From Alphaproteobacteria bacterium (lineage in GTDB: Bacteria; Pseudomonadota; Alphaproteobacteria; UBA7887), in NCBI GenBank assembly GCA_965216755.1, contig CBDCGL010000011.1:1440001-1504000 (forward strand): 64,000 nt of DNA. The letters run 5' to 3'. The notes below the pieces were generated by a model. The model saw only the letters and a list, made by a program, of their open reading frames with translations, made no database searches and was not told where the DNA came from. Within the stretch, counting starts at the first letter, position 1, and every line of letters begins with the position of its first letter. The translations under genes and the position numbers were made by a program. This document shows positions 1-64,000 of the stretch, piece after piece.

Positions 1-360
1 AGCAAGCTCGCGCACACCGTCGTCGTCGACGCCAATACCCATGAACAGATCACAGGAGCCTTTGGCAATTGAATTGCGGAGGGCTTTACCGAGGCCGCCA
101 CGAGTGCCGGTATCCGTCCAGACATATTCGATGCCCATGCCCGCGTCCTTGGCGATTGCCTCGATGATCTCAATATCGAAACCGGGCGGAAACTCGCCCT
201 GCGACGAATAAGGATAGATGTAGGGGTCGGCGCAAACCGTTAACAAGCCACGTCGTTTTGACTTCTCAAGGGCATCTTCCGCTAGTGCAGCGCCTGAAAC
301 ACAAAACAGCGCCGCCGCGCCACATACCAAGCCAAGAGCGATTCCAAGGGCCCTGTTCAC
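1..360 (-). CDS. XoxJ/MxaJ-like periplasmic substrate-binding protein associated with a quinoprotein dehydrogenase (5' part only; runs off the left edge)
   Basis: Not in the ORF track; translated by hand from GTG at 360 (GGAGG RBS at 368-372): MNRALGIALGLVCGAAALFCVSGAALAEDALEKSKRRGLLTVCADPYIYPYSSQGEFPPGFDIEI... It has a signal peptide and the L.VCADP...P.S...GF..EI pattern of MxaJ/XoxJ-type proteins, and lies directly downstream of the PQQ dehydrogenase. Confidence 0.8.
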   Translation of the reverse strand, partial: MNRALGIALGLVCGAAALFCVSGAALAEDALEKSKRRGLLTVCADPYIYPYSSQGEFPPGFDIEIIEAIAKDAGMGIEYVWTDTGTRGGLGKALRNSIAKGSCDLFMGIGVDDDGVRELA

Positions 361-379
361 CGAACATCCTCCAACTTAC

Positions 380-421
380 AAAAAAGGGGAAGGCGGACCA
401 TGCCGCCTCCCCCCGTTTTTT
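380..421 (-). terminator. Intrinsic terminator-like hairpin between the PQQ dehydrogenase and the binding protein
   Basis: Minus strand reads GGGGGAGGCGG-CATGGT-CCGCCTTCCCC-TTTTTT, an 11-bp stem with one G-U pair and a T tract; a T tract is also present on the other strand. Confidence 0.75.
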
Positions 422-468
422 GTCAACCGATCTCGTGGCCCTGGAACAGCCACGATACCGATTAAGGC

Positions 469-2199
469 CTATGGCAAACCAAAGGTGACGACAACGCCGC
501 CCTTAGAGTGCTTCTTCAGCCATTCACCGTAGTAAAGCGGCCAAATGCCACCGCCACCGGCGCCAGCCACGAACGACACCATCTGTTCGCCGCCAGCGCT
601 ATAAGAGGTTGGGTTGCCGTGGACGCCGGTACCGACGTTGAACTGCCAGAGTTCTTCACCGGTGTCATCGCGCACCGCGTGGACATAGCCTTCGGCATCA
701 CCGTAGAAAACCACACCACCGGCCGTGGCGAGCGTGCCACTCACTGCGGGCGTGCTCATCGGACGGATCCAAGCCAAGCTGCCATCAGAGGCATTATGGG
801 CACGGATGGCACCGTTGCCCTTGTTCCAGGTGATGACCTTAGCACCCAGATACCATTCGCCACGCTTCCACTCCATCTTCTTGGCCTGCAAGTCCATGGA
901 GAAGTTGTAAGTCGGCACATAGACCATGCCTGTGCGCGGGCTGTACGCCATCGGATGCCACTCTTTACCACCGTCCAGCGAGGGCGCGATGTCCCGGGTT
1001 GGGGCATCGTAGCCGACATCCATTTCCGGCCAATTCATGATCGGGCGGCAATTGTCCTCAAAGCCTTTCGCCCAGTTGACGCGGCTGATCGGCACCACCC
1101 AATTGCACTCGAAGTTCTCACGGTTGATTGAATACAGATGACCATTGCGATCACCGTGCAACCAAACCTTCTGACCATCAACATCGGCCAGAATGACTTC
1201 GTTCACGCCGTCATAGTCATACGGGTCGTTTGGCGTGTATTGGAAGTGGCCTTTAATTGAACCGTCATCCGGATCCAGCACCAAGGTACTGTTCGAATAC
1301 AGGTTGTCGCCAAGACGAACGTGACGGTCAAAGTCCGGACCCGGATTGCCAACCGGCCAGTACAGCAGGTGCAGGTCCTTGTCGTACGAACCCGTGATCC
1401 ACGCCGAGCCGCCCCCATACTTCCAGGACTCGCCGGCCCACGTATCGTTGCCCGGCTCACCCGGCGCGGGGATCGTGTAGGTCTTCCAAACTTCGTCGCC
1501 GGTTTCCGCATCACGGGCGGTGATCCAGCCACGAACACCATATTCGGCACCGGCCGTGCCGACGATGATCTTGTCCTGAAGCGCCATCGGCATCACGGTG
1601 AAGGTCTCGGCATAAGTATAGTCGCCAACAGCGACGTCATATTCGACTTCGCCAGTGGCGTTGTTCAGCTTCACAAGATGTGCATCCAGCGATGCAAGAT
1701 AAACACTGTCCTTGTAAGGCGCGACGCCGCGGTTTACCACGTCACAGCACAATTCCGGATAGACGTCAGCCGGAAGTTCACGTTCATACTTCCAGTTCAC
1801 ATCACCGGTCGCGGTGTTCACCGACCAGACCTTGTTGTAAGACGACGTCACATAGCCGGTGCCGCCGACCACGACAACTTCACTATCCTGGCCATCAAGC
1901 GAGCCAAATGACAGAATCCATTTGGCTTGAAGATCACTAGCATTGTCTTGATTGATTTGCGTCTGTAGCGCGTAACGAGTCGATTGATAATCCTTGCCAT
2001 AGTGCATCCAATTCATTGGATCCACGTCAGCATTCATCAACATGTCGTCCGATACATAGTTCGGTTGCTGCGGAGCCGCCTCGAGAACGTCGACTCCCTG
2101 AGCCCATGCGGACACCGATCCAAGACTGACAGCGCCGGCTACCAACGCAGCAACGCCCAAAGCCGAACGGCTGCAGGTCGTAAGAGACCGGTCTTTCAT
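469..2199 (-). CDS. PQQ-dependent alcohol dehydrogenase (methanol/ethanol family), predicted lanthanide-dependent
   Basis: Signal peptide; vicinal disulfide CCDVVNRG; GAEYGVRG (metal Glu); GNPGP (metal Asn); YDYDGVNE (catalytic Asp plus an extra Asp); Trp-docking propeller repeats. Start moved to ATG 2199, which follows a GGGGAGG RBS. Confidence 0.93.
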   Translation of the reverse strand: MKDRSLTTCSRSALGVAALVAGAVSLGSVSAWAQGVDVLEAAPQQPNYVSDDMLMNADVDPMNWMHYGKDYQSTRYALQTQINQDNASDLQAKWILSFGSLDGQDSEVVVVGGTGYVTSSYNKVWSVNTATGDVNWKYERELPADVYPELCCDVVNRGVAPYKDSVYLASLDAHLVKLNNATGEVEYDVAVGDYTYAETFTVMPMALQDKIIVGTAGAEYGVRGWITARDAETGDEVWKTYTIPAPGEPGNDTWAGESWKYGGGSAWITGSYDKDLHLLYWPVGNPGPDFDRHVRLGDNLYSNSTLVLDPDDGSIKGHFQYTPNDPYDYDGVNEVILADVDGQKVWLHGDRNGHLYSINRENFECNWVVPISRVNWAKGFEDNCRPIMNWPEMDVGYDAPTRDIAPSLDGGKEWHPMAYSPRTGMVYVPTYNFSMDLQAKKMEWKRGEWYLGAKVITWNKGNGAIRAHNASDGSLAWIRPMSTPAVSGTLATAGGVVFYGDAEGYVHAVRDDTGEELWQFNVGTGVHGNPTSYSAGGEQMVSFVAGAGGGGIWPLYYGEWLKKHSKGGVVVTFGLP

Positions 2200-2677
2200 G
2201 ACACAGGTCCTCCCCAAATAGTGCACTTACTACTCACAATCTCGTGCCACAGGTCTTGCCATTTCACCACGCCGCCAGAACGGCCACAGTGTTATCGTCC
2301 GCGCAAGCCAACGGAAGCGAGTCCACGACGCATTCAAGACAATCCTAGTCTAGAATATCTGGTTCCTTGGATCGGACCCTGCGTTACGAGCGATGACAAC
2401 AACTCAGACGCGCGGCCAAGCATTTAGTCATGGCCGTCGCCATCCCTGTTTTTGAGCCACCTACGCACGTCGGAGACAGCTCTGATCATCGGCGCCCAAT
2501 GTAACGAAAGTCTGTATTAGTTCAACGCAAGATCGCGTCGAAACCGAAATTGGCTGAAATCAACCGACCACAAATCCGTACATTGGAAAAGGAACTCTAG
2601 ATCTGTCGCGGTCGGCGCGAGGTCTGCCCATGTCTTGGCCGAACAAAGACGAGCAAGGCTGTATTGCGGGCCGTATT

Positions 2678-4819
2678 TTATCCGGCGAATGCGGCCTGTC
2701 CCGACCGAGACCTCTCGCCACGCTTCCGATCAGCAACCAAGGGCGGACAGCGACTTGTGTCTAAATAGTCGACCTGGCAGTCCAAACATTGAAAGCACTC
2801 GTTCAAATTAATACGCCCGTTCGGGGCGATCGCCTGAACCGGACAGGATAGTTCGCAAATATGACACGCAGTCCCGCATTGAGGCCGCCGCCGAAGCCAG
2901 TCAAACACATGGAGCCGGCCGAAGACCGAAAGCGCCGCGCCCAGCGGGCAAATATATCGGCAGTAAAATCGTTCGAAAAAGAGCCCGACAAAGACAAGCA
3001 ATCCGGCATACACAACATACGGCCACGCGCGCACGAATTTGAGTGTGATCGCCGTCTTGAAGGGTTCAATTTCGGCCAGTGCCGTTGCCAGTTCGATCGA
3101 GAACGCCGCCGCGGCGAACAGCCCCGCCACGATCGCATACTTCACCATCCACATCCGCTCGTTGGCGGCAAATGATGGCGTGTATTGGGGCACCCCGGTC
3201 CAACGCGCCAACCGCGCGAGAAGTTCCTGCAACGCCCCAAACGGGCAAAGCCAGCCACAGAACACACCGCGCCCTAATAAAATAAGCGTAACAAGTGTGT
3301 AGCCGATGATAATAACCATGAGCGGCTCAAAAAGGAGAGCGGACCACCCTGCCCCTTTGAATAGTGCCAACACATATGCAAAGACATTGACCATCGCCAA
3401 CTGGGCGCCGGCGATCCATCCCAGCCACACCAACACGAAAAGCAAAAACGCGATTCGCACAATCGCGTGCAACTGTCGGTGACGTGATAATTGATTTTGG
3501 AACAAGAGGACGGCGGTCAATACGGATAGCAATGTGATCAAAATCAGAATTTCATAGTCTTGGGCCGCCCACACCTTTTGCCAGTCGCTTAGGGCGCTTT
3601 CTCGAAACAGCCCAAAGCCAACGAAGTTGGCCTCTTTCAGGCCCGCCTCCTCTAATGCCGTATCATCGCCAACAATATAACCCGCCGGCAGGCGATAAGA
3701 GGCATGGACGGATGGACGCTCTGATTGCGCGGCATTCGCGGCACCTGCCGACGCCGGCATCGGCGCATCCACAAGCAATTCGAAGCGCCACGGCTGCACC
3801 GGATCGAAACCGACATCGCGTGATAATCGCAGCAACGCCAATTCATTGAATTTCGGTCCGCCAGCAACGCGCAAGGCCGTCGGCGGCAGCGCCATGTCGG
3901 CGCGCAAAAGTATAACCCGGTCATCCTGGATGATGCGCACGCGATCAAAAACGCCGGTCGCTTTGTAATTGCTACCGCGCCAAGAATACCGGCCGCGTCC
4001 AGCCACCATCACCAAATGTTCGCCGAACTCCAGATTCGAGAGGTGATGATTGTGCCAGCGGCGCCCGAACAAATTGCGCCCGATACCGGCAGGCGTCGCG
4101 AGAGCAACCGCAACCTCGGATGCCGGACCGGTTCCGGCATCGCGATCCTCGCCATCCCATACCAAGAGCTGGACTGCTCCATTGTCCAGCAGAGTTTGCC
4201 AATCCGCGTCTTGAAAGAGTTCGAGATCAATGCTTAGCCCACCGGCGGCGCCGACGTCGTCTTTCAGCAAACCTTTGGCGCGCGCGACCTTGCGCGCAGA
4301 CAAGACGATAGCGCCGTGCATGAGGGTCGAGCTGATCGTTGCACCCGATACGCCATCGATCACACCGCGACCGCGCCGCCGCATGGGGCTATTGATGTCC
4401 AACCCTTCCAGACGCGACAAATAGCCTTGCATGGCAGCAACCGGAATAGTACCCGGGCCAAGCATCGGTTCGTATTGTTCCAGCAGAACGCTGCCGGCGA
4501 TGCGCCCCTCCGCATCCAAACCGACGATGATATCGAAGGGTTCGCCGGCATAGCCACGGCCATCGACAAGATCGTAAGTCGAGAATAGATAGCCAATCGG
4601 CGCGTCATCGCGGATGACCTGGGCGACGGCCGGATCGTCTTGCACGTCACCGATCCCATCATTCTCTGGGAACATCATCCGAGTCAGTCCCGGACTGATC
4701 CGGGACGGCAACGGGTCGTCCATGTCGGATCGCGCCGGCCCCAGAACGGCGAAAACCGCCATGGCCGCCGCCGTGATCAAAATCCGGGACCACAAACGCG
4801 GTCCGATAACCGACGACAT
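2678..4819 (-). CDS. NosR/NirI-family membrane protein with FMN-binding domain and 4Fe-4S ferredoxin domain
   Basis: Flavinylation motif IDGVSGATISS; several TM helices; CGWLCPFG and CRYICPLG (CxxxCP); C-terminal CGTACHICELSCP and CFQCLDC clusters. Likely start MSSVIG at 4819. Confidence 0.9.
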   Translation of the reverse strand: MSSVIGPRLWSRILITAAAMAVFAVLGPARSDMDDPLPSRISPGLTRMMFPENDGIGDVQDDPAVAQVIRDDAPIGYLFSTYDLVDGRGYAGEPFDIIVGLDAEGRIAGSVLLEQYEPMLGPGTIPVAAMQGYLSRLEGLDINSPMRRRGRGVIDGVSGATISSTLMHGAIVLSARKVARAKGLLKDDVGAAGGLSIDLELFQDADWQTLLDNGAVQLLVWDGEDRDAGTGPASEVAVALATPAGIGRNLFGRRWHNHHLSNLEFGEHLVMVAGRGRYSWRGSNYKATGVFDRVRIIQDDRVILLRADMALPPTALRVAGGPKFNELALLRLSRDVGFDPVQPWRFELLVDAPMPASAGAANAAQSERPSVHASYRLPAGYIVGDDTALEEAGLKEANFVGFGLFRESALSDWQKVWAAQDYEILILITLLSVLTAVLLFQNQLSRHRQLHAIVRIAFLLFVLVWLGWIAGAQLAMVNVFAYVLALFKGAGWSALLFEPLMVIIIGYTLVTLILLGRGVFCGWLCPFGALQELLARLARWTGVPQYTPSFAANERMWMVKYAIVAGLFAAAAFSIELATALAEIEPFKTAITLKFVRAWPYVVYAGLLVFVGLFFERFYCRYICPLGAALSVFGRLHVFDWLRRRPQCGTACHICELSCPVQAIAPNGRINLNECFQCLDCQVDYLDTSRCPPLVADRKRGERSRSGQAAFAG

Positions 4820-4844
4820 GAAACGTCGACCCGAGCTGCGCGGG

Positions 4845-5645
4845 CTATCGTACGTTGACGAACGGCAGAGAAGCCGCGCCAAGCGTGTTGCCGGCAACAA
4901 ACATCGGCTGGTTTGGCGAAGTTGGCGATTGCGCCAAAGGTACACCGATTTCCCGAACGAGCTTTTCTAACATGGCCGCCGCGAAGTCTTCATAGTCTTC
5001 CGCGATCATCAGAAAAGCGCCCGTGCCACCGATCACGCTGTGCAGGTAGTAGCCGTCGACAAACGGCTCTTCATTGAGAATTGCCAAGCCGTTGACTGTA
5101 ACCCCGGCGGCAATAGCCTCATCCCGCATGCGCATCGGCTCGACGCCGGAATTCGCGCGGCCATCGCCTGATACATCGATGACTCTTCGCAGCCCCTCGA
5201 TGTCGTTGTCGTCGAGATGATCTAGTGCGGCACGCAAGGCCCCACCAATGGCCGTTTGGCCGCCGACGATGCGCCTTGGCGTCCGCTGCACCCGTTTGGC
5301 GAGCGCCGCGGCGGACTCCGCGTCGCGAATAATAGTCCAATCCACGGCCAGCGCCTGTTCGCCCTTGTCCGACCACTGAATAATGGAAACCGCGACGCCG
5401 CTGCCGCCGGCGGCATGGACAGCGTCGACCACATCCGGATGCCGCAGCGCTTCTGCAAGCCCCCGCATCTGTAGGGCATACTCATCCTCGCTGACGCTTG
5501 ATGAGACGTCGACAGCCAGCACGAGCTCCAAATCCACCCAGTCCTGCGCCAACGCTGCGGTCGGACCAGATATCCCCCACAGGCCAGCGACCAACACCGC
5601 AAACCCGCTATAGTGCGCCAAACTGCGCCCGATCGGCTTCATCAT
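4845..5645 (-). CDS. DUF1194 (VWA-like) exported protein
   Basis: Signal peptide, then DLELVLAVDVSSSV (MIDAS-like DxSxS), RRVIDVSGDG and VTVNGLAI...VIGG.GAF, typical of DUF1194. Confidence 0.85.
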   Translation of the reverse strand: MMKPIGRSLAHYSGFAVLVAGLWGISGPTAALAQDWVDLELVLAVDVSSSVSEDEYALQMRGLAEALRHPDVVDAVHAAGGSGVAVSIIQWSDKGEQALAVDWTIIRDAESAAALAKRVQRTPRRIVGGQTAIGGALRAALDHLDDNDIEGLRRVIDVSGDGRANSGVEPMRMRDEAIAAGVTVNGLAILNEEPFVDGYYLHSVIGGTGAFLMIAEDYEDFAAAMLEKLVREIGVPLAQSPTSPNQPMFVAGNTLGAASLPFVNVR

Positions 5646-5681
5646 GGCGTTATCAATGGCACAAGTGCCGCAAAAGACCAA

Positions 5682-7520
5682 TCAATTGATTGCCATTTCA
5701 TCGGCTGCAATCACCGCCAGAGCCCAGGCCGCGGCGAACCGAACCGCTGGGTCGGCGTCATCCAAAGCACGTGTCAAGTCGGCGACGGCGGGTGCGGCAC
5801 GCGCCCTCATATCTCGTAACGCGCCGGCCGCCGCTCGTCTCACATTCCGGTCTGGATCCCGAAGCGCCCGCTTCATCACCGCGATGTCGAACTTCGCTTT
5901 GACACCAAACTTGTCCAGTACCGCACTGCGCATGCGTGGCTCGCTCCGGGGACGATCATCCAAGGCCGCGACTACCGCCGGAACACCGATCTCAGGATCC
6001 GCACCGAGATGCTCAAGCGCCCACGCCGCCGCCCATGCGACGTCCGGTTCCAGATCATCCAGCGCCGACAACAGGGTCGGCACCGCACCGGGATGGCCAA
6101 TGCGTTCCAGCGCCACGACCGTCGCCAGTCGCACGTCAAAATCCGGATCCGCGATCCGGCCAACCACGCGCGGTAACGCTTCGCCAGCCGGTGGCCCGAT
6201 CAGGCCCAGGGTACTGATCGCCGCGCGCCGCGTTTCAGGATCGGGATCGGCGACTGCGGAAGAAAGCGCACCAAGAGCTGCGGCGGCATCCTGACCGATT
6301 TCCTCGAGGGCACGCACCGACATCCGGCGCGCTTCCGCGTCAACACCGGCGATGACCTGCGCCAATTCAGCGACCGCGATCTTGCCATATTTGGCCAGGG
6401 CATCCGCCGCCGCCAAACGCACGGTACTCTCATTATCGACGAGGGCCTCCACGAGCCGGGGCATCACCAAATCGGCCGACCCGGCAATGTTCCCCAGCGC
6501 CACGGTCGCCAAGCGGCGCAAATCCTTGTTTGGATTGTCGGTTATGTCCAATAAAGGTAAGACCGCAGCACCGGCGGCCGGGCCAACCGCGCCCAGCGCA
6601 CGGACGGCGGCGACACGTACATCGTCATCCGGATCCAACAATGTCTCGATCAGAGCGGGGACGACTATTCTTTCGATCGCTGCCCGATGTGCGTTAGCCG
6701 CTGCGGAGCGTTGCGCCGCATCCTTGCCTTTCGGGAATTCCGGCGGTGCGCCGATAGCCTGGCCGACATCGTCCATCCAGGCACTCTGTTCGACGATACG
6801 CCCAAGGGCGCCCGCCGCGGCACGACGAACCCGGCGGTCCTTGTCCGCAAGCGCGGCAACAAGCGGTTCCAGTGCGGCACGGGCTTCGCCCCCAATCCCT
6901 GTCAGGGCGCGTGCCGCAGTGTACCGGGTTTGCGGGTCTGGATTCCGCAAAGCTTCAATAAGATACGGCACAGCCGGCGATCGCATATTGGCCAAGGCCC
7001 CGGCGGCCGCCGACCGAACGGATAGGTCGGGATCTGCCAACGCACCAACGAGGTGCGGGATCGATGCGAGCGCGCGCGTGCCGATAACGCTTAAAGCACC
7101 CGCCGCGGCTCGCCGAACTTGCGGTTCGGCATCGGACAGGGCATCGATCAACGCTGGGTTGGTGTGATTGAGCTGCGCGCCAATGCGCTCCAATGCGATG
7201 ATGGCCGCGACGCGGACGTCGATCGCGGGATCTCGCGTCAAAACCACCAGATCAGGCACCAGGTGACGGGCCTCACCGACATCTAGGGCCCCGATCGCGC
7301 GCGCGGCGATGGCGCGTCTGCCAGGGTCGGGCGCGGACAGCGCAGCTCGCAGATTGTCGGTTGGATTGACGGCCCCAGCCTCGATCGCGGCGGTACTCAG
7401 CCACAGAAACCAAATCAGAACCAGAATACCGTTCCGATGTGTCCGGCGGCTCACTTCGCGCCACGCGTCACAAAAAGAATCGCCACCGGTGGCCGCGCGC
7501 GGACTCGCTTTGTTCGGCAT
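5682..7520 (-). CDS. HEAT/PBS-lyase-like repeat protein with N-terminal signal or TM segment
   Basis: About 15 repeats of the form L..AL.D.D..VR.AAA.AL..IG; hydrophobic N-terminal segment ILVLIWFLWLSTAAIEA. Confidence 0.85.
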   Translation of the reverse strand: MPNKASPRAATGGDSFCDAWREVSRRTHRNGILVLIWFLWLSTAAIEAGAVNPTDNLRAALSAPDPGRRAIAARAIGALDVGEARHLVPDLVVLTRDPAIDVRVAAIIALERIGAQLNHTNPALIDALSDAEPQVRRAAAGALSVIGTRALASIPHLVGALADPDLSVRSAAAGALANMRSPAVPYLIEALRNPDPQTRYTAARALTGIGGEARAALEPLVAALADKDRRVRRAAAGALGRIVEQSAWMDDVGQAIGAPPEFPKGKDAAQRSAAANAHRAAIERIVVPALIETLLDPDDDVRVAAVRALGAVGPAAGAAVLPLLDITDNPNKDLRRLATVALGNIAGSADLVMPRLVEALVDNESTVRLAAADALAKYGKIAVAELAQVIAGVDAEARRMSVRALEEIGQDAAAALGALSSAVADPDPETRRAAISTLGLIGPPAGEALPRVVGRIADPDFDVRLATVVALERIGHPGAVPTLLSALDDLEPDVAWAAAWALEHLGADPEIGVPAVVAALDDRPRSEPRMRSAVLDKFGVKAKFDIAVMKRALRDPDRNVRRAAAGALRDMRARAAPAVADLTRALDDADPAVRFAAAWALAVIAADEMAIN

Positions 7521-7621
7521 AAGGTCAATTATGCCGTAACTCTCCGTGACCTGTCAGTTGGCCTGTCTGGTAAAACCTGGTGCGACCGGCGAACCGCGCG
7601 CCGTCGGGGGCTATGGCGTGA

Positions 7622-8395
7622 CTAGGCCGGCAGGAACCATGAGGAACCGCGCGCCTTCTTTTTCCCTTTTCGATCGTCCGCCGCCTGGCCGGTCGCGCGC
7701 GCCTCGTCTTCTTCATTCATGGCGGCGAGACGTTGATTCATCGCGGCGAGCATTGCTTCGGCTTCTTTTTCCGGAGACTCCGCGTCATCATCGTCGTCGG
7801 CTTCAGACGGCGCGTCGAGCGCGTCAGAACCGGAAACTATCTCGGCGACCTCTGGATCGGTCGCAGATTCGTCCAAATCATGCTCGATCGCGGTTTCTTC
7901 CGCCACCAGTTCGGTCGTCGGGCTATCCGTGTCAGCAGCCTCGGCCTCCCCGGCGCTGGTCGTGCTACGCGCCTCGCTCTGCTCGATCGCGGCAGGTATG
8001 ATGCCAGAATTCGCCGACTCACCCGGCGACTCGGAGACCAAGGCGAATAGACGTTGCTCAATCGTGGTCTCGTTGCCGCCGCCCACTTCCGGTTCGCCGC
8101 GCTCGACGGTATTCAGCAAAGTACTCAGCATAGTCCGCAGGGTTTCATTTTCCTGCCGCAAGACCTCGTTGGTGTCGCGAAAATGCTCGTTTTCTTCGCG
8201 TATGGCCGACACTTGAGCCTCACGTTGCGCGACTTCGTCGCGCTTTTCTTGCTGACGTTTCTCGACAAGTTCGACCAGGTCCGCGAGACCTTTGCCGTAA
8301 TTCTTGCGCTGCTCGTCGATCTGCCCGAATCGTTGCTCGGCAGCCCGAACGCGCTTTTGCAGTTCGTCAATATCAGCGATGACGCGACCGTCCAT
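7622..8395 (-). CDS. Hypothetical protein with N-terminal coiled coil and long acidic disordered tail
   Basis: Heptad-rich E/K/R/Q/L N-terminal half and D/E/A/S-rich C-terminal half; start uncertain (ATG 8395). Confidence 0.7.
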   Translation of the reverse strand: MDGRVIADIDELQKRVRAAEQRFGQIDEQRKNYGKGLADLVELVEKRQQEKRDEVAQREAQVSAIREENEHFRDTNEVLRQENETLRTMLSTLLNTVERGEPEVGGGNETTIEQRLFALVSESPGESANSGIIPAAIEQSEARSTTSAGEAEAADTDSPTTELVAEETAIEHDLDESATDPEVAEIVSGSDALDAPSEADDDDDAESPEKEAEAMLAAMNQRLAAMNEEDEARATGQAADDRKGKKKARGSSWFLPA

Positions 8396-8861
8396 TTTCC
8401 CGTTAGCTCCCAACGCCTTACGCCTCAACGCATGTGCATTGCCGGGGCAGTAACCGCCAAGGCTTGGCATATCCCCGTATGTCTACAGATCACAGGCCCA
8501 ATCAGGCCGAAATCAGCATGCCCGACCTGCCAGCACGCGGATGCGATCGCGGTCACAACGGTACCTTTTGCCACAGTTATGGCGGATTATTGCTGTCAAA
8601 CAAAGGTTTGGCACGTCGGCCCGGTCACACCGACGTATTGTGCGTCACATCCATTGTCACCGATTGCGCATGACGAAGTTCAATGTCGATTGCGGCAGTG
8701 CAATAAAGCGTCTTGCCCAAAGTTGTAAGACATCAATCAGGCATGCAGCTGTCACAACCTTTGAAACAAAAGTAAATCACGCACCGTATTGTTTGCTTCT
8801 GTCATCCCCCCCATATCCAAAAGGTGCGTTGGCATCTTTATCAAACTTTCGGGTCGTAACA

Positions 8862-10796
8862 ATGGACGTCTTCGATCTCTTCTCATCGATTTACAGCCAG
8901 GAGAAGCAGGAAGAACTCACGCTGAAGGACTATCTGCTTGCCTGCCGCGAAGATCCGATGATGTACGCCACGGCGGCGGAACGGATGATTGCCGCAATCG
9001 GAGAGGCGGAAGTTATCGATACCAGTCCGGACCCAAGATTGGGCCGAATCTTCCTCAACCGGACCATCAAACGGTACCCGGCATTTCACGATTTTTATGG
9101 CATGGAAGACACAATCGAGCGGATTGTGGGCTATTTCCAGTACGCTGCACAGGGCCTAGAAGAGCGTAAACAGATTCTTTACTTACTGGGTCCCGTCGGC
9201 GGCGGCAAATCGTCTTTGGCCGAACGCCTCAAGCAATTGATGGAAATTCATCCGGTGTATGTCCTGAAGGCCGGAGACCAGATCAGCCCGGTGTTCGAGT
9301 CACCCCTGGGCTTGTTCAACCCGGACCGCATGGCCGATTTGCTTGAGGAAAAATATGGCATTGCCCGGCGCCGCCTGACCGGATTGATGTCGCCATGGGC
9401 GATCAAGCGCCTCGATGAATTCGGCGGCGATATCTCCAAGTTTACGGTCGTCAAACTGCAACCGTCGAAATTGCGACAGGTCTGTATCGCAAAAACCGAG
9501 CCCGGTGATGAGAACAATCAGGATATCTCAGCGTTGGTCGGCAAGATCGACATTCGCAAGTTGGAACATTTCAGCCAAAACGATCCGGACGCCTATAGCT
9601 TCTCTGGCGGTCTGAATCGAACCAGCCAGGGCCTGCTGGAATTCGTCGAAATGTTCAAGGCACCGATCAAGGTCTTGCATCCCCTGCTCACGGCAACGCA
9701 GGAGGGCAACTATCTGGGTACCGAAAGCTTCGGCGCCTTCCCCTATCAAGGTATCGTCTTGGCGCATTCCAACGAAGCGGAATGGCAGCAGTTCAAGAAC
9801 AATCGTAACAACGAGGCGTTTCTTGACCGCATCTGCGTAATCAAGGTTCCCTACTGCCTACGAGTTACCGAAGAATCGCAGATTTACGAGAAACTGTTGC
9901 ACAATAGCGAGTTGGGCGACTCCCAGTGTTCACCCGGTGTGCTCGATTTGTTGGCGCGCTTTTGTGTTCTCACCCGTTTGCGTGAGCACGAGAATTCGAC
10001 GCTCTATTCGAAAATGCGCGTCTATGACGGCGAGAACCTAAAAGACACGGATCCCAAAGCGAAGTCGATGCAGGAATACCGCGACGCCGCTGGTGTCGAC
10101 GAAGCAATGACCGGTGTCAGTACGCGCTTCGCTTTCAAAGTGCTGTCTGAGACCTTTAACTATGACATCAACGAAGTCGCCGCGGATCCGGTGCATCTGA
10201 TGTATGTGCTGGAGCAGGCGGTCAAGCGCGAGCAGTTCCCCGAGGAAACGGAGAACCGCTATCTTGATTTCCTGAAATCGGAGTTGAGCCCACGATATGC
10301 CGAGTTCATCGGCCACGAAATACAGAAAGCCTACCTGGAATCATACTCCGAATACGGTCAAAATCTGTTCGACCGCTACATCGCCTATGCCGACGCGTGG
10401 ATCGAGGAACAGGACTACAAAGATCCCGACACGGGTCAAATCTTCGACCGGCAGGTCCTCGACGCTGAGCTGTCGAAAATCGAAAAACCGGCCGGCATCG
10501 CAAATCCAAAGGATTTCCGTAACGAAGTCGTCAAGTTCGCCTTGCGTGCCCGGGCCAACCACAAAGGCAAGAACCCGCACTGGACAAGCTACGAAAAGAT
10601 GAAGGACGTCATCGAAAAACGCATGTTCAGCCAGGTTGAAGACCTCTTGCCCGTAATCAGTTTCGGCACGAAGAAAGATAGCCAAACCGATAAGCAGCAT
10701 ACCGAATTTGTCAGCCGGATGACGGGGCGCGGCTACACCGAACGCCAAGTCCGCCGGCTTGTCGAATGGTACATGCGCGTGAATAAGGCCGGGTAG
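8862..10796 (+). CDS. prkA: PrkA/YeaG-family AAA+ serine protein kinase
   Basis: Walker A GPVGGGKS; KTEPGDENNQDIS; EFVEMFKAPIKVLHPLLTATQE; C-terminal RQVRRLVEWY. Start trimmed to MDVFDLF. Confidence 0.95.
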   Translation: MDVFDLFSSIYSQEKQEELTLKDYLLACREDPMMYATAAERMIAAIGEAEVIDTSPDPRLGRIFLNRTIKRYPAFHDFYGMEDTIERIVGYFQYAAQGLEERKQILYLLGPVGGGKSSLAERLKQLMEIHPVYVLKAGDQISPVFESPLGLFNPDRMADLLEEKYGIARRRLTGLMSPWAIKRLDEFGGDISKFTVVKLQPSKLRQVCIAKTEPGDENNQDISALVGKIDIRKLEHFSQNDPDAYSFSGGLNRTSQGLLEFVEMFKAPIKVLHPLLTATQEGNYLGTESFGAFPYQGIVLAHSNEAEWQQFKNNRNNEAFLDRICVIKVPYCLRVTEESQIYEKLLHNSELGDSQCSPGVLDLLARFCVLTRLREHENSTLYSKMRVYDGENLKDTDPKAKSMQEYRDAAGVDEAMTGVSTRFAFKVLSETFNYDINEVAADPVHLMYVLEQAVKREQFPEETENRYLDFLKSELSPRYAEFIGHEIQKAYLESYSEYGQNLFDRYIAYADAWIEEQDYKDPDTGQIFDRQVLDAELSKIEKPAGIANPKDFRNEVVKFALRARANHKGKNPHWTSYEKMKDVIEKRMFSQVEDLLPVISFGTKKDSQTDKQHTEFVSRMTGRGYTERQVRRLVEWYMRVNKAG

Positions 10797-10823
10797 TGCC
10801 CGCCTCGCCGCGGAGACACTGAG

Positions 10824-12137
10824 ATGTCCCATTTCATAGATCGACGGCTGAACCCCAAAGACAAGAGCCTAGGAAATCGCCAGCGATTCATGCGGCGGGC
10901 GCACGCCCAAATCAAGGAAGTGGTCAATCGGTCGGTCAAAGGCCGCAACGTTTCCAATATTGATACCGGCGAAACAATCAAAATCCCGACCAAGGGCATA
11001 GGCGAACCGCGCTTCCACAATGCGCCCACCGGCGGCTATCGACAACGCGTCTTTACCGGCAATCGCGAATTCGTCACCGGCGACACCCTGCCAAAACCGC
11101 CCGAGTCCGGCGGCAATGGCGGTGGCAAGGAAGGCAGCGACCAGGGCGAAGGTGAAGATGCCTTTGAATTTGCCCTCACGCGCGATGAGTTCCTCGACAT
11201 CTTCTTCGAAGACTTGTCTTTGCCCGACCTTGTCAAGACCAGCCTAAGAGAAGTCACGACCTACAAAATGCGCCGCGCCGGATTTACGGTGACCGGCACA
11301 ACCGCGAATATCAACGTGTTGCGCACCATGCGGAACAGTTACGGGCGTCGGCTTGCATTGCGCCGGCCAAATCCGGACGACATCGCCGAGCTCCAGGAAA
11401 AGATCATCCAACTTGAGGCCGTCGAATCACCCACCGAGACGCAAGCGCGTACGCTTTCCGCGCTTCGCGAAGAGCTCGAACGGCTCGAACGGAAATGGCG
11501 CACTGTGCCTTTCATCGATCCGCTCGACATTCGCTACAACAATCTGCAGCCGTTTCCCGAGCCCAACACCAACGCCGTCATGTTTTGCTTGATGGACGTG
11601 TCTGGCTCGATGGGCGAACGTGAAAAGGATCTCGCGAAACGTTTCTTTATGCTGCTGCACCTCTTTTTGCAGCGCCGCTACGAACGAATTGACATCGTCT
11701 TTATTCGCCACACGCACGAAGCGCAAGAAGTCGACGAAGAGACATTTTTCTACAGCCGGGAAACCGGCGGCACCGTCGTCAGTACGGCCTTGGTCGAGAT
11801 GCTGAAGATCGTGCGCGCGCGCTATCCCACCAACGAATGGAACATTTACGCGGCCCAGGCTTCTGACGGCGACAACTATTCGGGTGACGGCCAGCGCTGT
11901 ACGTCGCTGCTGGGGCAAGAAATCATGCCCCTTTGCCAATATTATGCCTATGTCGAGATTTTGGACGAGCGTGAACTTGAGATATTCCGGGGCTCCCACA
12001 ATGGCGCCGCGCTATGGCGGGCTTACCGCCCCGTCGTGGACGATTGGGCGAACTTCGCCATGAAACGGATTGCGCGCCCAAGCGACATTTATCCGGTGTT
12101 CCGCGAGCTGTTCGCGCGAGACAGGGAGAAGAGCTAA
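10824..12137 (+). CDS. yeaH: YeaH/YhbH-family VWA-like protein
   Basis: MSHFIDRRLN...KSLGNRQRF; MFCLMDVSGSM; FIRH; ETGGTVVS; QASDGDN; follows prkA. Confidence 0.93.
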   Translation: MSHFIDRRLNPKDKSLGNRQRFMRRAHAQIKEVVNRSVKGRNVSNIDTGETIKIPTKGIGEPRFHNAPTGGYRQRVFTGNREFVTGDTLPKPPESGGNGGGKEGSDQGEGEDAFEFALTRDEFLDIFFEDLSLPDLVKTSLREVTTYKMRRAGFTVTGTTANINVLRTMRNSYGRRLALRRPNPDDIAELQEKIIQLEAVESPTETQARTLSALREELERLERKWRTVPFIDPLDIRYNNLQPFPEPNTNAVMFCLMDVSGSMGEREKDLAKRFFMLLHLFLQRRYERIDIVFIRHTHEAQEVDEETFFYSRETGGTVVSTALVEMLKIVRARYPTNEWNIYAAQASDGDNYSGDGQRCTSLLGQEIMPLCQYYAYVEILDERELEIFRGSHNGAALWRAYRPVVDDWANFAMKRIARPSDIYPVFRELFARDREKS

Positions 12138-12208
12138 ACCGAAATCGGATTTCCTTCCAGACATAGGCCGATCACTAAAACAACGCATGATGGAACGCAG
12201 GGCTTAGC

Positions 12209-13744
12209 ATGGCACGAAGGGCAAGACGAAAATTATTGTTCGACGGATCCGAATGGGACTTTGACACCCTTCGCAAGACCTATGACGCCATCAATGACGT
12301 GGCGGTCAACGATTTAGGCTTGGACATCTACCCCAACCAAATAGAAATCATCTCTTCTGAACAGATGTTGGACGCCTACTCATCAATTGGCATGCCATTG
12401 ATGTATCGACATTGGTCTTATGGCAAGCATTTCGTACGCGATGAAAAAATGTATCGAAAGGGCTTCGCGGGGCTCGCCTATGAGATCGTGATCAATTCCA
12501 ATCCCTGCATCAGCTACAACATGGAAGAAAACACGATGCCGATGCAGGCATTGGTTATGGCCCACGCCGCCTTTGGGCACAATCATTTTTTCAAGAATAA
12601 TTACTTGTTTAAACAGTGGACTGATGCCGAAGGTATCCTCGATTATTTGAACTTCGCCAAGAACTACGTCGCCAAGTGCGAAGAGAGCCACGGCTTTGAC
12701 GCGGTCGAGGAAACGCTCGATGCCGCGCACGCCCTCATGGATCACAGCGTGTTCCGCTATCGGCGGCCGCCGAAATTGAACCTCAAGGAACAGCAGGCGA
12801 AGGAACGCGAACGACGCGACTACGAAGAACGCACATTTAGCGATATATGGCGGACCTTGCCGAAACACGGCAACAATGAAAAAGATATTGCGGCCGAAGA
12901 AATAGAAAAACAAAAGAGAAAACTAAACCTGCCGCAAGAAAATCTTTTGTACATGATCGAATCGCACAGCCCAATTTTGGAAGATTGGCAGCGCGAAATC
13001 ATTCGTATAGTCCGAAATATCTCACAATATTTCTATCCACAAAAACAAACGAAAATAATGAATGAAGGGTGCGCGACGTTTGTTCATTATTATATCTTGA
13101 ATACACTTTACGACCGAGGCCAGATCACTGAAGGCGCCATGTTGGAAATCATTCATAGCCACTCAAACGTGGTCGCCCAACCGGATTTCGACGACCCTCG
13201 CTATCGCGGTCTAAATCCATATGCTCTGGGTTTTAGTATGATGCGGGACATTCGACGCATCTGTACCGACCCAACGGCGGAAGACCGTGATTGGTTTCCC
13301 GATATCGCCGGTTGTCAGGATTGGCGCAGTGCTCTAAAGGACGCATGGGCAAATTACCGCGATGAGTCGTTTATCCGCCAATTCCTCAGCCCCAATCTCA
13401 TGCGCGAAATGAGGATGTTTGTTCTCACTGACGATCCAGAGGAAAGCCACTTCACCGTTGGCCCAATCCATGACGAACGTGGCTTCGAGGAACTCAGACG
13501 CACCGTCGCACATTCGTTCGACTTGTCGATCCGCGAACCAGACATTCAAGTTGTCGACGTCGATTTGCTTGGTGACCGTCAACTTGTGCTTCATCATGTG
13601 GTACGCAACGGGATTCCTCTGGATGAAAAAGACCGAGACCAAGTCCTGCGCCATATTCGGCGCCTATGGGGCTATGGCGTGACGCTCATTGGAATCTCGG
13701 ACAAGTCCGGCGAAACCGTCTACGAAACCAAGCTCGCGGCCTAA
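12209..13744 (+). CDS. ycgB: SpoVR/YcgB-family protein
   Basis: GLAYEIVINS.PC; AHAAFGHNHFFKNN; YFYPQ.QTKIMNEGCA; NPYALGF; canonical third gene of the prkA operon. Confidence 0.93.
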   Translation: MARRARRKLLFDGSEWDFDTLRKTYDAINDVAVNDLGLDIYPNQIEIISSEQMLDAYSSIGMPLMYRHWSYGKHFVRDEKMYRKGFAGLAYEIVINSNPCISYNMEENTMPMQALVMAHAAFGHNHFFKNNYLFKQWTDAEGILDYLNFAKNYVAKCEESHGFDAVEETLDAAHALMDHSVFRYRRPPKLNLKEQQAKERERRDYEERTFSDIWRTLPKHGNNEKDIAAEEIEKQKRKLNLPQENLLYMIESHSPILEDWQREIIRIVRNISQYFYPQKQTKIMNEGCATFVHYYILNTLYDRGQITEGAMLEIIHSHSNVVAQPDFDDPRYRGLNPYALGFSMMRDIRRICTDPTAEDRDWFPDIAGCQDWRSALKDAWANYRDESFIRQFLSPNLMREMRMFVLTDDPEESHFTVGPIHDERGFEELRRTVAHSFDLSIREPDIQVVDVDLLGDRQLVLHHVVRNGIPLDEKDRDQVLRHIRRLWGYGVTLIGISDKSGETVYETKLAA

Positions 13745-13979
13745 GCACTGCCCTCTTGCGCGCCCCGGTCGCAAAACAGCACATCGGAAGCCACCCGTTC
13801 GATCGGAGCCGTCGACCGGAGTGCCTGATCCAGTACCACGAATCGCATGATCGAACAGGCCACTTGATCCAATTTAGTGAGGGTGCGGCGATCCTGACGT
13901 GAGATAAGGTTGGTGAGGTTATGTGACCGCCGACGCTATCATTTGCGTACAGATGCTTACCAGGGGCCCCGCCACACTG

Positions 13980-14480
13980 ATGTTCACCCACTTGTTGCGA
14001 TTTCCACTGGTCGTTGTCTGCGCGCTGGGCACGCATATTGCCAGCGCCGAGGAAGATATTCTGCAAATCGATCCGGAGCTGGAAACAAGCGGCTCCGTGT
14101 TGGTCTTGCCGGTCCTGGATCCGGCCCGAGGTCGGGAATTGTTTGTGACCAAGGGCTGTGTCGTATGCCACGCCATAAACGGTGTTGGTGGTAAGGCGAT
14201 CAGCGACTTGGGCGGTGAACCGGGACCAAGTTTGGAGGCGGCGAAGCTCGGTCCGCGCCCGGATCCCTTCGATTTCTTCGCAAAGATGTGGCGCGGCGCG
14301 CGCCAGATGATTGATTTTCAGGAACAGCAACTGGGCTATCAAATTGGCCTGCGCGGCGACGAGATCGCCGACATGATGGCCTTTCTGTACGATCAAGCCG
14401 AACAGGACAAATTCACCGCCGAGAGCTTCACGCCACCAATCTTCTGGTATCGGACACCAGTCGATGACGATACCAACTGA
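13980..14480 (+). CDS. Exported monohaem c-type cytochrome
   Basis: Signal peptide; RGRELFVTKGCVVCH (CxxCH); distal Met candidates in AKMWRGARQM; start approximate. Confidence 0.85.
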   Translation: MFTHLLRFPLVVVCALGTHIASAEEDILQIDPELETSGSVLVLPVLDPARGRELFVTKGCVVCHAINGVGGKAISDLGGEPGPSLEAAKLGPRPDPFDFFAKMWRGARQMIDFQEQQLGYQIGLRGDEIADMMAFLYDQAEQDKFTAESFTPPIFWYRTPVDDDTN

Positions 14481-15891
14481 GACGAGGCGCGATACCGGTA
14501 GATCCGTATCCCGTTGGGGCTGCTTCTTATGGGTGCTGACCGCGGCAATGCTTATCCTGTGGACATTGGCACCGGTCGGCGCAGAACCGACCGACCGCAC
14601 CACTGAGGGCGTCTGGTCGGAGCTCGACGCCAACAATAACGTTCGGCTCAAGATCCACTTTTTCTGGGCAATCGGATGCCCCTACTGCAAGAAAGAGCGC
14701 GCCTTTCTAGACGACTTGGTGAACCAATATTCGTGGCTTGACGTCGTCGACTATGAGGTCAGCAAGAATCGCGACAATGTCAAGAGATTGCTTCAAATGG
14801 CAAAAAATGCTGGAGGTAGCACGTCACTGGTGCCGACGTCTTTTGTTTGCGGGCAAATGACGGTCGGCTATCAGTCAGATGAGATTACCGGCGAAACATT
14901 GCACCGGCAAGCTGTCAACTGCTATGCGCGGCTATTGGCATCTGGACCATCAAGCGCGGAAATCGGCGCCTCGGCGGCCGACACGCCGCCCCCGCCCATT
15001 GATTTGCCATTGCTTGGCCAATTCGAGACTGCATCGGCATCGATACCTGTCCTCACAGTTGCCATTGCAACAGTTGACGCATTCAATCCATGTGGGTTGT
15101 TCGTGCTGTTGATGTTGATGAGCATGATGATCCGCGCGCATAGTCGTGCGCACATGTTGGCGATTGGTGCGACTTTCGTGCTGACGTGGGCGGCGATGTA
15201 CTTCCTTTTGATGAGTGCATGGCTGAGTCTATTTGACTATGTCGGCGATATCACGCTGATTACGACGGTCGCGGGCCTCACTGTGTTGGTGATGGCTGCG
15301 CTCAATTTCAAAGACTATATGGGCGTCAAGCGCGGACCAACCCTGTCGATGAGCGCGCGCGCCAAGTCTGGCCTGTTCGCGCGCATGGGCGGACTGAGTC
15401 ATCGTGCAGTAGAGGCGAAAAGCGGTGCGGACGCCGCGCATTCGGGTCCGGTGCGCGCAGCAGCCATGGCACCGATGATCGTGGGCACGATGGCTTTGAC
15501 TTTGTCGGCTGGTGGTTACGCCTTGTTGTGCACGACAGGCTTTGCCATGACGTACACACGTGCCCTTACGCTGCACGACTTGCCCGCGTTTCAATACTTT
15601 CTCTATTTGGGTTTCTATGTTGGCATTTACATGATTCCAATGTCCCTGATCGTCGTCGCCTTTACCGCCACGCTTGGATCAAGAAAACTAAAAGAATCAG
15701 AAGGGCGCGCCTTAAAATTATTATCGGGCATTATGTTAGCCAGTTTGGGTGTCATCCTGGTTACGACGCCCGATTTACTGAAGAATCCGCTCATTGTGGT
15801 CGCTATCATGGTGGCCGCCATTGTGATTACCGCGATTATTACCAATACCGAATCGGTCATCAAGAGTCGGCCCAAAGCCCACCAACCGTGA
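14464..15891 (+). CDS. Thioredoxin/glutaredoxin domain fused to a CcdA/DsbD-like membrane domain
   Basis: Periplasmic CPYC domain with VP cis-Pro motif; membrane part with DAFNPC and LCTTG cysteines and about six TM helices. Confidence 0.8.
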   Translation: MTIPTETRRDTGRSVSRWGCFLWVLTAAMLILWTLAPVGAEPTDRTTEGVWSELDANNNVRLKIHFFWAIGCPYCKKERAFLDDLVNQYSWLDVVDYEVSKNRDNVKRLLQMAKNAGGSTSLVPTSFVCGQMTVGYQSDEITGETLHRQAVNCYARLLASGPSSAEIGASAADTPPPPIDLPLLGQFETASASIPVLTVAIATVDAFNPCGLFVLLMLMSMMIRAHSRAHMLAIGATFVLTWAAMYFLLMSAWLSLFDYVGDITLITTVAGLTVLVMAALNFKDYMGVKRGPTLSMSARAKSGLFARMGGLSHRAVEAKSGADAAHSGPVRAAAMAPMIVGTMALTLSAGGYALLCTTGFAMTYTRALTLHDLPAFQYFLYLGFYVGIYMIPMSLIVVAFTATLGSRKLKESEGRALKLLSGIMLASLGVILVTTPDLLKNPLIVVAIMVAAIVITAIITNTESVIKSRPKAHQP

Positions 15892-15929
15892 CAATCACAC
15901 GATTCCCGATGTTTCAGGAGTTCGACATC

Positions 15930-16277
15930 ATGACGCGCATTTCCTTCTTGTTGGCTCTTGTCCTTGCGTTTGCTGGGCAAGCCGCGGCCAGCGAGCAATT
16001 CACGTTGGACAACTATGAACGGATGAAGAGCTCCGATCGGCAAACGCTGGGCATGATTTTGGGCGCGATGTACGAAACCGCGGTCTATGCCCAAGGCGCC
16101 ATCGAACATCCTGAATTCTGTTTTACGCCGGTCCCCATACCAAGCGCCGAGTTGATCGCGTTCGTCGACGACGAAGTTGCCTCACCGACCGGCAGCCTCG
16201 GGCGCGAGTACACGGGCAACGATCACGTCGCGCTCGTCCTGGTCAATGCTTTGCAAAACCAGGATGTCTGCCGCTAA
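15930..16277 (+). CDS. Small secreted two-Cys protein resembling the Rap1a/Tai-type fold
   Basis: AGGAG RBS before ATG 15930; signal peptide ending AAA; pattern FC..P...(helix)...P...A..LV.AL....C at the C-terminus. Confidence 0.6.
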   Translation: MTRISFLLALVLAFAGQAAASEQFTLDNYERMKSSDRQTLGMILGAMYETAVYAQGAIEHPEFCFTPVPIPSAELIAFVDDEVASPTGSLGREYTGNDHVALVLVNALQNQDVCR

Positions 16278-16312
16278 GCGCAATGCTGCACCAGAATGCA
16301 GGACCACTGGAG

Positions 16313-16741
16313 CTAGGCCCCACGCACCGAAGAAACAAACGCGTCGACTTTGGCACGCAGCAATTGACGTTGTTCAGCAACGCGCTTGGCGGCGTTGACG
16401 GTCAGGCTTGAGGTATTTTGGATTTCTCTGGTGGCCTCAGACACGTGCATGACACTTGCCAAGACTTCTTGGCGGCATATCGAACGTTTGCCGGATCCGT
16501 CCAAGTCACGCACAGCGCATCAAGCTCTGCGTACAACGAATTGGTGTCAGACCAAACATTCACCCTTCGGTTTCGCATACAAGATAGTCGGTGAACATCC
16601 CGCCATCACTCGATCGCGGATCTTGAGGGTCGGCACGCGTAAACTTCCCGCGAGCATTGTACCGGGCGTATTGACCGCGGGCGCTAGGTTTGCGTGGTGG
16701 TCGTTTGGCGACGGATTTTGCTGAGCATTGTCTGTACTCAC
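16313..16741 (-). pseudogene. Remnant of a methyl-accepting chemotaxis protein (N- and C-terminal stubs)
   Basis: 16313-16470 encodes QEVLASVMHVSEATREIQNTSSLTVNAAKRVAEQRQLLRAKVDAFVSSVRGA, matching the usual alphaproteobacterial MCP C-terminus; the upstream short ORF has LKIRDRVMAG, like an MCP pre-TM1 segment. Confidence 0.55.
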
Positions 16742-16961
16742 CCGATTGAGTCCGCACGGCCCGAATCGCTTGTTTGAGTCCTGGGCCGTTGGTTTGCGTG
16801 CAAACGAATCGATTGCGATGTACAGCGTGCAAGCTCTCGTTTTTCAGAACCGATCACATGGTCCGCGGTATCAAGTCAAAGAAAACACCGCTGACGACCA
16901 ACGGCAGCAATCTTGCCACAGATTCCGCAACACTCGTAACGGTCGTTCGCAATCGCAGAAT

Positions 16962-16977
16962 GTTAATTAATGGTTGA
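16962..16977 (-). promoter_or_regulatory. Candidate CtrA box
   Basis: Minus strand TCAA-CCATTAA-TTAAC versus consensus TTAA-N7-TTAAC (one mismatch), upstream of the MCP remnant. Confidence 0.45.
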
Positions 16978-17040
16978 TAAATACTCAAAAATCAACCTGT
17001 GGATGAATTCGTCGCCCCAGACCCACTTATTGGTCAGAAT

Positions 17041-18228
17041 TCAGGCGGGCACCAGTCGCGCCAGGGCGTCAATGGCGGCCTGAACGCCGCCGCGCCCATG
17101 TGGAATTTCAAGCGCGGCAAGGCCAATTTCGACGGCAGAGAGCGCGCCGAGGATCATCGGCGCGTTTACGTGGCCCATGTGGGCGATACGAAATGCGCGG
17201 CCGTTGAGATCGCCAATCCCAATTCCCAGCACCACGCCACATTTCTCCCGGCAATATTCAAGCAGTTGGTTCGGTGATCGGTCGCCGTTTGTTACGATTG
17301 TCGTGACCGCGTCAGCCCGTTCGCGATCGGCAATGATGTTAAAGGCAAGCGCATTGCCCTCGGTCCAGCAAGCGACGGCGTGTCGGACGGCGCACGCCAA
17401 CAACGCGTGCCGCTGATACACACAATCCATGCCCTCATCAAACAGCAAGTCCAATGATTTCCGCAGGGCGAACAGCAAATGCTCGGGCGGCGTGCCGCAA
17501 TATTTCATGTAGTGCTCATCACCGTCGCGTGCAGTCCAATCCCAATAGCGACTGCGCAGATTGGCACGTTGATGCGCGCCCTGAGCGCGTTGGCCGGCCG
17601 CGACGAAACTCAGCCCGGGCATCATCATGAGACCTTTCTGCGACGCTGCGACGGCGACGTCCACGCCCCAAGCATCCATTTCAAAGGGGACGACCGCCAG
17701 CGATGCGACCACATCGACCATTAACAGGGCATCATGACCAGCCGCGTCGATCGCCTCTCTGATCGCCGGGATATCGTTTACTACGCCGGATGCCGTGTCG
17801 ACTTGCACCACCAACACGGCTTTTATCTCACCGGATTTGTCATCCCGCAGGCGCGCTTCCAAGGCCGCCGGATCGACCGCCCGACGCCAGTCGCCCGGAA
17901 TGCGGTCCACCGTGATGCCCAGCATTGCCGCCATTTCGCCCCAACCGTGCGCAAAGCGACCACTCTCCAGCACCAAGATTCGATCACCCCGTGACAATAC
18001 ATTGCTCAAGGCGGCCTCCCACGCGCCGTGGCCATTGGCGGCATAGATGTAGGACCGGCCTTGCGTACAAAAAACCGTGCGCAAGTCCATCAGGCAACGA
18101 TCTGTCAGAGCAATTAGATCTCCTGCATAGATATCCACCGCCGGTTGATGCGCCGCGTTGAGAACGCTTTCCGGAACGGTCGTCGGCCCGGGAATACATA
18201 GAAATTGGCGGCCATTGCTTACTGTCAT
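17041..18228 (-). CDS. Class V PLP aminotransferase (serine/alanine-glyoxylate type)
   Basis: IPGPT N-terminal motif; VDTASGV; D.V.S; PLP lysine in ASQKGLM; FRIAHMG. Confidence 0.9.
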   Translation of the reverse strand: MTVSNGRQFLCIPGPTTVPESVLNAAHQPAVDIYAGDLIALTDRCLMDLRTVFCTQGRSYIYAANGHGAWEAALSNVLSRGDRILVLESGRFAHGWGEMAAMLGITVDRIPGDWRRAVDPAALEARLRDDKSGEIKAVLVVQVDTASGVVNDIPAIREAIDAAGHDALLMVDVVASLAVVPFEMDAWGVDVAVAASQKGLMMMPGLSFVAAGQRAQGAHQRANLRSRYWDWTARDGDEHYMKYCGTPPEHLLFALRKSLDLLFDEGMDCVYQRHALLACAVRHAVACWTEGNALAFNIIADRERADAVTTIVTNGDRSPNQLLEYCREKCGVVLGIGIGDLNGRAFRIAHMGHVNAPMILGALSAVEIGLAALEIPHGRGGVQAAIDALARLVPA

Positions 18229-18413
18229 GTCCCGCGCTTCCTTCCACTACGCATTGCGTCGCGCGCGCAACAATACGAAAGAACGGCACCGTCGAACACC
18301 AACATTGCGGCCCAAAGGGTTCCCGTCGGCAGCACGTGTTTGTCTGGTGTACACTGTTGGCCAACGACAAAGTTTGACGACTGATAATACCAATCGAAGG
18401 AGCCACCGCGGCA

Positions 18414-19196
18414 ATGGAACTCGGACTGACTGGCAAAACTGCGTTGATCACCGGTGGATCAAAGGGCATTGGCCGCGCTATCGCCGATCGACTCGCAGAC
18501 GAGGGCTGTCACCTGCGCCTTGTGGCGCGTACAAAGCAGGACCTGGAGACGGCAAAAGCCGAGATTTCAGCGCGTTGTGATGTCAATGTGACGGTTCATC
18601 CGATCGATTTGAGCGATGGCGAGACGGCCCGGGGTTTGGCCAAGAATTGCTCTGACGTCGATATTCTGGTGAACAATGCCGGCGCCATACCAGGCGGTTC
18701 GCTATCTGATGTTGTCGAGCCACAATGGCGCGAGGCCTGGGATCTCAAAGTCTTTGGATATATCAATCTGTGCCGCGCATATTTCGAGAGTATGACCAAA
18801 CGTGGACATGGCGTCATCGTAAACATCATCGGCATGGCCGGCGAACGCCCTGACTTCAGCTATATCGCCGGGACGACGGGAAATGCGGGCCTTATGGCGT
18901 TCACGCGCGCTTTGGGCAGCCGCAGCATTGACAACGGCGTCCGTGTCGTTGGCGTCAATCCTGGATTGGTCGAAACAGAACGTATGGTCAAATTGCTGAA
19001 AAAGCGCGCTCAGGAGAATTTCGGCGATGAAACTCGATGGCAATCCCTGTTGGCCCCGCTGCCGCTTGGCCGCGCGGCAAACCCAGAGGAAGTCGCGGAC
19101 CTGGCCGTTTTTCTAGCCTCCGCCCGAGCCAGCTATATTACCGGCACGATATTCGAGATCGACGGTGGTGCCAGCGTACGCGGCGGCGTGTTTTAG
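18414..19196 (+). CDS. Short-chain dehydrogenase/reductase
   Basis: TGGSKGIG; VNNAG; NPG..ET; the catalytic YxxxK is altered to YIAGT. Confidence 0.9.
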   Translation: MELGLTGKTALITGGSKGIGRAIADRLADEGCHLRLVARTKQDLETAKAEISARCDVNVTVHPIDLSDGETARGLAKNCSDVDILVNNAGAIPGGSLSDVVEPQWREAWDLKVFGYINLCRAYFESMTKRGHGVIVNIIGMAGERPDFSYIAGTTGNAGLMAFTRALGSRSIDNGVRVVGVNPGLVETERMVKLLKKRAQENFGDETRWQSLLAPLPLGRAANPEEVADLAVFLASARASYITGTIFEIDGGASVRGGVF

Positions 19197-19202
19197 CAGC
19201 GC

Positions 19203-20375
19203 ATGAGAGCTGATCCGCTGGTCTTTCTTGTCGCGGGGGAACCATCCGGCGACGCTCTCGGCCAGCGATTGATGGCGGCGCTGCGCCAACAGACCAAGAA
19301 TCGTATTAGATTCGCTGGCGTCGGCGGCGAAAGGATGGCCGCGGAAGGTCTGGTAAGTCTGTTCCCCATGAAGGAACTCAGCCTAATGGGCTTGGCCGAA
19401 ATCTTGCCCCATGTGCCGCGATTATTGGGGCGCCTTCATCAGACCGCCGAAACCATCAGATGCGCGCCACCCGACATTGTCGTGACCATTGATTCCCCTG
19501 GGTTTTGTTTGCGATTGGCATCGCGTGTGCGTGGACTTGGTATCCCGATCTTTCACTATGTCGCACCCCAGCTCTGGGCGTGGCGGCCGGGCCGCGCGCG
19601 TAAATTGGCCAACTCGGTAGACCACCTGATGGCGCTTTTGCCTTTCGAACCCGAGTTTTTCGCGCGCGTCGGCTTGAAATGCAGTTTTGTCGGCCACCCC
19701 ATTGTCGAATCCAATGTTCGCGAAGGGAACGCCGCGCGCTTTCGGAAACGGCACAACCTGTCGATTGAGAGGCCGGTGATCGCTGTGCTACCCGGCAGTC
19801 GCAGCACAGAAGTAACTCGTCTCGTGCCGGTGTTCTGGCGCGCATTGCGGTTATTAGCCGATCGCCACCGCGACCTAACCGTCGTCATACCGGCGGCCGA
19901 ACCTGTCCGTGATCGCATCGAGAACGCCGTCAATAACTGCCCCGTCCGCGCGATTATCGTGACAGACGCGCAGGACAAAGCCGACGCCTATGCGGCGAGC
20001 GCCGCGGCACTGACCAAATCCGGAACCGTGACCTTGGAACTGGCCCTTGCTGGCGTGCCAATGGTTGTCACCTACCGCATCAACCGCTTAACCGCCATGA
20101 TTATCCGACGCCTGATCAAAGTGGAACAAGTCGCCCTGATCAATCTCATTGGCGCGCAGCCAATCGTCCCCGAGTTGCTGCAAGAACATTGCACACCCGG
20201 CGCACTTGCCGACGCAATCGATGTATTGTTAACGGACCCAGACGCAGCGGCACGCCAAAGGGCGGGTTTTCGCGACGTGCTGCGGCGTTTGGGAGACGCC
20301 CCGCCGCCGCCAAGCACGCGCGCCGCCGACCTGATATTGGCCGCCATCGCCGAACGAAGCGCGGCGAAACCGTAA
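19203..20375 (+). CDS. lpxB: Lipid-A-disaccharide synthase
   Basis: AGEPSGD.LG; IDSPGF; YVAPQLWAWRPGR; LPFE; FVGHP; LPGSR; KSGTVTLELA; PELLQ. Confidence 0.95.
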   Translation: MRADPLVFLVAGEPSGDALGQRLMAALRQQTKNRIRFAGVGGERMAAEGLVSLFPMKELSLMGLAEILPHVPRLLGRLHQTAETIRCAPPDIVVTIDSPGFCLRLASRVRGLGIPIFHYVAPQLWAWRPGRARKLANSVDHLMALLPFEPEFFARVGLKCSFVGHPIVESNVREGNAARFRKRHNLSIERPVIAVLPGSRSTEVTRLVPVFWRALRLLADRHRDLTVVIPAAEPVRDRIENAVNNCPVRAIIVTDAQDKADAYAASAAALTKSGTVTLELALAGVPMVVTYRINRLTAMIIRRLIKVEQVALINLIGAQPIVPELLQEHCTPGALADAIDVLLTDPDAAARQRAGFRDVLRRLGDAPPPPSTRAADLILAAIAERSAAKP

Positions 20376-20376
20376 T

Positions 20377-21060
20377 TCACCTATTCATGTTTCGACACAG
20401 CAGGAAAATCGACCGACAACCGGCGGTAAAATCCTGCCGACGAACATCATATCCAGCCTCTGTGACGAGGTTACGCAAGCGCGGCACCGTAAAGCCACGA
20501 TAGCCGATTTCCCACTTATGCGGCTCCCAACCGTCGGCAGCCGGCGCTGGAAATTCGGTCAGAAAGCGGAACTTCTTCAGCGCGCTCCGTTTACGCCAAA
20601 CGTACCGATTGAGATACGTCGAGAAACTGACCTGAAAACCTTCGTAGGGCACCGAAATTAGCAGCCATGGGACTTCGGACGCGGAGAATCGGGCCAACAC
20701 ATCACCAACCTGCGACCAGGGGATGTGTTCCAGCGTCTCGCAGCAGACGATTACGTCGTGCCCCATTAACCGCTCTGGTGTCACATTCCGGACATCACCT
20801 TGAATGTGACGAGTCACGCCGGGCACCCGCGGTTCCGGCGCCACATCGAGCGTTGTTACCCGATATCCGGCGTTGATCATCATGGCGCTGACCAACCCAA
20901 GATAGGGCCCAACCTCCAGCACCTTCTCTATGTCCAGCTCCTTCAGCATATGGACTTGCTGCCACTGGTGCACAACACGCTTTTCGGAGTAGTAGGCGTA
21001 CCATCGGGATCTGTGCTCGGCCGACATGGCGGAGTTCACCGATCGCGCCGACGCGGTCAC
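20377..21060 (-). CDS. Class I SAM-dependent methyltransferase
   Basis: VLEVGPYLG, TLDV, ETLEHIP, ISVP and HKWEIG; GTGA overlap with the upstream oxidoreductase (alternative start 21027). Confidence 0.8.
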   Translation of the reverse strand: MTASARSVNSAMSAEHRSRWYAYYSEKRVVHQWQQVHMLKELDIEKVLEVGPYLGLVSAMMINAGYRVTTLDVAPEPRVPGVTRHIQGDVRNVTPERLMGHDVIVCCETLEHIPWSQVGDVLARFSASEVPWLLISVPYEGFQVSFSTYLNRYVWRKRSALKKFRFLTEFPAPAADGWEPHKWEIGYRGFTVPRLRNLVTEAGYDVRRQDFTAGCRSIFLLCRNMNR

Positions 21061-22037
21061 CGCAACGATTCCCCTGCGGCGGCAATCAACGCAGCATGTG
21101 CTCGCAGACTCTCTGTCACGCGAACCGCGGCGTCTAAGGCACGGACGCCGTCGTGGCCGCTGACCAGCGGTGGCGTGCCCTCCACAATAGACTGCAAGAA
21201 AGCACCGATGGATTGGCGTAAAGGATCGGCGTCGGCAAAGCTCTCCGTCGTGGTCACGACCTTCGGCATGGCCTCGACCGGACGCGGCCCGGCAAGCGCC
21301 ACCTTACGTATGCTGTGCGCGTCGAAATCCACCGTCAGGTAGCAATCGCGCTGAAAAACGCGCATACGCCGTTCGGTCTTCAGACTGATGCGGCTGGCGG
21401 TAATATTCGCTATACATCCATTAGTGAACTTCAATCTCGCATTCGCAATATCCTCACTGGCAGATACCACGGGCGCGCCGGCCGCGTCGACCGACTCCAG
21501 GGGTGATTCGACGAATGCCATGATCAAGTCCAGATCGTGGATCATCAAATCCAAAACGACATTGATGTCCATGCTGCGCGGTTTAAACGGCGCAATGCGG
21601 ATCGATTCAACGTAAAGTGGCCGCACCAAATGCTGTCGCAACGCTTGCGCGGCACCCGAAAATCGGACCAGATGGCCGACCTGCAACACACGCCGTTGGT
21701 CACGAGCCAGCGACACTAAATCTTCGGCTTCCGCAACCGTATGTGCGATTGGCTTTTCAACCAGCACATGGGCGCCGGATTCAAGAAAATCCTTGGCGAC
21801 CGTATGATGTTGAAGCGTCGGGACCGCGATAATTGCGGCATCGACCTGGGACAGCAGCTCGCGATAGTCAGCGACTGCCCGACACCCAAACTCCTGGCCG
21901 GCAGCAGCCCGCACCGCCGGATCGATATCAGCGATCGCGACCAGCTCAGCGGAATCAAGCGCGCTCAACTTCTGTACGTGGTAGCGACCAAAATGGCCGA
22001 CACCGACAACCACGACACGCACCTTAGAACCAGACAT
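21057..22037 (-). CDS. Gfo/Idh/MocA oxidoreductase, GnnA-like (UDP-GlcNAc 3-dehydrogenase subfamily)
   Basis: GVGHFG; EKP; VGH..RF; LDLMIHDLD; DIANARLKF.NGC.ANITASRIS.K.ERRMRVFQ. Confidence 0.85.
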   Translation of the reverse strand: MSGSKVRVVVVGVGHFGRYHVQKLSALDSAELVAIADIDPAVRAAAGQEFGCRAVADYRELLSQVDAAIIAVPTLQHHTVAKDFLESGAHVLVEKPIAHTVAEAEDLVSLARDQRRVLQVGHLVRFSGAAQALRQHLVRPLYVESIRIAPFKPRSMDINVVLDLMIHDLDLIMAFVESPLESVDAAGAPVVSASEDIANARLKFTNGCIANITASRISLKTERRMRVFQRDCYLTVDFDAHSIRKVALAGPRPVEAMPKVVTTTESFADADPLRQSIGAFLQSIVEGTPPLVSGHDGVRALDAAVRVTESLRAHAALIAAAGESLR

Positions 22038-22130
22038 TGACACACGTTCGGAAGCCTGCACCGAGGCTCCGTCCCATAGCGGCGAACGCGCCTCTATACC
22101 ACGTTCGCCGGCCCGCTGCCGATTCGCTGG

Positions 22131-22697
22131 CTACATCTCGATACGCACCACATTGTAGAAGCTGTCCGATCGCACGTCAGCCGTGGTCGTCAGATAGATC
22201 TGCACGCGTCCGCTCTTGTAGAATTTGGCAAATCCCGGCGGGTTTTGACGCAATGTCGAACCGCGCCATCGGCCACCGCCGCTGACCGAGGTCAGCAGGC
22301 ACCGATCGACCCTGTGTCCCAGATCTAGGATCTCTTGCTTAAAACGCGCCTCTGCCTGCCACCCGCCGGCGCGCCCCCGACATTCATAGGCCGCACCAAT
22401 GACTTCCGTGACCCGACATTGATTAGTGCCCGGCAAGTCAACGATGCCGCGCCAGGATTGGCGATCGAGTTGCGGTCCTTTGAGGCCCGCGAAATCCTCA
22501 AATGCGTGAAAGACGATTTCCTTAAGCGCCGCGCAGAAATCGTCGTACGACCGCGCGATCGCGCGCTCCTCAATGCCCGGTACGACGGCCGCTACCGCGG
22601 TGCGGTCTTCTTGTGCGGCGGCCGGCACCAGCAAGATCGTTCCAAAATAGGCCGCTGCGGATAAGCGAACACCTATCCATCTCAAGTTGCACAACAT
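22131..22697 (-). CDS. Hypothetical secreted protein
   Basis: Signal-peptide-like N-terminus ending AAAQE; four Cys in the mature part; GGAGG upstream. Confidence 0.6.
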   Translation of the reverse strand: MLCNLRWIGVRLSAAAYFGTILLVPAAAQEDRTAVAAVVPGIEERAIARSYDDFCAALKEIVFHAFEDFAGLKGPQLDRQSWRGIVDLPGTNQCRVTEVIGAAYECRGRAGGWQAEARFKQEILDLGHRVDRCLLTSVSGGGRWRGSTLRQNPPGFAKFYKSGRVQIYLTTTADVRSDSFYNVVRIEM

Positions 22698-23030
22698 AGG
22701 GCCCCACCCTCCCTTGGTGTCACTCTCGGTCGGCTATCGGCTCTGCTGACCGCGTGGTTCGGTTTCTCTTGTCCCGTTCTGCCACCGCCGCGCCGACCGG
22801 CCTGCCATCCATCGATCGGCTTTGCTGGCGACAAGCAGTCACCTCGAACCTTTAGCCAATAGTGATGATAGCCACGATCCGGCGTTTGACCTGTGTCTTT
22901 CTTGGAACAATTGCCGCAGTAGCGGGTGAAACGCGGGATCTGGTCGCCTGTGCGAATATGCTAAAACTTCTGAAAATTGCCGCTTAATTTTTTGAAACGA
23001 ATAACTTATTTTCTCTCAAAAGATGCACAG

Positions 23031-24554
23031 CTAATGGGCGGCCAAAGGCAATTCTATGCGAATGGCAAATCCACCCTCGTGACGATTGTGCGCACTGACT
23101 CGGCCACCCAACGCTTCGATGTTGCGGCGGACAACCCACAACCCAATACCATAATGTGCGTGCGCCTCAGGTGTCGTGCCGTCATGGCCATTGCCCGCAC
23201 CGCTGCCGTTGGCGTTCTTTTTTCGATACGAAAAGTAACGTTCGAACACTTTCTCGGCCATGTCGCTCGGCATGCCCGGACCGTCGTCTGTCACCGCGAT
23301 GCGGACCACGCCTTTCGTTTTCACAGCTGAGATCTGAACCAATCCACCATGCGGTGAAAATCCAATGGCATTGTCCAGAATGTTCTCGATCACCGTCTCC
23401 AACAACTCGGTCCCGCCGCGCACATAGACCCCTTCTTGAACACGCGCCGCGACCAATACATCGTTGACAATCGCCGCGCCCTTGTACTCGTCTGCCAACT
23501 CGTCGAGCAGCTCAGAAAGGTTTATGAGATCGCGCGGCGGATTGATCAAGTCGGCTGTCGATTCTTCCAGACGCCGGGCCGCGGATACCAACGTATCAAG
23601 GCGGTCGACCGATGATTCGAGATTCTCGAGCGCCCGACGGCTGCGCGCGTCGCCCCCCCTGACGGATCGCTTGAGGGGCTCCAGCGACTGCCGAATAATC
23701 GACAGCGGTGTCTTAAAGGCATGGGCATTCTCTTCGGCGGCATCGCGAATGGATTGCGCCGAATGACGCAACGTGCCAACCAGACGGTCAAACTCCTCGG
23801 CCACACTGCCGAGTTCGGGCATGCTGTTCAAGGATGCGAACGACGGCGCGTCGCTTGCTTTGATGCGGATCTCACGGGCGGCCTTCGTGAATCTCCCAAG
23901 GCCGCGCCAGATGCCTGCAAACAAAGTCAAAATCAAGACGGCCATGAGCACATAGACGGCGGCAGCGGCTTGAATTTCGCCGCTCTGCCAATAGGGCTTG
24001 GTGATCGACGAACCGAGCAGATCACCGACGGAACGCGACGTGATCACCACCCAACATCCCGAACCGGCGGTTATCGGTGTGATCGATGTTAGGATCTCAG
24101 CCTCGCCAGCCGGGTTGATGTATCGGATGGCAAGGCTTTTCTTGCCATCGCATGTGTCGCGCATTTTTTCCAACACGCCGGTGTTGATGAGTTCAGCGCG
24201 TTCCTTGTCGATATAGTCCGTGGGCACGCTCGGCGACGTCGCGACATAGTAAAAACTGTCAGAGCCACTTTCGCCTTTTGGACGAAACAGCAGCTTGATT
24301 CTGAGGTCTTCCATGTTCAGGCGCGAAAGCGCCGTATTCACTTCGGGAATTGCTTGCCCGCTAGTGTCAGCTTCAATGATGGGATACAGCGTGCGCGCCA
24401 CCAGCGCACCTTGCTCCTCGACAAGCTTGAGCAATAGGCTGCGGCGCTCATCGTCACCGGCTTTGAATTGCCAATAAAGAAACAATGGTACCGCAAAAAA
24501 AATGGCGACGATGATCGCCAATTTCGCGGCCATCGAATTGAAGAAAGCCGGCAT
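23031..24554 (-). CDS. Membrane sensor histidine kinase (ChvG-like architecture)
   Basis: Two TM helices around a periplasmic domain; HAMP-like linker; H-box ENAHAFKTPL; N-box ENILDNA; DDGPG; FERYFS; GIGL. Start approximate. Confidence 0.9.
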   Translation of the reverse strand: MPAFFNSMAAKLAIIVAIFFAVPLFLYWQFKAGDDERRSLLLKLVEEQGALVARTLYPIIEADTSGQAIPEVNTALSRLNMEDLRIKLLFRPKGESGSDSFYYVATSPSVPTDYIDKERAELINTGVLEKMRDTCDGKKSLAIRYINPAGEAEILTSITPITAGSGCWVVITSRSVGDLLGSSITKPYWQSGEIQAAAAVYVLMAVLILTLFAGIWRGLGRFTKAAREIRIKASDAPSFASLNSMPELGSVAEEFDRLVGTLRHSAQSIRDAAEENAHAFKTPLSIIRQSLEPLKRSVRGGDARSRRALENLESSVDRLDTLVSAARRLEESTADLINPPRDLINLSELLDELADEYKGAAIVNDVLVAARVQEGVYVRGGTELLETVIENILDNAIGFSPHGGLVQISAVKTKGVVRIAVTDDGPGMPSDMAEKVFERYFSYRKKNANGSGAGNGHDGTTPEAHAHYGIGLWVVRRNIEALGGRVSAHNRHEGGFAIRIELPLAAH

Positions 24555-24693
24555 CACCAACCGGTCTACCTTCGCCCAAGAGGCCGTAAACGGCGTGTCG
24601 AACAAGGCGAACCCACGCCGTCACTGCACCCCTGCACACTCATCACCAGGCGCCTCACAACGCGGCGCCCGCAGCACAACAGCACCAAAAGCT

Positions 24694-25470
24694 CTAGTCA
24701 GCCCCCACGCCACTGGGGCGCCAGCGGTAACCGAACCCCGGATAATTCTCGATCCGGTCAAAACTATCGTCGATCTCGCGGAATTTCTGTCGGATGCGCT
24801 TGATAAATGCCCGCACGTTCGCCCGATAACCGTCGGCGCCGGAACCCGATATGAACCCCTCACCATGGACAATGTCGTACAGGTCCCGATAGCGGATATC
24901 GCGGCCGGCCCGCGCGCTCATGAAATGAACGATCTTGAACTCGGTAAAACTGAGCTCTACTTGGGCCCCCTTCCACAAAGCACGACTGGTATCCAGATCA
25001 AGTGACAACTCATCTAGTTCCAGATGTTGCCCTGACTCGACATTGTCGTTGGCGTCTTCGCGCGACCGCCCTTTCGAACCGGCCAAGATCAAATCGATTC
25101 GCTTCAGAAGAATCGCAAAGCTCCGCGATTTCTCCACGAAATCGACGGCGCCGCCTTGCAGCGCCGCTTCCTCAAAAATCTGATCGCTGAGGACAGTCAA
25201 AAAGATCACAGGAACTTGGAGGCCGGATTCGCGCATCTCGCGAAGGACCTCGATACCGTTCATTTCGGGCATCTTCCAATCGAGCAGCACCAAATCGACG
25301 TCAGGTGAACCGCCTAAATATTGCAACGCTGTGCGCCCATCCGCGAAATTTTCGACGCAGAAATCGGCATCGACCAAGTTCTGGCCCAAGGATTCACGGA
25401 ACAACGGGTCATCATCAACGACAACAACCTTTTGTAGGGGCGTTAGTGTTTTACTGGCTTGAAGCTCCAT
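24694..25470 (-). CDS. OmpR-family response regulator, ChvI-like paralogue
   Basis: VVDDD; LLDWKMP; FLT; VEKS; winged helix ending IKRIRQKFREIDDSFDRIENYPGFGYRW. Confidence 0.9.
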   Translation of the reverse strand: MELQASKTLTPLQKVVVVDDDPLFRESLGQNLVDADFCVENFADGRTALQYLGGSPDVDLVLLDWKMPEMNGIEVLREMRESGLQVPVIFLTVLSDQIFEEAALQGGAVDFVEKSRSFAILLKRIDLILAGSKGRSREDANDNVESGQHLELDELSLDLDTSRALWKGAQVELSFTEFKIVHFMSARAGRDIRYRDLYDIVHGEGFISGSGADGYRANVRAFIKRIRQKFREIDDSFDRIENYPGFGYRWRPSGVGAD

Positions 25471-25999
25471 ATTCTGCCTGTATCTGGGACAAACACGCCA
25501 ATCTTGCCTGTTCGGAACTGTCCGTCACGGTTACGTCATAGGCCAAGGCGTGAAAACTGTCGCTCCCGATATCAAGATAGAAAAAAACATCGAGAGTGCA
25601 AAACTTTGAATCGTAAATCCAAACTTTTGCTGGCGGTTCTTCACGCACACTTGGCGGAATTCCGAGCAGGGCGACGGTTTGGTCTGGTTCCAGCCCGATG
25701 AGTTGATCCGGATCGAAAATCCCTGCATCGCTGTTCAAAGCCACCGGCTTCTCCAACGGATGTGGAAAATTAACCTCGGTCTCCTGTGGTTGCTCCTCAA
25801 CTGTTTCCGAGACGCTCGGAACCGGCCACTTCGGCGCTTGTGGCAACTCCGCCGTCGGCGTCATGGCTCGAACGTCCCGCTCGGCGGTATCGATTGTTGC
25901 GCCATCATCAAGCTTTGCGGTCTCCGGCGCCAGGCCGGGCGTACATGCCACGGCCGCCAGAGGCGAAGCATAGACGACAAGTCGCGCGAGCTTTCGCAT
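25451..25999 (-). CDS. Hypothetical lipoprotein
   Basis: Lipobox-like LAAVAC; Pro/acidic linker; C-terminal LIGL...LG.P...REE.PA.VW.Y....C.LDVFFY domain; overlaps the regulator start. Confidence 0.7.
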   Translation of the reverse strand: MRKLARLVVYASPLAAVACTPGLAPETAKLDDGATIDTAERDVRAMTPTAELPQAPKWPVPSVSETVEEQPQETEVNFPHPLEKPVALNSDAGIFDPDQLIGLEPDQTVALLGIPPSVREEPPAKVWIYDSKFCTLDVFFYLDIGSDSFHALAYDVTVTDSSEQARLACLSQIQAEYGASSQ

Positions 26000-26317
26000 G
26001 CTCTGCGGATTTAGCACAAATTCTCGGCCTTCGAGACGCGGTAAACCAATGCCTTATCTCGTATCCACCGGAGCCCAAACCAAGTCCCATCGGACAGAAG
26101 TGTGATGACCGAACGCTTTCTACCCAGATTCATCACAGCTTGGTCACAATGCTGTCCCGGCGGTCCCACCACATGTTGAATGACGGAAGCTTTTTGCTGA
26201 CGCCAAGCAATACTCGCGAAAGATGTTTCAAGTTCTCGAAAAAATCAATCAATCATGTGGAGGGGAACAAGTCCAAGATCGCTGAAGACCCTGACAAACG
26301 ATAAAAAAAGGAATGCT

Positions 26318-26704
26318 ATGCACGACAATTCAGCGCTAATTGGACAAGCGTTTGGCGCGGGTCCAACGCGGTATCAGATCCGTTTCTCGGGGCCCGAACA
26401 AACCGGTGAAGAAACATTGCTGCTGACAGACGGGACAATTCGCGGTCTGGGCTGGTCTCGGGCACGCATAAATGGCATCTACAATGTCGACCCCAATGCC
26501 GGCGTCGTGGAACTGACCATGGCGATGACCCTGCCGCCGTTTCATTCTTCGGGATCGGAGGCAGGCAAAGGCTCGCTACGCCCACCTATCGTCATCAAGG
26601 CCGAGTTGCCCGCAGGGGCTGAGCGCCGGAGCCTGGTGGTGGACAGTCTGGACGGTCCCTACGCCATCGAACTCAAGAAATCTGGCGCCATTTCGGATCA
26701 CTAG
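26318..26704 (+). CDS. Hypothetical small beta-rich protein
   Basis: AAGGA RBS; alternating beta-strand pattern YQIRF.G...G...LL.DG.I.G. Confidence 0.55.
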   Translation: MHDNSALIGQAFGAGPTRYQIRFSGPEQTGEETLLLTDGTIRGLGWSRARINGIYNVDPNAGVVELTMAMTLPPFHSSGSEAGKGSLRPPIVIKAELPAGAERRSLVVDSLDGPYAIELKKSGAISDH

Positions 26705-26912
26705 AGCAGTCCGGGGTCAGCCGGTCCGCAGGCTCAAGCGGCGCCCTCAGCGCCGCACGAGCAAGCTAATAGTGCCCTTGGATCATGCGTGGCGATCCGA
26801 CGTCCGCTAATTTTGGACAAATAATAAAAGTACTTCCCGATAACTGAGGCCGTTGAGCAAAAGGCGGCCTGTCCTTTTTTTGCGAACTTCGCGGCGCCCG
26901 CCACAGGCGCCA

Positions 26913-29168
26913 TTAGTGCTGCGCGGAAACTGGCGTCGGCCTGCTCTCTCTCTCTGGCGCTGGATTATTGATCAATCCGACCCCTGTCCGCAGAATTGAC
27001 GGCAGCTCAGCGGCCGGCAGCGGCTTGCTGAAATAATAGCCCTGCGCCATTTCGCACCGATTCTCACGCAGAAATTGTACATGCTCGAGGGTCTCGACGC
27101 CCTCGGCGACCACATTGAGTCTCAGTTTGTGCGCAACGCTGATGATCGCGGCGGCAATGGCCGCGTCGTCGGCACTAGTGGTCACATCGCTGACGAAAGA
27201 TCGATCAATTTTGAGCGTGTCAATCGGCAGCCGCTTCAAATAACTCATGGACGAATATCCCGTTCCAAAATCATCGATCGACACGCGAATCGCCATATCC
27301 CGCATCACACTCAAGATGTCGGCGACCTTATCGGGTTCCCGCATCAGGAGCCCCTCGGTGATCTCCAGTTCCAAATTGCCGGGAGGCATGCCTGTGGCGG
27401 CCAGTGCCCGCGCCACAGCACCGGAAAGCGACCCCCGGGCAAATTGGTACGCCGAGACGTTCACCGCAATTGTGATCGGATCTATGCCCGACTCGAACCA
27501 ATCCTGAGCCGTACGGCAGGCCTCGTGGAGAACCCATTCACCGATAGGTACAATCAGACCGGTTTCCTCAGCGATCGGAATAAATTCGGCCGGCGGGACT
27601 AAGCCGCGCTCTGGATGGGACCAGCGAATTAGCGCTTCAGCACCAACGATCTGGCCATTGCCCAAATCGACCTTGGGTTGGAAGTGCAATGTGAATTCGT
27701 CGTTGTCCAAAGCCGACCGCAATTCCGATTCCACCAATAGCCGCGTTCGAGATCTTTCATTAATCTCAGGCTTGAAATAGGCGGCGACGTTCTTGCCCTG
27801 TTCCTTGGCCGTGTACATTGCGGCGTCGGCGTGCTGGACCAGTTCTCCGCCCAACGTGGCATCATCGGGATACAACGCAACGCCGATGCTGGCCGTAACA
27901 CACACATTTCGATCGCCCAATTTGATCGGCAGTGCGACACTTTCTAAGATCTTGCTCAGCACCAGGTCGGCGTTGACCTCTGATTTGAGACCCGGCAGGA
28001 TAATGGCGAATTCATCACCGCCGAACCGGGCCACGGTGTCGCTACTGCGCGTACACGCAGAGAGTCGTTCCGATATTTCCTTTAGCAGCTCGTCGCCGAC
28101 CGTATGACCCAGTGTATCATTGACATACTTGAAACCGTCCAGATCCAGCAACAGCAGGGCCAGTTTTTTGTCGTCGCGCGCGGCCAGCCCAAGTGAGCGC
28201 TCCAAATACTCGCTGAACAGATGTCGGTTTGGCAGGCCGGTCAACAAATCGTAGCTTGCGCTCTTGTGGGCCCGACGTTCGGCTTCGATTTGTGCCGTAA
28301 TAAGCTGAGCAAAAATTGCAATGCCACCAATGTCGCCTTCCGTCGTCCACCATGGTCTCGCTTGCCATCGAAACCAGTCTTCGCGCCCATCGCGCCAAAC
28401 AATACGATCAGATTCGCGCTGCTCGATGCTGCCAGTCATGCAATGTGCGTGTAGGGTCTCCCATTCCTCGGTGTCAAATTCTAGCAAGTCGTAGAGCCGG
28501 CGATCGGATAGGTTGGCATCATCGAGACGCAGATCGGTAAGCCACCGTTGACTTGCGGCCACATGGCGCATGCCGCGGTCAAACATAGCGATTGCAGCCG
28601 GCGTGTGCTCAATCAATAGGCGCAGTTTTTCTTGTTCATCGCGCAAGGTCGACTGTTGCTGCATCAAACTGGTGATATCGGCAACGGTCATGACGAGACC
28701 GTCATCCGCCACCGGCGCAACCCTCACCTTGGCGACGCCGCTGTCCGATCCATAGTGGATAAATTCGCTGATCTCGCCACTGCAAAGCACCTGGAGCTGT
28801 TCGGCCACGAAAAGATCGACATCCTCGCCGTCCGAAACGGTGTGCGCCGCGGCAGCACCAATGAGCGCCTCGATCGTTGTACCAGGTTCTGTCAAATCAT
28901 CTGGAACTCCATAAATTTCGCCGAAACGGCGATTGCAGATCACTAGCCGCAATTGTGCGTCGAAAATCGCAACCCCGTCGGAGATATTGTTCAAGATGGT
29001 TTCATTGACGATCGCCTGATCCGTCACTGTCGTGTCTGCGGAAATACTTTGGCGGTTGGGGCCGGATCTGCTGGGCGCGGTGCTAACAGCGGTAGACGGC
29101 ATGGCGCCGATGACATTTTGCGGTGGCATGGTCCGGGTACGGGCTGCTTGTGGCTTTGCGTCTTTCAC
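26913..29168 (-). CDS. PAS-PAS-GGDEF-EAL c-di-GMP enzyme
   Basis: Two PAS-like domains; DLLTGLPNR; RFGGDEF; GAEALIRW; DDFGTGYSS; AEGVE; QGY. Confidence 0.93.
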   Translation of the reverse strand: MKDAKPQAARTRTMPPQNVIGAMPSTAVSTAPSRSGPNRQSISADTTVTDQAIVNETILNNISDGVAIFDAQLRLVICNRRFGEIYGVPDDLTEPGTTIEALIGAAAAHTVSDGEDVDLFVAEQLQVLCSGEISEFIHYGSDSGVAKVRVAPVADDGLVMTVADITSLMQQQSTLRDEQEKLRLLIEHTPAAIAMFDRGMRHVAASQRWLTDLRLDDANLSDRRLYDLLEFDTEEWETLHAHCMTGSIEQRESDRIVWRDGREDWFRWQARPWWTTEGDIGGIAIFAQLITAQIEAERRAHKSASYDLLTGLPNRHLFSEYLERSLGLAARDDKKLALLLLDLDGFKYVNDTLGHTVGDELLKEISERLSACTRSSDTVARFGGDEFAIILPGLKSEVNADLVLSKILESVALPIKLGDRNVCVTASIGVALYPDDATLGGELVQHADAAMYTAKEQGKNVAAYFKPEINERSRTRLLVESELRSALDNDEFTLHFQPKVDLGNGQIVGAEALIRWSHPERGLVPPAEFIPIAEETGLIVPIGEWVLHEACRTAQDWFESGIDPITIAVNVSAYQFARGSLSGAVARALAATGMPPGNLELEITEGLLMREPDKVADILSVMRDMAIRVSIDDFGTGYSSMSYLKRLPIDTLKIDRSFVSDVTTSADDAAIAAAIISVAHKLRLNVVAEGVETLEHVQFLRENRCEMAQGYYFSKPLPAAELPSILRTGVGLINNPAPERESRPTPVSAQH

Positions 29169-29567
29169 TCACTGCTCCTGGCCGCAGAAACACGAAACAG
29201 CCCTGGCAACACCATGCGCCGGGCTCGCTCCAGCGCCATGGCACGGGCGCCCGCAATCCATATAGATCGACTTCTTCATGTTTCATTAAGCGCAACGGCG
29301 CGTCCGCGGAGACCCGCTAGAGCCGACGAAATTCCGAGGAAATGAAACCGGAGCGAGTGGGGATTTTGTGATGCCAGTCACAATTGGCAGCAGCGCGAGG
29401 GTTCAACCATTGTCCGGTCGAGCCAAGGCCGAAGCGGTCTGGCAGATATGGACGGGTGGATCGCGCATGCCATAATGGCGCGGTCCCCGTGCCGCGGCGC
29501 CGCCGGCGCCTGTGTCACGGAACCGGCGCAGCTGATCTTTTCGTCGAACAACCCGCGGAGACGCCTG

Positions 29568-30602
29568 ATGATTTTTCGCCAATTGTTTGATTCGACGTCC
29601 AGCACGTACACCTACCTCATGGCCAGCCGTCGCGGCGGCGAGGCCGTCATCATCGATCCCGTACTGGATAAGGTGGATCGGTATTTGCAGTTGCTACAAG
29701 AACTCGGCCTGCGCCTCGTGAAAGCACTCGATACTCATGTCCATGCCGACCATATTACGGGCCTGGGCGCGTTGCGCGACCGCACACGGTGCATCACAGT
29801 CATGGGTGCGGAAAGTGCCGTCGACGTTGTCTCGCTACGCGTCGCCGACGGCGAAACCGTCGACATTGAAGGGATTTCGCTACAAGCCGTCTATACGCCG
29901 GGCCATACCAGCGATTCGTACTGCTTTCTTTGCGAGGACCGGCTGTTCACCGGCGACACTCTGTTGATTCGCGGGACCGGACGCACAGACTTTCAGAATG
30001 GCGACCCGGTTGCGCAATATGATTCGATTTTCAATAAATTGCTGAAACTGCCGGATGACACTCTGGTTTATCCGGCCCATGACTATAAGGGCGAAACAGT
30101 TAGCACCATTGCCGAGGAACGGGCTTTCAACCCGCGCCTCCAAGTCTCGTCGGTCGACGAGTATGTCGACCAGATGAACGCCCTTAAGCTGCCCAATCCC
30201 AAACTGATGGATGTGGCGGTGCCGGCGAATCTACATATCGGGTTGCCGCAAGACGAGGTTGATCGCAAGGGCTGGTCAATGACGGTTGCGGACGCCCGCA
30301 AGTGCTTGGAAAGGCATGACACGGTGTTGGTGGATCTTCGGGACAATGCAGAGCGTGATCGCCACGGCGTTATCCCGGGCTCCGTACACGCGCTCTACAA
30401 AGATCTAGATGAGAATATTCGCCCCGGCGGGATGCTCTATGAGCTCGCGACCGCCACCGGCCGCGCCTTGGTGTTTTATTGTGCGTATGGCGAGCGTTCA
30501 GCCATGGCTGTGCAAGCCGCGCGCGAATGCGGTTTGGACAACTCAAAACATTTGAAGGGCGGAATTGACGCCTGGAAAAAGGACAACGCGCCCATCGCGT
30601 AG
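29568..30602 (+). CDS. Persulfide dioxygenase (ETHE1-like MBL fold) fused to rhodanese
   Basis: MIFRQLFD...TYTY; THVHADH; TPGHT; GRTDFQ; YPAHDY; NPRL; C-terminal rhodanese with CAYGERS. Confidence 0.92.
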   Translation: MIFRQLFDSTSSTYTYLMASRRGGEAVIIDPVLDKVDRYLQLLQELGLRLVKALDTHVHADHITGLGALRDRTRCITVMGAESAVDVVSLRVADGETVDIEGISLQAVYTPGHTSDSYCFLCEDRLFTGDTLLIRGTGRTDFQNGDPVAQYDSIFNKLLKLPDDTLVYPAHDYKGETVSTIAEERAFNPRLQVSSVDEYVDQMNALKLPNPKLMDVAVPANLHIGLPQDEVDRKGWSMTVADARKCLERHDTVLVDLRDNAERDRHGVIPGSVHALYKDLDENIRPGGMLYELATATGRALVFYCAYGERSAMAVQAARECGLDNSKHLKGGIDAWKKDNAPIA

Positions 30603-30630
30603 CGACGGCGGCTGGCCGGGCTGCATGTCG

Positions 30631-31194
30631 CTACTGCGTCAAGGCCGCAAAGGCCGGAACGCGCCAATCTCCGAACCATTTGGCAAAGCCCGGGCCGTCG
30701 CCTGGCAGGAACAGGTCGCTGTGGAACCGGGCGCCGCCGGTGATCCCCGCGTACCGGCCGGTTCCATCTATCCACTCGACCTTGCCTTCGCAGCGCGCAT
30801 CTGAGGTCATCATGGCGCCGGTCCGGCATTGCCACTCGGCAATCGCGCTGTCGCCGTCAGCCGCCGTGAACAGACATCGCCCGCTGACCTGCTCCACATT
30901 CGTAAATCCACAAGAGAATGCGCGGCCGGGCGCGGCATAGCCCTCAAATTCACAGGCGACTTCGGCATCGGCAAAAATTCCCGCGTCATCGCCCGTCACA
31001 ACGCCCAAATAGCGGCCCGAAAAGGTCTCCTCCTCGCTCAATTCATCGCCGAAGACTTCAACCTCCGGGGCTGCCGTAAACTCGACCACGAACTCCTGCT
31101 TCTTGGCACCAGCGTCGCCCGCTAGCCCGTCGCCAGGCATCAGAATAAGGCCCATCACGCTTACGGCCAGAAGCTGAACACCAATAGGGGCCAT
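30631..31194 (-). CDS. Hypothetical secreted Cys-containing beta-barrel protein
   Basis: Signal peptide; GTGRYAGITG motif recalling allene-oxide-cyclase/dirigent-like barrels; five Cys. Confidence 0.65.
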   Translation of the reverse strand: MAPIGVQLLAVSVMGLILMPGDGLAGDAGAKKQEFVVEFTAAPEVEVFGDELSEEETFSGRYLGVVTGDDAGIFADAEVACEFEGYAAPGRAFSCGFTNVEQVSGRCLFTAADGDSAIAEWQCRTGAMMTSDARCEGKVEWIDGTGRYAGITGGARFHSDLFLPGDGPGFAKWFGDWRVPAFAALTQ

Positions 31195-31276
31195 GACTTG
31201 CCTTCTCTCGCGCGCCGAAAGCGCTATCGCACGTTCAACACGGTATGGGACTTAATGATCAACAACATATCACAAT

Positions 31277-32944
31277 TCATTGTGGCCGCGTCACGGGTTG
31301 CCCCATCTTGCTACTCGGTAGCTGATCCGACGGCCGGCCAAATAGATAACCTTGGCCATAGCGCACGCCACTATCCATCAAGAACGCTGCAGTCGCCTCG
31401 TCTTCGACCATCTCCGCAACAGTCTCAATTTCCAAATCACCGCACAACGCCGTCATGGCCTTTAGAAAGGCGCGCGCTTGCCGATCTTCAAGCGCATTTC
31501 GAACGTAGGCCCCGTCTATCTTCACCAAATCGACCTGCAAGGCGCGCAGGTACTGGAACGCGGCCGCGCCGGCGCCGAAATCGTCCAAACAGACCGGATT
31601 GCCGCCAGCGCGCAGCTCCTGCAGCACTTCGTTGGCAGCTTGCAAGTCTGTAATCTCTGATGTTTCAGTGATTTCGAACATCAAAAATCGCCTTTCGGCC
31701 GGATGCCGCTTCAGCACAGTGCGAAGCGTATCGACGAAGAGGGGGTTGCCGAGCGAGCGACCGGAAATGTTCACCGCGACCGACGGTGCGCGGTCATCAC
31801 GTAGACCCTGAGAAACGGCCTCAATCACACGCTCGCATATGGCTAGATCGAGCTCGCTGATTACGCCCACATCTTCGGCCAAGATGATCGTTTCCATCGG
31901 CGAAAGCTGTTGTTCGGGGTGATCGAACCGCGCCAATGCTTCAAAATGGTGGATGGCGCGGGTCTCTAAGTCGATGATCGGTTGGAACGCGATTGTAAAC
32001 GACTTTTCGCTGACAATTTGACGCAGGCCGGCACTCTGGTCGACAAAGCCGGTACCGAGCCACGCGCCGCTTTCAGCCAAGCTGCTCTTTTCAAACCCAA
32101 CGCTCCCGATTTCCACGAATTTGGCGACAATTTGCTCGATTGCCGGCGCCGCAGCCCGGCCATTGAGCTCGTTAACATCGAGCGGAATCGACGTTGTCGC
32201 GATCTCAACCGTCGCGGCCAATTCCGTCTCAGCGACCAGTAAGGCCAGAACATCCCGGCGCGCCGCCGCCAGGTCGCCCGACGTGCCGTGGATGAAGCAG
32301 AATTTCTCACTCGCGACCTGTGCAGCCGCAAGGCCGTCAATAGATCCCACGCGCAAGGCGAAACCCAAATGGCGCAGGATATTTTGCTTTTCCGCGTCAG
32401 CGACGGTCGACAACAGGTCAGCAAATCCATCGATTTGGACAAGCGTCAAAATGGGAACTTGGCCGATTTCGGTACCGCGGTGCAAACAGCGCGCGGCCAG
32501 CCGGCATATGCCGGGTCGATCGATCAATTGGCTATCACTGTTTTGGCGCGCTTCAGCGCCTCCAGGCCACCAAAGGCTCGGACTGCCGAACATCAATGAC
32601 AAGAGCGCGTGACCGGGCATACGCGAATTCGGCCGGATAACGGCAATCACCCGAATTTGTCGCTGATTTGGTCCGGGAATGCGAAGAAAGACTGGCTGCC
32701 GCAGCCTTTCCGCTCGGACTCTGTGCAGCAAATGCCTGAGATATCCCGCATCTTCCGGCGCAACCAGGTCCTCCAACCTCAGTTTCGAAACCTCTTTCGG
32801 CGATTTTCCATAGAAACCCGATGTATCGCCGACCGCATCCGTGACGCGGTGCTCAGAATCCAGGGCTATCAAAACATCGGCCGCTGAATCGGAAAGATCT
32901 ATCAAATTACCGCGTTCCAATTGAATACGCCGCCAGCGGCGCAA
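31277..32944 (-). CDS. EAL phosphodiesterase with N-terminal PAS-like and degenerate GGDEF-like regions
   Basis: FQPI; FEALARF; VNISG; FEITE; DDFGAG; VKIDG; AEMVE; QGYLF. Start approximate. Confidence 0.88.
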   Translation of the reverse strand: MRRWRRIQLERGNLIDLSDSAADVLIALDSEHRVTDAVGDTSGFYGKSPKEVSKLRLEDLVAPEDAGYLRHLLHRVRAERLRQPVFLRIPGPNQRQIRVIAVIRPNSRMPGHALLSLMFGSPSLWWPGGAEARQNSDSQLIDRPGICRLAARCLHRGTEIGQVPILTLVQIDGFADLLSTVADAEKQNILRHLGFALRVGSIDGLAAAQVASEKFCFIHGTSGDLAAARRDVLALLVAETELAATVEIATTSIPLDVNELNGRAAAPAIEQIVAKFVEIGSVGFEKSSLAESGAWLGTGFVDQSAGLRQIVSEKSFTIAFQPIIDLETRAIHHFEALARFDHPEQQLSPMETIILAEDVGVISELDLAICERVIEAVSQGLRDDRAPSVAVNISGRSLGNPLFVDTLRTVLKRHPAERRFLMFEITETSEITDLQAANEVLQELRAGGNPVCLDDFGAGAAAFQYLRALQVDLVKIDGAYVRNALEDRQARAFLKAMTALCGDLEIETVAEMVEDEATAAFLMDSGVRYGQGYLFGRPSDQLPSSKMGQPVTRPQ

Positions 32945-33117
32945 TACTGAATGTTCGGCGCCACGCCAGCTTAGTTGTAAACGGTTCTGTGGACACGTCC
33001 AGCCGTGTGACAGGTCAGGGTCGCGACGACGCCGAATTGCCCCAGACGACGAACAATTCTCCGGATGCGCGCGCTATTTCGGCCGCCGCTGAGCGCCAAC
33101 CAAAAAATCAGCTAATG

Positions 33118-34419
33118 TCAGCCGGACGAGGCTTCTTTGCGACGCGCCGCGACCATCAGGTCCGGTGGGCTCAGATCGTCCGCATTCAACGCGACAGTAT
33201 CCAGCCGATCAGCCTGCAGATCGGCCGGGCCGCCAAGGTCATCCGCCCCCTCGCTCGAATCATCTCCGATCGGGCCCCCAAGGTTCGGGATCGGCTCGGC
33301 CAACTCAACCCTGTTTCTGCCAGCCCGTTTGGCCGTATACAGCACCTTATCCGCAGCCGTTAGCAGCTCGGAAGCAACAAAACTACGCCCTGGCACACAG
33401 CTGGCGACCCCAAGGCTTATCGTCACGTAGGACCCAACCTGTGAATCGGGATGCGGGATTTTCTGTTTGGCGACGTTTTCGCGCATCAATTCGGCAACCT
33501 TCGCCGCGCCGTCTATAGGCGTATCGGGCAATACGGTGACAAACTCTTCGCCGCCATACCGGGCGACCATGTCCGCCGGCCGATGCAAGCTGCGGCGTAA
33601 GCAGTTGGCAACCATCCAAAGGCAGTCGTCACCTGCCTGGTGGCCAGCATTGTCGTTGTAATTCTTGAAATAATCGACGTCGATCATGACGACGGAAAGC
33701 CAACTCCGGTCGCGGGCGCTGCGACGCCACTCCTGTTCGAGAAAATCCATCAACCAACGACGATTGGGGATGCCAGTAAGACCATCCAAGGTCGATAGAC
33801 GGCGTAGTCGCTCGTTGGTTTCTTCCAAGAGCCGCGTCACTTCGAGCAACTCTTTTTCACGCCGTTCCAATTCGCGCTCGCGTACACGTCGCTCGTCCAT
33901 TGCAAACTTCAGCGTCAATGCCGAAGTTACGCGCGCCTGCAACTCAACCTGATTGATCGGTTTCGTCAGGTAGTCGACAGCACCCGCCCGAAACGCATCT
34001 TCGAGTGTCTCACCTTCATTCAGTGCGGTCACGATGATGACCGGGGTATCCGCGTGGCACCTTGATTGGCGGATGCGACGACACGCTTCAATGCCATCGA
34101 TACCGGGCATCATCACATCCATCAAGACCAAATCTACCGTGTTTTCGGAACCAACAGCTTGCTCCGGATGTGGCGCGATCGGATCGCGCTCAGACGGCAA
34201 AGTATCTGTTTCCTGGGATGTGGTGCGGCTGGCGCCGTCGTCGTCATCGGCGATACCCATAATATCGTAGGCGTTTTGGGCCGACTCAGCCAAAACAACG
34301 TTACGGAAGCCCGACGCTTCAAGAATATGTTTCAACAAGACCCTATTGCCTGGTAGATCGTCCACTACCAGGATGGTCATGTTCGAAATTTGTTCTTGAT
34401 CGCTAAATTGTTCCGTCAC
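33118..34419 (-). CDS. Receiver-GGDEF diguanylate cyclase (WspR/PleD-like)
   Basis: VVDD, MDVMMP and KP receiver motifs; coiled coil; DGLTGIPNRR; I-site RPAD; RYGGEEF. Confidence 0.92.
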   Translation of the reverse strand: MTEQFSDQEQISNMTILVVDDLPGNRVLLKHILEASGFRNVVLAESAQNAYDIMGIADDDDGASRTTSQETDTLPSERDPIAPHPEQAVGSENTVDLVLMDVMMPGIDGIEACRRIRQSRCHADTPVIIVTALNEGETLEDAFRAGAVDYLTKPINQVELQARVTSALTLKFAMDERRVRERELERREKELLEVTRLLEETNERLRRLSTLDGLTGIPNRRWLMDFLEQEWRRSARDRSWLSVVMIDVDYFKNYNDNAGHQAGDDCLWMVANCLRRSLHRPADMVARYGGEEFVTVLPDTPIDGAAKVAELMRENVAKQKIPHPDSQVGSYVTISLGVASCVPGRSFVASELLTAADKVLYTAKRAGRNRVELAEPIPNLGGPIGDDSSEGADDLGGPADLQADRLDTVALNADDLSPPDLMVAARRKEASSG

Positions 34420-34685
34420 GGTGCCTTCCCTGAGGCCAATTCAGTCGCCGAGCGTCGATCGCCGGATAATATGTGCAGATGCCCTGTAAACTTGCCGATG
34501 CATCCGCATTAATCCCTAAATCAAAATAGTGTCTCGATCGTAAATTGCCGAATTTTGGGCAGCGATTTCGACGCCGAGGCAGCATTCGGCGGGTGGCGAC
34601 CGCAGTGACTGAGACAAGCCAGCCATGATAACGTTGTTATCTGGTGATCTTCTGAACTCGTCTTCAAGTATTTCGGTACACAAAC

Positions 34686-35852
34686 ATGCCCATCGTAAAC
34701 CGCATCGGCGCATTTCAGGGTGATATGCGCACCTGGCGACAAGACATACATCGTCACCCCGAGCTGGCCTACCAAGAACACCGTACGGCAACCAAAGTGG
34801 CCGAGCTTCTGCGCGCCTTTGGAGTGGATGAAGTCACTGAAGGGATTGGAAAAACCGGCGTCGTTGGGATCATTCGCAATGGCTCGGGTGGACGTATCGG
34901 CCTGCGCGCTGATATGGACGCCCTGCCCATCGTCGAAGAGACCGGATTGCCTTATGCGTCGGAACACGATGGCGTCATGCACGCGTGCGGTCACGACGGC
35001 CATACGGCGATGTTACTGGGAACCGCAAAGTACCTCGCGGAAACGCGAAATTTCAGCGGCACAGTTGTCTTGGTTTTCCAACCTGCCGAAGAGGGCGCGG
35101 CGGGCGCCAAAGCGATGCTTGAAGATGGCTTGTTTGAGCGCTTCCCCGTCGACGCTATCTACGGTGTTCACAACATGCCTGGAATACCAGCGGGCGTTAT
35201 TGCGGTTTCCCCGGGTGCGGTCATGGCGGCAGCCGACGCATTTTCTGTCACCGTGCAGGGCAGCGGCGGCCACGGCGCCATGCCACACTTATCTCGCGAT
35301 CCGGTGACCGCAGCAGCCACGATGGTTTCGGCGCTTCAATCCTTGGTTTCGCGTGAAATTGACCCCCATGCCACCCTCGTGATTTCGGTAACACAAATCC
35401 ACGGCGGCCATGCCTTCAATGTCATACCGGACACGGTGACGCTGGGCGGCACTGTTCGGTATTTCGACACAGAGGTGGGCGCCAACGCCCGCGCACGCAT
35501 GGCGCAGATGCTGGACGGTATCGCCGCCGCCCACGGGGTGGCAGTGGGTTTTGACTACCAAGCCGGTTACCCGCCAACCGTCAATCATGAGAACGAGGCC
35601 GCGTTTGCGCGCAGCGTCGCCGAAAAAGTCAGCGGCGGCAATGGAATCGAGCAACCCAAAGTCATGGGATCCGAAGATTTCTCTTTCTTTCTACAAGAGA
35701 AACCAGGGGCTTACGCATGGGTCGGCAACGGAAACGAACCGAATCGCGCCGCCATTCACAACCCGCACTATGATTTCAACGATGAGATCCTGCCGGTCGG
35801 CGCCAGCTATTTCGCGCGCTTGATCGAAACCGCTTTGCCGCGCCCCGGTTGA
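34686..35852 (+). CDS. M20 amidohydrolase (hippurate hydrolase-like)
   Basis: HRHPEL; LRADMDALP; HACGHDGH; QPAEEG; SEDFS; HNPHYDFND. Confidence 0.93.
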   Translation: MPIVNRIGAFQGDMRTWRQDIHRHPELAYQEHRTATKVAELLRAFGVDEVTEGIGKTGVVGIIRNGSGGRIGLRADMDALPIVEETGLPYASEHDGVMHACGHDGHTAMLLGTAKYLAETRNFSGTVVLVFQPAEEGAAGAKAMLEDGLFERFPVDAIYGVHNMPGIPAGVIAVSPGAVMAAADAFSVTVQGSGGHGAMPHLSRDPVTAAATMVSALQSLVSREIDPHATLVISVTQIHGGHAFNVIPDTVTLGGTVRYFDTEVGANARARMAQMLDGIAAAHGVAVGFDYQAGYPPTVNHENEAAFARSVAEKVSGGNGIEQPKVMGSEDFSFFLQEKPGAYAWVGNGNEPNRAAIHNPHYDFNDEILPVGASYFARLIETALPRPG

Positions 35853-35888
35853 GCCCCGTTTTATCGCCACGTCAGAAAGTCACAGACC

Positions 35889-36689
35889 ATGCCGCGCCTA
35901 GCCGCCAACCTGTCCTTCATGTTCACCGAGTTAGATTTTTTGGACAGATTCAGGGCCGCCGCCAATGCCGGATTTCGGGGTGTCGAATTCCTGTTTCCGT
36001 ATAATTGGCCGGCGGGTCAAATAGCGGAACAACTGCGCGTAAGTGGCCTGAAACAAGTTCTATTCAACGTGCCGCCCGGCGATTGGCAATCCGGTGACCG
36101 AGGTTTGGCCGCGATACCTGGGCGCGAAAGGGAGTTTCGTGAAGGGATAGAACGCGCCTTGGACTATGCGGAAGCTCTCGATTGCCCGCAAATTCACGTT
36201 ATGGCCGGGGTACTCCCCAACACGCTCGTTCCGGCGACCGTCGAGCCCGTTTATGTCGAGAATCTCCAATACGCCGCCGAACAGGCCGCACGCCGGGGAG
36301 TGCGGGCACTGATCGAACCCCTGAACACCAAATATGATGCCCCAGGCTACGTCTTGAGCGGCACCGCACAAGCCCGCCGGATCATCGAACAGGTGGGGCG
36401 TAACAACCTGTTTTTGCAGTGCGATCTATATCATGTGCAGATCATGCAAGGCGACCTGGCGCAGACTATTCGCGACAACATTGACATCATACGCCATTTC
36501 CAGATTGCCGGCGTGCCCGGACGCCATGAACCCGACAGCGGCGAAATAAACTATCCCTTCTTGTTCAACATTATCGATACGCTCGGATATGAGGGCTGGA
36601 TCGGTTGTGAGTACCGTCCGGCTGGTCCGACCCTTGACGGCCTGACTTGGGCCTTCGACTACGACATCAGCGGTCACGGCGGCGGTTAA
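35889..36689 (+). CDS. hyi: Hydroxypyruvate isomerase family protein
   Basis: AANLSFMF.E; VEFLFPY; IEPLN; DLYH.Q; H.QIAGVPGRHEP; GWIGCEY.P. Confidence 0.88.
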   Translation: MPRLAANLSFMFTELDFLDRFRAAANAGFRGVEFLFPYNWPAGQIAEQLRVSGLKQVLFNVPPGDWQSGDRGLAAIPGREREFREGIERALDYAEALDCPQIHVMAGVLPNTLVPATVEPVYVENLQYAAEQAARRGVRALIEPLNTKYDAPGYVLSGTAQARRIIEQVGRNNLFLQCDLYHVQIMQGDLAQTIRDNIDIIRHFQIAGVPGRHEPDSGEINYPFLFNIIDTLGYEGWIGCEYRPAGPTLDGLTWAFDYDISGHGGG

Positions 36690-36713
36690 GCGGAACAGGC
36701 GCAGGCCGCGCGA

Positions 36714-38393
36714 TCAGGCAGCGAACGTTCGAATGACTTCACCAGCGCGTGGAGGCGAGTCGACCAGCGCTCCATCGTTCACGATCCGCTGGCCGTTAAC
36801 CCAAACACCATCTAGACCGGTCGCTGAACACGTCAGCCGTGGCGCGCCACCAGGCAAATCGTGAATACGTCGGTTGCTGCTGCGGCCAATCGTTTCGGGG
36901 TCAAAGAGAACCAGATCCGCATGGGCGCCGACCGCAATCCGACCGCGGTCGGGCAATCGATAGATATCTGCCTGTCGACCGGTCAGCATATGGATCGCGG
37001 TTTCCATGGGGAATTGTCCCTTATCGCGTGCCCAATGCCCGAGCAAATGGAGCGCATATCCGGCGTCGCAAAAAAAGGTCAAGTGAGCCCCGGCGTCGGA
37101 CAGAGCGACCGACGCTTGCGGATGGCGCAACAAACGACGGACCGCCGATTCATCGGAATTCAGCAACAGGGCCGCGAATTGTGTCTTTAGGTCCTCGGTA
37201 AGACCAAAATCCAGCCACCAATCAAGGGGGTGTTGGCCGTCCGCCGCCGCCAAAGCTGCGATCGACTGGCCTTCTGCCGCCCGGTTGCGCGGGTCGGCAG
37301 CCTCGACAACCTTGATCCGATCCCATTGCCCATTGAAGACGCGCAGTCTGCCAGGAACTTCAATTTCCCGCTTAACGGCGGCGCGAAATTCGCGGTTTTG
37401 GTAGACCGCCTTCAACGCATCGCCTTGCGCTCCCATGGCCGGCGCCCACGCATCGAGGCTTTCCATCAAATACGGCGCCTCCAGGGTGAAATCCATGGTC
37501 AATGGGCAGCAGGAGACCTGACCATACATCTCGTGCCCACGCGCCGATGCCTCACCGATATGGTTCAAATCGGCTATGGCCGCATCTGGGCGCGTACTGT
37601 CGTGGAGCAGCGCGGCAACCAAGGCAGGCCGGCCCGTATCAGCGATAAGAGCTTCCAGATACGGCACGGGTGTCATTGATCCCTTGGTCAGCATGAATAC
37701 GCCATGAGACGCCTGACCAAGGACACCGACGAGCGCCCGGAGCTCCGCATCGTTTGCCAACCGCGATGGCATCGGCACGCCCCCTTCGCCATTGTGTCCC
37801 TCGAAGGTCGATGTTGAAAAGCCGATCCCGCCTGCGGCCAGGCCGTCACGGACCAGAATGGCCATTTCCTCAATTTCCTCTGCGGTGGCCGCCCGTTCGG
37901 TCGCAGCCTCGCCCATCACCCAGGTTCGCACGGAACAATGCCCGACATAGGCGGCCACGTTGGCGCCCACACCGCGTTGGGTCAGAAAATCGAGATATTC
38001 CGGAAAGGTTTCGAACGACCACTGCACGCCCTCACGCAAGGCCGACAAGGACATACCCTCGACATGGGTCAGGTTCCGCAAAGTCAGATCCCGATGCTCC
38101 GGTCGACAGGGCGCGATCGTGAAGCCACAGTTGCCCATGATCACAGTGGTGACGCCTAACGTCGGTGACGGATTGGCAAGAGGGTCCCACGTGATCTGGG
38201 CGTCATAGTGTGTGTGGGTGTCGATAAATCCAGGCGCCAATGCCAGACCGGCGCCGTCGACGATCTCGGCGGCACGACCAAGGTCGGACCCGATATCGAC
38301 GACGCGGTCGCCATTTACGGCAACAGACGCCACGCGTGGTGCGGCACCGGTGCCGTCATAGACCGTCGCGTTGTTGATCACCAGGTCATGCAT
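36714..38393 (-). CDS. N-acyl-D-amino-acid deacylase-family amidohydrolase
   Basis: PGFIDTHTHYD; GVTTV.MGNCG; SDAGAH; RGRI..G..ADLVLFDP. Confidence 0.9.
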   Translation of the reverse strand: MHDLVINNATVYDGTGAAPRVASVAVNGDRVVDIGSDLGRAAEIVDGAGLALAPGFIDTHTHYDAQITWDPLANPSPTLGVTTVIMGNCGFTIAPCRPEHRDLTLRNLTHVEGMSLSALREGVQWSFETFPEYLDFLTQRGVGANVAAYVGHCSVRTWVMGEAATERAATAEEIEEMAILVRDGLAAGGIGFSTSTFEGHNGEGGVPMPSRLANDAELRALVGVLGQASHGVFMLTKGSMTPVPYLEALIADTGRPALVAALLHDSTRPDAAIADLNHIGEASARGHEMYGQVSCCPLTMDFTLEAPYLMESLDAWAPAMGAQGDALKAVYQNREFRAAVKREIEVPGRLRVFNGQWDRIKVVEAADPRNRAAEGQSIAALAAADGQHPLDWWLDFGLTEDLKTQFAALLLNSDESAVRRLLRHPQASVALSDAGAHLTFFCDAGYALHLLGHWARDKGQFPMETAIHMLTGRQADIYRLPDRGRIAVGAHADLVLFDPETIGRSSNRRIHDLPGGAPRLTCSATGLDGVWVNGQRIVNDGALVDSPPRAGEVIRTFAA

Positions 38394-38564
38394 TGCGCAT
38401 CTCCACTAGGCTTGGACGTCATCAAACCGACTAACGGCACCGTGACCATCTCTGGACCCGCTCCCTACCCGGCATCATATCTAAAGGCGAGACCCTTGCC
38501 GCCGGTTTGGGCCGGCCACGAGCCCACTGACCATCCTTAGGGTCGGTCGAATGGGGAGCCGAAG

Positions 38565-39611
38565 ATGACCACACAGCGAAGCCGTAGTCTCGACCATTTT
38601 GAGCAAATCGCCACTTGCGATGACAAAGCATCTGGTTTGCGCGCCGTGATTGTCATTCACAGTACGCGCCGCGGGCCGGCTTTGGGTGGGTGTCGCATGT
38701 GGCCCTTTCCGACCGAACGCGACGCCATCAATGACGCCAAACGGTTGGCGCGCGGCATGACCTTCAAGGCGGCGTTGACCGACCTACCCCTGGGTGGCGG
38801 CAAATCAGTGATCATTGGCGACCCGAGGGCCGACAAGTCGCCCCAACTGCTGCGCGCCTTCGGCGCATTCGTCGACAGCATGCAGGGGCGTTATGTGACG
38901 GGCGAGGATGTCGGCACATCGGTTGCTGATATGGAATTCGTCGCGGAAAGCACAGCCCATGTCGCGGGCCGCGCCGAAGGCAGCGGCGACCCGTCACCCG
39001 TGACGGCACGGGGCGTATTCATGGGCATCCGCGCCGCGGTACGTCATCGCTATGGCGATGAATCACTGAGCGAATTAACGGTTGCCGTACAAGGCATCGG
39101 ACATGTCGGTTACGATCTTTGTGCGCTGCTTCACGACGCCGGCGCAAATCTCATCATTTCTGACATAAACGCAAACGCATGCGGCAAAGCGAAATCTGCT
39201 TTTGGCGCTGCTGTCGTGCCGATTGATCAAATCAGCGCATCGAAAGCGCACATTTTTGCGCCTTGCGCTTTGGGCGCCGTGATCAACGACGACACACTGC
39301 CGCAGCTCGACGTTGACATCGTCGCCGGCGCCGCAAACAACCAGCTGGCTGAGCCGCGCCACGGCGCCGCCCTTCATGCAAAAAGGATTCTGTTTGCGCC
39401 AGACTATGTGATCAACGCCGGCGGGCTCATGAACGTCGCATGGGACGTTTTGCACGCCGGTGAGACGTACGACCAAGACCGCGTAATGAGGGATGTCGAG
39501 CGCATCGACGGCCGACTCTCAGAAATATTCGCACAATCACAAAAATACGACCGACCGACCGACGTCGTCGCCGACGCGATGGCAAAGAAGGTTCTCGACA
39601 ACACAAGCTGA
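38565..39611 (+). CDS. ldh: Leucine (Glu/Leu/Phe/Val) dehydrogenase
   Basis: GPALGGCR; GMTFK; GGGKSVI; EDVGT; GDPSP.TA.GV; QGIGHVG; GAANNQL; PDYVINAGG. Confidence 0.9.
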   Translation: MTTQRSRSLDHFEQIATCDDKASGLRAVIVIHSTRRGPALGGCRMWPFPTERDAINDAKRLARGMTFKAALTDLPLGGGKSVIIGDPRADKSPQLLRAFGAFVDSMQGRYVTGEDVGTSVADMEFVAESTAHVAGRAEGSGDPSPVTARGVFMGIRAAVRHRYGDESLSELTVAVQGIGHVGYDLCALLHDAGANLIISDINANACGKAKSAFGAAVVPIDQISASKAHIFAPCALGAVINDDTLPQLDVDIVAGAANNQLAEPRHGAALHAKRILFAPDYVINAGGLMNVAWDVLHAGETYDQDRVMRDVERIDGRLSEIFAQSQKYDRPTDVVADAMAKKVLDNTS

Positions 39612-39622
39612 CGCATCAAAAA

Positions 39623-39710
39623 GATCTCGGTGACGGCTGTCTCGGTCCACCCATTCGCAATATCTTCGGTGGCACGACAATTGTCGAATTTGTAAGCCAT
39701 CACCGAAATC
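39623..39710. repeat. 88-bp degenerate inverted-repeat element (REPIN/MITE-like), related to the one at 43565
   Basis: Arms GATCTCGGTGACGGCT (39623-39638) and AGCCATCACCGAAATC (39695-39710) pair at 14/16; the ends resemble ATTTCGGTGAC...TCACCGAAAT. Confidence 0.6.
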
Positions 39711-39718
39711 CGGGTTTC

Positions 39719-40228
39719 CTATAGCATGTCGGCGATGGCGTCGATTCCGGCTTGCGCGCACGCTTCATCTTCGTCCGCACTGGCACCACTAACGCCAATA
39801 CCGCCAATATGCTGCCCATCTTTGGTCATGATCGGCAAGCCACCCGCAAACGCAGCAAGGCCCGGCACCTCGGCCACGCCAGGCAAGGGTCCCGGTTCGC
39901 CGTCTTTCCCATAAGCCAGTTCTGCGATCAGTCTTGACGGAAATGGGAACGACGCAGACGTATTGGCTTTCAATCGCGAAACCTGAATGCTGCCCAAAAA
40001 CGCGTTCTCTTGCCGCCTAAACAGCTTAAGATTCGCGCCATCGTCATAGATCGCGATATTCAGGGGACGCCAGCCCGCTTCGGCCTGCGCCGCTTCGCAT
40101 GCGTCCGCCATCGCTTTCGCCATTTCCAATGTTAGGACCGGTTTTTGTTCAACGGCTTCGGCCCTGTTCGACAGGGCGCTCGCAATAACCACGGCCACAG
40201 CCAAAGTCAACAAACCCCGCTTTTCCAC
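39719..40228 (-). CDS. GlcG/HbpS-family haem-binding protein with signal peptide
   Basis: LTLEMA; IAIYDDG; KANTS; FAGGLPI; IGGIGVSGA..DEDEACA.AG; GTG start after GGAGG. Confidence 0.88.
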   Translation of the reverse strand: MEKRGLLTLAVAVVIASALSNRAEAVEQKPVLTLEMAKAMADACEAAQAEAGWRPLNIAIYDDGANLKLFRRQENAFLGSIQVSRLKANTSASFPFPSRLIAELAYGKDGEPGPLPGVAEVPGLAAFAGGLPIMTKDGQHIGGIGVSGASADEDEACAQAGIDAIADML

Positions 40229-40335
40229 TTCCACCTCCCATTTTCCTTCGCGTTCAGCACAATGCGTGCAGTTGGCAAGGCTAAGGCGTGCCCACGACCG
40301 GCGACAAATAGCAATTGCGTGAGAGCTGGGTTGCG

Positions 40336-40782
40336 CTATTCGATCGGCGTGAAGTCGAATGCGTTTTCGGCGTGGAAGTAAAACGAACAGGGGACGTCCG
40401 ACACGCAGGCGGTCGCGTGAACGGCGCCCGACGGGACATACCAATACGAACCGACATGCATCGTTGGTGGGTCTTCTTCGTCAGCAAAGGGATTGGTCAT
40501 CGTGCCGGAAAGAACGACCGCGTGATAGGCGCCGCTGTGTGTATGAAAAGGTGTTTGAAAGTGAGGCTTGAACCTACCGAAGGTACCATGTGCCCCCTGA
40601 CCGCGATCGCCCCATGCCGGCGCCATCTCGATCATTTCGTTCATCGCCTCAAATTGCCTTTCCGGCGCAGGCAGAACGGCTTCGGCCGTCGAGTCGAAGG
40701 ACGACTCTGCGAACGCGGCACTGGCCAAGCCGCTTGCCATAAAAAAGTGGGTCACAATGACCACGCTTGCGTATTTCACCAC
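40336..40782 (-). CDS. DUF4437-like exported cupin
   Basis: Signal peptide; AWGD...GAHGTF..F...F.TP.H.H...YHAVVLSG; GSYW..P....H.TAC.S..PC.F. Confidence 0.8.
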   Translation of the reverse strand: MVKYASVVIVTHFFMASGLASAAFAESSFDSTAEAVLPAPERQFEAMNEMIEMAPAWGDRGQGAHGTFGRFKPHFQTPFHTHSGAYHAVVLSGTMTNPFADEEDPPTMHVGSYWYVPSGAVHATACVSDVPCSFYFHAENAFDFTPIE

Positions 40783-40850
40783 GTCATCTCCCGCGCTGGT
40801 TGTTTGACCGTCGTGGCTGATCCTATGATCACAAGGATTGAACTTTGAAT

Positions 40851-40883
40851 GATCGATCGTCCACATTTCCCGATCGAACGTAC
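40851..40883. promoter_or_regulatory. Candidate AraC-family operator (direct repeats 21 bp apart)
   Basis: GATCGATCGTCC at 40851 and GATCGAACGTAC at 40872, in the divergent gap between the cupin and AraC genes. Confidence 0.5.
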
Positions 40884-40957
40884 GAACAGCTAGAGCCTAC
40901 GCTAGAATTATGTGATGTCGATGTTCAGACTGCCTGAATGCCAAAGAAGATAATGGT

Positions 40958-41893
40958 GTGAACGACAATCCCATGGACGACGTCCTTAGCGATATCTTGC
41001 GCTTGGTCCGCGTGGAATCCTGTGTCTACTTCTTGCGCGACTTCCGCGCGCCTTGGGGCATCGCGATTCCTCAGGGCAAGGTCGCGCAGTTTCATGCTGT
41101 CGTGCATGGACATTGTGTTGTCGAAATCAATAGCCGGTCGGTTTCATTGTCGACCGGCGACGTCATTCTGTTGCCCCACGGAAACGCTCATGTTTTGGCG
41201 GATTCGTGCGGCAGTCCGGCGCAGCCAGCTGCCGACGTAATGGCGTCTTTTCGTTCCGAATGTCCGGCATTCGTGACCGGCGATCGTGTGACGCAAATAT
41301 TGTGTGGGCATTTCGCGTATCGGTCCGACTTGCGTCATCCTTTGTTCGCAGAACTCCCGAAATTCGTGCATGAAGCCGCCTACGATGCCGCATCGCATGG
41401 AACGTTGGCGGCCGTGCTGCCGCTTCTTACCCACGAAATGAAGACCCAGCAACCGGGATCGGAGTCTGTGATCGAGCGGTTCGCCGAGATCTTGCTGGTA
41501 CAATTGTTGCGTCTCTATGTAAACAGATTGCCTCAGAGGCGCGGTTTTCTTGCGGGAATATCGGACGGCCGAATCGCACGCGCAGTGCGAGTTGTTCACC
41601 GAGATCATGATCAGAATCTATCAATCCAGCGATTGGCCGACGCGGCTGGCATGTCACGCACCGCGTTTGCTCAGCACTTCAAGCGGCTTATGGGTGTGAC
41701 ACCGATCGACTATCTGACCCAATGGCGCATGTATCAAGCAAGTGAGTTATTGACGTCGAATGGCCTGACACTCGCGGATATCGCCGCGCGCATCGGATAC
41801 GATTCAGATGTGGCGTTCAGTCGCGCCTTCAAGCGTCAATTCCAAATCAGTCCAAGCGCGTACCGGCGCGCGGCCCGGACCGACGCCGGCTAA
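40958..41893 (+). CDS. AraC-family regulator with cupin_6-type N-terminal domain
   Basis: DVLSDIL; PWGI; GD.ILLPHG.AH; LCG.F; LA..AGMSR.AF...F...G..P..YLT.WRM; GY.S..AFSRAFKR. Confidence 0.92.
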   Translation: MNDNPMDDVLSDILRLVRVESCVYFLRDFRAPWGIAIPQGKVAQFHAVVHGHCVVEINSRSVSLSTGDVILLPHGNAHVLADSCGSPAQPAADVMASFRSECPAFVTGDRVTQILCGHFAYRSDLRHPLFAELPKFVHEAAYDAASHGTLAAVLPLLTHEMKTQQPGSESVIERFAEILLVQLLRLYVNRLPQRRGFLAGISDGRIARAVRVVHRDHDQNLSIQRLADAAGMSRTAFAQHFKRLMGVTPIDYLTQWRMYQASELLTSNGLTLADIAARIGYDSDVAFSRAFKRQFQISPSAYRRAARTDAG

Positions 41894-42345
41894 CCTTCAG
41901 CTGCCACGCCTCTTTCAACTTTGCCATGCTCGGAATGGCACTGACGATGATCGCTCAACACCTCAATCACCCGACAGTCGGCAATACGTCCGCCCCTGCA
42001 CTGTCGGAGCATTCTCTCCAATTCGCCTTTTAGGGATTGCAACCGCTGAATTCGGCGATCCACGGCAAGCAACTGATTCCGCGCAATGGTGTCTGCGGCG
42101 TCACATGGTCGATCATGCTGATCGGCCAAACGCAACAAGTCGCGGATGGCATCCAGGGAAAACCCTAGTTCTCGAGCATGGCGAATAAATACTAGTCTCT
42201 TGATGTGCAATTTGTCGTAACGCCTTTGATGACCAGCGGTTCGGTCTGGCGGAGAGAGGAGCCCTATTTGCTCGTAGTAACGGATCGTTTGGACTTTGCA
42301 TCCGGTGTCCTTGGCAACGCGGCCAATTGTCAATGCGGCAGACAT
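41890..42345 (-). CDS. MerR-family metal-responsive regulator (CadR/ZntR-like)
   Basis: IG..A...GCKVQTIRYYE.IGL; FIRHARELGF; three Cys (PC, QC, DC); His-containing tail. Confidence 0.92.
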   Translation of the reverse strand: MSAALTIGRVAKDTGCKVQTIRYYEQIGLLSPPDRTAGHQRRYDKLHIKRLVFIRHARELGFSLDAIRDLLRLADQHDRPCDAADTIARNQLLAVDRRIQRLQSLKGELERMLRQCRGGRIADCRVIEVLSDHRQCHSEHGKVERGVAAEG

Positions 42346-42357
42346 GTCATTTCCCGC

Positions 42358-42388
42358 TTGAACCTACAGCGATTGGAGCAATTAACCT
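42358..42388 (+). promoter_or_regulatory. MerR-type promoter with 19-bp spacer driving the CDF transporter
   Basis: -35 TTGAAC (42358-42363), 19-bp spacer CTACAGCGATTGGAGCAAT containing an imperfect dyad, -10 TAACCT (42383-42388). Confidence 0.75.
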
Positions 42389-42424
42389 GGTGCCCATGCG
42401 ATCTGTCGGCAAGATGAAACACGC

Positions 42425-43066
42425 GTGATGGGCCTGAATTGCTGCCATCACGAGCCCAAGTTCGACGGCATGTCGCCGGCGTTTCGACGCACGCTGTGGG
42501 CCCTGATATTGGTCAACGGCACGATGTTTGTCGTTGAAATGGCCGCCGGCGCCATTGCTGGGTCGCGCGCGTTACAGGCAGACGCGCTTGATTTCTTTGG
42601 CGACACAGTCACTTACGCCCTCAGCCTCTATGTTATCGGCATGCCATTGCGAACGCGGGCGGCCGCGGCTCTTTTCAAGGGTTTGAGCCTTGGCGCGATT
42701 GGCGCCTGGGTGCTTGGCGCCACGATCTACCAAATTTGGGTGCTGGGCGTACCGCAAGCGCACATCATGGGTGCCGTGGGATTTGTCGCCTTGGCCGCAA
42801 ATGTTGGCAGCGCGCTGGCACTTGCACGCTATAGGAATGGTGATTCGAACGTTCGCTCGGTTTGGTTGTGCAGCCGCAATGACGCCATCGGCAATGTCGC
42901 AGTTATGGTCGCAGCGGGCGGAATCTGGTTGACAGGCACGGCCTGGCCGGACTTGATCGTCGCCTCGATCATGGCCGGCCTGTTTTTCTGGTCAGCCGCC
43001 CAGATTGTTGTTCAAGCGCTTCACGAACGCAGACACCCCGTTAGTGTGGCAACGGCCGCGGAATAG
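42425..43066 (+). CDS. CDF-like cation (Co/Zn/Cd) efflux transporter, short form
   Basis: N-terminal CCHH; N..MF.VE; ALQADALDF.GD; SVWLCSRNDAIGN; WPDL. Confidence 0.88.
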   Translation: MMGLNCCHHEPKFDGMSPAFRRTLWALILVNGTMFVVEMAAGAIAGSRALQADALDFFGDTVTYALSLYVIGMPLRTRAAAALFKGLSLGAIGAWVLGATIYQIWVLGVPQAHIMGAVGFVALAANVGSALALARYRNGDSNVRSVWLCSRNDAIGNVAVMVAAGGIWLTGTAWPDLIVASIMAGLFFWSAAQIVVQALHERRHPVSVATAAE

Positions 43067-43095
43067 GGCGCGACTGCCGGCAGAGGACATTCATC

Positions 43096-43563
43096 ATGTT
43101 GCGACCAAAACGACTGGCGGTACATGGCGTGCTTGCAGCACTGGCGTTCACAATCGTTGGTGGCTGGCTTTTGCTGGCTGGGGTACCCGCCGACGCGACA
43201 GACGTTACCGTTTACAAGTCTCCTTGGTGCGGTTGTTGCGGTGCTTGGGTGGACCACCTTCGCGACAATGGTTTTGACGTGAGAGTCGAAGAACAAGAGG
43301 ACCTGGCCCCTGTCAAGGCGCGCCTCGGCGTACCTCCTGAACTGCAGTCCTGTCACACTGCAATAGTTGATGGCTATGCGATCGAAGGCCACGTTCCGGC
43401 GGCCGATATTCATCGCCTGCTGACGGAGCGGCCCGCGGCGAAGGGTCTCGCCGTTCCGGGCATGCCAATCGGCTCACCCGGCATGGAAATGGACGGCCGC
43501 CAAGACGCCTACGATGTCATCTTGTTTGGCAACGACCAGCGTTCTATTTTCGCGCACCATTAG
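43096..43563 (+). CDS. DUF411/CopG-like periplasmic metal-binding protein
   Basis: YKSPWCGCC..W..HL; SCHTA; EGHVPA; GLAVPGMP.GSPGME. Confidence 0.92.
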   Translation: MLRPKRLAVHGVLAALAFTIVGGWLLLAGVPADATDVTVYKSPWCGCCGAWVDHLRDNGFDVRVEEQEDLAPVKARLGVPPELQSCHTAIVDGYAIEGHVPAADIHRLLTERPAAKGLAVPGMPIGSPGMEMDGRQDAYDVILFGNDQRSIFAHH

Positions 43564-43564
43564 C

Positions 43565-43657
43565 ATTTCGGTGACAGTTTACTAAATACACAATATATTG
43601 AATACTCATGTGCATTGACGGCCCTATCTTGTGTATTTAGTAAACTGTCACCGAAAT
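43565..43657. repeat. 93-bp AT-rich element with perfect 29-bp terminal inverted repeats (REPIN/MITE-like)
   Basis: ATTTCGGTGACAGTTTACTAAATACACAA (43565-43593) and its exact reverse complement (43629-43657), separated by a 35-bp loop. Confidence 0.9.
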
Positions 43658-43670
43658 ACAAACTGAGTGG

Positions 43671-43937
43671 TCAAAGCGGAAAGTCGCGCTCTGGATCTAT
43701 CCCGCACTCTTCCAGATACTTCCTAATCCGCATCACCTCGCTCTTCGGAACGCTGTGATTGGCGGTCGGAAAATTCGCCGTATGGCCATTCAACGACACA
43801 TGCAGGCGTCCGGAATGGGCGGTCGACACGTCGGCTCCCAATTCGACAAACACTTTCTCAATATCGCGAAAATGGATGTTGGCACTGACCGGATGCGCAA
43901 AAAAAGCGTGTAGAATCTTTCGGTGGCGATGATTCAT
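43671..43937 (-). CDS. HicA-like small protein with no adjacent antitoxin
   Basis: MNHRHRKILHAFFAHPVSANI.F.DIE.VF.ELGA.V; alpha-beta3-alpha pattern; AGGAG RBS. Confidence 0.7.
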   Translation of the reverse strand: MNHRHRKILHAFFAHPVSANIHFRDIEKVFVELGADVSTAHSGRLHVSLNGHTANFPTANHSVPKSEVMRIRKYLEECGIDPERDFPL

Positions 43938-44028
43938 GGGTCGATTTGTCCCTCTCCTAGCTTCGCACCAAACTTTTGTGCATCGCCCCCCAAGCCGCCG
44001 CCATAATGTCGGTTAGGAACACAGCCTC

Positions 44029-44463
44029 CTACAGCAATCCAAGCGCGCGGAGTTCGCGTACCAACTTCGCGGGCATGTCGTCAGGCGCATCCGACCCAAG
44101 TTTGAGATCCGGAGGCGCGTCGGCAGCATTCAGATAGCGCCATCCCTGCATTGGACGGGCGCCCCTCGGTTCGGTTTCCACGACCGTCGAGTCAAGGACC
44201 AGGGCACACCGTTTGTTGGTCCCGTGCGCCTGGTTTCGTTCGATGGCAATGATCCGTTGGCGGGCACGAATCTGACCCGCAATGATCCAATAGATCGAAC
44301 CGCCGTCGAGAATCTCATCGGCGCGCCGCGGTGTATGCCGAGTCCAATGGCGCAGCAATGCGGGATCGCCAGCATCATGCAAAGCATCCAAGCGCTTCGC
44401 TTGAGCGTCGCGCAGATGACCCACACTGGTGATTCCGACACACATTTTGAGCAAATGCAGCAT
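44029..44463 (-). CDS. DUF1489-family protein
   Basis: LHLLKMCVG; H.TR..PRR..EI.DGGSIYW.I.G....RQ; QGWRYL...DAPPD; L..LGLL. Confidence 0.88.
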   Translation of the reverse strand: MLHLLKMCVGITSVGHLRDAQAKRLDALHDAGDPALLRHWTRHTPRRADEILDGGSIYWIIAGQIRARQRIIAIERNQAHGTNKRCALVLDSTVVETEPRGARPMQGWRYLNAADAPPDLKLGSDAPDDMPAKLVRELRALGLL

Positions 44464-44534
44464 GAATGTGCCTAGAAGACAGATAGGCAGTGCATGCGCA
44501 CGACCCCGCGACACCCAGAAAGCACCATGTCGCT

Positions 44535-46535
44535 TCAAGCCTGTGGCAAGAAGTCGATGAGTGTCGCGCCCTCATCGACCCAGTCGCCGGCATTAAAGCA
44601 CACCTTTTCGACACTGCCATCGGCCGGCGCCGCAATTGTGTGCTCCATCTTCATGGCCTCCAAAACCAAGAGTGGGGCACCCATCGCAACTTCAGCGCCG
44701 TCCTCGATGAAAACTTGGCTTATCCGACCAGGCATTGGTGCCGTCAAATGGCCCCCTTGCTCGTCATCAATAGTGGCGCCATCCAGAGGATCAACCATCT
44801 GAAAAGCCTGGCTCTGGCCATGTTCGATTACAGTGACCAAATTGTCGTGCTGGGTGACTGTCGCCCGAAACCTGACACCGCCAAGATCCGCACGTAAATC
44901 ACCGCCCTCGATCAATTCGCCGGACGCAGGCACATTGCCGTCGCCAATCGTGAAGATGAAGCCCGCGCCGCAGGCGCGGTAGCCAATGGCGCGCGTCTCG
45001 CCGTCAGCGACCAACTTGATCTCGTCGCCGCCCGTTTGGTTTAGCCGCCAACCATCAGCCTGCCCCCACGGCGATGTCGGATCGCCGGATTGCGCGGCCG
45101 CCTGGGTCGCGGCGCGCTGGCGTTCAAGCAGGATGAACAGCGCCGCCAGCGCAACGCTTTCCGGCGGTGCCGATCTTTGTGGCGGGACCAGCGTTTCGCG
45201 GTTCGCGGCAACAAAATCGGTCGCCAAATCGCCCGTGACGAATGCGCTGTGATCGGCGATCGCAGCCAACAGATCACGATTGGTCGCAACGCCGACAACT
45301 TGGCAGGCGTCAAGCGCCCTTTGCATGCCTGATAATGCCCCCGCACGATTTTCTGCAAACGCAATGATTTTGGCCAACATCGGGTCGTAGTAGGGCGAAA
45401 CCGTGTCGCCTATTTCAAAACCGGTGTCGACACGGACGCCATCCTCGTCCTGCGGCAGTCGGAAATGGACGAGTGTGCCGGTCGACGGCAGATCATCGCG
45501 GCGCGGGTCTTCCGCATACAGGCGCGCCTCGATAGCATGCCCGCGCACGACGATTTGATCTTGTGTCAGGGGCAGGGTTTCGCCGTTGGCAACCCGAAAT
45601 TGCCATTCAACGAGATCAAGACTTGTAATGAGTTCTGTGACCGGATGTTCAACTTGAAGCCTTGTGTTCATCTCCAAGAAGTAAAAATTGCTTTCTTGGT
45701 CGACCAAGAATTCGACAGTTCCGGCCCCGATATAGTTGCTCGCGCGCGCGATCGAAATCGCGGCCTCGCCCAATTGCGCGCGCAGCTCCGCCGACACTGA
45801 TGGACCGGGTGCCTCCTCAAATATCTTCTGATGGCGCCGCTGTATGGAGCAATCGCGTTCCCACAAATGCACGACATTGCCATGGCAATCTCCGAACACC
45901 TGAACCTCGATATGCCTTGGCCGAACAACGTATTTTTCCAACAACACATGATCGTCGCCGAAAGACGCCTGTGCTTCACGTCGCGCCGCCTTCACCGATT
46001 CCGCCAAATCCAACTCGCGTGTGACAACCCGCATGCCCCGACCGCCACCACCGGCGGACGCTTTGACCAAGACCGGATATCCGATTTTCCGTGCCGCCGT
46101 CGCAAACACCTTTAGGTCCATGTTGGCGTCGTGGTAGCCCGGTACGACCGGTATCTCGGCTTCCTGAGCCAAGTGCCGGGCCTCAGCCTTTCGCCCCATC
46201 TGACGCATCGACTGCGCCGTCGGCCCGACAAACACCAGCCCGGCTTGGGTCACCGCTTCCGCGAACGCCGCGTTCTCGGACAAAAAACCGTAGCCCGGAT
46301 GTATGGCTTGAGCGCCGGCATGATGGGCCACCTCGAGAATCATGTCCGACCGCAAATAGCTTTCCGCCGCCGGCGAAAGGCCGATTGGGTAGGCTTCGTC
46401 CGCCTCGCGCACATGCAGCGCGGTGGCGTCGGCCGGTGAATAGACCGCGACCGTCCGAATTCCCATGCGCCGCGCTGTCCGCATGATACGGCAGGCGATC
46501 TCACCACGATTTGCTATCAATACTTTGTCGAACAT
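44535..46535 (-). CDS. liuD: 3-methylcrotonyl-CoA carboxylase alpha (biotin) subunit
   Basis: ANRGEIA; HPGYGFLSEN; GGGGRGMR; ERDCSIQRRHQK; EMNTRLQVEHP; biotin site EAMKM; operon with liuB and liuC. Confidence 0.9.
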   Translation of the reverse strand: MFDKVLIANRGEIACRIMRTARRMGIRTVAVYSPADATALHVREADEAYPIGLSPAAESYLRSDMILEVAHHAGAQAIHPGYGFLSENAAFAEAVTQAGLVFVGPTAQSMRQMGRKAEARHLAQEAEIPVVPGYHDANMDLKVFATAARKIGYPVLVKASAGGGGRGMRVVTRELDLAESVKAARREAQASFGDDHVLLEKYVVRPRHIEVQVFGDCHGNVVHLWERDCSIQRRHQKIFEEAPGPSVSAELRAQLGEAAISIARASNYIGAGTVEFLVDQESNFYFLEMNTRLQVEHPVTELITSLDLVEWQFRVANGETLPLTQDQIVVRGHAIEARLYAEDPRRDDLPSTGTLVHFRLPQDEDGVRVDTGFEIGDTVSPYYDPMLAKIIAFAENRAGALSGMQRALDACQVVGVATNRDLLAAIADHSAFVTGDLATDFVAANRETLVPPQRSAPPESVALAALFILLERQRAATQAAAQSGDPTSPWGQADGWRLNQTGGDEIKLVADGETRAIGYRACGAGFIFTIGDGNVPASGELIEGGDLRADLGGVRFRATVTQHDNLVTVIEHGQSQAFQMVDPLDGATIDDEQGGHLTAPMPGRISQVFIEDGAEVAMGAPLLVLEAMKMEHTIAAPADGSVEKVCFNAGDWVDEGATLIDFLPQA

Positions 46536-46552
46536 CAGTTGGGTCAGCCTGT

Positions 46553-47470
46553 CTAATCGCCGGGATGTCGGCGCTGCTCGCGCGCATAGGTCATGATCTC
46601 ATAGAAACCAAACAACATGAGCATGACACCGAGTACGATTTCGATCGCAATAATCACGCGAATGACATCGCTTTGTGGTGTGATATCGCCATAACCGACT
46701 GTACTCAGCGTCACGATGGAAAAATAGAGACTCTCCGGAAACCCGAGCGACTTTGGTTCGCCATTTACAAAAAAATGATGCGCTGACGAATAGCGGTCAA
46801 TAATCCGATAGATCGCGGCGAACACGATCACGGTCAGCGAGTAAAACGTGAAAAAAGCGAAAGCCGGCATAGCCATTTCCGCGATCCGCGAAAAAAACGC
46901 GTCGAAGAGAAGACCGGCGTCGATCAAAAATAGGCTAATACCGCGCGCGACAAAAACGACGACCAGACCGATCCCGGCCATCGCTGCTAGAAACACCAAG
47001 TCCTTGGTCAGTTGATCTAGCTGCAACGCGGGGACAAAAAACGTCGCCACACCGATCGCAAAGATTGGCACCAACCAACGAAGTGCTTGCACGAAACTCC
47101 GCTTGACGGTGTACGGCGTCGCCAAGAGGACGGCGCGTATCTGGTCGCGATGCCAGAACACCCCAACCAGGAAACACACAATCGGTAGCAAAAAACCAAA
47201 ATAAATGGCCCACAGGGACAATGGCCAAAAATTCGCTTCGACAAAAAAGATGAACAGACAAATATAGACGCTCAAAAAGTCGGTCAGAGCCAAAGAAAAG
47301 AACCGGCTGTCCGGAAACAATCTATAGATGATCGCGACACACGCTGCGATGCCAGCGAGCATTATGAAGACGAAATAACCCGCCACGCCCGACAACGCCA
47401 ACGCGACCAAAGCCAATAGGCTGACACTGAAGGCAACGCTGAGCAGCCAATGTCGGCGGGGTCGATCCAT
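46553..47470 (-). CDS. Potassium channel family protein (multi-TM N-terminus plus pore domain)
   Basis: Selectivity filter SLYFSIVTLSTVGYGDITP between two TM helices; about six further N-terminal TM helices; no cytoplasmic gating domain. Confidence 0.88.
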   Translation of the reverse strand: MDRPRRHWLLSVAFSVSLLALVALALSGVAGYFVFIMLAGIAACVAIIYRLFPDSRFFSLALTDFLSVYICLFIFFVEANFWPLSLWAIYFGFLLPIVCFLVGVFWHRDQIRAVLLATPYTVKRSFVQALRWLVPIFAIGVATFFVPALQLDQLTKDLVFLAAMAGIGLVVVFVARGISLFLIDAGLLFDAFFSRIAEMAMPAFAFFTFYSLTVIVFAAIYRIIDRYSSAHHFFVNGEPKSLGFPESLYFSIVTLSTVGYGDITPQSDVIRVIIAIEIVLGVMLMLFGFYEIMTYAREQRRHPGD

Positions 47471-47489
47471 GTTGCGTGAGCGTTCGAGC

Positions 47490-48281
47490 CTATTCTGAGC
47501 GCCAAGCCGGCGCACGTTTGTCTAGGAATGCACTAACCCCTTCGCGACCTTCGTCGCCCGCGCGGCTTTCCGCGATTCGCCGCGCCGTGTCGTCTATGAC
47601 GTCATCATCGATCAAGCGGGTCGCAACCGCGTAAATCAGGTCTTTCGCCGCAGCCAATGCGTGCGGCCCCGCGTTCAGGATGTGACCCACAAGGGCCACG
47701 ACCGTGTCGTCGAGTTTCTCTTCGGCTACGACTTCGTGTACCAGCCCCAGCCGCTTGGCTTCGTCGGCACCGATCTGTTCTCCGGTCAAGAAATACCGAC
47801 GGGCCGCGCTCTCACCGATCTTGGCGATCACATATGGGCTGATCACAGCCGGAATCAGGCCAAGACGCACTTCTGAAAACATGAACCGGGCGCGGTTCGT
47901 GGCAACAACAATGTCACACGCCGCAACCAGGCCGACCCCACCGCCGTAAGCCGGCCCTTGGACGCGGCCGATCACCGGCTTGTTCAAGCGGCTGATCAGC
48001 CGCAGCAAGCGTCCCAGTTCACGAGCGTCGGCAAGGTTCTCCGCATCCTCGAAAGTGGCCGTGCGCTTCATCCAATTGAGGTCCGCGCCGGCCGAAAAAC
48101 TGCGCCCCAACGCCTCTAGAATCACCACGCGCACGTCGCGCCCCTCAGACAGCTGGGCGAACGTTTCATTCAACCGGCGAATAAGCGCATCGTCGAACGC
48201 GTTGTGCACATCGGCTCTATTGAGCGTTACGCGAACGATACCACTACCATCGTCCGTCACGAGAAGAGGATCATCTGCCAT
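47490..48281 (-). CDS. liuC: Methylglutaconyl-CoA hydratase (crotonase family)
   Basis: HNAFD; FSAGADLNWM; YGGGVGL; SEVRLGLIPA.ISPYV; EGREG..AFL.KR. Confidence 0.88.
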   Translation of the reverse strand: MADDPLLVTDDGSGIVRVTLNRADVHNAFDDALIRRLNETFAQLSEGRDVRVVILEALGRSFSAGADLNWMKRTATFEDAENLADARELGRLLRLISRLNKPVIGRVQGPAYGGGVGLVAACDIVVATNRARFMFSEVRLGLIPAVISPYVIAKIGESAARRYFLTGEQIGADEAKRLGLVHEVVAEEKLDDTVVALVGHILNAGPHALAAAKDLIYAVATRLIDDDVIDDTARRIAESRAGDEGREGVSAFLDKRAPAWRSE

Positions 48282-48284
48282 TGA

Positions 48285-49892
48285 TCACATCCGAAACACA
48301 CCAAACCGCGTTTGCGGGATCGGCGCATTCAGCGCCGCGGAAATGCCAAGGCCCAGGACCCGCCGCGTGTCGGCCGGGTCGATGACACCATCATCCCACA
48401 AACGCGCGCTGGCGTAGAATGGATGGCCCTGGCTCTCATACTGCTCAAGGATCGGCCCCTTGAAACTCTCTTCCTCGTCGGACGACCAAGTTTCACCACG
48501 TGCCTCGATTGAGTCGCGGCGGACCGTGGCCAAAACGCTCGCCGCTTGCGCGCCACCCATGACGGAAATGCGCGCGTTCGGCCACATCCAAAGAAAACGT
48601 GGGCCATATGCGCGCCCGCACATCGCGTAGTTGCCGGCGCCGAAACTGCCGCCTGTGATCACGGTAAATTTCGGCACTTGGGCACAAGCAACCGCGGTGA
48701 CCATTTTGGCACCGTCCTTGGCAATGCCCCCCGCCTCGTACTTCCGGCCAACCATAAATCCTGTGATGTTCTGAAGGAACACCAGAGGTATCCGGCGCTG
48801 ACAACAGAGTTCAATGAAATGAACGCCCTTCAGCGCCGACTCCGAAAAGAGAATACCATTGTTGGCAACGATGCCGACGGGGTAGCCGAATATCCGCGCA
48901 AATCCCGTCACCAAAGTCTGCCCGTACAGGTGCTTGAATTCATCGAGTGCGCTATCGTCGACGATGCGCGCGATCACTTCACGCACGTCATAGGGTTGGC
49001 GAATATCGTGTGGCACGACACCATAAATCTCTTCGGCCGCATAACGCGGCGGCCGTGGCGACGCAATATCCATGTCGACGCTTTTCGTGCCGTGTAGATG
49101 ACTAACGATCCGCCGTGCAAGTGCCAATGCGTGGGCATCATTCGATGCGAAATAGTCGGTCACGCCAGATGTCCGCGAATGCACGTCGGCACCGCCGAGT
49201 TCTTCTGCACTCACTATTTCGCCCGTTGCCGCTTTGACCAGCGGCGGTCCCCCGAGAAAAATCGTCCCTTGCTCCCGAACAATCACGCTTTCATCTGACA
49301 TCGCGGGGACATAGGCACCACCGGCCGTGCAACTCCCCATGACCAAAGCGATTTGCGGGATACCCATGGCCGACATGGTCGCCTGGTTATAGAAAATGCG
49401 GCCAAAGTGCTCGCGGTCCGGGAAAACATCATCTTGGTTCGGCAAGTTGGCCCCGCCTGAGTCGACCAAATATAGGCACGGCAGCCGATTCGCCATCGCG
49501 ACCTCTTGGGCGCGCAGATGCTTTTTGACGGTCATCGGGAAGTAAGTGCCACCTTTAACCGTCGCGTCGTTGACAACTATGACGCATTCGCGACCCGCCA
49601 CGCGCCCGATCGCCGTAACAATACCCGCGGACGGCGCTTGATCTTCATACATGCCGTGCGCCGCCAACTGGCCCAGCTCGAGCACCGGCGCATCGACATC
49701 CACGAGCCGTTTGAGGCGCTCGCGCGGCAACATTTTACCGCGAGATATGTGGCGATCGCGCGCACGATCGCCGCCGCCAGCGGTGGCGATCGCCACCGCG
49801 GCGCGGAGATCTTCTACGTGAGAGCGCATTTGCGCGGCGTTGGCATGAAACGCATCGCTGCCCGTATCGATTTTGGAGTGGATGACCGACAT
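48285..49892 (-). CDS. liuB: 3-methylcrotonyl-CoA carboxylase beta subunit
   Basis: [23 protein letters not shown]; DSGGANLP; GSCTAGGAY; [14 protein letters not shown]; C-terminal FGVFRM. Confidence 0.93.
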
Positions 49893-50047
49893 GAATTGAC
49901 TGCTGGTTAGTCTCAACTCGTCACGTGGTTCAAACATGGCCGCACGGCCACCTGTACGCAAGTCTCAAAACAACAAACAACGGATGCTGCCAATATCATT
50001 GGATATTCCACCAATTATTCGTTGACCACTTTTGTGAAGCACGCCGC

Positions 50048-50944
50048 CTACGACACGGCATCGCCAATCCGGTAAATCCGCGCCGCATTCGACGCAAAAA
50101 TCTTTGTCCGATCCTCTGCTCGCAGCGTCGCTGTCAATGCCAAGGCGTCTCGATACCACACATCGTAGGCTGTCACCGCCGTCATCACCGGCCAGTTGCT
50201 AGCAAAAATCAGACGGTCGGGACCAAATTCCTGAAGCAGATGTGTTGCAAATGGCGCGACCAACTCCTGAGTCCAGCGATCGTCTTCACGCCCCTGAACG
50301 ACCACCGAGAACTTGCAATACACGTTTGGAAATTCCGCAAGGGTTGCCATGTGTGCGCGCCACGGGTCCAATGTCTGGCCCGCGATATCCGGCTTGCCCA
50401 AATGATCGACGACGATGACCGCCTCGGGACAAGCGCCAGCAAGTGCAATCACGCCTTCAAGCTGCGTGTGGCGGACGCACACGTCACAGACATAGCCAGC
50501 CGCCGCAACGGCTTGGACGCCGGCAACAAAAGACGGGCGCGCGCAGAACATCGGATCGGCCTCGTTTTGCGTCACCCGCCGCACCCCATGCACGATGTCG
50601 TGGCGCTTGAGGCGGTTAAGCTGCTGCGGCAAATCCGGGCGTTCGATCGGCGCCCACGCAACGAATGCCCGCAATTGTGGATTGGCCGCAGCGATGCCCT
50701 CAATGAAAGCAACCTCAGAGTCCGCCGCACCCGGGCCGAGATCGACTTCAACCGCGATCGCCGCCCGCAATGGCTGCGCTCTCACAGCGGCCGCATAATC
50801 AGCCCATAAGACATCGTGACCGTCGGCAATATTGGTCGCCAGTCCCTGAGAAGGCAGATCAGCAATGCGGAACAAATGAAAATGCGCATCGACAAACGGC
50901 AGAGGGCACGTGGCACCATTGTCTGTATGCGCGACCGCGGCCAT
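50048..50944 (-). CDS. Amidohydrolase_2-family lactonase (L-fuconolactonase-like)
   Basis: DAHFH; GVRR; DHLGKP; PNV.CK.S; FG.DRL.F.SNWPV; NA.RIY. Confidence 0.85.
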   Translation of the reverse strand: MAAVAHTDNGATCPLPFVDAHFHLFRIADLPSQGLATNIADGHDVLWADYAAAVRAQPLRAAIAVEVDLGPGAADSEVAFIEGIAAANPQLRAFVAWAPIERPDLPQQLNRLKRHDIVHGVRRVTQNEADPMFCARPSFVAGVQAVAAAGYVCDVCVRHTQLEGVIALAGACPEAVIVVDHLGKPDIAGQTLDPWRAHMATLAEFPNVYCKFSVVVQGREDDRWTQELVAPFATHLLQEFGPDRLIFASNWPVMTAVTAYDVWYRDALALTATLRAEDRTKIFASNAARIYRIGDAVS

Positions 50945-50948
50945 GCTC

Positions 50949-51551
50949 TCACCAACCACCGGTGTCGATCCAACGGGCCACATCGTCAAGTCGGTCTTGA
51001 CCAAAAAACGGCTCGCCATCGACCATAAAGAACGGCGACCCGAAAACGCCACGCTCTTCGGCCCGTTGGGTCGCGTCAATCAGCCGCCGTTTGATGTCGG
51101 GCCGCGCAATTGCAGCCGTCAGGTCTAGAGCCGCGACGCCCAATTCGGCCGCCACATCCGCGACCGCGTCGGGCGTGCCAACATCGCGGCCCTCACAAAA
51201 ATGCGCATGGTAGACGGCCAGGGCGAACCGCTTCGCCAGCGCGTCGTCGTTATCCGCCAACCAATAGAAAGCGCGCGCCGCGGCCAGGCCGTTCAGCGGC
51301 AGGTCTTCCGCAAACTTTATCTCGATACCGTACGCGCGCCCGATTCGCCGCACATCGTGAAAAAAATAGCGATCACGCAGCGGCGTCAACGGCAGTGGAC
51401 GCGCGCCAGTGGTTTTCATGATCGCACCCAGCATGAACGGTCGCCATGTCACGCTGCGCCCGTGACGGGCGGCGATCGCATCAATTCTCAGGGCCGCGAA
51501 ATAGCCATACGGCGACGCGAACTCAAAATAGAAATCGATGGGCGCCGTCAT
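50949..51551 (-). CDS. 2-hydroxychromene-2-carboxylate isomerase / GST-kappa (DsbA-like) protein
   Basis: IDFYFEFASPYGY; WRP; RGVFGSP; GEPFFGQDRL. Confidence 0.88.
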   Translation of the reverse strand: MTAPIDFYFEFASPYGYFAALRIDAIAARHGRSVTWRPFMLGAIMKTTGARPLPLTPLRDRYFFHDVRRIGRAYGIEIKFAEDLPLNGLAAARAFYWLADNDDALAKRFALAVYHAHFCEGRDVGTPDAVADVAAELGVAALDLTAAIARPDIKRRLIDATQRAEERGVFGSPFFMVDGEPFFGQDRLDDVARWIDTGGW

Positions 51552-52771
51552 ATTTCGCCTATCTCCGCCTGCACGTCGCCCGTGCCACGATCCCATCCGG
51601 TCCGCACGCCGTACGTCAAGATCCCAATACCGACGACCGCCGCAATTGGCAAGGCGATCAGGTTCAGCCCGCCCCAGCCAAATTGATGCAAAAGCGCACC
51701 TGAGGATAATGCGGCAAGACCCGCCGCACCAAATACGAAAAACTCATTGATGCCCTGCGCCCGCGCGCGGTCGTGCCCACCAAATGATTGCGCCATCAGA
51801 TCCGTGGCACCGACGAACAGAAAGTTCCAGCCGATCCCCAAGAGCACCAAAGCGAGCCAAAAGTTCGTCATGGCGATACCGCTACTGGCAACGCCGATAC
51901 ACATGAATTCCAGGATGACACCCGTCATCATGATGCGCAAAGTTCCGAAGCGGCGGATCAAATAACCCGTTACGAATGACGGTGCGAACATACTCAAGAC
52001 ATGCCATTGGATGACAAATGCCGCGTCGCCGAAATCGTGGCCGCATTGGCTCATCGCCAGCGGCGTCACCGACATGATCAAGATCATTACGGCGTATGCG
52101 CCAACACCGCCGCCGACCGCGACCATGAATTGTGGCTGCCGCAGAATAGCAAAGGTTGGTCGCGCCACGCCAAATGACCGCTGATGGATCATGCGCGGCA
52201 AGCGCATGGTCGTGAGGACCGCGATGGTGACCGCCGCCAGTATGGCGATCGCCCCATACGCGCCGGCAAATGGAATAACAGGCAGCGCATCGATACCGTA
52301 TTTCGCCACCGTCGGTGCAAGCAGCGCCGCGATGACCCCACCGCCCAGCACCAAGCCAATCGCTGTACTGCGCAGGGTTATGGGCGCTACTTCCGCAGCG
52401 GCATATCGATAGTAATTGCCAAAGCCGATATGCGCACCCAACAGGCACATGCCCACGGCGAACAGCGCAAAGGCGCCCGACCATAGCGCGTAAGCTGAGA
52501 TCGATGCGCCGACAATGCCGATCACAGCACCAACGGCGAAGCCCGCTCGTCGGCCCCATCTGGCCATCAGCAACGAGGCTGGAAGGGTTGCCATCGCGGT
52601 ACCGGCCCATTGCAGCGCAATTGGCAATGTCGCGAGAGATTTGTCTACCGCCAGGACACTGCCGGCCAAGGCGGACACGCTGACGAGCACGGTTTGCCCC
52701 GTGCTGGTCAAAGCCCAACACAAGGCCAGCAATCCGACAGTACCGCCGAGCGCGCGTAGGGTGCGGATCAA
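51548..52771 (-). CDS. MFS transporter
   Basis: About 12 TM helices; GRR.GF; YRYAAAE; IQWHVL.MFAPSF.TG; GWNF.F; TTG start. Confidence 0.88.
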   Translation of the reverse strand: MIRTLRALGGTVGLLALCWALTSTGQTVLVSVSALAGSVLAVDKSLATLPIALQWAGTAMATLPASLLMARWGRRAGFAVGAVIGIVGASISAYALWSGAFALFAVGMCLLGAHIGFGNYYRYAAAEVAPITLRSTAIGLVLGGGVIAALLAPTVAKYGIDALPVIPFAGAYGAIAILAAVTIAVLTTMRLPRMIHQRSFGVARPTFAILRQPQFMVAVGGGVGAYAVMILIMSVTPLAMSQCGHDFGDAAFVIQWHVLSMFAPSFVTGYLIRRFGTLRIMMTGVILEFMCIGVASSGIAMTNFWLALVLLGIGWNFLFVGATDLMAQSFGGHDRARAQGINEFFVFGAAGLAALSSGALLHQFGWGGLNLIALPIAAVVGIGILTYGVRTGWDRGTGDVQAEIGEI

Positions 52772-52783
52772 GACGCGGGCAAT

Positions 52784-53920
52784 CTATTCCGCCGCGATGG
52801 CGCGACTGATGACCATCCGCTGCACGTCGCTGGTACCTTCATAGATCTGGCAAATGCGCACGTCACGATAAATGCGCTCTACCGGATGGTCCCGCAAATA
52901 GCCATAGCCACCGTGAATCTGTATCGCATCGGAACAGACTCGTTCAGCTGCCTCGGACGCGAACAGTTTCGCCATGGAGGCTTCTTTGAGGCACGGCTCG
53001 TCGGCATCTCTCAGTGTCGCGGCGTGCAAAACCATGTGGCGCGCCGCATCGACCTGGGTCGCCATATCGGCCAATCGAAACGCGACCGCTTGATGTTCGA
53101 TAATCGGCCGACCAAAGCTTTCGCGGTTCTTGGCGTATTCCAACGCCGCTTCATAGGCGGCGCGCGCCATACCGACCGCCTGCGCCGCGATGCCGATGCG
53201 CCCGCCTTCCAAATTGGCGAGCGCGATCCGGTAACCTTCGCCGGGCGCGCCCAAGACCAAATCCGGGGTCAGTTCCAGGTTGTCGAGCACGATCTGGCAT
53301 GTGTCAGATCCGCGCTGACCGAGCTTGTGTTCCTGGCGCGCGACCGTATATCCGGGCGTGTCGGTCGGAACGATAAATGCTGTAATGCCGCGCTTGCCCG
53401 CGTCCGGATCCGTCACCGCGAAAATCAAGGCAACGTCGGCCGACTGCCCCGATGTCACGAATTGCTTGGTGCCATTGAGCACGTAGTGGTTGCCAGTGAG
53501 TTCGGCACGGGTCTTGATTGCTGCCGCGTCGGAGCCCGCATCGGGTTCGGTCAGACAGAATGCGCCGAGCATGTCACCACGCGCCAGCGGCCGCAAAAAC
53601 CGCTCTTTCTGCCTGTCGCTGCCGTAGCGGTGAATGGGCACACACACAACCGAGTTCTGCACACTCATCACGGTGGAACAGGCGCCATCGCCGGCCGCGA
53701 CTTCCTCGATCGTCAGCGCGTAGGCGACATGGTCGGCACCGACCCCGCCCCAATCTTCGGGCACCAACATGCCCAGAAAGCCAAGCTCCGCCATGCGCCG
53801 CACCGCGTCGGCCGGAAATGTCTCGTTGCGGTCCCATTCCGGCGCGTATGGCGCAAGTTCGCTTTGCGCAAAGGCGCGCGCGGTTTCGCGCATCATCTTT
53901 TGTTCTTCAGTCAGTAGCAT
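52784..53920 (-). CDS. Acyl-CoA dehydrogenase (short/branched chain)
   Basis: FCLTEP.AGSDA; NGTKQFVT; [10 protein letters not shown]; QIHGGYGY; [11 protein letters not shown]. Confidence 0.92.
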
Positions 53921-54086
53921 CGGGTCTCGCCCATTTTGTGTATCGCTCTCATCCGGCAACACGCCCGCGACGTCTTAAGCTACTGCAAACCTGGCCGGCG
54001 GGCGATGCAATCATCCACGCGCGCGGCCTTTGCTATGATCGGTCCTACCGCGCTCGGCTGGCGACGCGTGAAATAGGAGAGCGGCG

Positions 54087-54998
54087 ATGACAATTTACGT
54101 CCGCAAAATTCAAGACACCTTCTGCGCGGAAATTACCGGCGTAAGTTTATCGGTGCCGCTCGGTGACTCCGATTTCGAAATCATTCGCAATGCATTCCAT
54201 GCCAGCGCGGTGCTGGTATTCCCCAACCAACCGCTGAACGACTCACAGCAGGTTGCCTTCAGTCGGCGCTTCGGCCCGTTGGAGCGGAGTTTGAAAACCA
54301 GCTTCGGCGGTCCCCCGGAGATCTCCAACATCACCAATGCCGACGAAAACAACCGGCTCTACGGCGATGGCGACGCGCGCAATGTCTTCTCGCTAGGTAA
54401 CCAAATTTGGCACACAGACAGTTCTTTCAAAGTTGTGCCAGCCATGGCCTCCGCTTTGTCGGCACGCGTGGTGCCTCCGGCCGGCGGCGAAACCGAATTC
54501 GCGGACATGCGCGCCGCTTACAACGCTCTGACCGATTCCATGAAGGCGGGCATCGCCGATTTGGTCGCCGAACACAGCTTCGCCTACTCCCAAGGCCAGA
54601 TCAGCCTCGAGGCACTATCAGACGGTCAAATCGATGAATTGCCACCGGTCCAGCATCGGGTCGTACGCGTACATCCGGTCACCGGCCGCAAAGCTCTCTA
54701 CATCGGTCGTCATGCCTCGCACATTGTCGGCATGCCCCTCGAGGACGGCCGCAAGCTATTGGCAGATCTGCTCGAACATGCCACGCAGCCGCGGTTCGTC
54801 TACCGCCATAATTGGACCGTTGGCGATTTGGTGATGTGGGACAACCGCTGTGTCTTGCACCGTGGACGCCCGTATGACATGGCCAAACACCACCGCATCA
54901 TGCATCGCACGACTTTGGCTGGTGACACCGCCGACAATCCTTGGGCCTTAGATCGGGCTGCGGCCGGCGAACAAGATGCGCCGGCGTACCGGCTATAG
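54087..54998 (+). CDS. TauD/TfdA-family Fe(II)/2-oxoglutarate dioxygenase
   Basis: NQIWHTDSSF; GGETEFADMRAAY; HPVTGRKAL; WDNRCVLHRG; R.T. Confidence 0.92.
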   Translation: MTIYVRKIQDTFCAEITGVSLSVPLGDSDFEIIRNAFHASAVLVFPNQPLNDSQQVAFSRRFGPLERSLKTSFGGPPEISNITNADENNRLYGDGDARNVFSLGNQIWHTDSSFKVVPAMASALSARVVPPAGGETEFADMRAAYNALTDSMKAGIADLVAEHSFAYSQGQISLEALSDGQIDELPPVQHRVVRVHPVTGRKALYIGRHASHIVGMPLEDGRKLLADLLEHATQPRFVYRHNWTVGDLVMWDNRCVLHRGRPYDMAKHHRIMHRTTLAGDTADNPWALDRAAAGEQDAPAYRL

Positions 54999-55985
54999 AA
55001 CCACCTTGTGGGGTTCGCCATCGGGGTTGGCAAAAATAAGCCGCAGCGTCTCAGACAACGGTCGTACTTCGGCCGCCGCAAGCAATCCCAAACGGGTCAT
55101 TTCTGCGTGACAGGCCGGTAAGTTGTAATGCGGTATGGCCGGGTAGAGATGATGCTCGATATGATAATTGACGTAATGCGGAAACAGTAAAACACGCAGC
55201 CAGGTCGGTGCGATGTTCGTGCGTGCGGCGGTAATCGGTTGGGTCACGTCCGGCACGGCGCCATGCTCGCAAATCGCACGCAGGCGCAAGATGGCCTGCA
55301 ACATCGTGACCAACGGCAAAACCCAAAGCACCAAATACGCGACCCCATACCCTGACGCGAAGGCGACGGCCAGCGCCAGTGCGTGAAAACCAATCACCAA
55401 CCAACGATCACGTCGCGCCGCAGCCCGCAACACTGGAGAGGTATCGTCGATCGGCCGGCTGGCTTGGTTGGTCGCGATATTCAGCGCCGGTGCGCCAAAG
55501 AAATAGGCGTAGGTCTTCCACGCCGTCAGTCCGGCCAAATCCTTGACCAGTTTACCGATCAAATACCCGCGGCCACGCGGATAGCCGGCATGCAACGGTA
55601 TGTCCGGGTCTTGGGGGCCGTAAAGATGGTTGTGGTGCAGTCGATGCACAACCCGGTACGTACACATGGAAATACCGGCGATCGTTGCGCAAATGCGGCC
55701 GATCAGGTCGTTGAGCCATCGCTCGCGATAAAGACGGTAGTGCGCGGCGTCATGCGCCAAAACAAACAGTGCCTGTTGCCTGGTTGCGATGACGATCAGG
55801 GCCGGCACGATGACCAATGGATGCCACCAAATCACGGGGATTGCGACGCTCGCCGAAAGCGCGCCGAAAGTGATCGCGACCGACAACGTCGCTTTGCGGT
55901 CGTCGATGCGACTCAAAGCCTTGACCCGCGAGGCCGGCAGACCCCTGGCCCGCCGATCATCCCTGAACTCTTCGCCGCGATGCAT
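54993..55985 (-). CDS. Membrane fatty-acid-desaturase-family di-iron enzyme
   Basis: Three His boxes HDAAH, HRLHH and HIEHH, plus CEH and P.YNLP. Confidence 0.88.
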   Translation of the reverse strand: MHRGEEFRDDRRARGLPASRVKALSRIDDRKATLSVAITFGALSASVAIPVIWWHPLVIVPALIVIATRQQALFVLAHDAAHYRLYRERWLNDLIGRICATIAGISMCTYRVVHRLHHNHLYGPQDPDIPLHAGYPRGRGYLIGKLVKDLAGLTAWKTYAYFFGAPALNIATNQASRPIDDTSPVLRAAARRDRWLVIGFHALALAVAFASGYGVAYLVLWVLPLVTMLQAILRLRAICEHGAVPDVTQPITAARTNIAPTWLRVLLFPHYVNYHIEHHLYPAIPHYNLPACHAEMTRLGLLAAAEVRPLSETLRLIFANPDGEPHKVVL

Positions 55986-56143
55986 ATTGTCGCGCCTTTC
56001 CCGGCCCCATGTCCGCCAGTTTAGCATGGCCTGGCACGATTCCATCTTGACGCGCCACCGCGCCACCAACATCGTGCGTGGGGTCTTGCGCGTGTGCCGC
56101 CACGGCCTCCGACCAATCTGTGCCTCTAGTCAAGGGTGCGATC

Positions 56144-57316
56144 ATGATCCCGAATCAATTGCCATCGCTAGATTTTCATTTGGGTGAGACGGCCGACATG
56201 CTGCGCGACACCGTGGCGTCGTTCACCGCCGACGAGATTGCGCCGCGCGCCGCGCAGATCGACGAAAGAAATGATTTTCCAGACGATTTATGGCGCAAGT
56301 TCGGAGATTTGGGGTTACTCGGGATTACCGTCGAAGAGGAATACGGCGGTGCCGGCTTGGGTTACCTGGAACATGTTGTCGCGATGGAAGAAATTAGCCG
56401 GGGGTCCGCGGCCGTAGGCTTGTCCTACGGCGCCCATTCAAACCTGTGCGTCAACCAAATCCGCCGCAACGGCAATGACGACCAGAAGCGGCGCTATATC
56501 GAGAAACTGATATCCGGTGAGCACGTCGGTGCCTTGGCCATGAGCGAACCGGGCTCAGGCTCGGATGTTGTTTCCATGCGCACGCGCGCGGTCAAGAAAG
56601 GTGACCGCTACATCCTGAATGGCAGCAAAATGTGGATCACCAACGGGCCGGATGCGGACGTTTTGGTGATTTACGCCAAGACCGATCCAGATGCCGGCCC
56701 ACGCGGCATTACCGCGTTTCTGGTTGAAAAAGGCTTCAAGGGTTTTTCCACTGCACAAAAGCTCGACAAACTTGGCATGCGTGGCTCGAACACTTGTGAG
56801 CTGGTTTTCCAGGACTGCGAAGTTCCGGAGGAGAATGTGCTTGGACCGCTCAACAAAGGAGTCAACGTGCTGATGAGTGGCCTGGACTATGAGCGTGCGG
56901 TCTTGTCCGGCGGACCACTTGGGCTGATGCAGAATTGCATGGATATCGTTGTGCCTTACGTCCATGAGCGGAAGCAATTCGGACAAGCGATCGGTACGTT
57001 TCAGCTCATGCAAGGCAAATTGGCCGATATGTACACAACCATGAACGCGTGCCGCGCCTATGTGTACGCGGTCGCACGCGCGTGCGACGCCGGCCAAACG
57101 ACGCGTAAGGACGCCGCCGGCGCCATCTTGTTTGCGGCCGAAAAGTCGGTTTGGATGGCACTCGAGGCGATCCAATGCCTGGGCGGCAATGGCTACATCA
57201 ACGAGTACCCGACTGGACGGCTGTTACGGGACGCCAAACTCTATGAAATAGGTGCCGGCACGCAGGAGATCCGGCGCATGTTGATTGGCCGCGAGCTGTT
57301 TGAGGAGACGGCATGA
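56144..57316 (+). CDS. liuA: Isovaleryl-CoA dehydrogenase
   Basis: [13 protein letters not shown]; [14 protein letters not shown]; KMWITNGP; GLDYER; [18 protein letters not shown]. Confidence 0.95.
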
Positions 57317-58188
57317 TGACATTGCGGCACATGCTGGCCGCGGCCTGCGCGGTTTGCCTGCTCTCGTCGGCGGCCGGCAGCGCGCGTGCGCAAGACCGCC
57401 CCATCGGCCTCGGCGTGATCGACTTGTCGTTCTATGCGGTCTCGGGTGCGATCGTTGAACATGTGCTGGAGCGCCTCGGCCATGATGTCGATGTCGTGCG
57501 CGGCCCGCACAACGTGCTATTCCCGAAGCTCGCCGAGGGCAAGATCGACCTGCTCAACGCGGTCTGGCTGCCGCACGCCCACAAGACCTATTGGCAGCGC
57601 TACGGTGCCGACGCGATGGAGATCACGACTCTTTACGACGGCGCGCGTCTGATGTGGGCCGTACCTGACTATGTTCCGGAAAGCGTGGTGGCCGCAATCT
57701 ATGACCTGCCGAAACTCGGCATTGTCGAGCGCATGGACAAGACTATTCAGGGAACCGGTCCCGGCTCTGGCCTGACAATCCGATCTATCGCGATGATGGA
57801 CGCGTACGGACTGGCCGGCGCCGGATACCAATTCAAACCGGGCTCAGAGGCGCAGTGGCGCAACGCCATACGTCGTGCCTTTGATGAAAAACGGTGGATC
57901 GTAATCCCCACGAGCGTGCCACGCTTTGTCACTCACGCTTACGGCGTGCGCGCGCTAAAGGATACCAAAGGCTCGCTGGGCGAAAGCAACCGCGTTGTGC
58001 TGGCTGCGGCGCCCGGAAGCGACGACGCACTGTCATCTACGAGCCTTGATGTGTTGCGGCGCATCAAGCTGACCACGGACGCCGTGGCCGCCATGGATTA
58101 CACCGTTGTTGTCGACGGATTGACCGCGAAAGCCGCAGCGCAACAATGGATTGGCGCAAATACGACAATTGTCGAAAGCTGGTTTTGA
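57313..58188 (+). CDS. OpuAC/ProX-like glycine-betaine-type substrate-binding protein
   Basis: Signal peptide; L..G.ID....WLP..H..Y; AVPDY; G..PGSG; AA..WI; ATGA overlap with liuA. Confidence 0.8.
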
Positions 58189-58374
58189 CGGTCGAAGACC
58201 AGCGTCCGCGCAAGATGTCTTCGCAAGTGCACAAAAATATGTATAGTAGAGTTGTGGCGCGCCGCTGATTTGCTGTGTCGGTTCGATTTGGGTAAGCCAG
58301 TCCGGCTACTGTGTCGGCGCGCGATTCAGCCGAATATATAACGGACGAACAGCTAAAGTCAGGGAGAAGGACCT

Positions 58375-59562
58375 ATGGCCGAAGATCCGATCGTCATTGT
58401 GGGCATGGCCCGCACGCCAATGGGCAGCTTTCAAGGCGCGCTCGCGACAGCGACCGCACCTCAGCTTGGGACAACCGCGATCAAGGGCGCGCTTGAACGC
58501 GCCGGCGTCGGCGCCGACGATGTCGATGAAGTGATCATGGGATGCGTTTTGCCGGCCGGCCAAGGCCAAGCGCCGGCCCGCCAGGCCGCGATCGGTGCCG
58601 GACTACCGGTTGATGTCGGCGCAACGACGATCAACAAAATGTGCGGCTCAGGCATGAAAGCGACCATGTTTGCGTGCGACATGCTCGATGCCGGCAGTGC
58701 GAACATTATGATCGCAGGCGGCCTGGAAAGCATGACCAACGCGCCGTATCTGTTGCCAAAGGCACGCGCCGGCTATCGGATGGGCCACCAAGAGGTCAAA
58801 GACCACATGTTCTTGGACGGGCTAGAAGATGCTTACGAGCCGGGCCGCCTGATGGGCGCTTACGCCGAGGCCACGGCCGAAGCCTATCAGTTTACCCGAG
58901 AGGCCCAGGACGAATTCGCCATCACGTCGCTCAAACGTGCCAAACAGGCAAACGAGGACGGCAGCTTTGATCGCGAGACCGTGCCGGTAACCATCAAGAC
59001 CCGGAAAGGCGAAACGGTCGTCGATAAGGACGAGCAGCCGTTCAACGCCAATATCGAGAAGATTCCCTCGTTGCGGCCGGCGTTCGCCAAAGACGGCACG
59101 GTGACGGCGGCAAATTCCAGCTCGATTTCCGACGGCGCCGCGGCGCTGGTCATGATGCGTCGCTCAGAATCCGAAAAGCGCGGTTTGACGCCGCTGGCAA
59201 CGATCGTCGCCCACACGACCCACAGCCAAGAGCCGCGCTGGTTTACCACAGCGCCGATCGGCGCTGTGCGCAAGGTTCTGGAAAAGGCCGGCTGGAGCCC
59301 GGAGTCGGTCGACTTGTTCGAAGTCAATGAGGCCTTTGCCGTGGTGACCATGGCGGCGATGAAAGATCTCAATCTGGCCCACGAAAGGGTAAACATCCAT
59401 GGCGGCGCGTGCGCCCTGGGTCATCCAATCGGTGCGTCTGGCGCGCGTATCATTTGTTCGCTGATCGGCGCCATGCAGAAGGAAGGCGCGAAACGCGGCA
59501 TCGCGTCACTGTGCATCGGCGGCGGCGAGGGCACCGCACTCGCGCTCGAAATGGCAGCTTAG
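58375..59562 (+). CDS. Acetyl-CoA acyltransferase (thiolase)
   Basis: ARTPMG.F.G; NKMCGSG; NEAFA; GHPIGASG; CIGGGEG. Confidence 0.95.
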   Translation: MAEDPIVIVGMARTPMGSFQGALATATAPQLGTTAIKGALERAGVGADDVDEVIMGCVLPAGQGQAPARQAAIGAGLPVDVGATTINKMCGSGMKATMFACDMLDAGSANIMIAGGLESMTNAPYLLPKARAGYRMGHQEVKDHMFLDGLEDAYEPGRLMGAYAEATAEAYQFTREAQDEFAITSLKRAKQANEDGSFDRETVPVTIKTRKGETVVDKDEQPFNANIEKIPSLRPAFAKDGTVTAANSSSISDGAAALVMMRRSESEKRGLTPLATIVAHTTHSQEPRWFTTAPIGAVRKVLEKAGWSPESVDLFEVNEAFAVVTMAAMKDLNLAHERVNIHGGACALGHPIGASGARIICSLIGAMQKEGAKRGIASLCIGGGEGTALALEMAA

Positions 59563-59591
59563 ATCAGACCAAAGCTATGTTGTGACCATGG

Positions 59592-59630
59592 GGGCGCGGC
59601 CAAACACATTGGCCGCGTCCTTCTTGTTCT
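59592..59630 (+). terminator. Hairpin terminator between convergent thiolase and mgtE
   Basis: GGGCGCGGCCAA-ACACA-TTGGCCGCGTCC followed by TTCTTGTTCT. Confidence 0.6.
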
Positions 59631-59651
59631 GTGGCCGAATTCACCCGATGG

Positions 59652-61049
59652 TCAAAGCAGGATCGCTTTGGCCAGAGCCAGAAAGGCGAAAAAGCCAAGT
59701 ACGTCGGTGACGGTGGTGAGGAGAACAGCACCAGCCACGGCGGGGTCGATTCCTGCCCGTGACAGCCCGAGCGGAATAAGAAACCCGGACACCGCGGCAA
59801 CCAACAAATTGACGATCAAGGCGAGCCCGATAACCACGCCGATCATGACGCTGGCGAACCACAAGCCGGCCACCAAACCAGTCAACAACGCAAACGCGAT
59901 CCCGTTGTAGCCGCCGACAAGCACCTCTTTCCACAAGGTTCGCCCGGCGTTAACCGCCGTCAATTCGTGGGTCGCCAGCGCGCGAACCGCCACCGTGAGC
60001 GTCTGCGTACCGGCATTGCCGCCCATCGAGGCGACAATCGGCATCAACACCGCCAATGCGACGAGCTGTTCAATGGTGTCGGCGAAAAACGCAATTGTCA
60101 CCGAGGCCAATATCGCGGTGAACAAATTGACCAACAGCCAAGTGAAGCGCTTCGAGGCCGTTCGCATGGCACCCAGATGCAGGTCGCCTTCCGACGACAC
60201 GCCGCCCAGGCGATGAATGTCTTCGCCGGCCTCTTCTTGGATCACGTCAACCACGTCGTCGACAGTAATTTGGCCGATCAGGCGGCCACTAGGTTCGATG
60301 ACGGCGGCTGACATCAAATCGTACTGATCGAACATGAACGCGACTTCTTCCTGGTCCATTTCGACCGGTATAAGTCGCTGATCACGCTCCATAATTTCGC
60401 TAATTGGAACCGGCCGGCGGGTGCGCATGGCGCGGCTTAGCGGGACAGTGCCAGCCGGCATATGTTTCGGATCAACGACAAAGATCTCGTAGAAGTCGTT
60501 GGGCAACTCGTCTGTTTCACGCAGCCAATCGATGACGTCACCGACAGTCCAGTATTCCGGCACCGCGACACAGTCGCGCTGCATAATGCGGCCCGCGCTG
60601 TCCTCCGGATAGGCGAGCGCTTCGGCGACCAAGCCTCGGTCGGCGGCGGGCATCGCGTTGAGCACGGCGTCTTGATCGGCCGGCGTCAGACCTTCCAACA
60701 AATTCGCCGCGTCGTCGGTTTCCAACCGTGCAGCGACGGCAGCCAATGTGTCTGGGGCCAATCCTTTGAGCACGTCGTCGCGGACATGCTCGCCGATCTC
60801 AGCCAAGACCTCTGGATCAACCTGTGGTCCGAGTACAGTGATCAACTCCGCGCGCTGATCCGCCGCTAAGGCTTCGATGATGTCTGCCAAGTCGGCCGCA
60901 TGGAGCGGCGCGACCAAACGTCGCGCGGTCTCCGGCCGCCCGTCGCGCAGGGCCTCGGCAACCTCGCGCACCAGATCGGTAGTTACGACAAACGGCTCGC
61001 CGGCACCGTCCGTCGGCGGCACGCCGCCTATGGGTGACGGTTCGGTCAT
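59652..61049 (-). CDS. mgtE: Magnesium transporter MgtE
   Basis: HAADLAD; YPEDSAGRIM; CBS pair; MPIVASMGGNAG.Q; DPA....LTT.TD..GF. Confidence 0.95.
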   Translation of the reverse strand: MTEPSPIGGVPPTDGAGEPFVVTTDLVREVAEALRDGRPETARRLVAPLHAADLADIIEALAADQRAELITVLGPQVDPEVLAEIGEHVRDDVLKGLAPDTLAAVAARLETDDAANLLEGLTPADQDAVLNAMPAADRGLVAEALAYPEDSAGRIMQRDCVAVPEYWTVGDVIDWLRETDELPNDFYEIFVVDPKHMPAGTVPLSRAMRTRRPVPISEIMERDQRLIPVEMDQEEVAFMFDQYDLMSAAVIEPSGRLIGQITVDDVVDVIQEEAGEDIHRLGGVSSEGDLHLGAMRTASKRFTWLLVNLFTAILASVTIAFFADTIEQLVALAVLMPIVASMGGNAGTQTLTVAVRALATHELTAVNAGRTLWKEVLVGGYNGIAFALLTGLVAGLWFASVMIGVVIGLALIVNLLVAAVSGFLIPLGLSRAGIDPAVAGAVLLTTVTDVLGFFAFLALAKAILL

Positions 61050-63328
61050 TACATATTGATCGCGTGATCTTGAGCGTCGACGACGGTCAAAGCGGCGATG
61101 TTGACGATGCCACGCACAGTCACCGACGGAGTCATAATGTGCGCCGGACCAGCCGCGCCCATCAAAACCGGACCGACATTGATGCCATCACCCAAAGCCT
61201 TGGCGAAGTTGTAGGCAATGTTGGCCGCGTCGCGGTTCGGCATCACCAGCAGATTGGCCGCACCCGCAAGGGTCCCGTTGGGCAACAAGCTTTGTCGCAC
61301 GGTCTCGCGTAACGCGGAATCCGCATGCATTTCGCCATCGATTTCCAAATCGGGAACCAAAGAGCGAATGATGGCCAAAGCCTCACGCATGGTTTCCGCC
61401 TCAGGCGCGTCGGAGCTGCCAAAGTTTGAGTGGGACAGCAAAGCCGCCTTCGGCACAATCCCGAAACGCCGCACCTCTTCGGCTGCAAGAACCGTCATTT
61501 CCGCCAATTGCTGCGGGTTTGGCGCCTGCACGATATGTGTGTCCAAGATGAAATAGGCCCCGCTCGGCAAAATCAGCACTTGCATGGCATATGGACTACT
61601 CACGCCACTGCGTAGGCCAATGACGTCGGCGATGGTCCGCAAATGGTCGTCGTAACGGCCGTTTGGCCCCGCCAACAAGCCGTCCGCTTCACCGCGTCGT
61701 ACCATCAGCGCGGCGATCGCCGTGAAATTGGTCCGAATCGCAATGCGCGCCGCGCTGCGCGTGACCCCCCGACGCCCCATGAAATCGTGATATTGCGTGG
61801 TATAGTCGTTGTAGCGAGGATCGTCCTCAGGGTCACATAGCTCGACATCACGACCAATCTGCAACCGGAGTCCGTAACGTTCGATCCGGTTCTCGACCGG
61901 GCGACGACGACCAATCAGAATGGGTTGCGCGAAGCCTTCGTCGACGATCACTTGGGCGGCGCGGAGAACGCGCTCTTCCTCACCTTCGGAAAAGACAATC
62001 CGTTTCGGAGCGTTTTTTGCGCTTTGGAAGACGCCGCGCATCACCAGGGAAGAACGAAACACAAACTGCTCTAGGCGCAGGCGATAGGCGTTCAAGTCCT
62101 CGACCGTGCGCGTTGCGACACCCGTTTGCATGGCGGCTTCCGCGACCGCCGGGGCAATCGCACCTAACAAGCGCGGATCAAACGGCCGCGGCAAAATATA
62201 GTCCTGTCCGAATTGCGCGGTTTGGCCGCCATAGGCACGGTCGACGACGTCAGACGACTCGGCCATGGCCAGATCCGCAATGGCATGTACGCACGCCTGT
62301 TTCATCTCCGCATTGATGGTTGTCGCGCCAACATCGAGGGCACCGCGGAATATGAAGGGAAAGCACAGCACGTTGTTCACTTGGTTCGGATAGTCGGAAC
62401 GTCCGGTGGCAATTACAGCGTCCGGGCGCGCCGCCCGGGCCGCCTCCGGGCGAATTTCCGGGTCTGGATTGGCAAGGGCCAAGACCAGCGGCTTATCTGC
62501 CATGGTTTCGAGCCACGCGGGCTTGAGCACGTCCGGCGCGGACAGGCCGAGAAAAATATCCGCGCCCTTAATGGCCTGCTCCAGGGTGCGCAATTCTGTC
62601 TTGATCGCGTAACGCGATTTTTCGGGATCCATTTCCCGCTTTCGGCCCTGATAAACAACGCCAACAATGTCGGTGGCAACGATGTGCTCTTTCGGTAATC
62701 CAAGCGCGACCAATTGATCGAGGCAAGCAAGCGCCGCCGCGCCAGCACCCGATGTGACGAGCTTCGCCTCAGCAAGGTCTTTGCCGACCAAACGCAGGCC
62801 GTTGACAATCGCGGCCGCGACAATAATGGCAGTCCCATGCTGGTCGTCATGGAACACGGGAATGCCCATGCGATCGCGCAAGGCGCGCTCCACTGCAAAA
62901 CACTCTGGAGCCCGAATATCTTCCAGATTTATCCCGCCAAATGTCGGTTCCAGGCTGGCGATGATGTCGACCAATTTATCGGGGTCACGCTCGTCGATCT
63001 CGATGTCGAAGACATCGATCCCAGCGAACTTTTTGAATAGCACGGCCTTGCCTTCCATGACCGGTTTTGCCGCCAATGGCCCAATCGCACCGAGCCCTAG
63101 CACCGCCGTGCCGTTACTGATGACGGCGACCAGATTTGCCCGGCTGGTGACATCCCGCGCCGCTGTCGGATCGGCGCTGATAGCTTCGCAAGCCGCGGCG
63201 ACACCCGGTGAATAGGCCAGCGCCAAATCGCGCTGATTGGCGAGTGCTTTGGTGGGAACAACTTCCAACTTCCCGGGCTGCGGCTCCCGGTGATACTCCA
63301 ACGCACTGTCGCGGAAAGTCCCGGTCAT
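61049..63328 (-). CDS. maeB: NADP-dependent malic enzyme with C-terminal PTA-like domain
   Basis: LAYSPGVA; NGTAVLGLG; KPVMEGK; NLEDI; HDDQHGT; TGRSD.PNQ.NN; LLSHSNFGS; DGEMHAD; TAATG overlap with mgtE. Confidence 0.95.
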
Positions 63329-63478
63329 GACGCCCCCGTCGGCTCGAGCGACCTTGCCTGGTTATCGGCGACGCTCTGATTTTGGCGCGAAACCACGGCG
63401 CCACGGTGTTATGAAAGTTGAGATCAATCGAAAAGGCGCGCCACAACACGCCGTGCGACGACTTAGGCGCCATGAAAT

Positions 63479-63565
63479 TGGTGCGGTCGAGAAGACTCGA
63501 ACTTCCACGGGGTCTCCCCCACAGCGACCTCAACGCTGCGCGTCTACCAGTTCCGCCACGACCGC
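63479..63565 (-). tRNA. tRNA-Leu(GAG)
   Basis: Minus strand GCGGTCG TGGCGGAACTGGTAGACGC GCAGCG-TTGAGGT-CGCTG, long variable arm, GGAAG-TTCGAGT-CTTCT, CGACCGC-ACCA; 87 nt with encoded CCA. Confidence 0.97.
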
Positions 63566-63655
63566 GCTATGCCAAGGCGCACCGCAAGGTGCAACCGGCA
63601 CTGGGCGGGCATAACAAATCTGTTGGGCCGACGCAACACGTGATAGCGTGCGATC

Positions 63656-64000
63656 ATGATTGCCGTTGAATGGAAGATATCTGAAAGGTCAATAGGTTAC
63701 CCAGAAGCCGTTGAGGCCATGGAAGAACGCGTGGCGGCGATTTACGCCGGCCGGGCACAGGAATTGGCCTGGTTGCTTGAACATCCGCCGATCTATACCA
63801 AAGGTACCAGCGCCGACCTTTCCGAGCTTGTCGACGCCTCCCGTTTCCCCGTCTATGAAACCGGTCGTGGCGGCCGCTACACGTACCATGGTCCCGGCCA
63901 GCGCGTCGTCTACGTGATGCTTAACCTTGACCGGCCAGGCCGTGTCGGGCGCGGTCGAGACTTGCGTCGCTATGTTCGCAATTTGGAAGATTGGCTCATC
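63656..64000 (+). CDS. lipB: Lipoyl(octanoyl) transferase (5' part only; runs off the right edge)
   Basis: Not in the ORF track; hand translation [26 protein letters not shown]...[14 protein letters not shown]...[21 protein letters not shown]. Confidence 0.93.

Follow-up and report, generated by a model that had tools for sequence, protein, structure and literature searches.

A NosR-like paralogue in a conserved gene set around a PedH-like PQQ alcohol dehydrogenase of Alphaproteobacteria

Gene content of the locus

The window, i.e. the whole 64,000-nucleotide stretch of DNA analysed here (assembly GCA_965216755.1, contig CBDCGL010000011.1, positions 1,440,001 to 1,504,000), carries near its left edge genes for a HEAT-repeat protein, a DUF1194 protein, a NosR-type protein, a PedH-like PQQ alcohol dehydrogenase and a XoxJ-like protein, all on the minus strand. 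The HEAT-repeat gene (5682..7520; 612 aa, Pfam HEAT_2 E 2e-67) is followed by the gene for DUF1194, a VWA-fold protein (4845..5645, reading frame open to 5681; Pfam PF06707, 237.1 bits versus a cut-off of 27; VWA E 9e-8), and then by that for a NosR-like (NapH-like) flavin/Fe-S membrane protein (2678..4819, reading frame open to 4945). The DUF1194 stop codon is situated 25 bp ahead of the NosR-like start, whereas an intergenic spacer of ≈480 bp (2200..2677) separates the NosR-like gene from that of the type I PQQ alcohol dehydrogenase (469..2199, reading frame open to 2226), a spacing in keeping with a closer association of the NosR-like gene with DUF1194 here. An earlier note on this stretch had placed a full NosR-type gene directly upstream of, and co-oriented with, the PQQ dehydrogenase gene, and the open reading frames and their coordinates agree with this. 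In the spacer we detected neither a strong terminator-like hairpin nor a conserved open reading frame, nor any open reading frame or sequence common to the window and genus g6; at other loci the spacer measures ≈200 bp (G203 and G141), ≈280 bp (G411), ≈130 bp (G296) and ≈730-780 bp (genus g6).

Downstream of the dehydrogenase gene, a terminator-like hairpin on the same strand (385..414; 12-bp stem with nine G-C pairs and a T run after it), which is a pattern match only, precedes the gene for the XoxJ-like periplasmic binding protein. The window holds the first 120 codons of the latter (1..360), and the gene continues past the left edge to encode 280 aa in full, which match the MoxJ-type models only weakly (77 bits versus a cut-off of 212). 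Directly after it, left of position 1, lies a gene for a c-type cytochrome of 143 aa with the haem motif CVYCH, where the earlier note had suspected that a cytochrome c might be found; the dehydrogenase therefore has its usual electron acceptor.

The HEAT-repeat protein has an N-terminal hydrophobic anchor or signal (residues 32-50, from hydropathy) and is predicted to be periplasmic or membrane-anchored. DUF1194, which is single-copy in the window genome (tblastn), has a signal peptide followed by a MIDAS motif, DVSSS, at residue 46; the MIDAS residues D46, S48, S50, T131 and D161 do not vary among the 18 family orthologues aligned. Complex prediction with the NosR-like protein (residues 30-420) and mature DUF1194 (residues 35-250) gave a score of 0.00 against a mark of 0.32, which is no answer either way, and in the literature on DUF1194 we found no connection with dehydrogenases.

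The NosR-like protein and its paralogues

The probable start of the NosR-like protein is M43, at 4819, which gives 713 aa and the numbering used here. As for NosR and NirI, the full-length architecture and motifs are present, and the match to the NCBIfam NosR equivalog model NF046105 spans its whole length (positions 22-680 of 680). The score, however, is 574.7 bits, with the cut-off at 1000, and the protein differs from NosR and NirI in belonging to a separate clade and in having no nos or nir neighbours. Pfam Fer4_5 (PF12801) was detected with E 2.8e-16, and FMN_bind with 21.4 bits, marginally below the Pfam cut-off of 22. The predicted domains are, after an N-terminal anchor (residues 9-27), a part with the DGVSGAT motif that would be periplasmic, a polytopic membrane part with hydrophobic helices from ≈422 to 620, and a Cys-rich C-terminal tail of the two-cluster ferredoxin type. 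SGAT (within DGVSGAT) is at residue 158, CGWLCP at 521 and CRYICP at 620, followed in the C-terminal part by CELSCP at 655 and CFQCLDC at 675. The protein is thereby predicted to have an FMN-binding domain with the flavinylation Thr, two CX3CP motifs and C-terminal Cys patterns of the 2x[4Fe-4S] type, including CGTACHICELSCP and CFQCLDC...CP. Pfam gave no DNA-binding domain, and a sequence search of the PDB gave no match at E ≤ 0.001. A related-locus search with the protein returned one locus (40% identity), whose surroundings lack dehydrogenase and DUF1194 genes.

The genome (5.0 Mb) encodes 12 intact NosR-like paralogues, the window copy included, and all 12 have kept the two CX3CP motifs and both Cys clusters. 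SGAT is canonical in the window copy and in eight of the others, with SGAS in a ninth. None of the 12 reaches the NF046105 cut-off, the best being the nosZ-linked copy with 835.6 bits. The earlier note had reported the window to be without nosZ, nirS and apbE, and a search of the genome puts all three elsewhere: nosZ at C11:1691593, ≈187 kb to the right of the window end (with its NosR-like neighbour at C11:1689375-1693479), nirS at ≈4.726 Mb, and the single ApbE match of the genome at C11:3702535-3703362, where it adjoins another paralogue and not the window cluster. PqqE is encoded twice. Hence the nosZ- and nirS-linked NosR-like copies are genes other than the window copy, which is without the company of nosZ and nosDFYL that marks NosR. 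For the majority of the 11 further paralogues no periplasmic redox partner is evident, and the NosR-like family may therefore have additional roles.

In the phylogeny, the window copy falls in a clade apart from the nosZ- and nirS-linked copies, both in the careful tree (31 rows; support 96/95) and in the quick tree (37 rows; SH-aLRT 100). The homologues most like it from other families (49-50% identity) are encoded in synteny with the orthologous dehydrogenase gene, and this is not the pattern that the earlier note had named as speaking against its proposal. By its domains and its position in the trees, we assign the window gene to a separate paralogue within the NapH-like, ApbE-flavinylated family. 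The AU test rejected a monophyletic group of the window copy and its syntenic counterparts in genus g6 (delta lnL 54.2, p 1.4e-6); the synteny grouping was made before the tree, and the test was picked after the tree had been seen. Simple orthology of the NosR-like genes that occupy the same slot in genera g1 and g6 is therefore doubtful.

The dehydrogenase

The dehydrogenase, for which the likely start is the ATG at 2199, carries a signal peptide and matches TIGR03075 with 525.7 bits (cut-off 480). Its best PDB match is 6ZCW/6ZCV (E 6e-97), and its segment YDYDGVNE aligns with WDFDGVNE of PedH (6ZCW) and WDYDGVNE of XoxF (4MAE). It thus has the D-x-D pattern, i.e. an extra Asp two residues past the catalytic Asp, and its vicinal Cys-Cys pair also aligns with those of PedH and XoxF. 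This Asp is generally regarded as a mark of lanthanide enzymes (see also the part of 10.1101/2020.02.25.964783 that is available), and by this motif the enzyme is predicted to be of the lanthanide type. As in the PedH/PedF and XoxF/XoxJ/XoxG systems, a type I enzyme with D-x-D and Cys-Cys is followed by a binding-protein homologue and a small cytochrome c; unlike in these, neither the XoxJ-like protein nor the cytochrome comes near the cut-offs of the MoxJ, MoxG and PedF models. To our knowledge, neither of these systems includes a NosR-like, HEAT or DUF1194 gene.

Conservation across genomes

Orthologues of the dehydrogenase (62-80% identity) were identified in 14 genomes from three families: 10 of the 23 genomes of the order and a further four in a set of 401 from the class, where G000 brings the count to five. 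The NosR-like gene is directly upstream and co-oriented in eight (G000, G014, G011, G019, G203, G141, G296 and G411), there is none beside the dehydrogenase gene in four (G005, G017, G020 and G015), and in G007 and G022 contig ends hide the slot, which leaves 12 decidable loci. The linkage proposed earlier is accordingly conserved in 8 of 12 decidable orthologous loci, and in 4 of 4 in the two other families, and it is not obligatory, as the remaining four decidable loci lack the NosR-like gene. For genus g8 the gene is wholly absent at the dehydrogenase locus; a second, different cluster of NosR-like, PQQ dehydrogenase and cytochrome c genes is kept between this genus and the window genome. 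Wherever the NosR-like gene is linked to the dehydrogenase gene, the cytochrome c gene follows the XoxJ-like gene (8 of 8 loci).

The genomes are kin, and the eight cases should be read as few independent events, in about three lineages and three arrangements. From 12 genes in 5.0 Mb we estimate that one of them would lie within 3 kb of a given gene in ≈1-2% of cases, and because of this and of the recurrence in other families, chance adjacency is unlikely.

HEAT homologues adjoin DUF1194 in G011, G005, G017, G007, G020, G015, G018, G022, G203, G141 and G411, and the HEAT-DUF1194 pair accompanies the same gene set in three arrangements. The set around this one PedH-like clade is thus composed of the NosR-like gene, the dehydrogenase module (dehydrogenase, XoxJ-like protein and cytochrome c) and the HEAT-DUF1194 pair, and each two of these modules occur together without the third in some genome. 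G296 has the NosR-like and dehydrogenase genes only, DUF1194 and HEAT being absent from the 20 kb examined; G020 has HEAT-DUF1194 and the dehydrogenase only; and G005 and G017 have HEAT-DUF1194-NosR-like only, at a site without the dehydrogenase module. The DUF1194 and NosR-like genes overlap by 4 bp in G005 and G011, while in G203, G141 and G411 the NosR-like gene is at the end of the cluster far from DUF1194, directly upstream of the dehydrogenase gene. A Sel1-repeat gene was considered as a further member of the set and dropped, its matches being weak and at the level of the repeats (32-34% over ≈94 residues).

Discussion

The pairing of NosR-like and PQQ dehydrogenase genes is of a kind already published and known from genome surveys. 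The earlier note had allowed that the linkage might not be new, and the available part of Meheust et al. 2021 (eLife, PMC8238504) indeed describes NapH-like flavinylated proteins in ExaA clusters of 172 genomes, with the same idea of an electron route, i.e. that the NapH-like protein does the job of cytochrome c for ExaA. As in those systems, so far as that part of the article describes them, a PQQ alcohol dehydrogenase gene is adjoined by that of a membrane Fe-S protein (PF12801) whose FMN-binding domain is N-terminal and extracytosolic. The features of their definition are present, namely PF12801 with transmembrane helices, an FMN-binding domain and ApbE in the genome; for the ExaA type (KEGG K00114), the next gene downstream encodes a TIGR03075 protein above the cut-off, the assignment being by TIGR03075 alone. 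The present locus differs from the model and description in the same part of the article in that a cytochrome c and a XoxJ-like protein are co-encoded, HEAT and DUF1194 are co-conserved, the enzyme has the lanthanide motif and ApbE is outside the cluster. Apart from the supplementary cluster tables of that article, we found in print neither a cytochrome c co-encoded wherever the downstream end of the cluster is visible nor the co-conservation of DUF1194 and HEAT with the cluster. Among the matches listed, the papers with both nosR and xoxF concern, by their titles, methanotroph genomes, communities and N2O respiration and not this linkage, and a 2024 mSystems paper on flavinylation leaves NapH, alcohol, ExaA and PQQ unmentioned.

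From the observed domain content, paralogy and conserved gene association, we consider it on balance probable that the NosR-like protein is neither NosR nor NirI but a paralogue belonging to the conserved set, with an accessory function beside the cytochrome c of a lanthanide-type dehydrogenase. The protein would span the membrane, with the covalent FMN on the periplasmic side and the Fe-S clusters on the cytoplasmic side, and would carry electrons between the dehydrogenase system in the periplasm and a pool in the membrane or cytoplasm. Its task may resemble that of NosR towards NosZ, namely to maintain the enzyme system in a redox state in which it can work, and not to provide the main exit for electrons. 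The periplasmic enzymes beside which NosR and NirI act likewise have further partners, cytochrome c or cupredoxins. We prefer the accessory function because each of the eight NosR-linked loci provides the dehydrogenase with a cytochrome c of its own, and it is the gene content that suggests a place beside, and not instead of, the cytochrome.

The alternative that survives best, though we hold it to be unlikely, is that the protein is itself an outlet, in which electrons would pass from reduced PQQ to its periplasmic FMN, on to the Fe-S clusters and into the quinone pool, in parallel to cytochrome c. The short distance to the dehydrogenase gene in four loci of other families (≈130-280 bp) fits such a route, as does the proposal for NapH-like/ExaA clusters in the available part of Meheust et al. 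2021 (PMC8238504). However, replacement of the cytochrome is not seen at any NosR-linked locus, so the NosR-like protein is not needed as an electron route, and in 4 of 12 loci the dehydrogenase module stands without a NosR-like neighbour. The midpoint potential of reduced PQQ is ≈ +90 mV, and by the generally known midpoint potentials transfer from it to FMN or a 4Fe-4S cluster would be uphill.

A different partner would be the HEAT/DUF1194 pair, with the position beside the dehydrogenase gene being inherited gene order only. The short gap to DUF1194 in the window, the overlaps in G005 and G011, and the HEAT-DUF1194-NosR-like genes standing together without the dehydrogenase module in G005 and G017 speak for this, but we regard it as quite unlikely, since the NosR-like gene stays beside the dehydrogenase gene and away from DUF1194 in G203, G141 and G411, does so in G296 with neither DUF1194 nor HEAT around it, and has kept this adjacency through at least three different rearrangements; the loci of the two other families weaken any reading of the dehydrogenase as a bystander.

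Alternatively, HEAT, DUF1194 and the NosR-like protein might act together in the periplasm as a dedicated kit by which the lanthanide PQQ dehydrogenases of one clade are matured and maintained. DUF1194 would then pass Ln3+ to the apo-enzyme by means of its MIDAS site, doing in the periplasm what the VWA proteins do for MxaFI when they insert Ca2+. The NosR-like protein would draw electrons from the membrane pool and with them adjust the redox state of PQQ, or that of the Cys-Cys pair, while the metal is being loaded or afterwards. In the available part of PMC12276312, the VWA proteins MxaS, MxaC and MxaL, with the MoxR-type MxaR, are linked to Ca2+ insertion into MxaFI, and maturation of XoxF/PedH-type enzymes is described as an open question. 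As in the system described there, a VWA-fold protein is co-encoded with a PQQ dehydrogenase; unlike those proteins, DUF1194 is predicted to be secreted and to stand alone as a MIDAS protein, no MoxR ATPase being encoded in its vicinity. The likeness may serve as a lead, and the kit with all of these steps appears decidedly improbable to us.

NosR and NirI were first described as required for transcription of nosZ and nirS. That the NosR-like protein is a membrane redox sensor or regulator needed for expression of its neighbours, and not for catalysis, we consider very unlikely: this family history, the NCBIfam label of NosR as 'transcriptional regulator', the 12 paralogues, which would suit condition-specific control, and the many among them without an obvious redox client are in its favour, but the protein has no DNA-binding domain, its conserved FMN and Fe-S motifs favour electron transfer, and no such mechanism is established even for NosR.

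In environmental carbon cycling, alcohol dehydrogenases of the lanthanide type occur widely, and the conserved set may bear on how they acquire metal and cofactor and on their link to respiration beyond cytochrome c. The presence of a NosR-type partner together with a constant cytochrome c suggests that the published picture of flavin instead of haem is incomplete for this group, and the persistence of the association through several genome rearrangements points to a support role like that of NosR for NosZ. The secreted MIDAS protein DUF1194 and the HEAT-repeat protein are new candidate partners, and the 12 intact NosR-like paralogues with a single ApbE constitute a natural panel in one genome.

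Organization of the gene cluster

The window spans G000:C11:1440001-1504000, and by ORF calls all genes of interest in it are on its minus strand. In the direction of transcription, the first encodes a HEAT-repeat protein at 5682..7520, the second a DUF1194/VWA protein at 4845..5645, with the ORF open as far as 5681, and the third a NosR-type protein at 2678..4819 (ORF open to 4945). A spacer of ≈480 bp separates these from the gene for a PQQ alcohol dehydrogenase at 469..2199, whose ORF extends to 2226, and this is followed by the start of the gene for a XoxJ-like periplasmic binding protein (1..360), which runs beyond the left window edge. This layout confirms the observation in an earlier note that the NosR-like gene is upstream of, and co-oriented with, the PQQ dehydrogenase gene. 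In the DNA to the left of the window the XoxJ-like gene is complete (280 aa). The gene directly behind it encodes a c-type cytochrome of 143 aa with CVYCH, and the next one a Sel1-repeat protein; hence the cytochrome partner suspected past the left edge is present. The HEAT gene is preceded on the minus strand by an ORF of 282 aa (7622..8470), acidic and coiled-coil-like, which had no Pfam match and for which a search of the related loci gave no homologue. On the plus strand, opposite to the cluster, 8541..12137 contains two large ORFs of 751 and 437 aa that, judged by eye from the sequence, resemble a kinase of the PrkA type and a protein of the YeaH/DUF444 type.

Counted from M43, the NosR-type protein has an N-terminal anchor (9-27), a periplasmic part of ≈390 residues bearing DGVSGAT (SGAT at 158), hydrophobic helices from ≈422 to 620 with CGWLCP (521) and CRYICP (620), and two ferredoxin-type Cys patterns in the C-terminal tail. 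It matches the NCBIfam NosR model over its whole length (574.7 bits; cut-off 1000), Pfam Fer4_5 (E 2.8e-16) and, at a borderline score, Pfam FMN_bind (21.4 bits; cut-off 22), and a sequence search among solved structures gave no match. The dehydrogenase scores 525.7 bits with TIGR03075, above the cut-off of 480, and its nearest structure is Pseudomonas putida PedH (6ZCW/6ZCV, E 6e-97), followed by XoxF (4MAE). Its YDYDGVNE aligns with WDFDGVNE of PedH and WDYDGVNE of XoxF, as does its vicinal Cys pair with theirs; the second Asp of this D-x-D motif is a mark of lanthanide enzymes. The XoxJ-like protein (77 bits with the MoxJ-type model, cut-off 212) and the cytochrome (46.6 bits with MoxG/PedF-type models, cut-off 147.8) are only distant relatives of those families. 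The DUF1194 protein has a signal peptide and the MIDAS motif DVSSS at 46, and the HEAT protein has a hydrophobic anchor at its N-terminus. DUF1194 was found in 98 of 301 genomes of the class, the 98 including the unpublished genome G261.

Conservation of the linkage

Orthologues of the window dehydrogenase (62-80% identity) are present in 14 genomes. Within the order, whose only family is that of the source genome, 10 of 23 genomes have one (the source genome G000, five of the six genomes of genus g6 and four of the six of genus g8), and the class sample gave five of 401 including G000, the rest belonging to two other families, f120 (three) and f182 (one). The surroundings of these loci were fetched and homologues of six window proteins placed by tblastn, which revealed four layouts. 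In G000, G014, G011 and G019 the order is HEAT-DUF1194-NosR-like-dehydrogenase-XoxJ-cytochrome c, co-oriented throughout, except that in G014 HEAT does not adjoin DUF1194 and in G019 it is ≈2 kb away. In G203, G141 and G411, NosR-like-dehydrogenase-XoxJ-cytochrome c is convergent with DUF1194-HEAT; G296 has the former genes and no DUF1194 or HEAT within the 20 kb fetched. The third layout, dehydrogenase-XoxJ-cytochrome c convergent with DUF1194-(Sel1)-HEAT and without NosR-like, was seen in G020 (8 kb of upstream view) and G015 (9.7 kb, with the module split across two contigs), as well as in G007 and G022, where the contig ends within ≈450 bp upstream of the dehydrogenase gene, and as a fragment in G018. 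Finally, in G005 and G017 dehydrogenase-XoxJ-cytochrome c and HEAT-DUF1194-NosR-like are at two separate sites.

The linkage is real and conserved: NosR-like is directly upstream of the dehydrogenase gene at eight of the 14 orthologous loci, missing from that position in four and undecidable in two, and a cytochrome c is co-encoded at all eight NosR-linked loci. A DUF1194 orthologue is beside the module in 10 of 14 genomes, not there in three (G005, G017 and G296) and undecided in G022. If NosR-like, HEAT-DUF1194 and dehydrogenase-XoxJ-cytochrome c are regarded as three modules, each pair is seen unaccompanied by the third in one or more genomes, as expected for genes working together, with the caveat that the genomes are related and the independent events few. 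The NosR-like/dehydrogenase spacer is ≈130-280 bp in f120 and f182 and ≈730-780 bp in g6, and in both G005 and G011 the DUF1194 and NosR-like genes share 4 bp. Identity to the G000 NosR-like protein at these loci is 46-50%, versus 62-80% for the dehydrogenase.

Several further features were observed. The three f120 genomes have a shorter NapH-like gene just upstream of the NosR-like gene (L070:3381-4337, L076:13707-14798 and L077:13556-14512), with its match restricted to the membrane and Fe-S region, residues ≈376/416-741. The g6 spacer DNA is ≈75% identical in three genomes and has no counterpart in the window; in G011 (L038) the ≈760-bp spacer contains a 145-aa ORF with a HExxH-like stretch. 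In G005, where the dehydrogenase is elsewhere, HEAT-DUF1194-NosR-like is followed on the same strand by a TonB-dependent receptor gene (Plug domain; L051:11747-14230), and G001 has a DUF1194 homologue with one internal stop codon (L066:9376-10086).

Paralogues, nos, nir and ApbE genes in the source genome

The window holds no nosZ, nirS or ApbE gene, as the earlier note had stated, and the genome copies are elsewhere: nosZ at 1.69 Mb, accompanied by a NosR-like gene and by matches to nosD, nosY and nosL (Pfam ABC-2 permease and NosL), nirS at 4.72 Mb with a divergent NirI-like gene, and the single ApbE match at 3.70 Mb, adjoining yet another NosR-like gene. Two PqqE copies are encoded. G000 has 12 full-length, stop-free NosR-like paralogues (sites on contig C11 include 2781813, 453220, 298982, 2672869, 123450, 800397, 2966422, 2971536 and 3703586); all 12 keep the two CX3CP motifs as well as the two Cys clusters, and the flavinylation motif is SGAT in eight, SGAS in one and deviant in three (SAAT, TSAT and SRTT). 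Apart from the dehydrogenase-, nosZ-, nirS- and ApbE-linked copies, they lie among varied genes, none of which is an obvious redox client in the periplasm. Each of the other 22 family genomes has between one and nine NosR-like matches, together with several PQQ dehydrogenases. Among the 12 PQQ-dehydrogenase-family paralogues of G000, D-x-D is present in 10, six of these also having Cys-Cys, and D-x-A of MxaF-type enzymes in none; moreover, the top TIGR03075 score is 575 bits vs ≈760 bits in some relatives, and from these sequences a classical MxaF therefore seems to be absent.

Only two NosR-like genes in G000 are near a PQQ dehydrogenase gene, the window copy and one at 2.97 Mb. The latter belongs to a second cluster (L022:12945-19602, i.e. 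G000:C11:2971344-2978001), where it is followed by three small genes, whose products of 271, 152 and 151 aa had no Pfam match, and by a dehydrogenase gene with DYD and without the Cys-Cys pair; a cytochrome c gene lies just to the right of this interval. The second cluster is shared with two g8 genomes, G012 (L043) and G020 (L044), each of which again combines the small genes with the dehydrogenase gene (48-52% identity) and a NosR-like gene. In the tree described below, the G000 and G012 NosR-like genes of this cluster belong to different clades.

Phylogeny of the NosR-like proteins

A careful tree built from 31 NosR-like sequences puts the copies linked to nosZ and nirS in one clade and the window copy in a separate one (support 96/95), so the window copy does not group with NosR/NirI. 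Its nearest neighbours are two tandem G001 copies, flanked by hydrolase and CoA-transferase genes, and the five g6 copies from the corresponding slot make up a clade by themselves, closer to three other G000 paralogues. Constraining the window and g6 copies together cost 54.2 log-likelihood units (AU p 1.4e-6; group labelled by synteny before the tree, test chosen after the tree was seen). In a quick tree of 37 rows, to which f120 and f182 copies were added and from which one long-branch row, the ApbE-linked paralogue, was omitted, the f120 copies join the window copy (89% SH-aLRT), and the G203 copy branches off close to the base of the rest of the non-NosR/NirI clade, where backbone branches are short. 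The dehydrogenase-linked copies are thus early branches of the non-NosR/NirI clade, their exact orthology being tentative; paralogue exchange or conversion inside the expanded NosR-like family is possible.

Discussion

The suspicion that the linkage might not be new is borne out by a survey of flavinylation-linked clusters (Meheust et al. 2021, eLife, PMC8238504). In this survey NapH-like (PF12801) proteins, most of them carrying an FMN-binding domain at the N-terminus, share clusters with NirS (133 genomes) and with ExaA (172 genomes), associations stated to have arisen several times. A 2024 follow-up (PMC11334425) does not deal with the NapH-like/ExaA system. The window cluster is of a known, uncharacterised kind, and two features may be new additions to the published picture, namely a cytochrome c gene that is constantly present and the conservation of the HEAT/DUF1194 pair along with the cluster.

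From what is known of the family, ApbE would attach FMN to the DGVSGAT threonine on the periplasmic side, and the membrane part and cytoplasmic Fe-S clusters would link this FMN with either the quinone pool or the cytoplasmic one. The proposal in the earlier note of a flavin-based electron route or activation partner is partly supported: the linkage is real and conserved, though already published, and the cytochrome is present. Given cytochrome c at every NosR-linked locus and a dehydrogenase module able to stand without an adjacent NosR-like gene, we lean towards NosR-like being an accessory to the dehydrogenase beside the cytochrome, in analogy to NosR with NosZ, rather than a replacement for the cytochrome. 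The published model, in which NosR-like is a parallel electron outlet, we consider unlikely. It is still more doubtful that NosR-like serves DUF1194/HEAT and is unrelated to the dehydrogenase: HEAT-DUF1194-NosR-like is indeed apart from the dehydrogenase in G005 and G017, and G296 has NosR-like at the dehydrogenase with neither partner in the 20 kb fetched. A regulatory role is improbable.

DUF1194 is discussed as a secreted VWA/MIDAS protein of unknown function near type 11 secretion genes (PMC12282271). Ca2+ insertion into MxaFI needs the VWA/MoxR set MxaR, S, A, C, K and L, and PQQ insertion needs MxaJ, the maturation of XoxF-type enzymes being stated to be open (PMC12276312). In the boldest reading, HEAT, DUF1194 and NosR-like may represent a maturation kit for the lanthanide dehydrogenase, with DUF1194 handling the metal.
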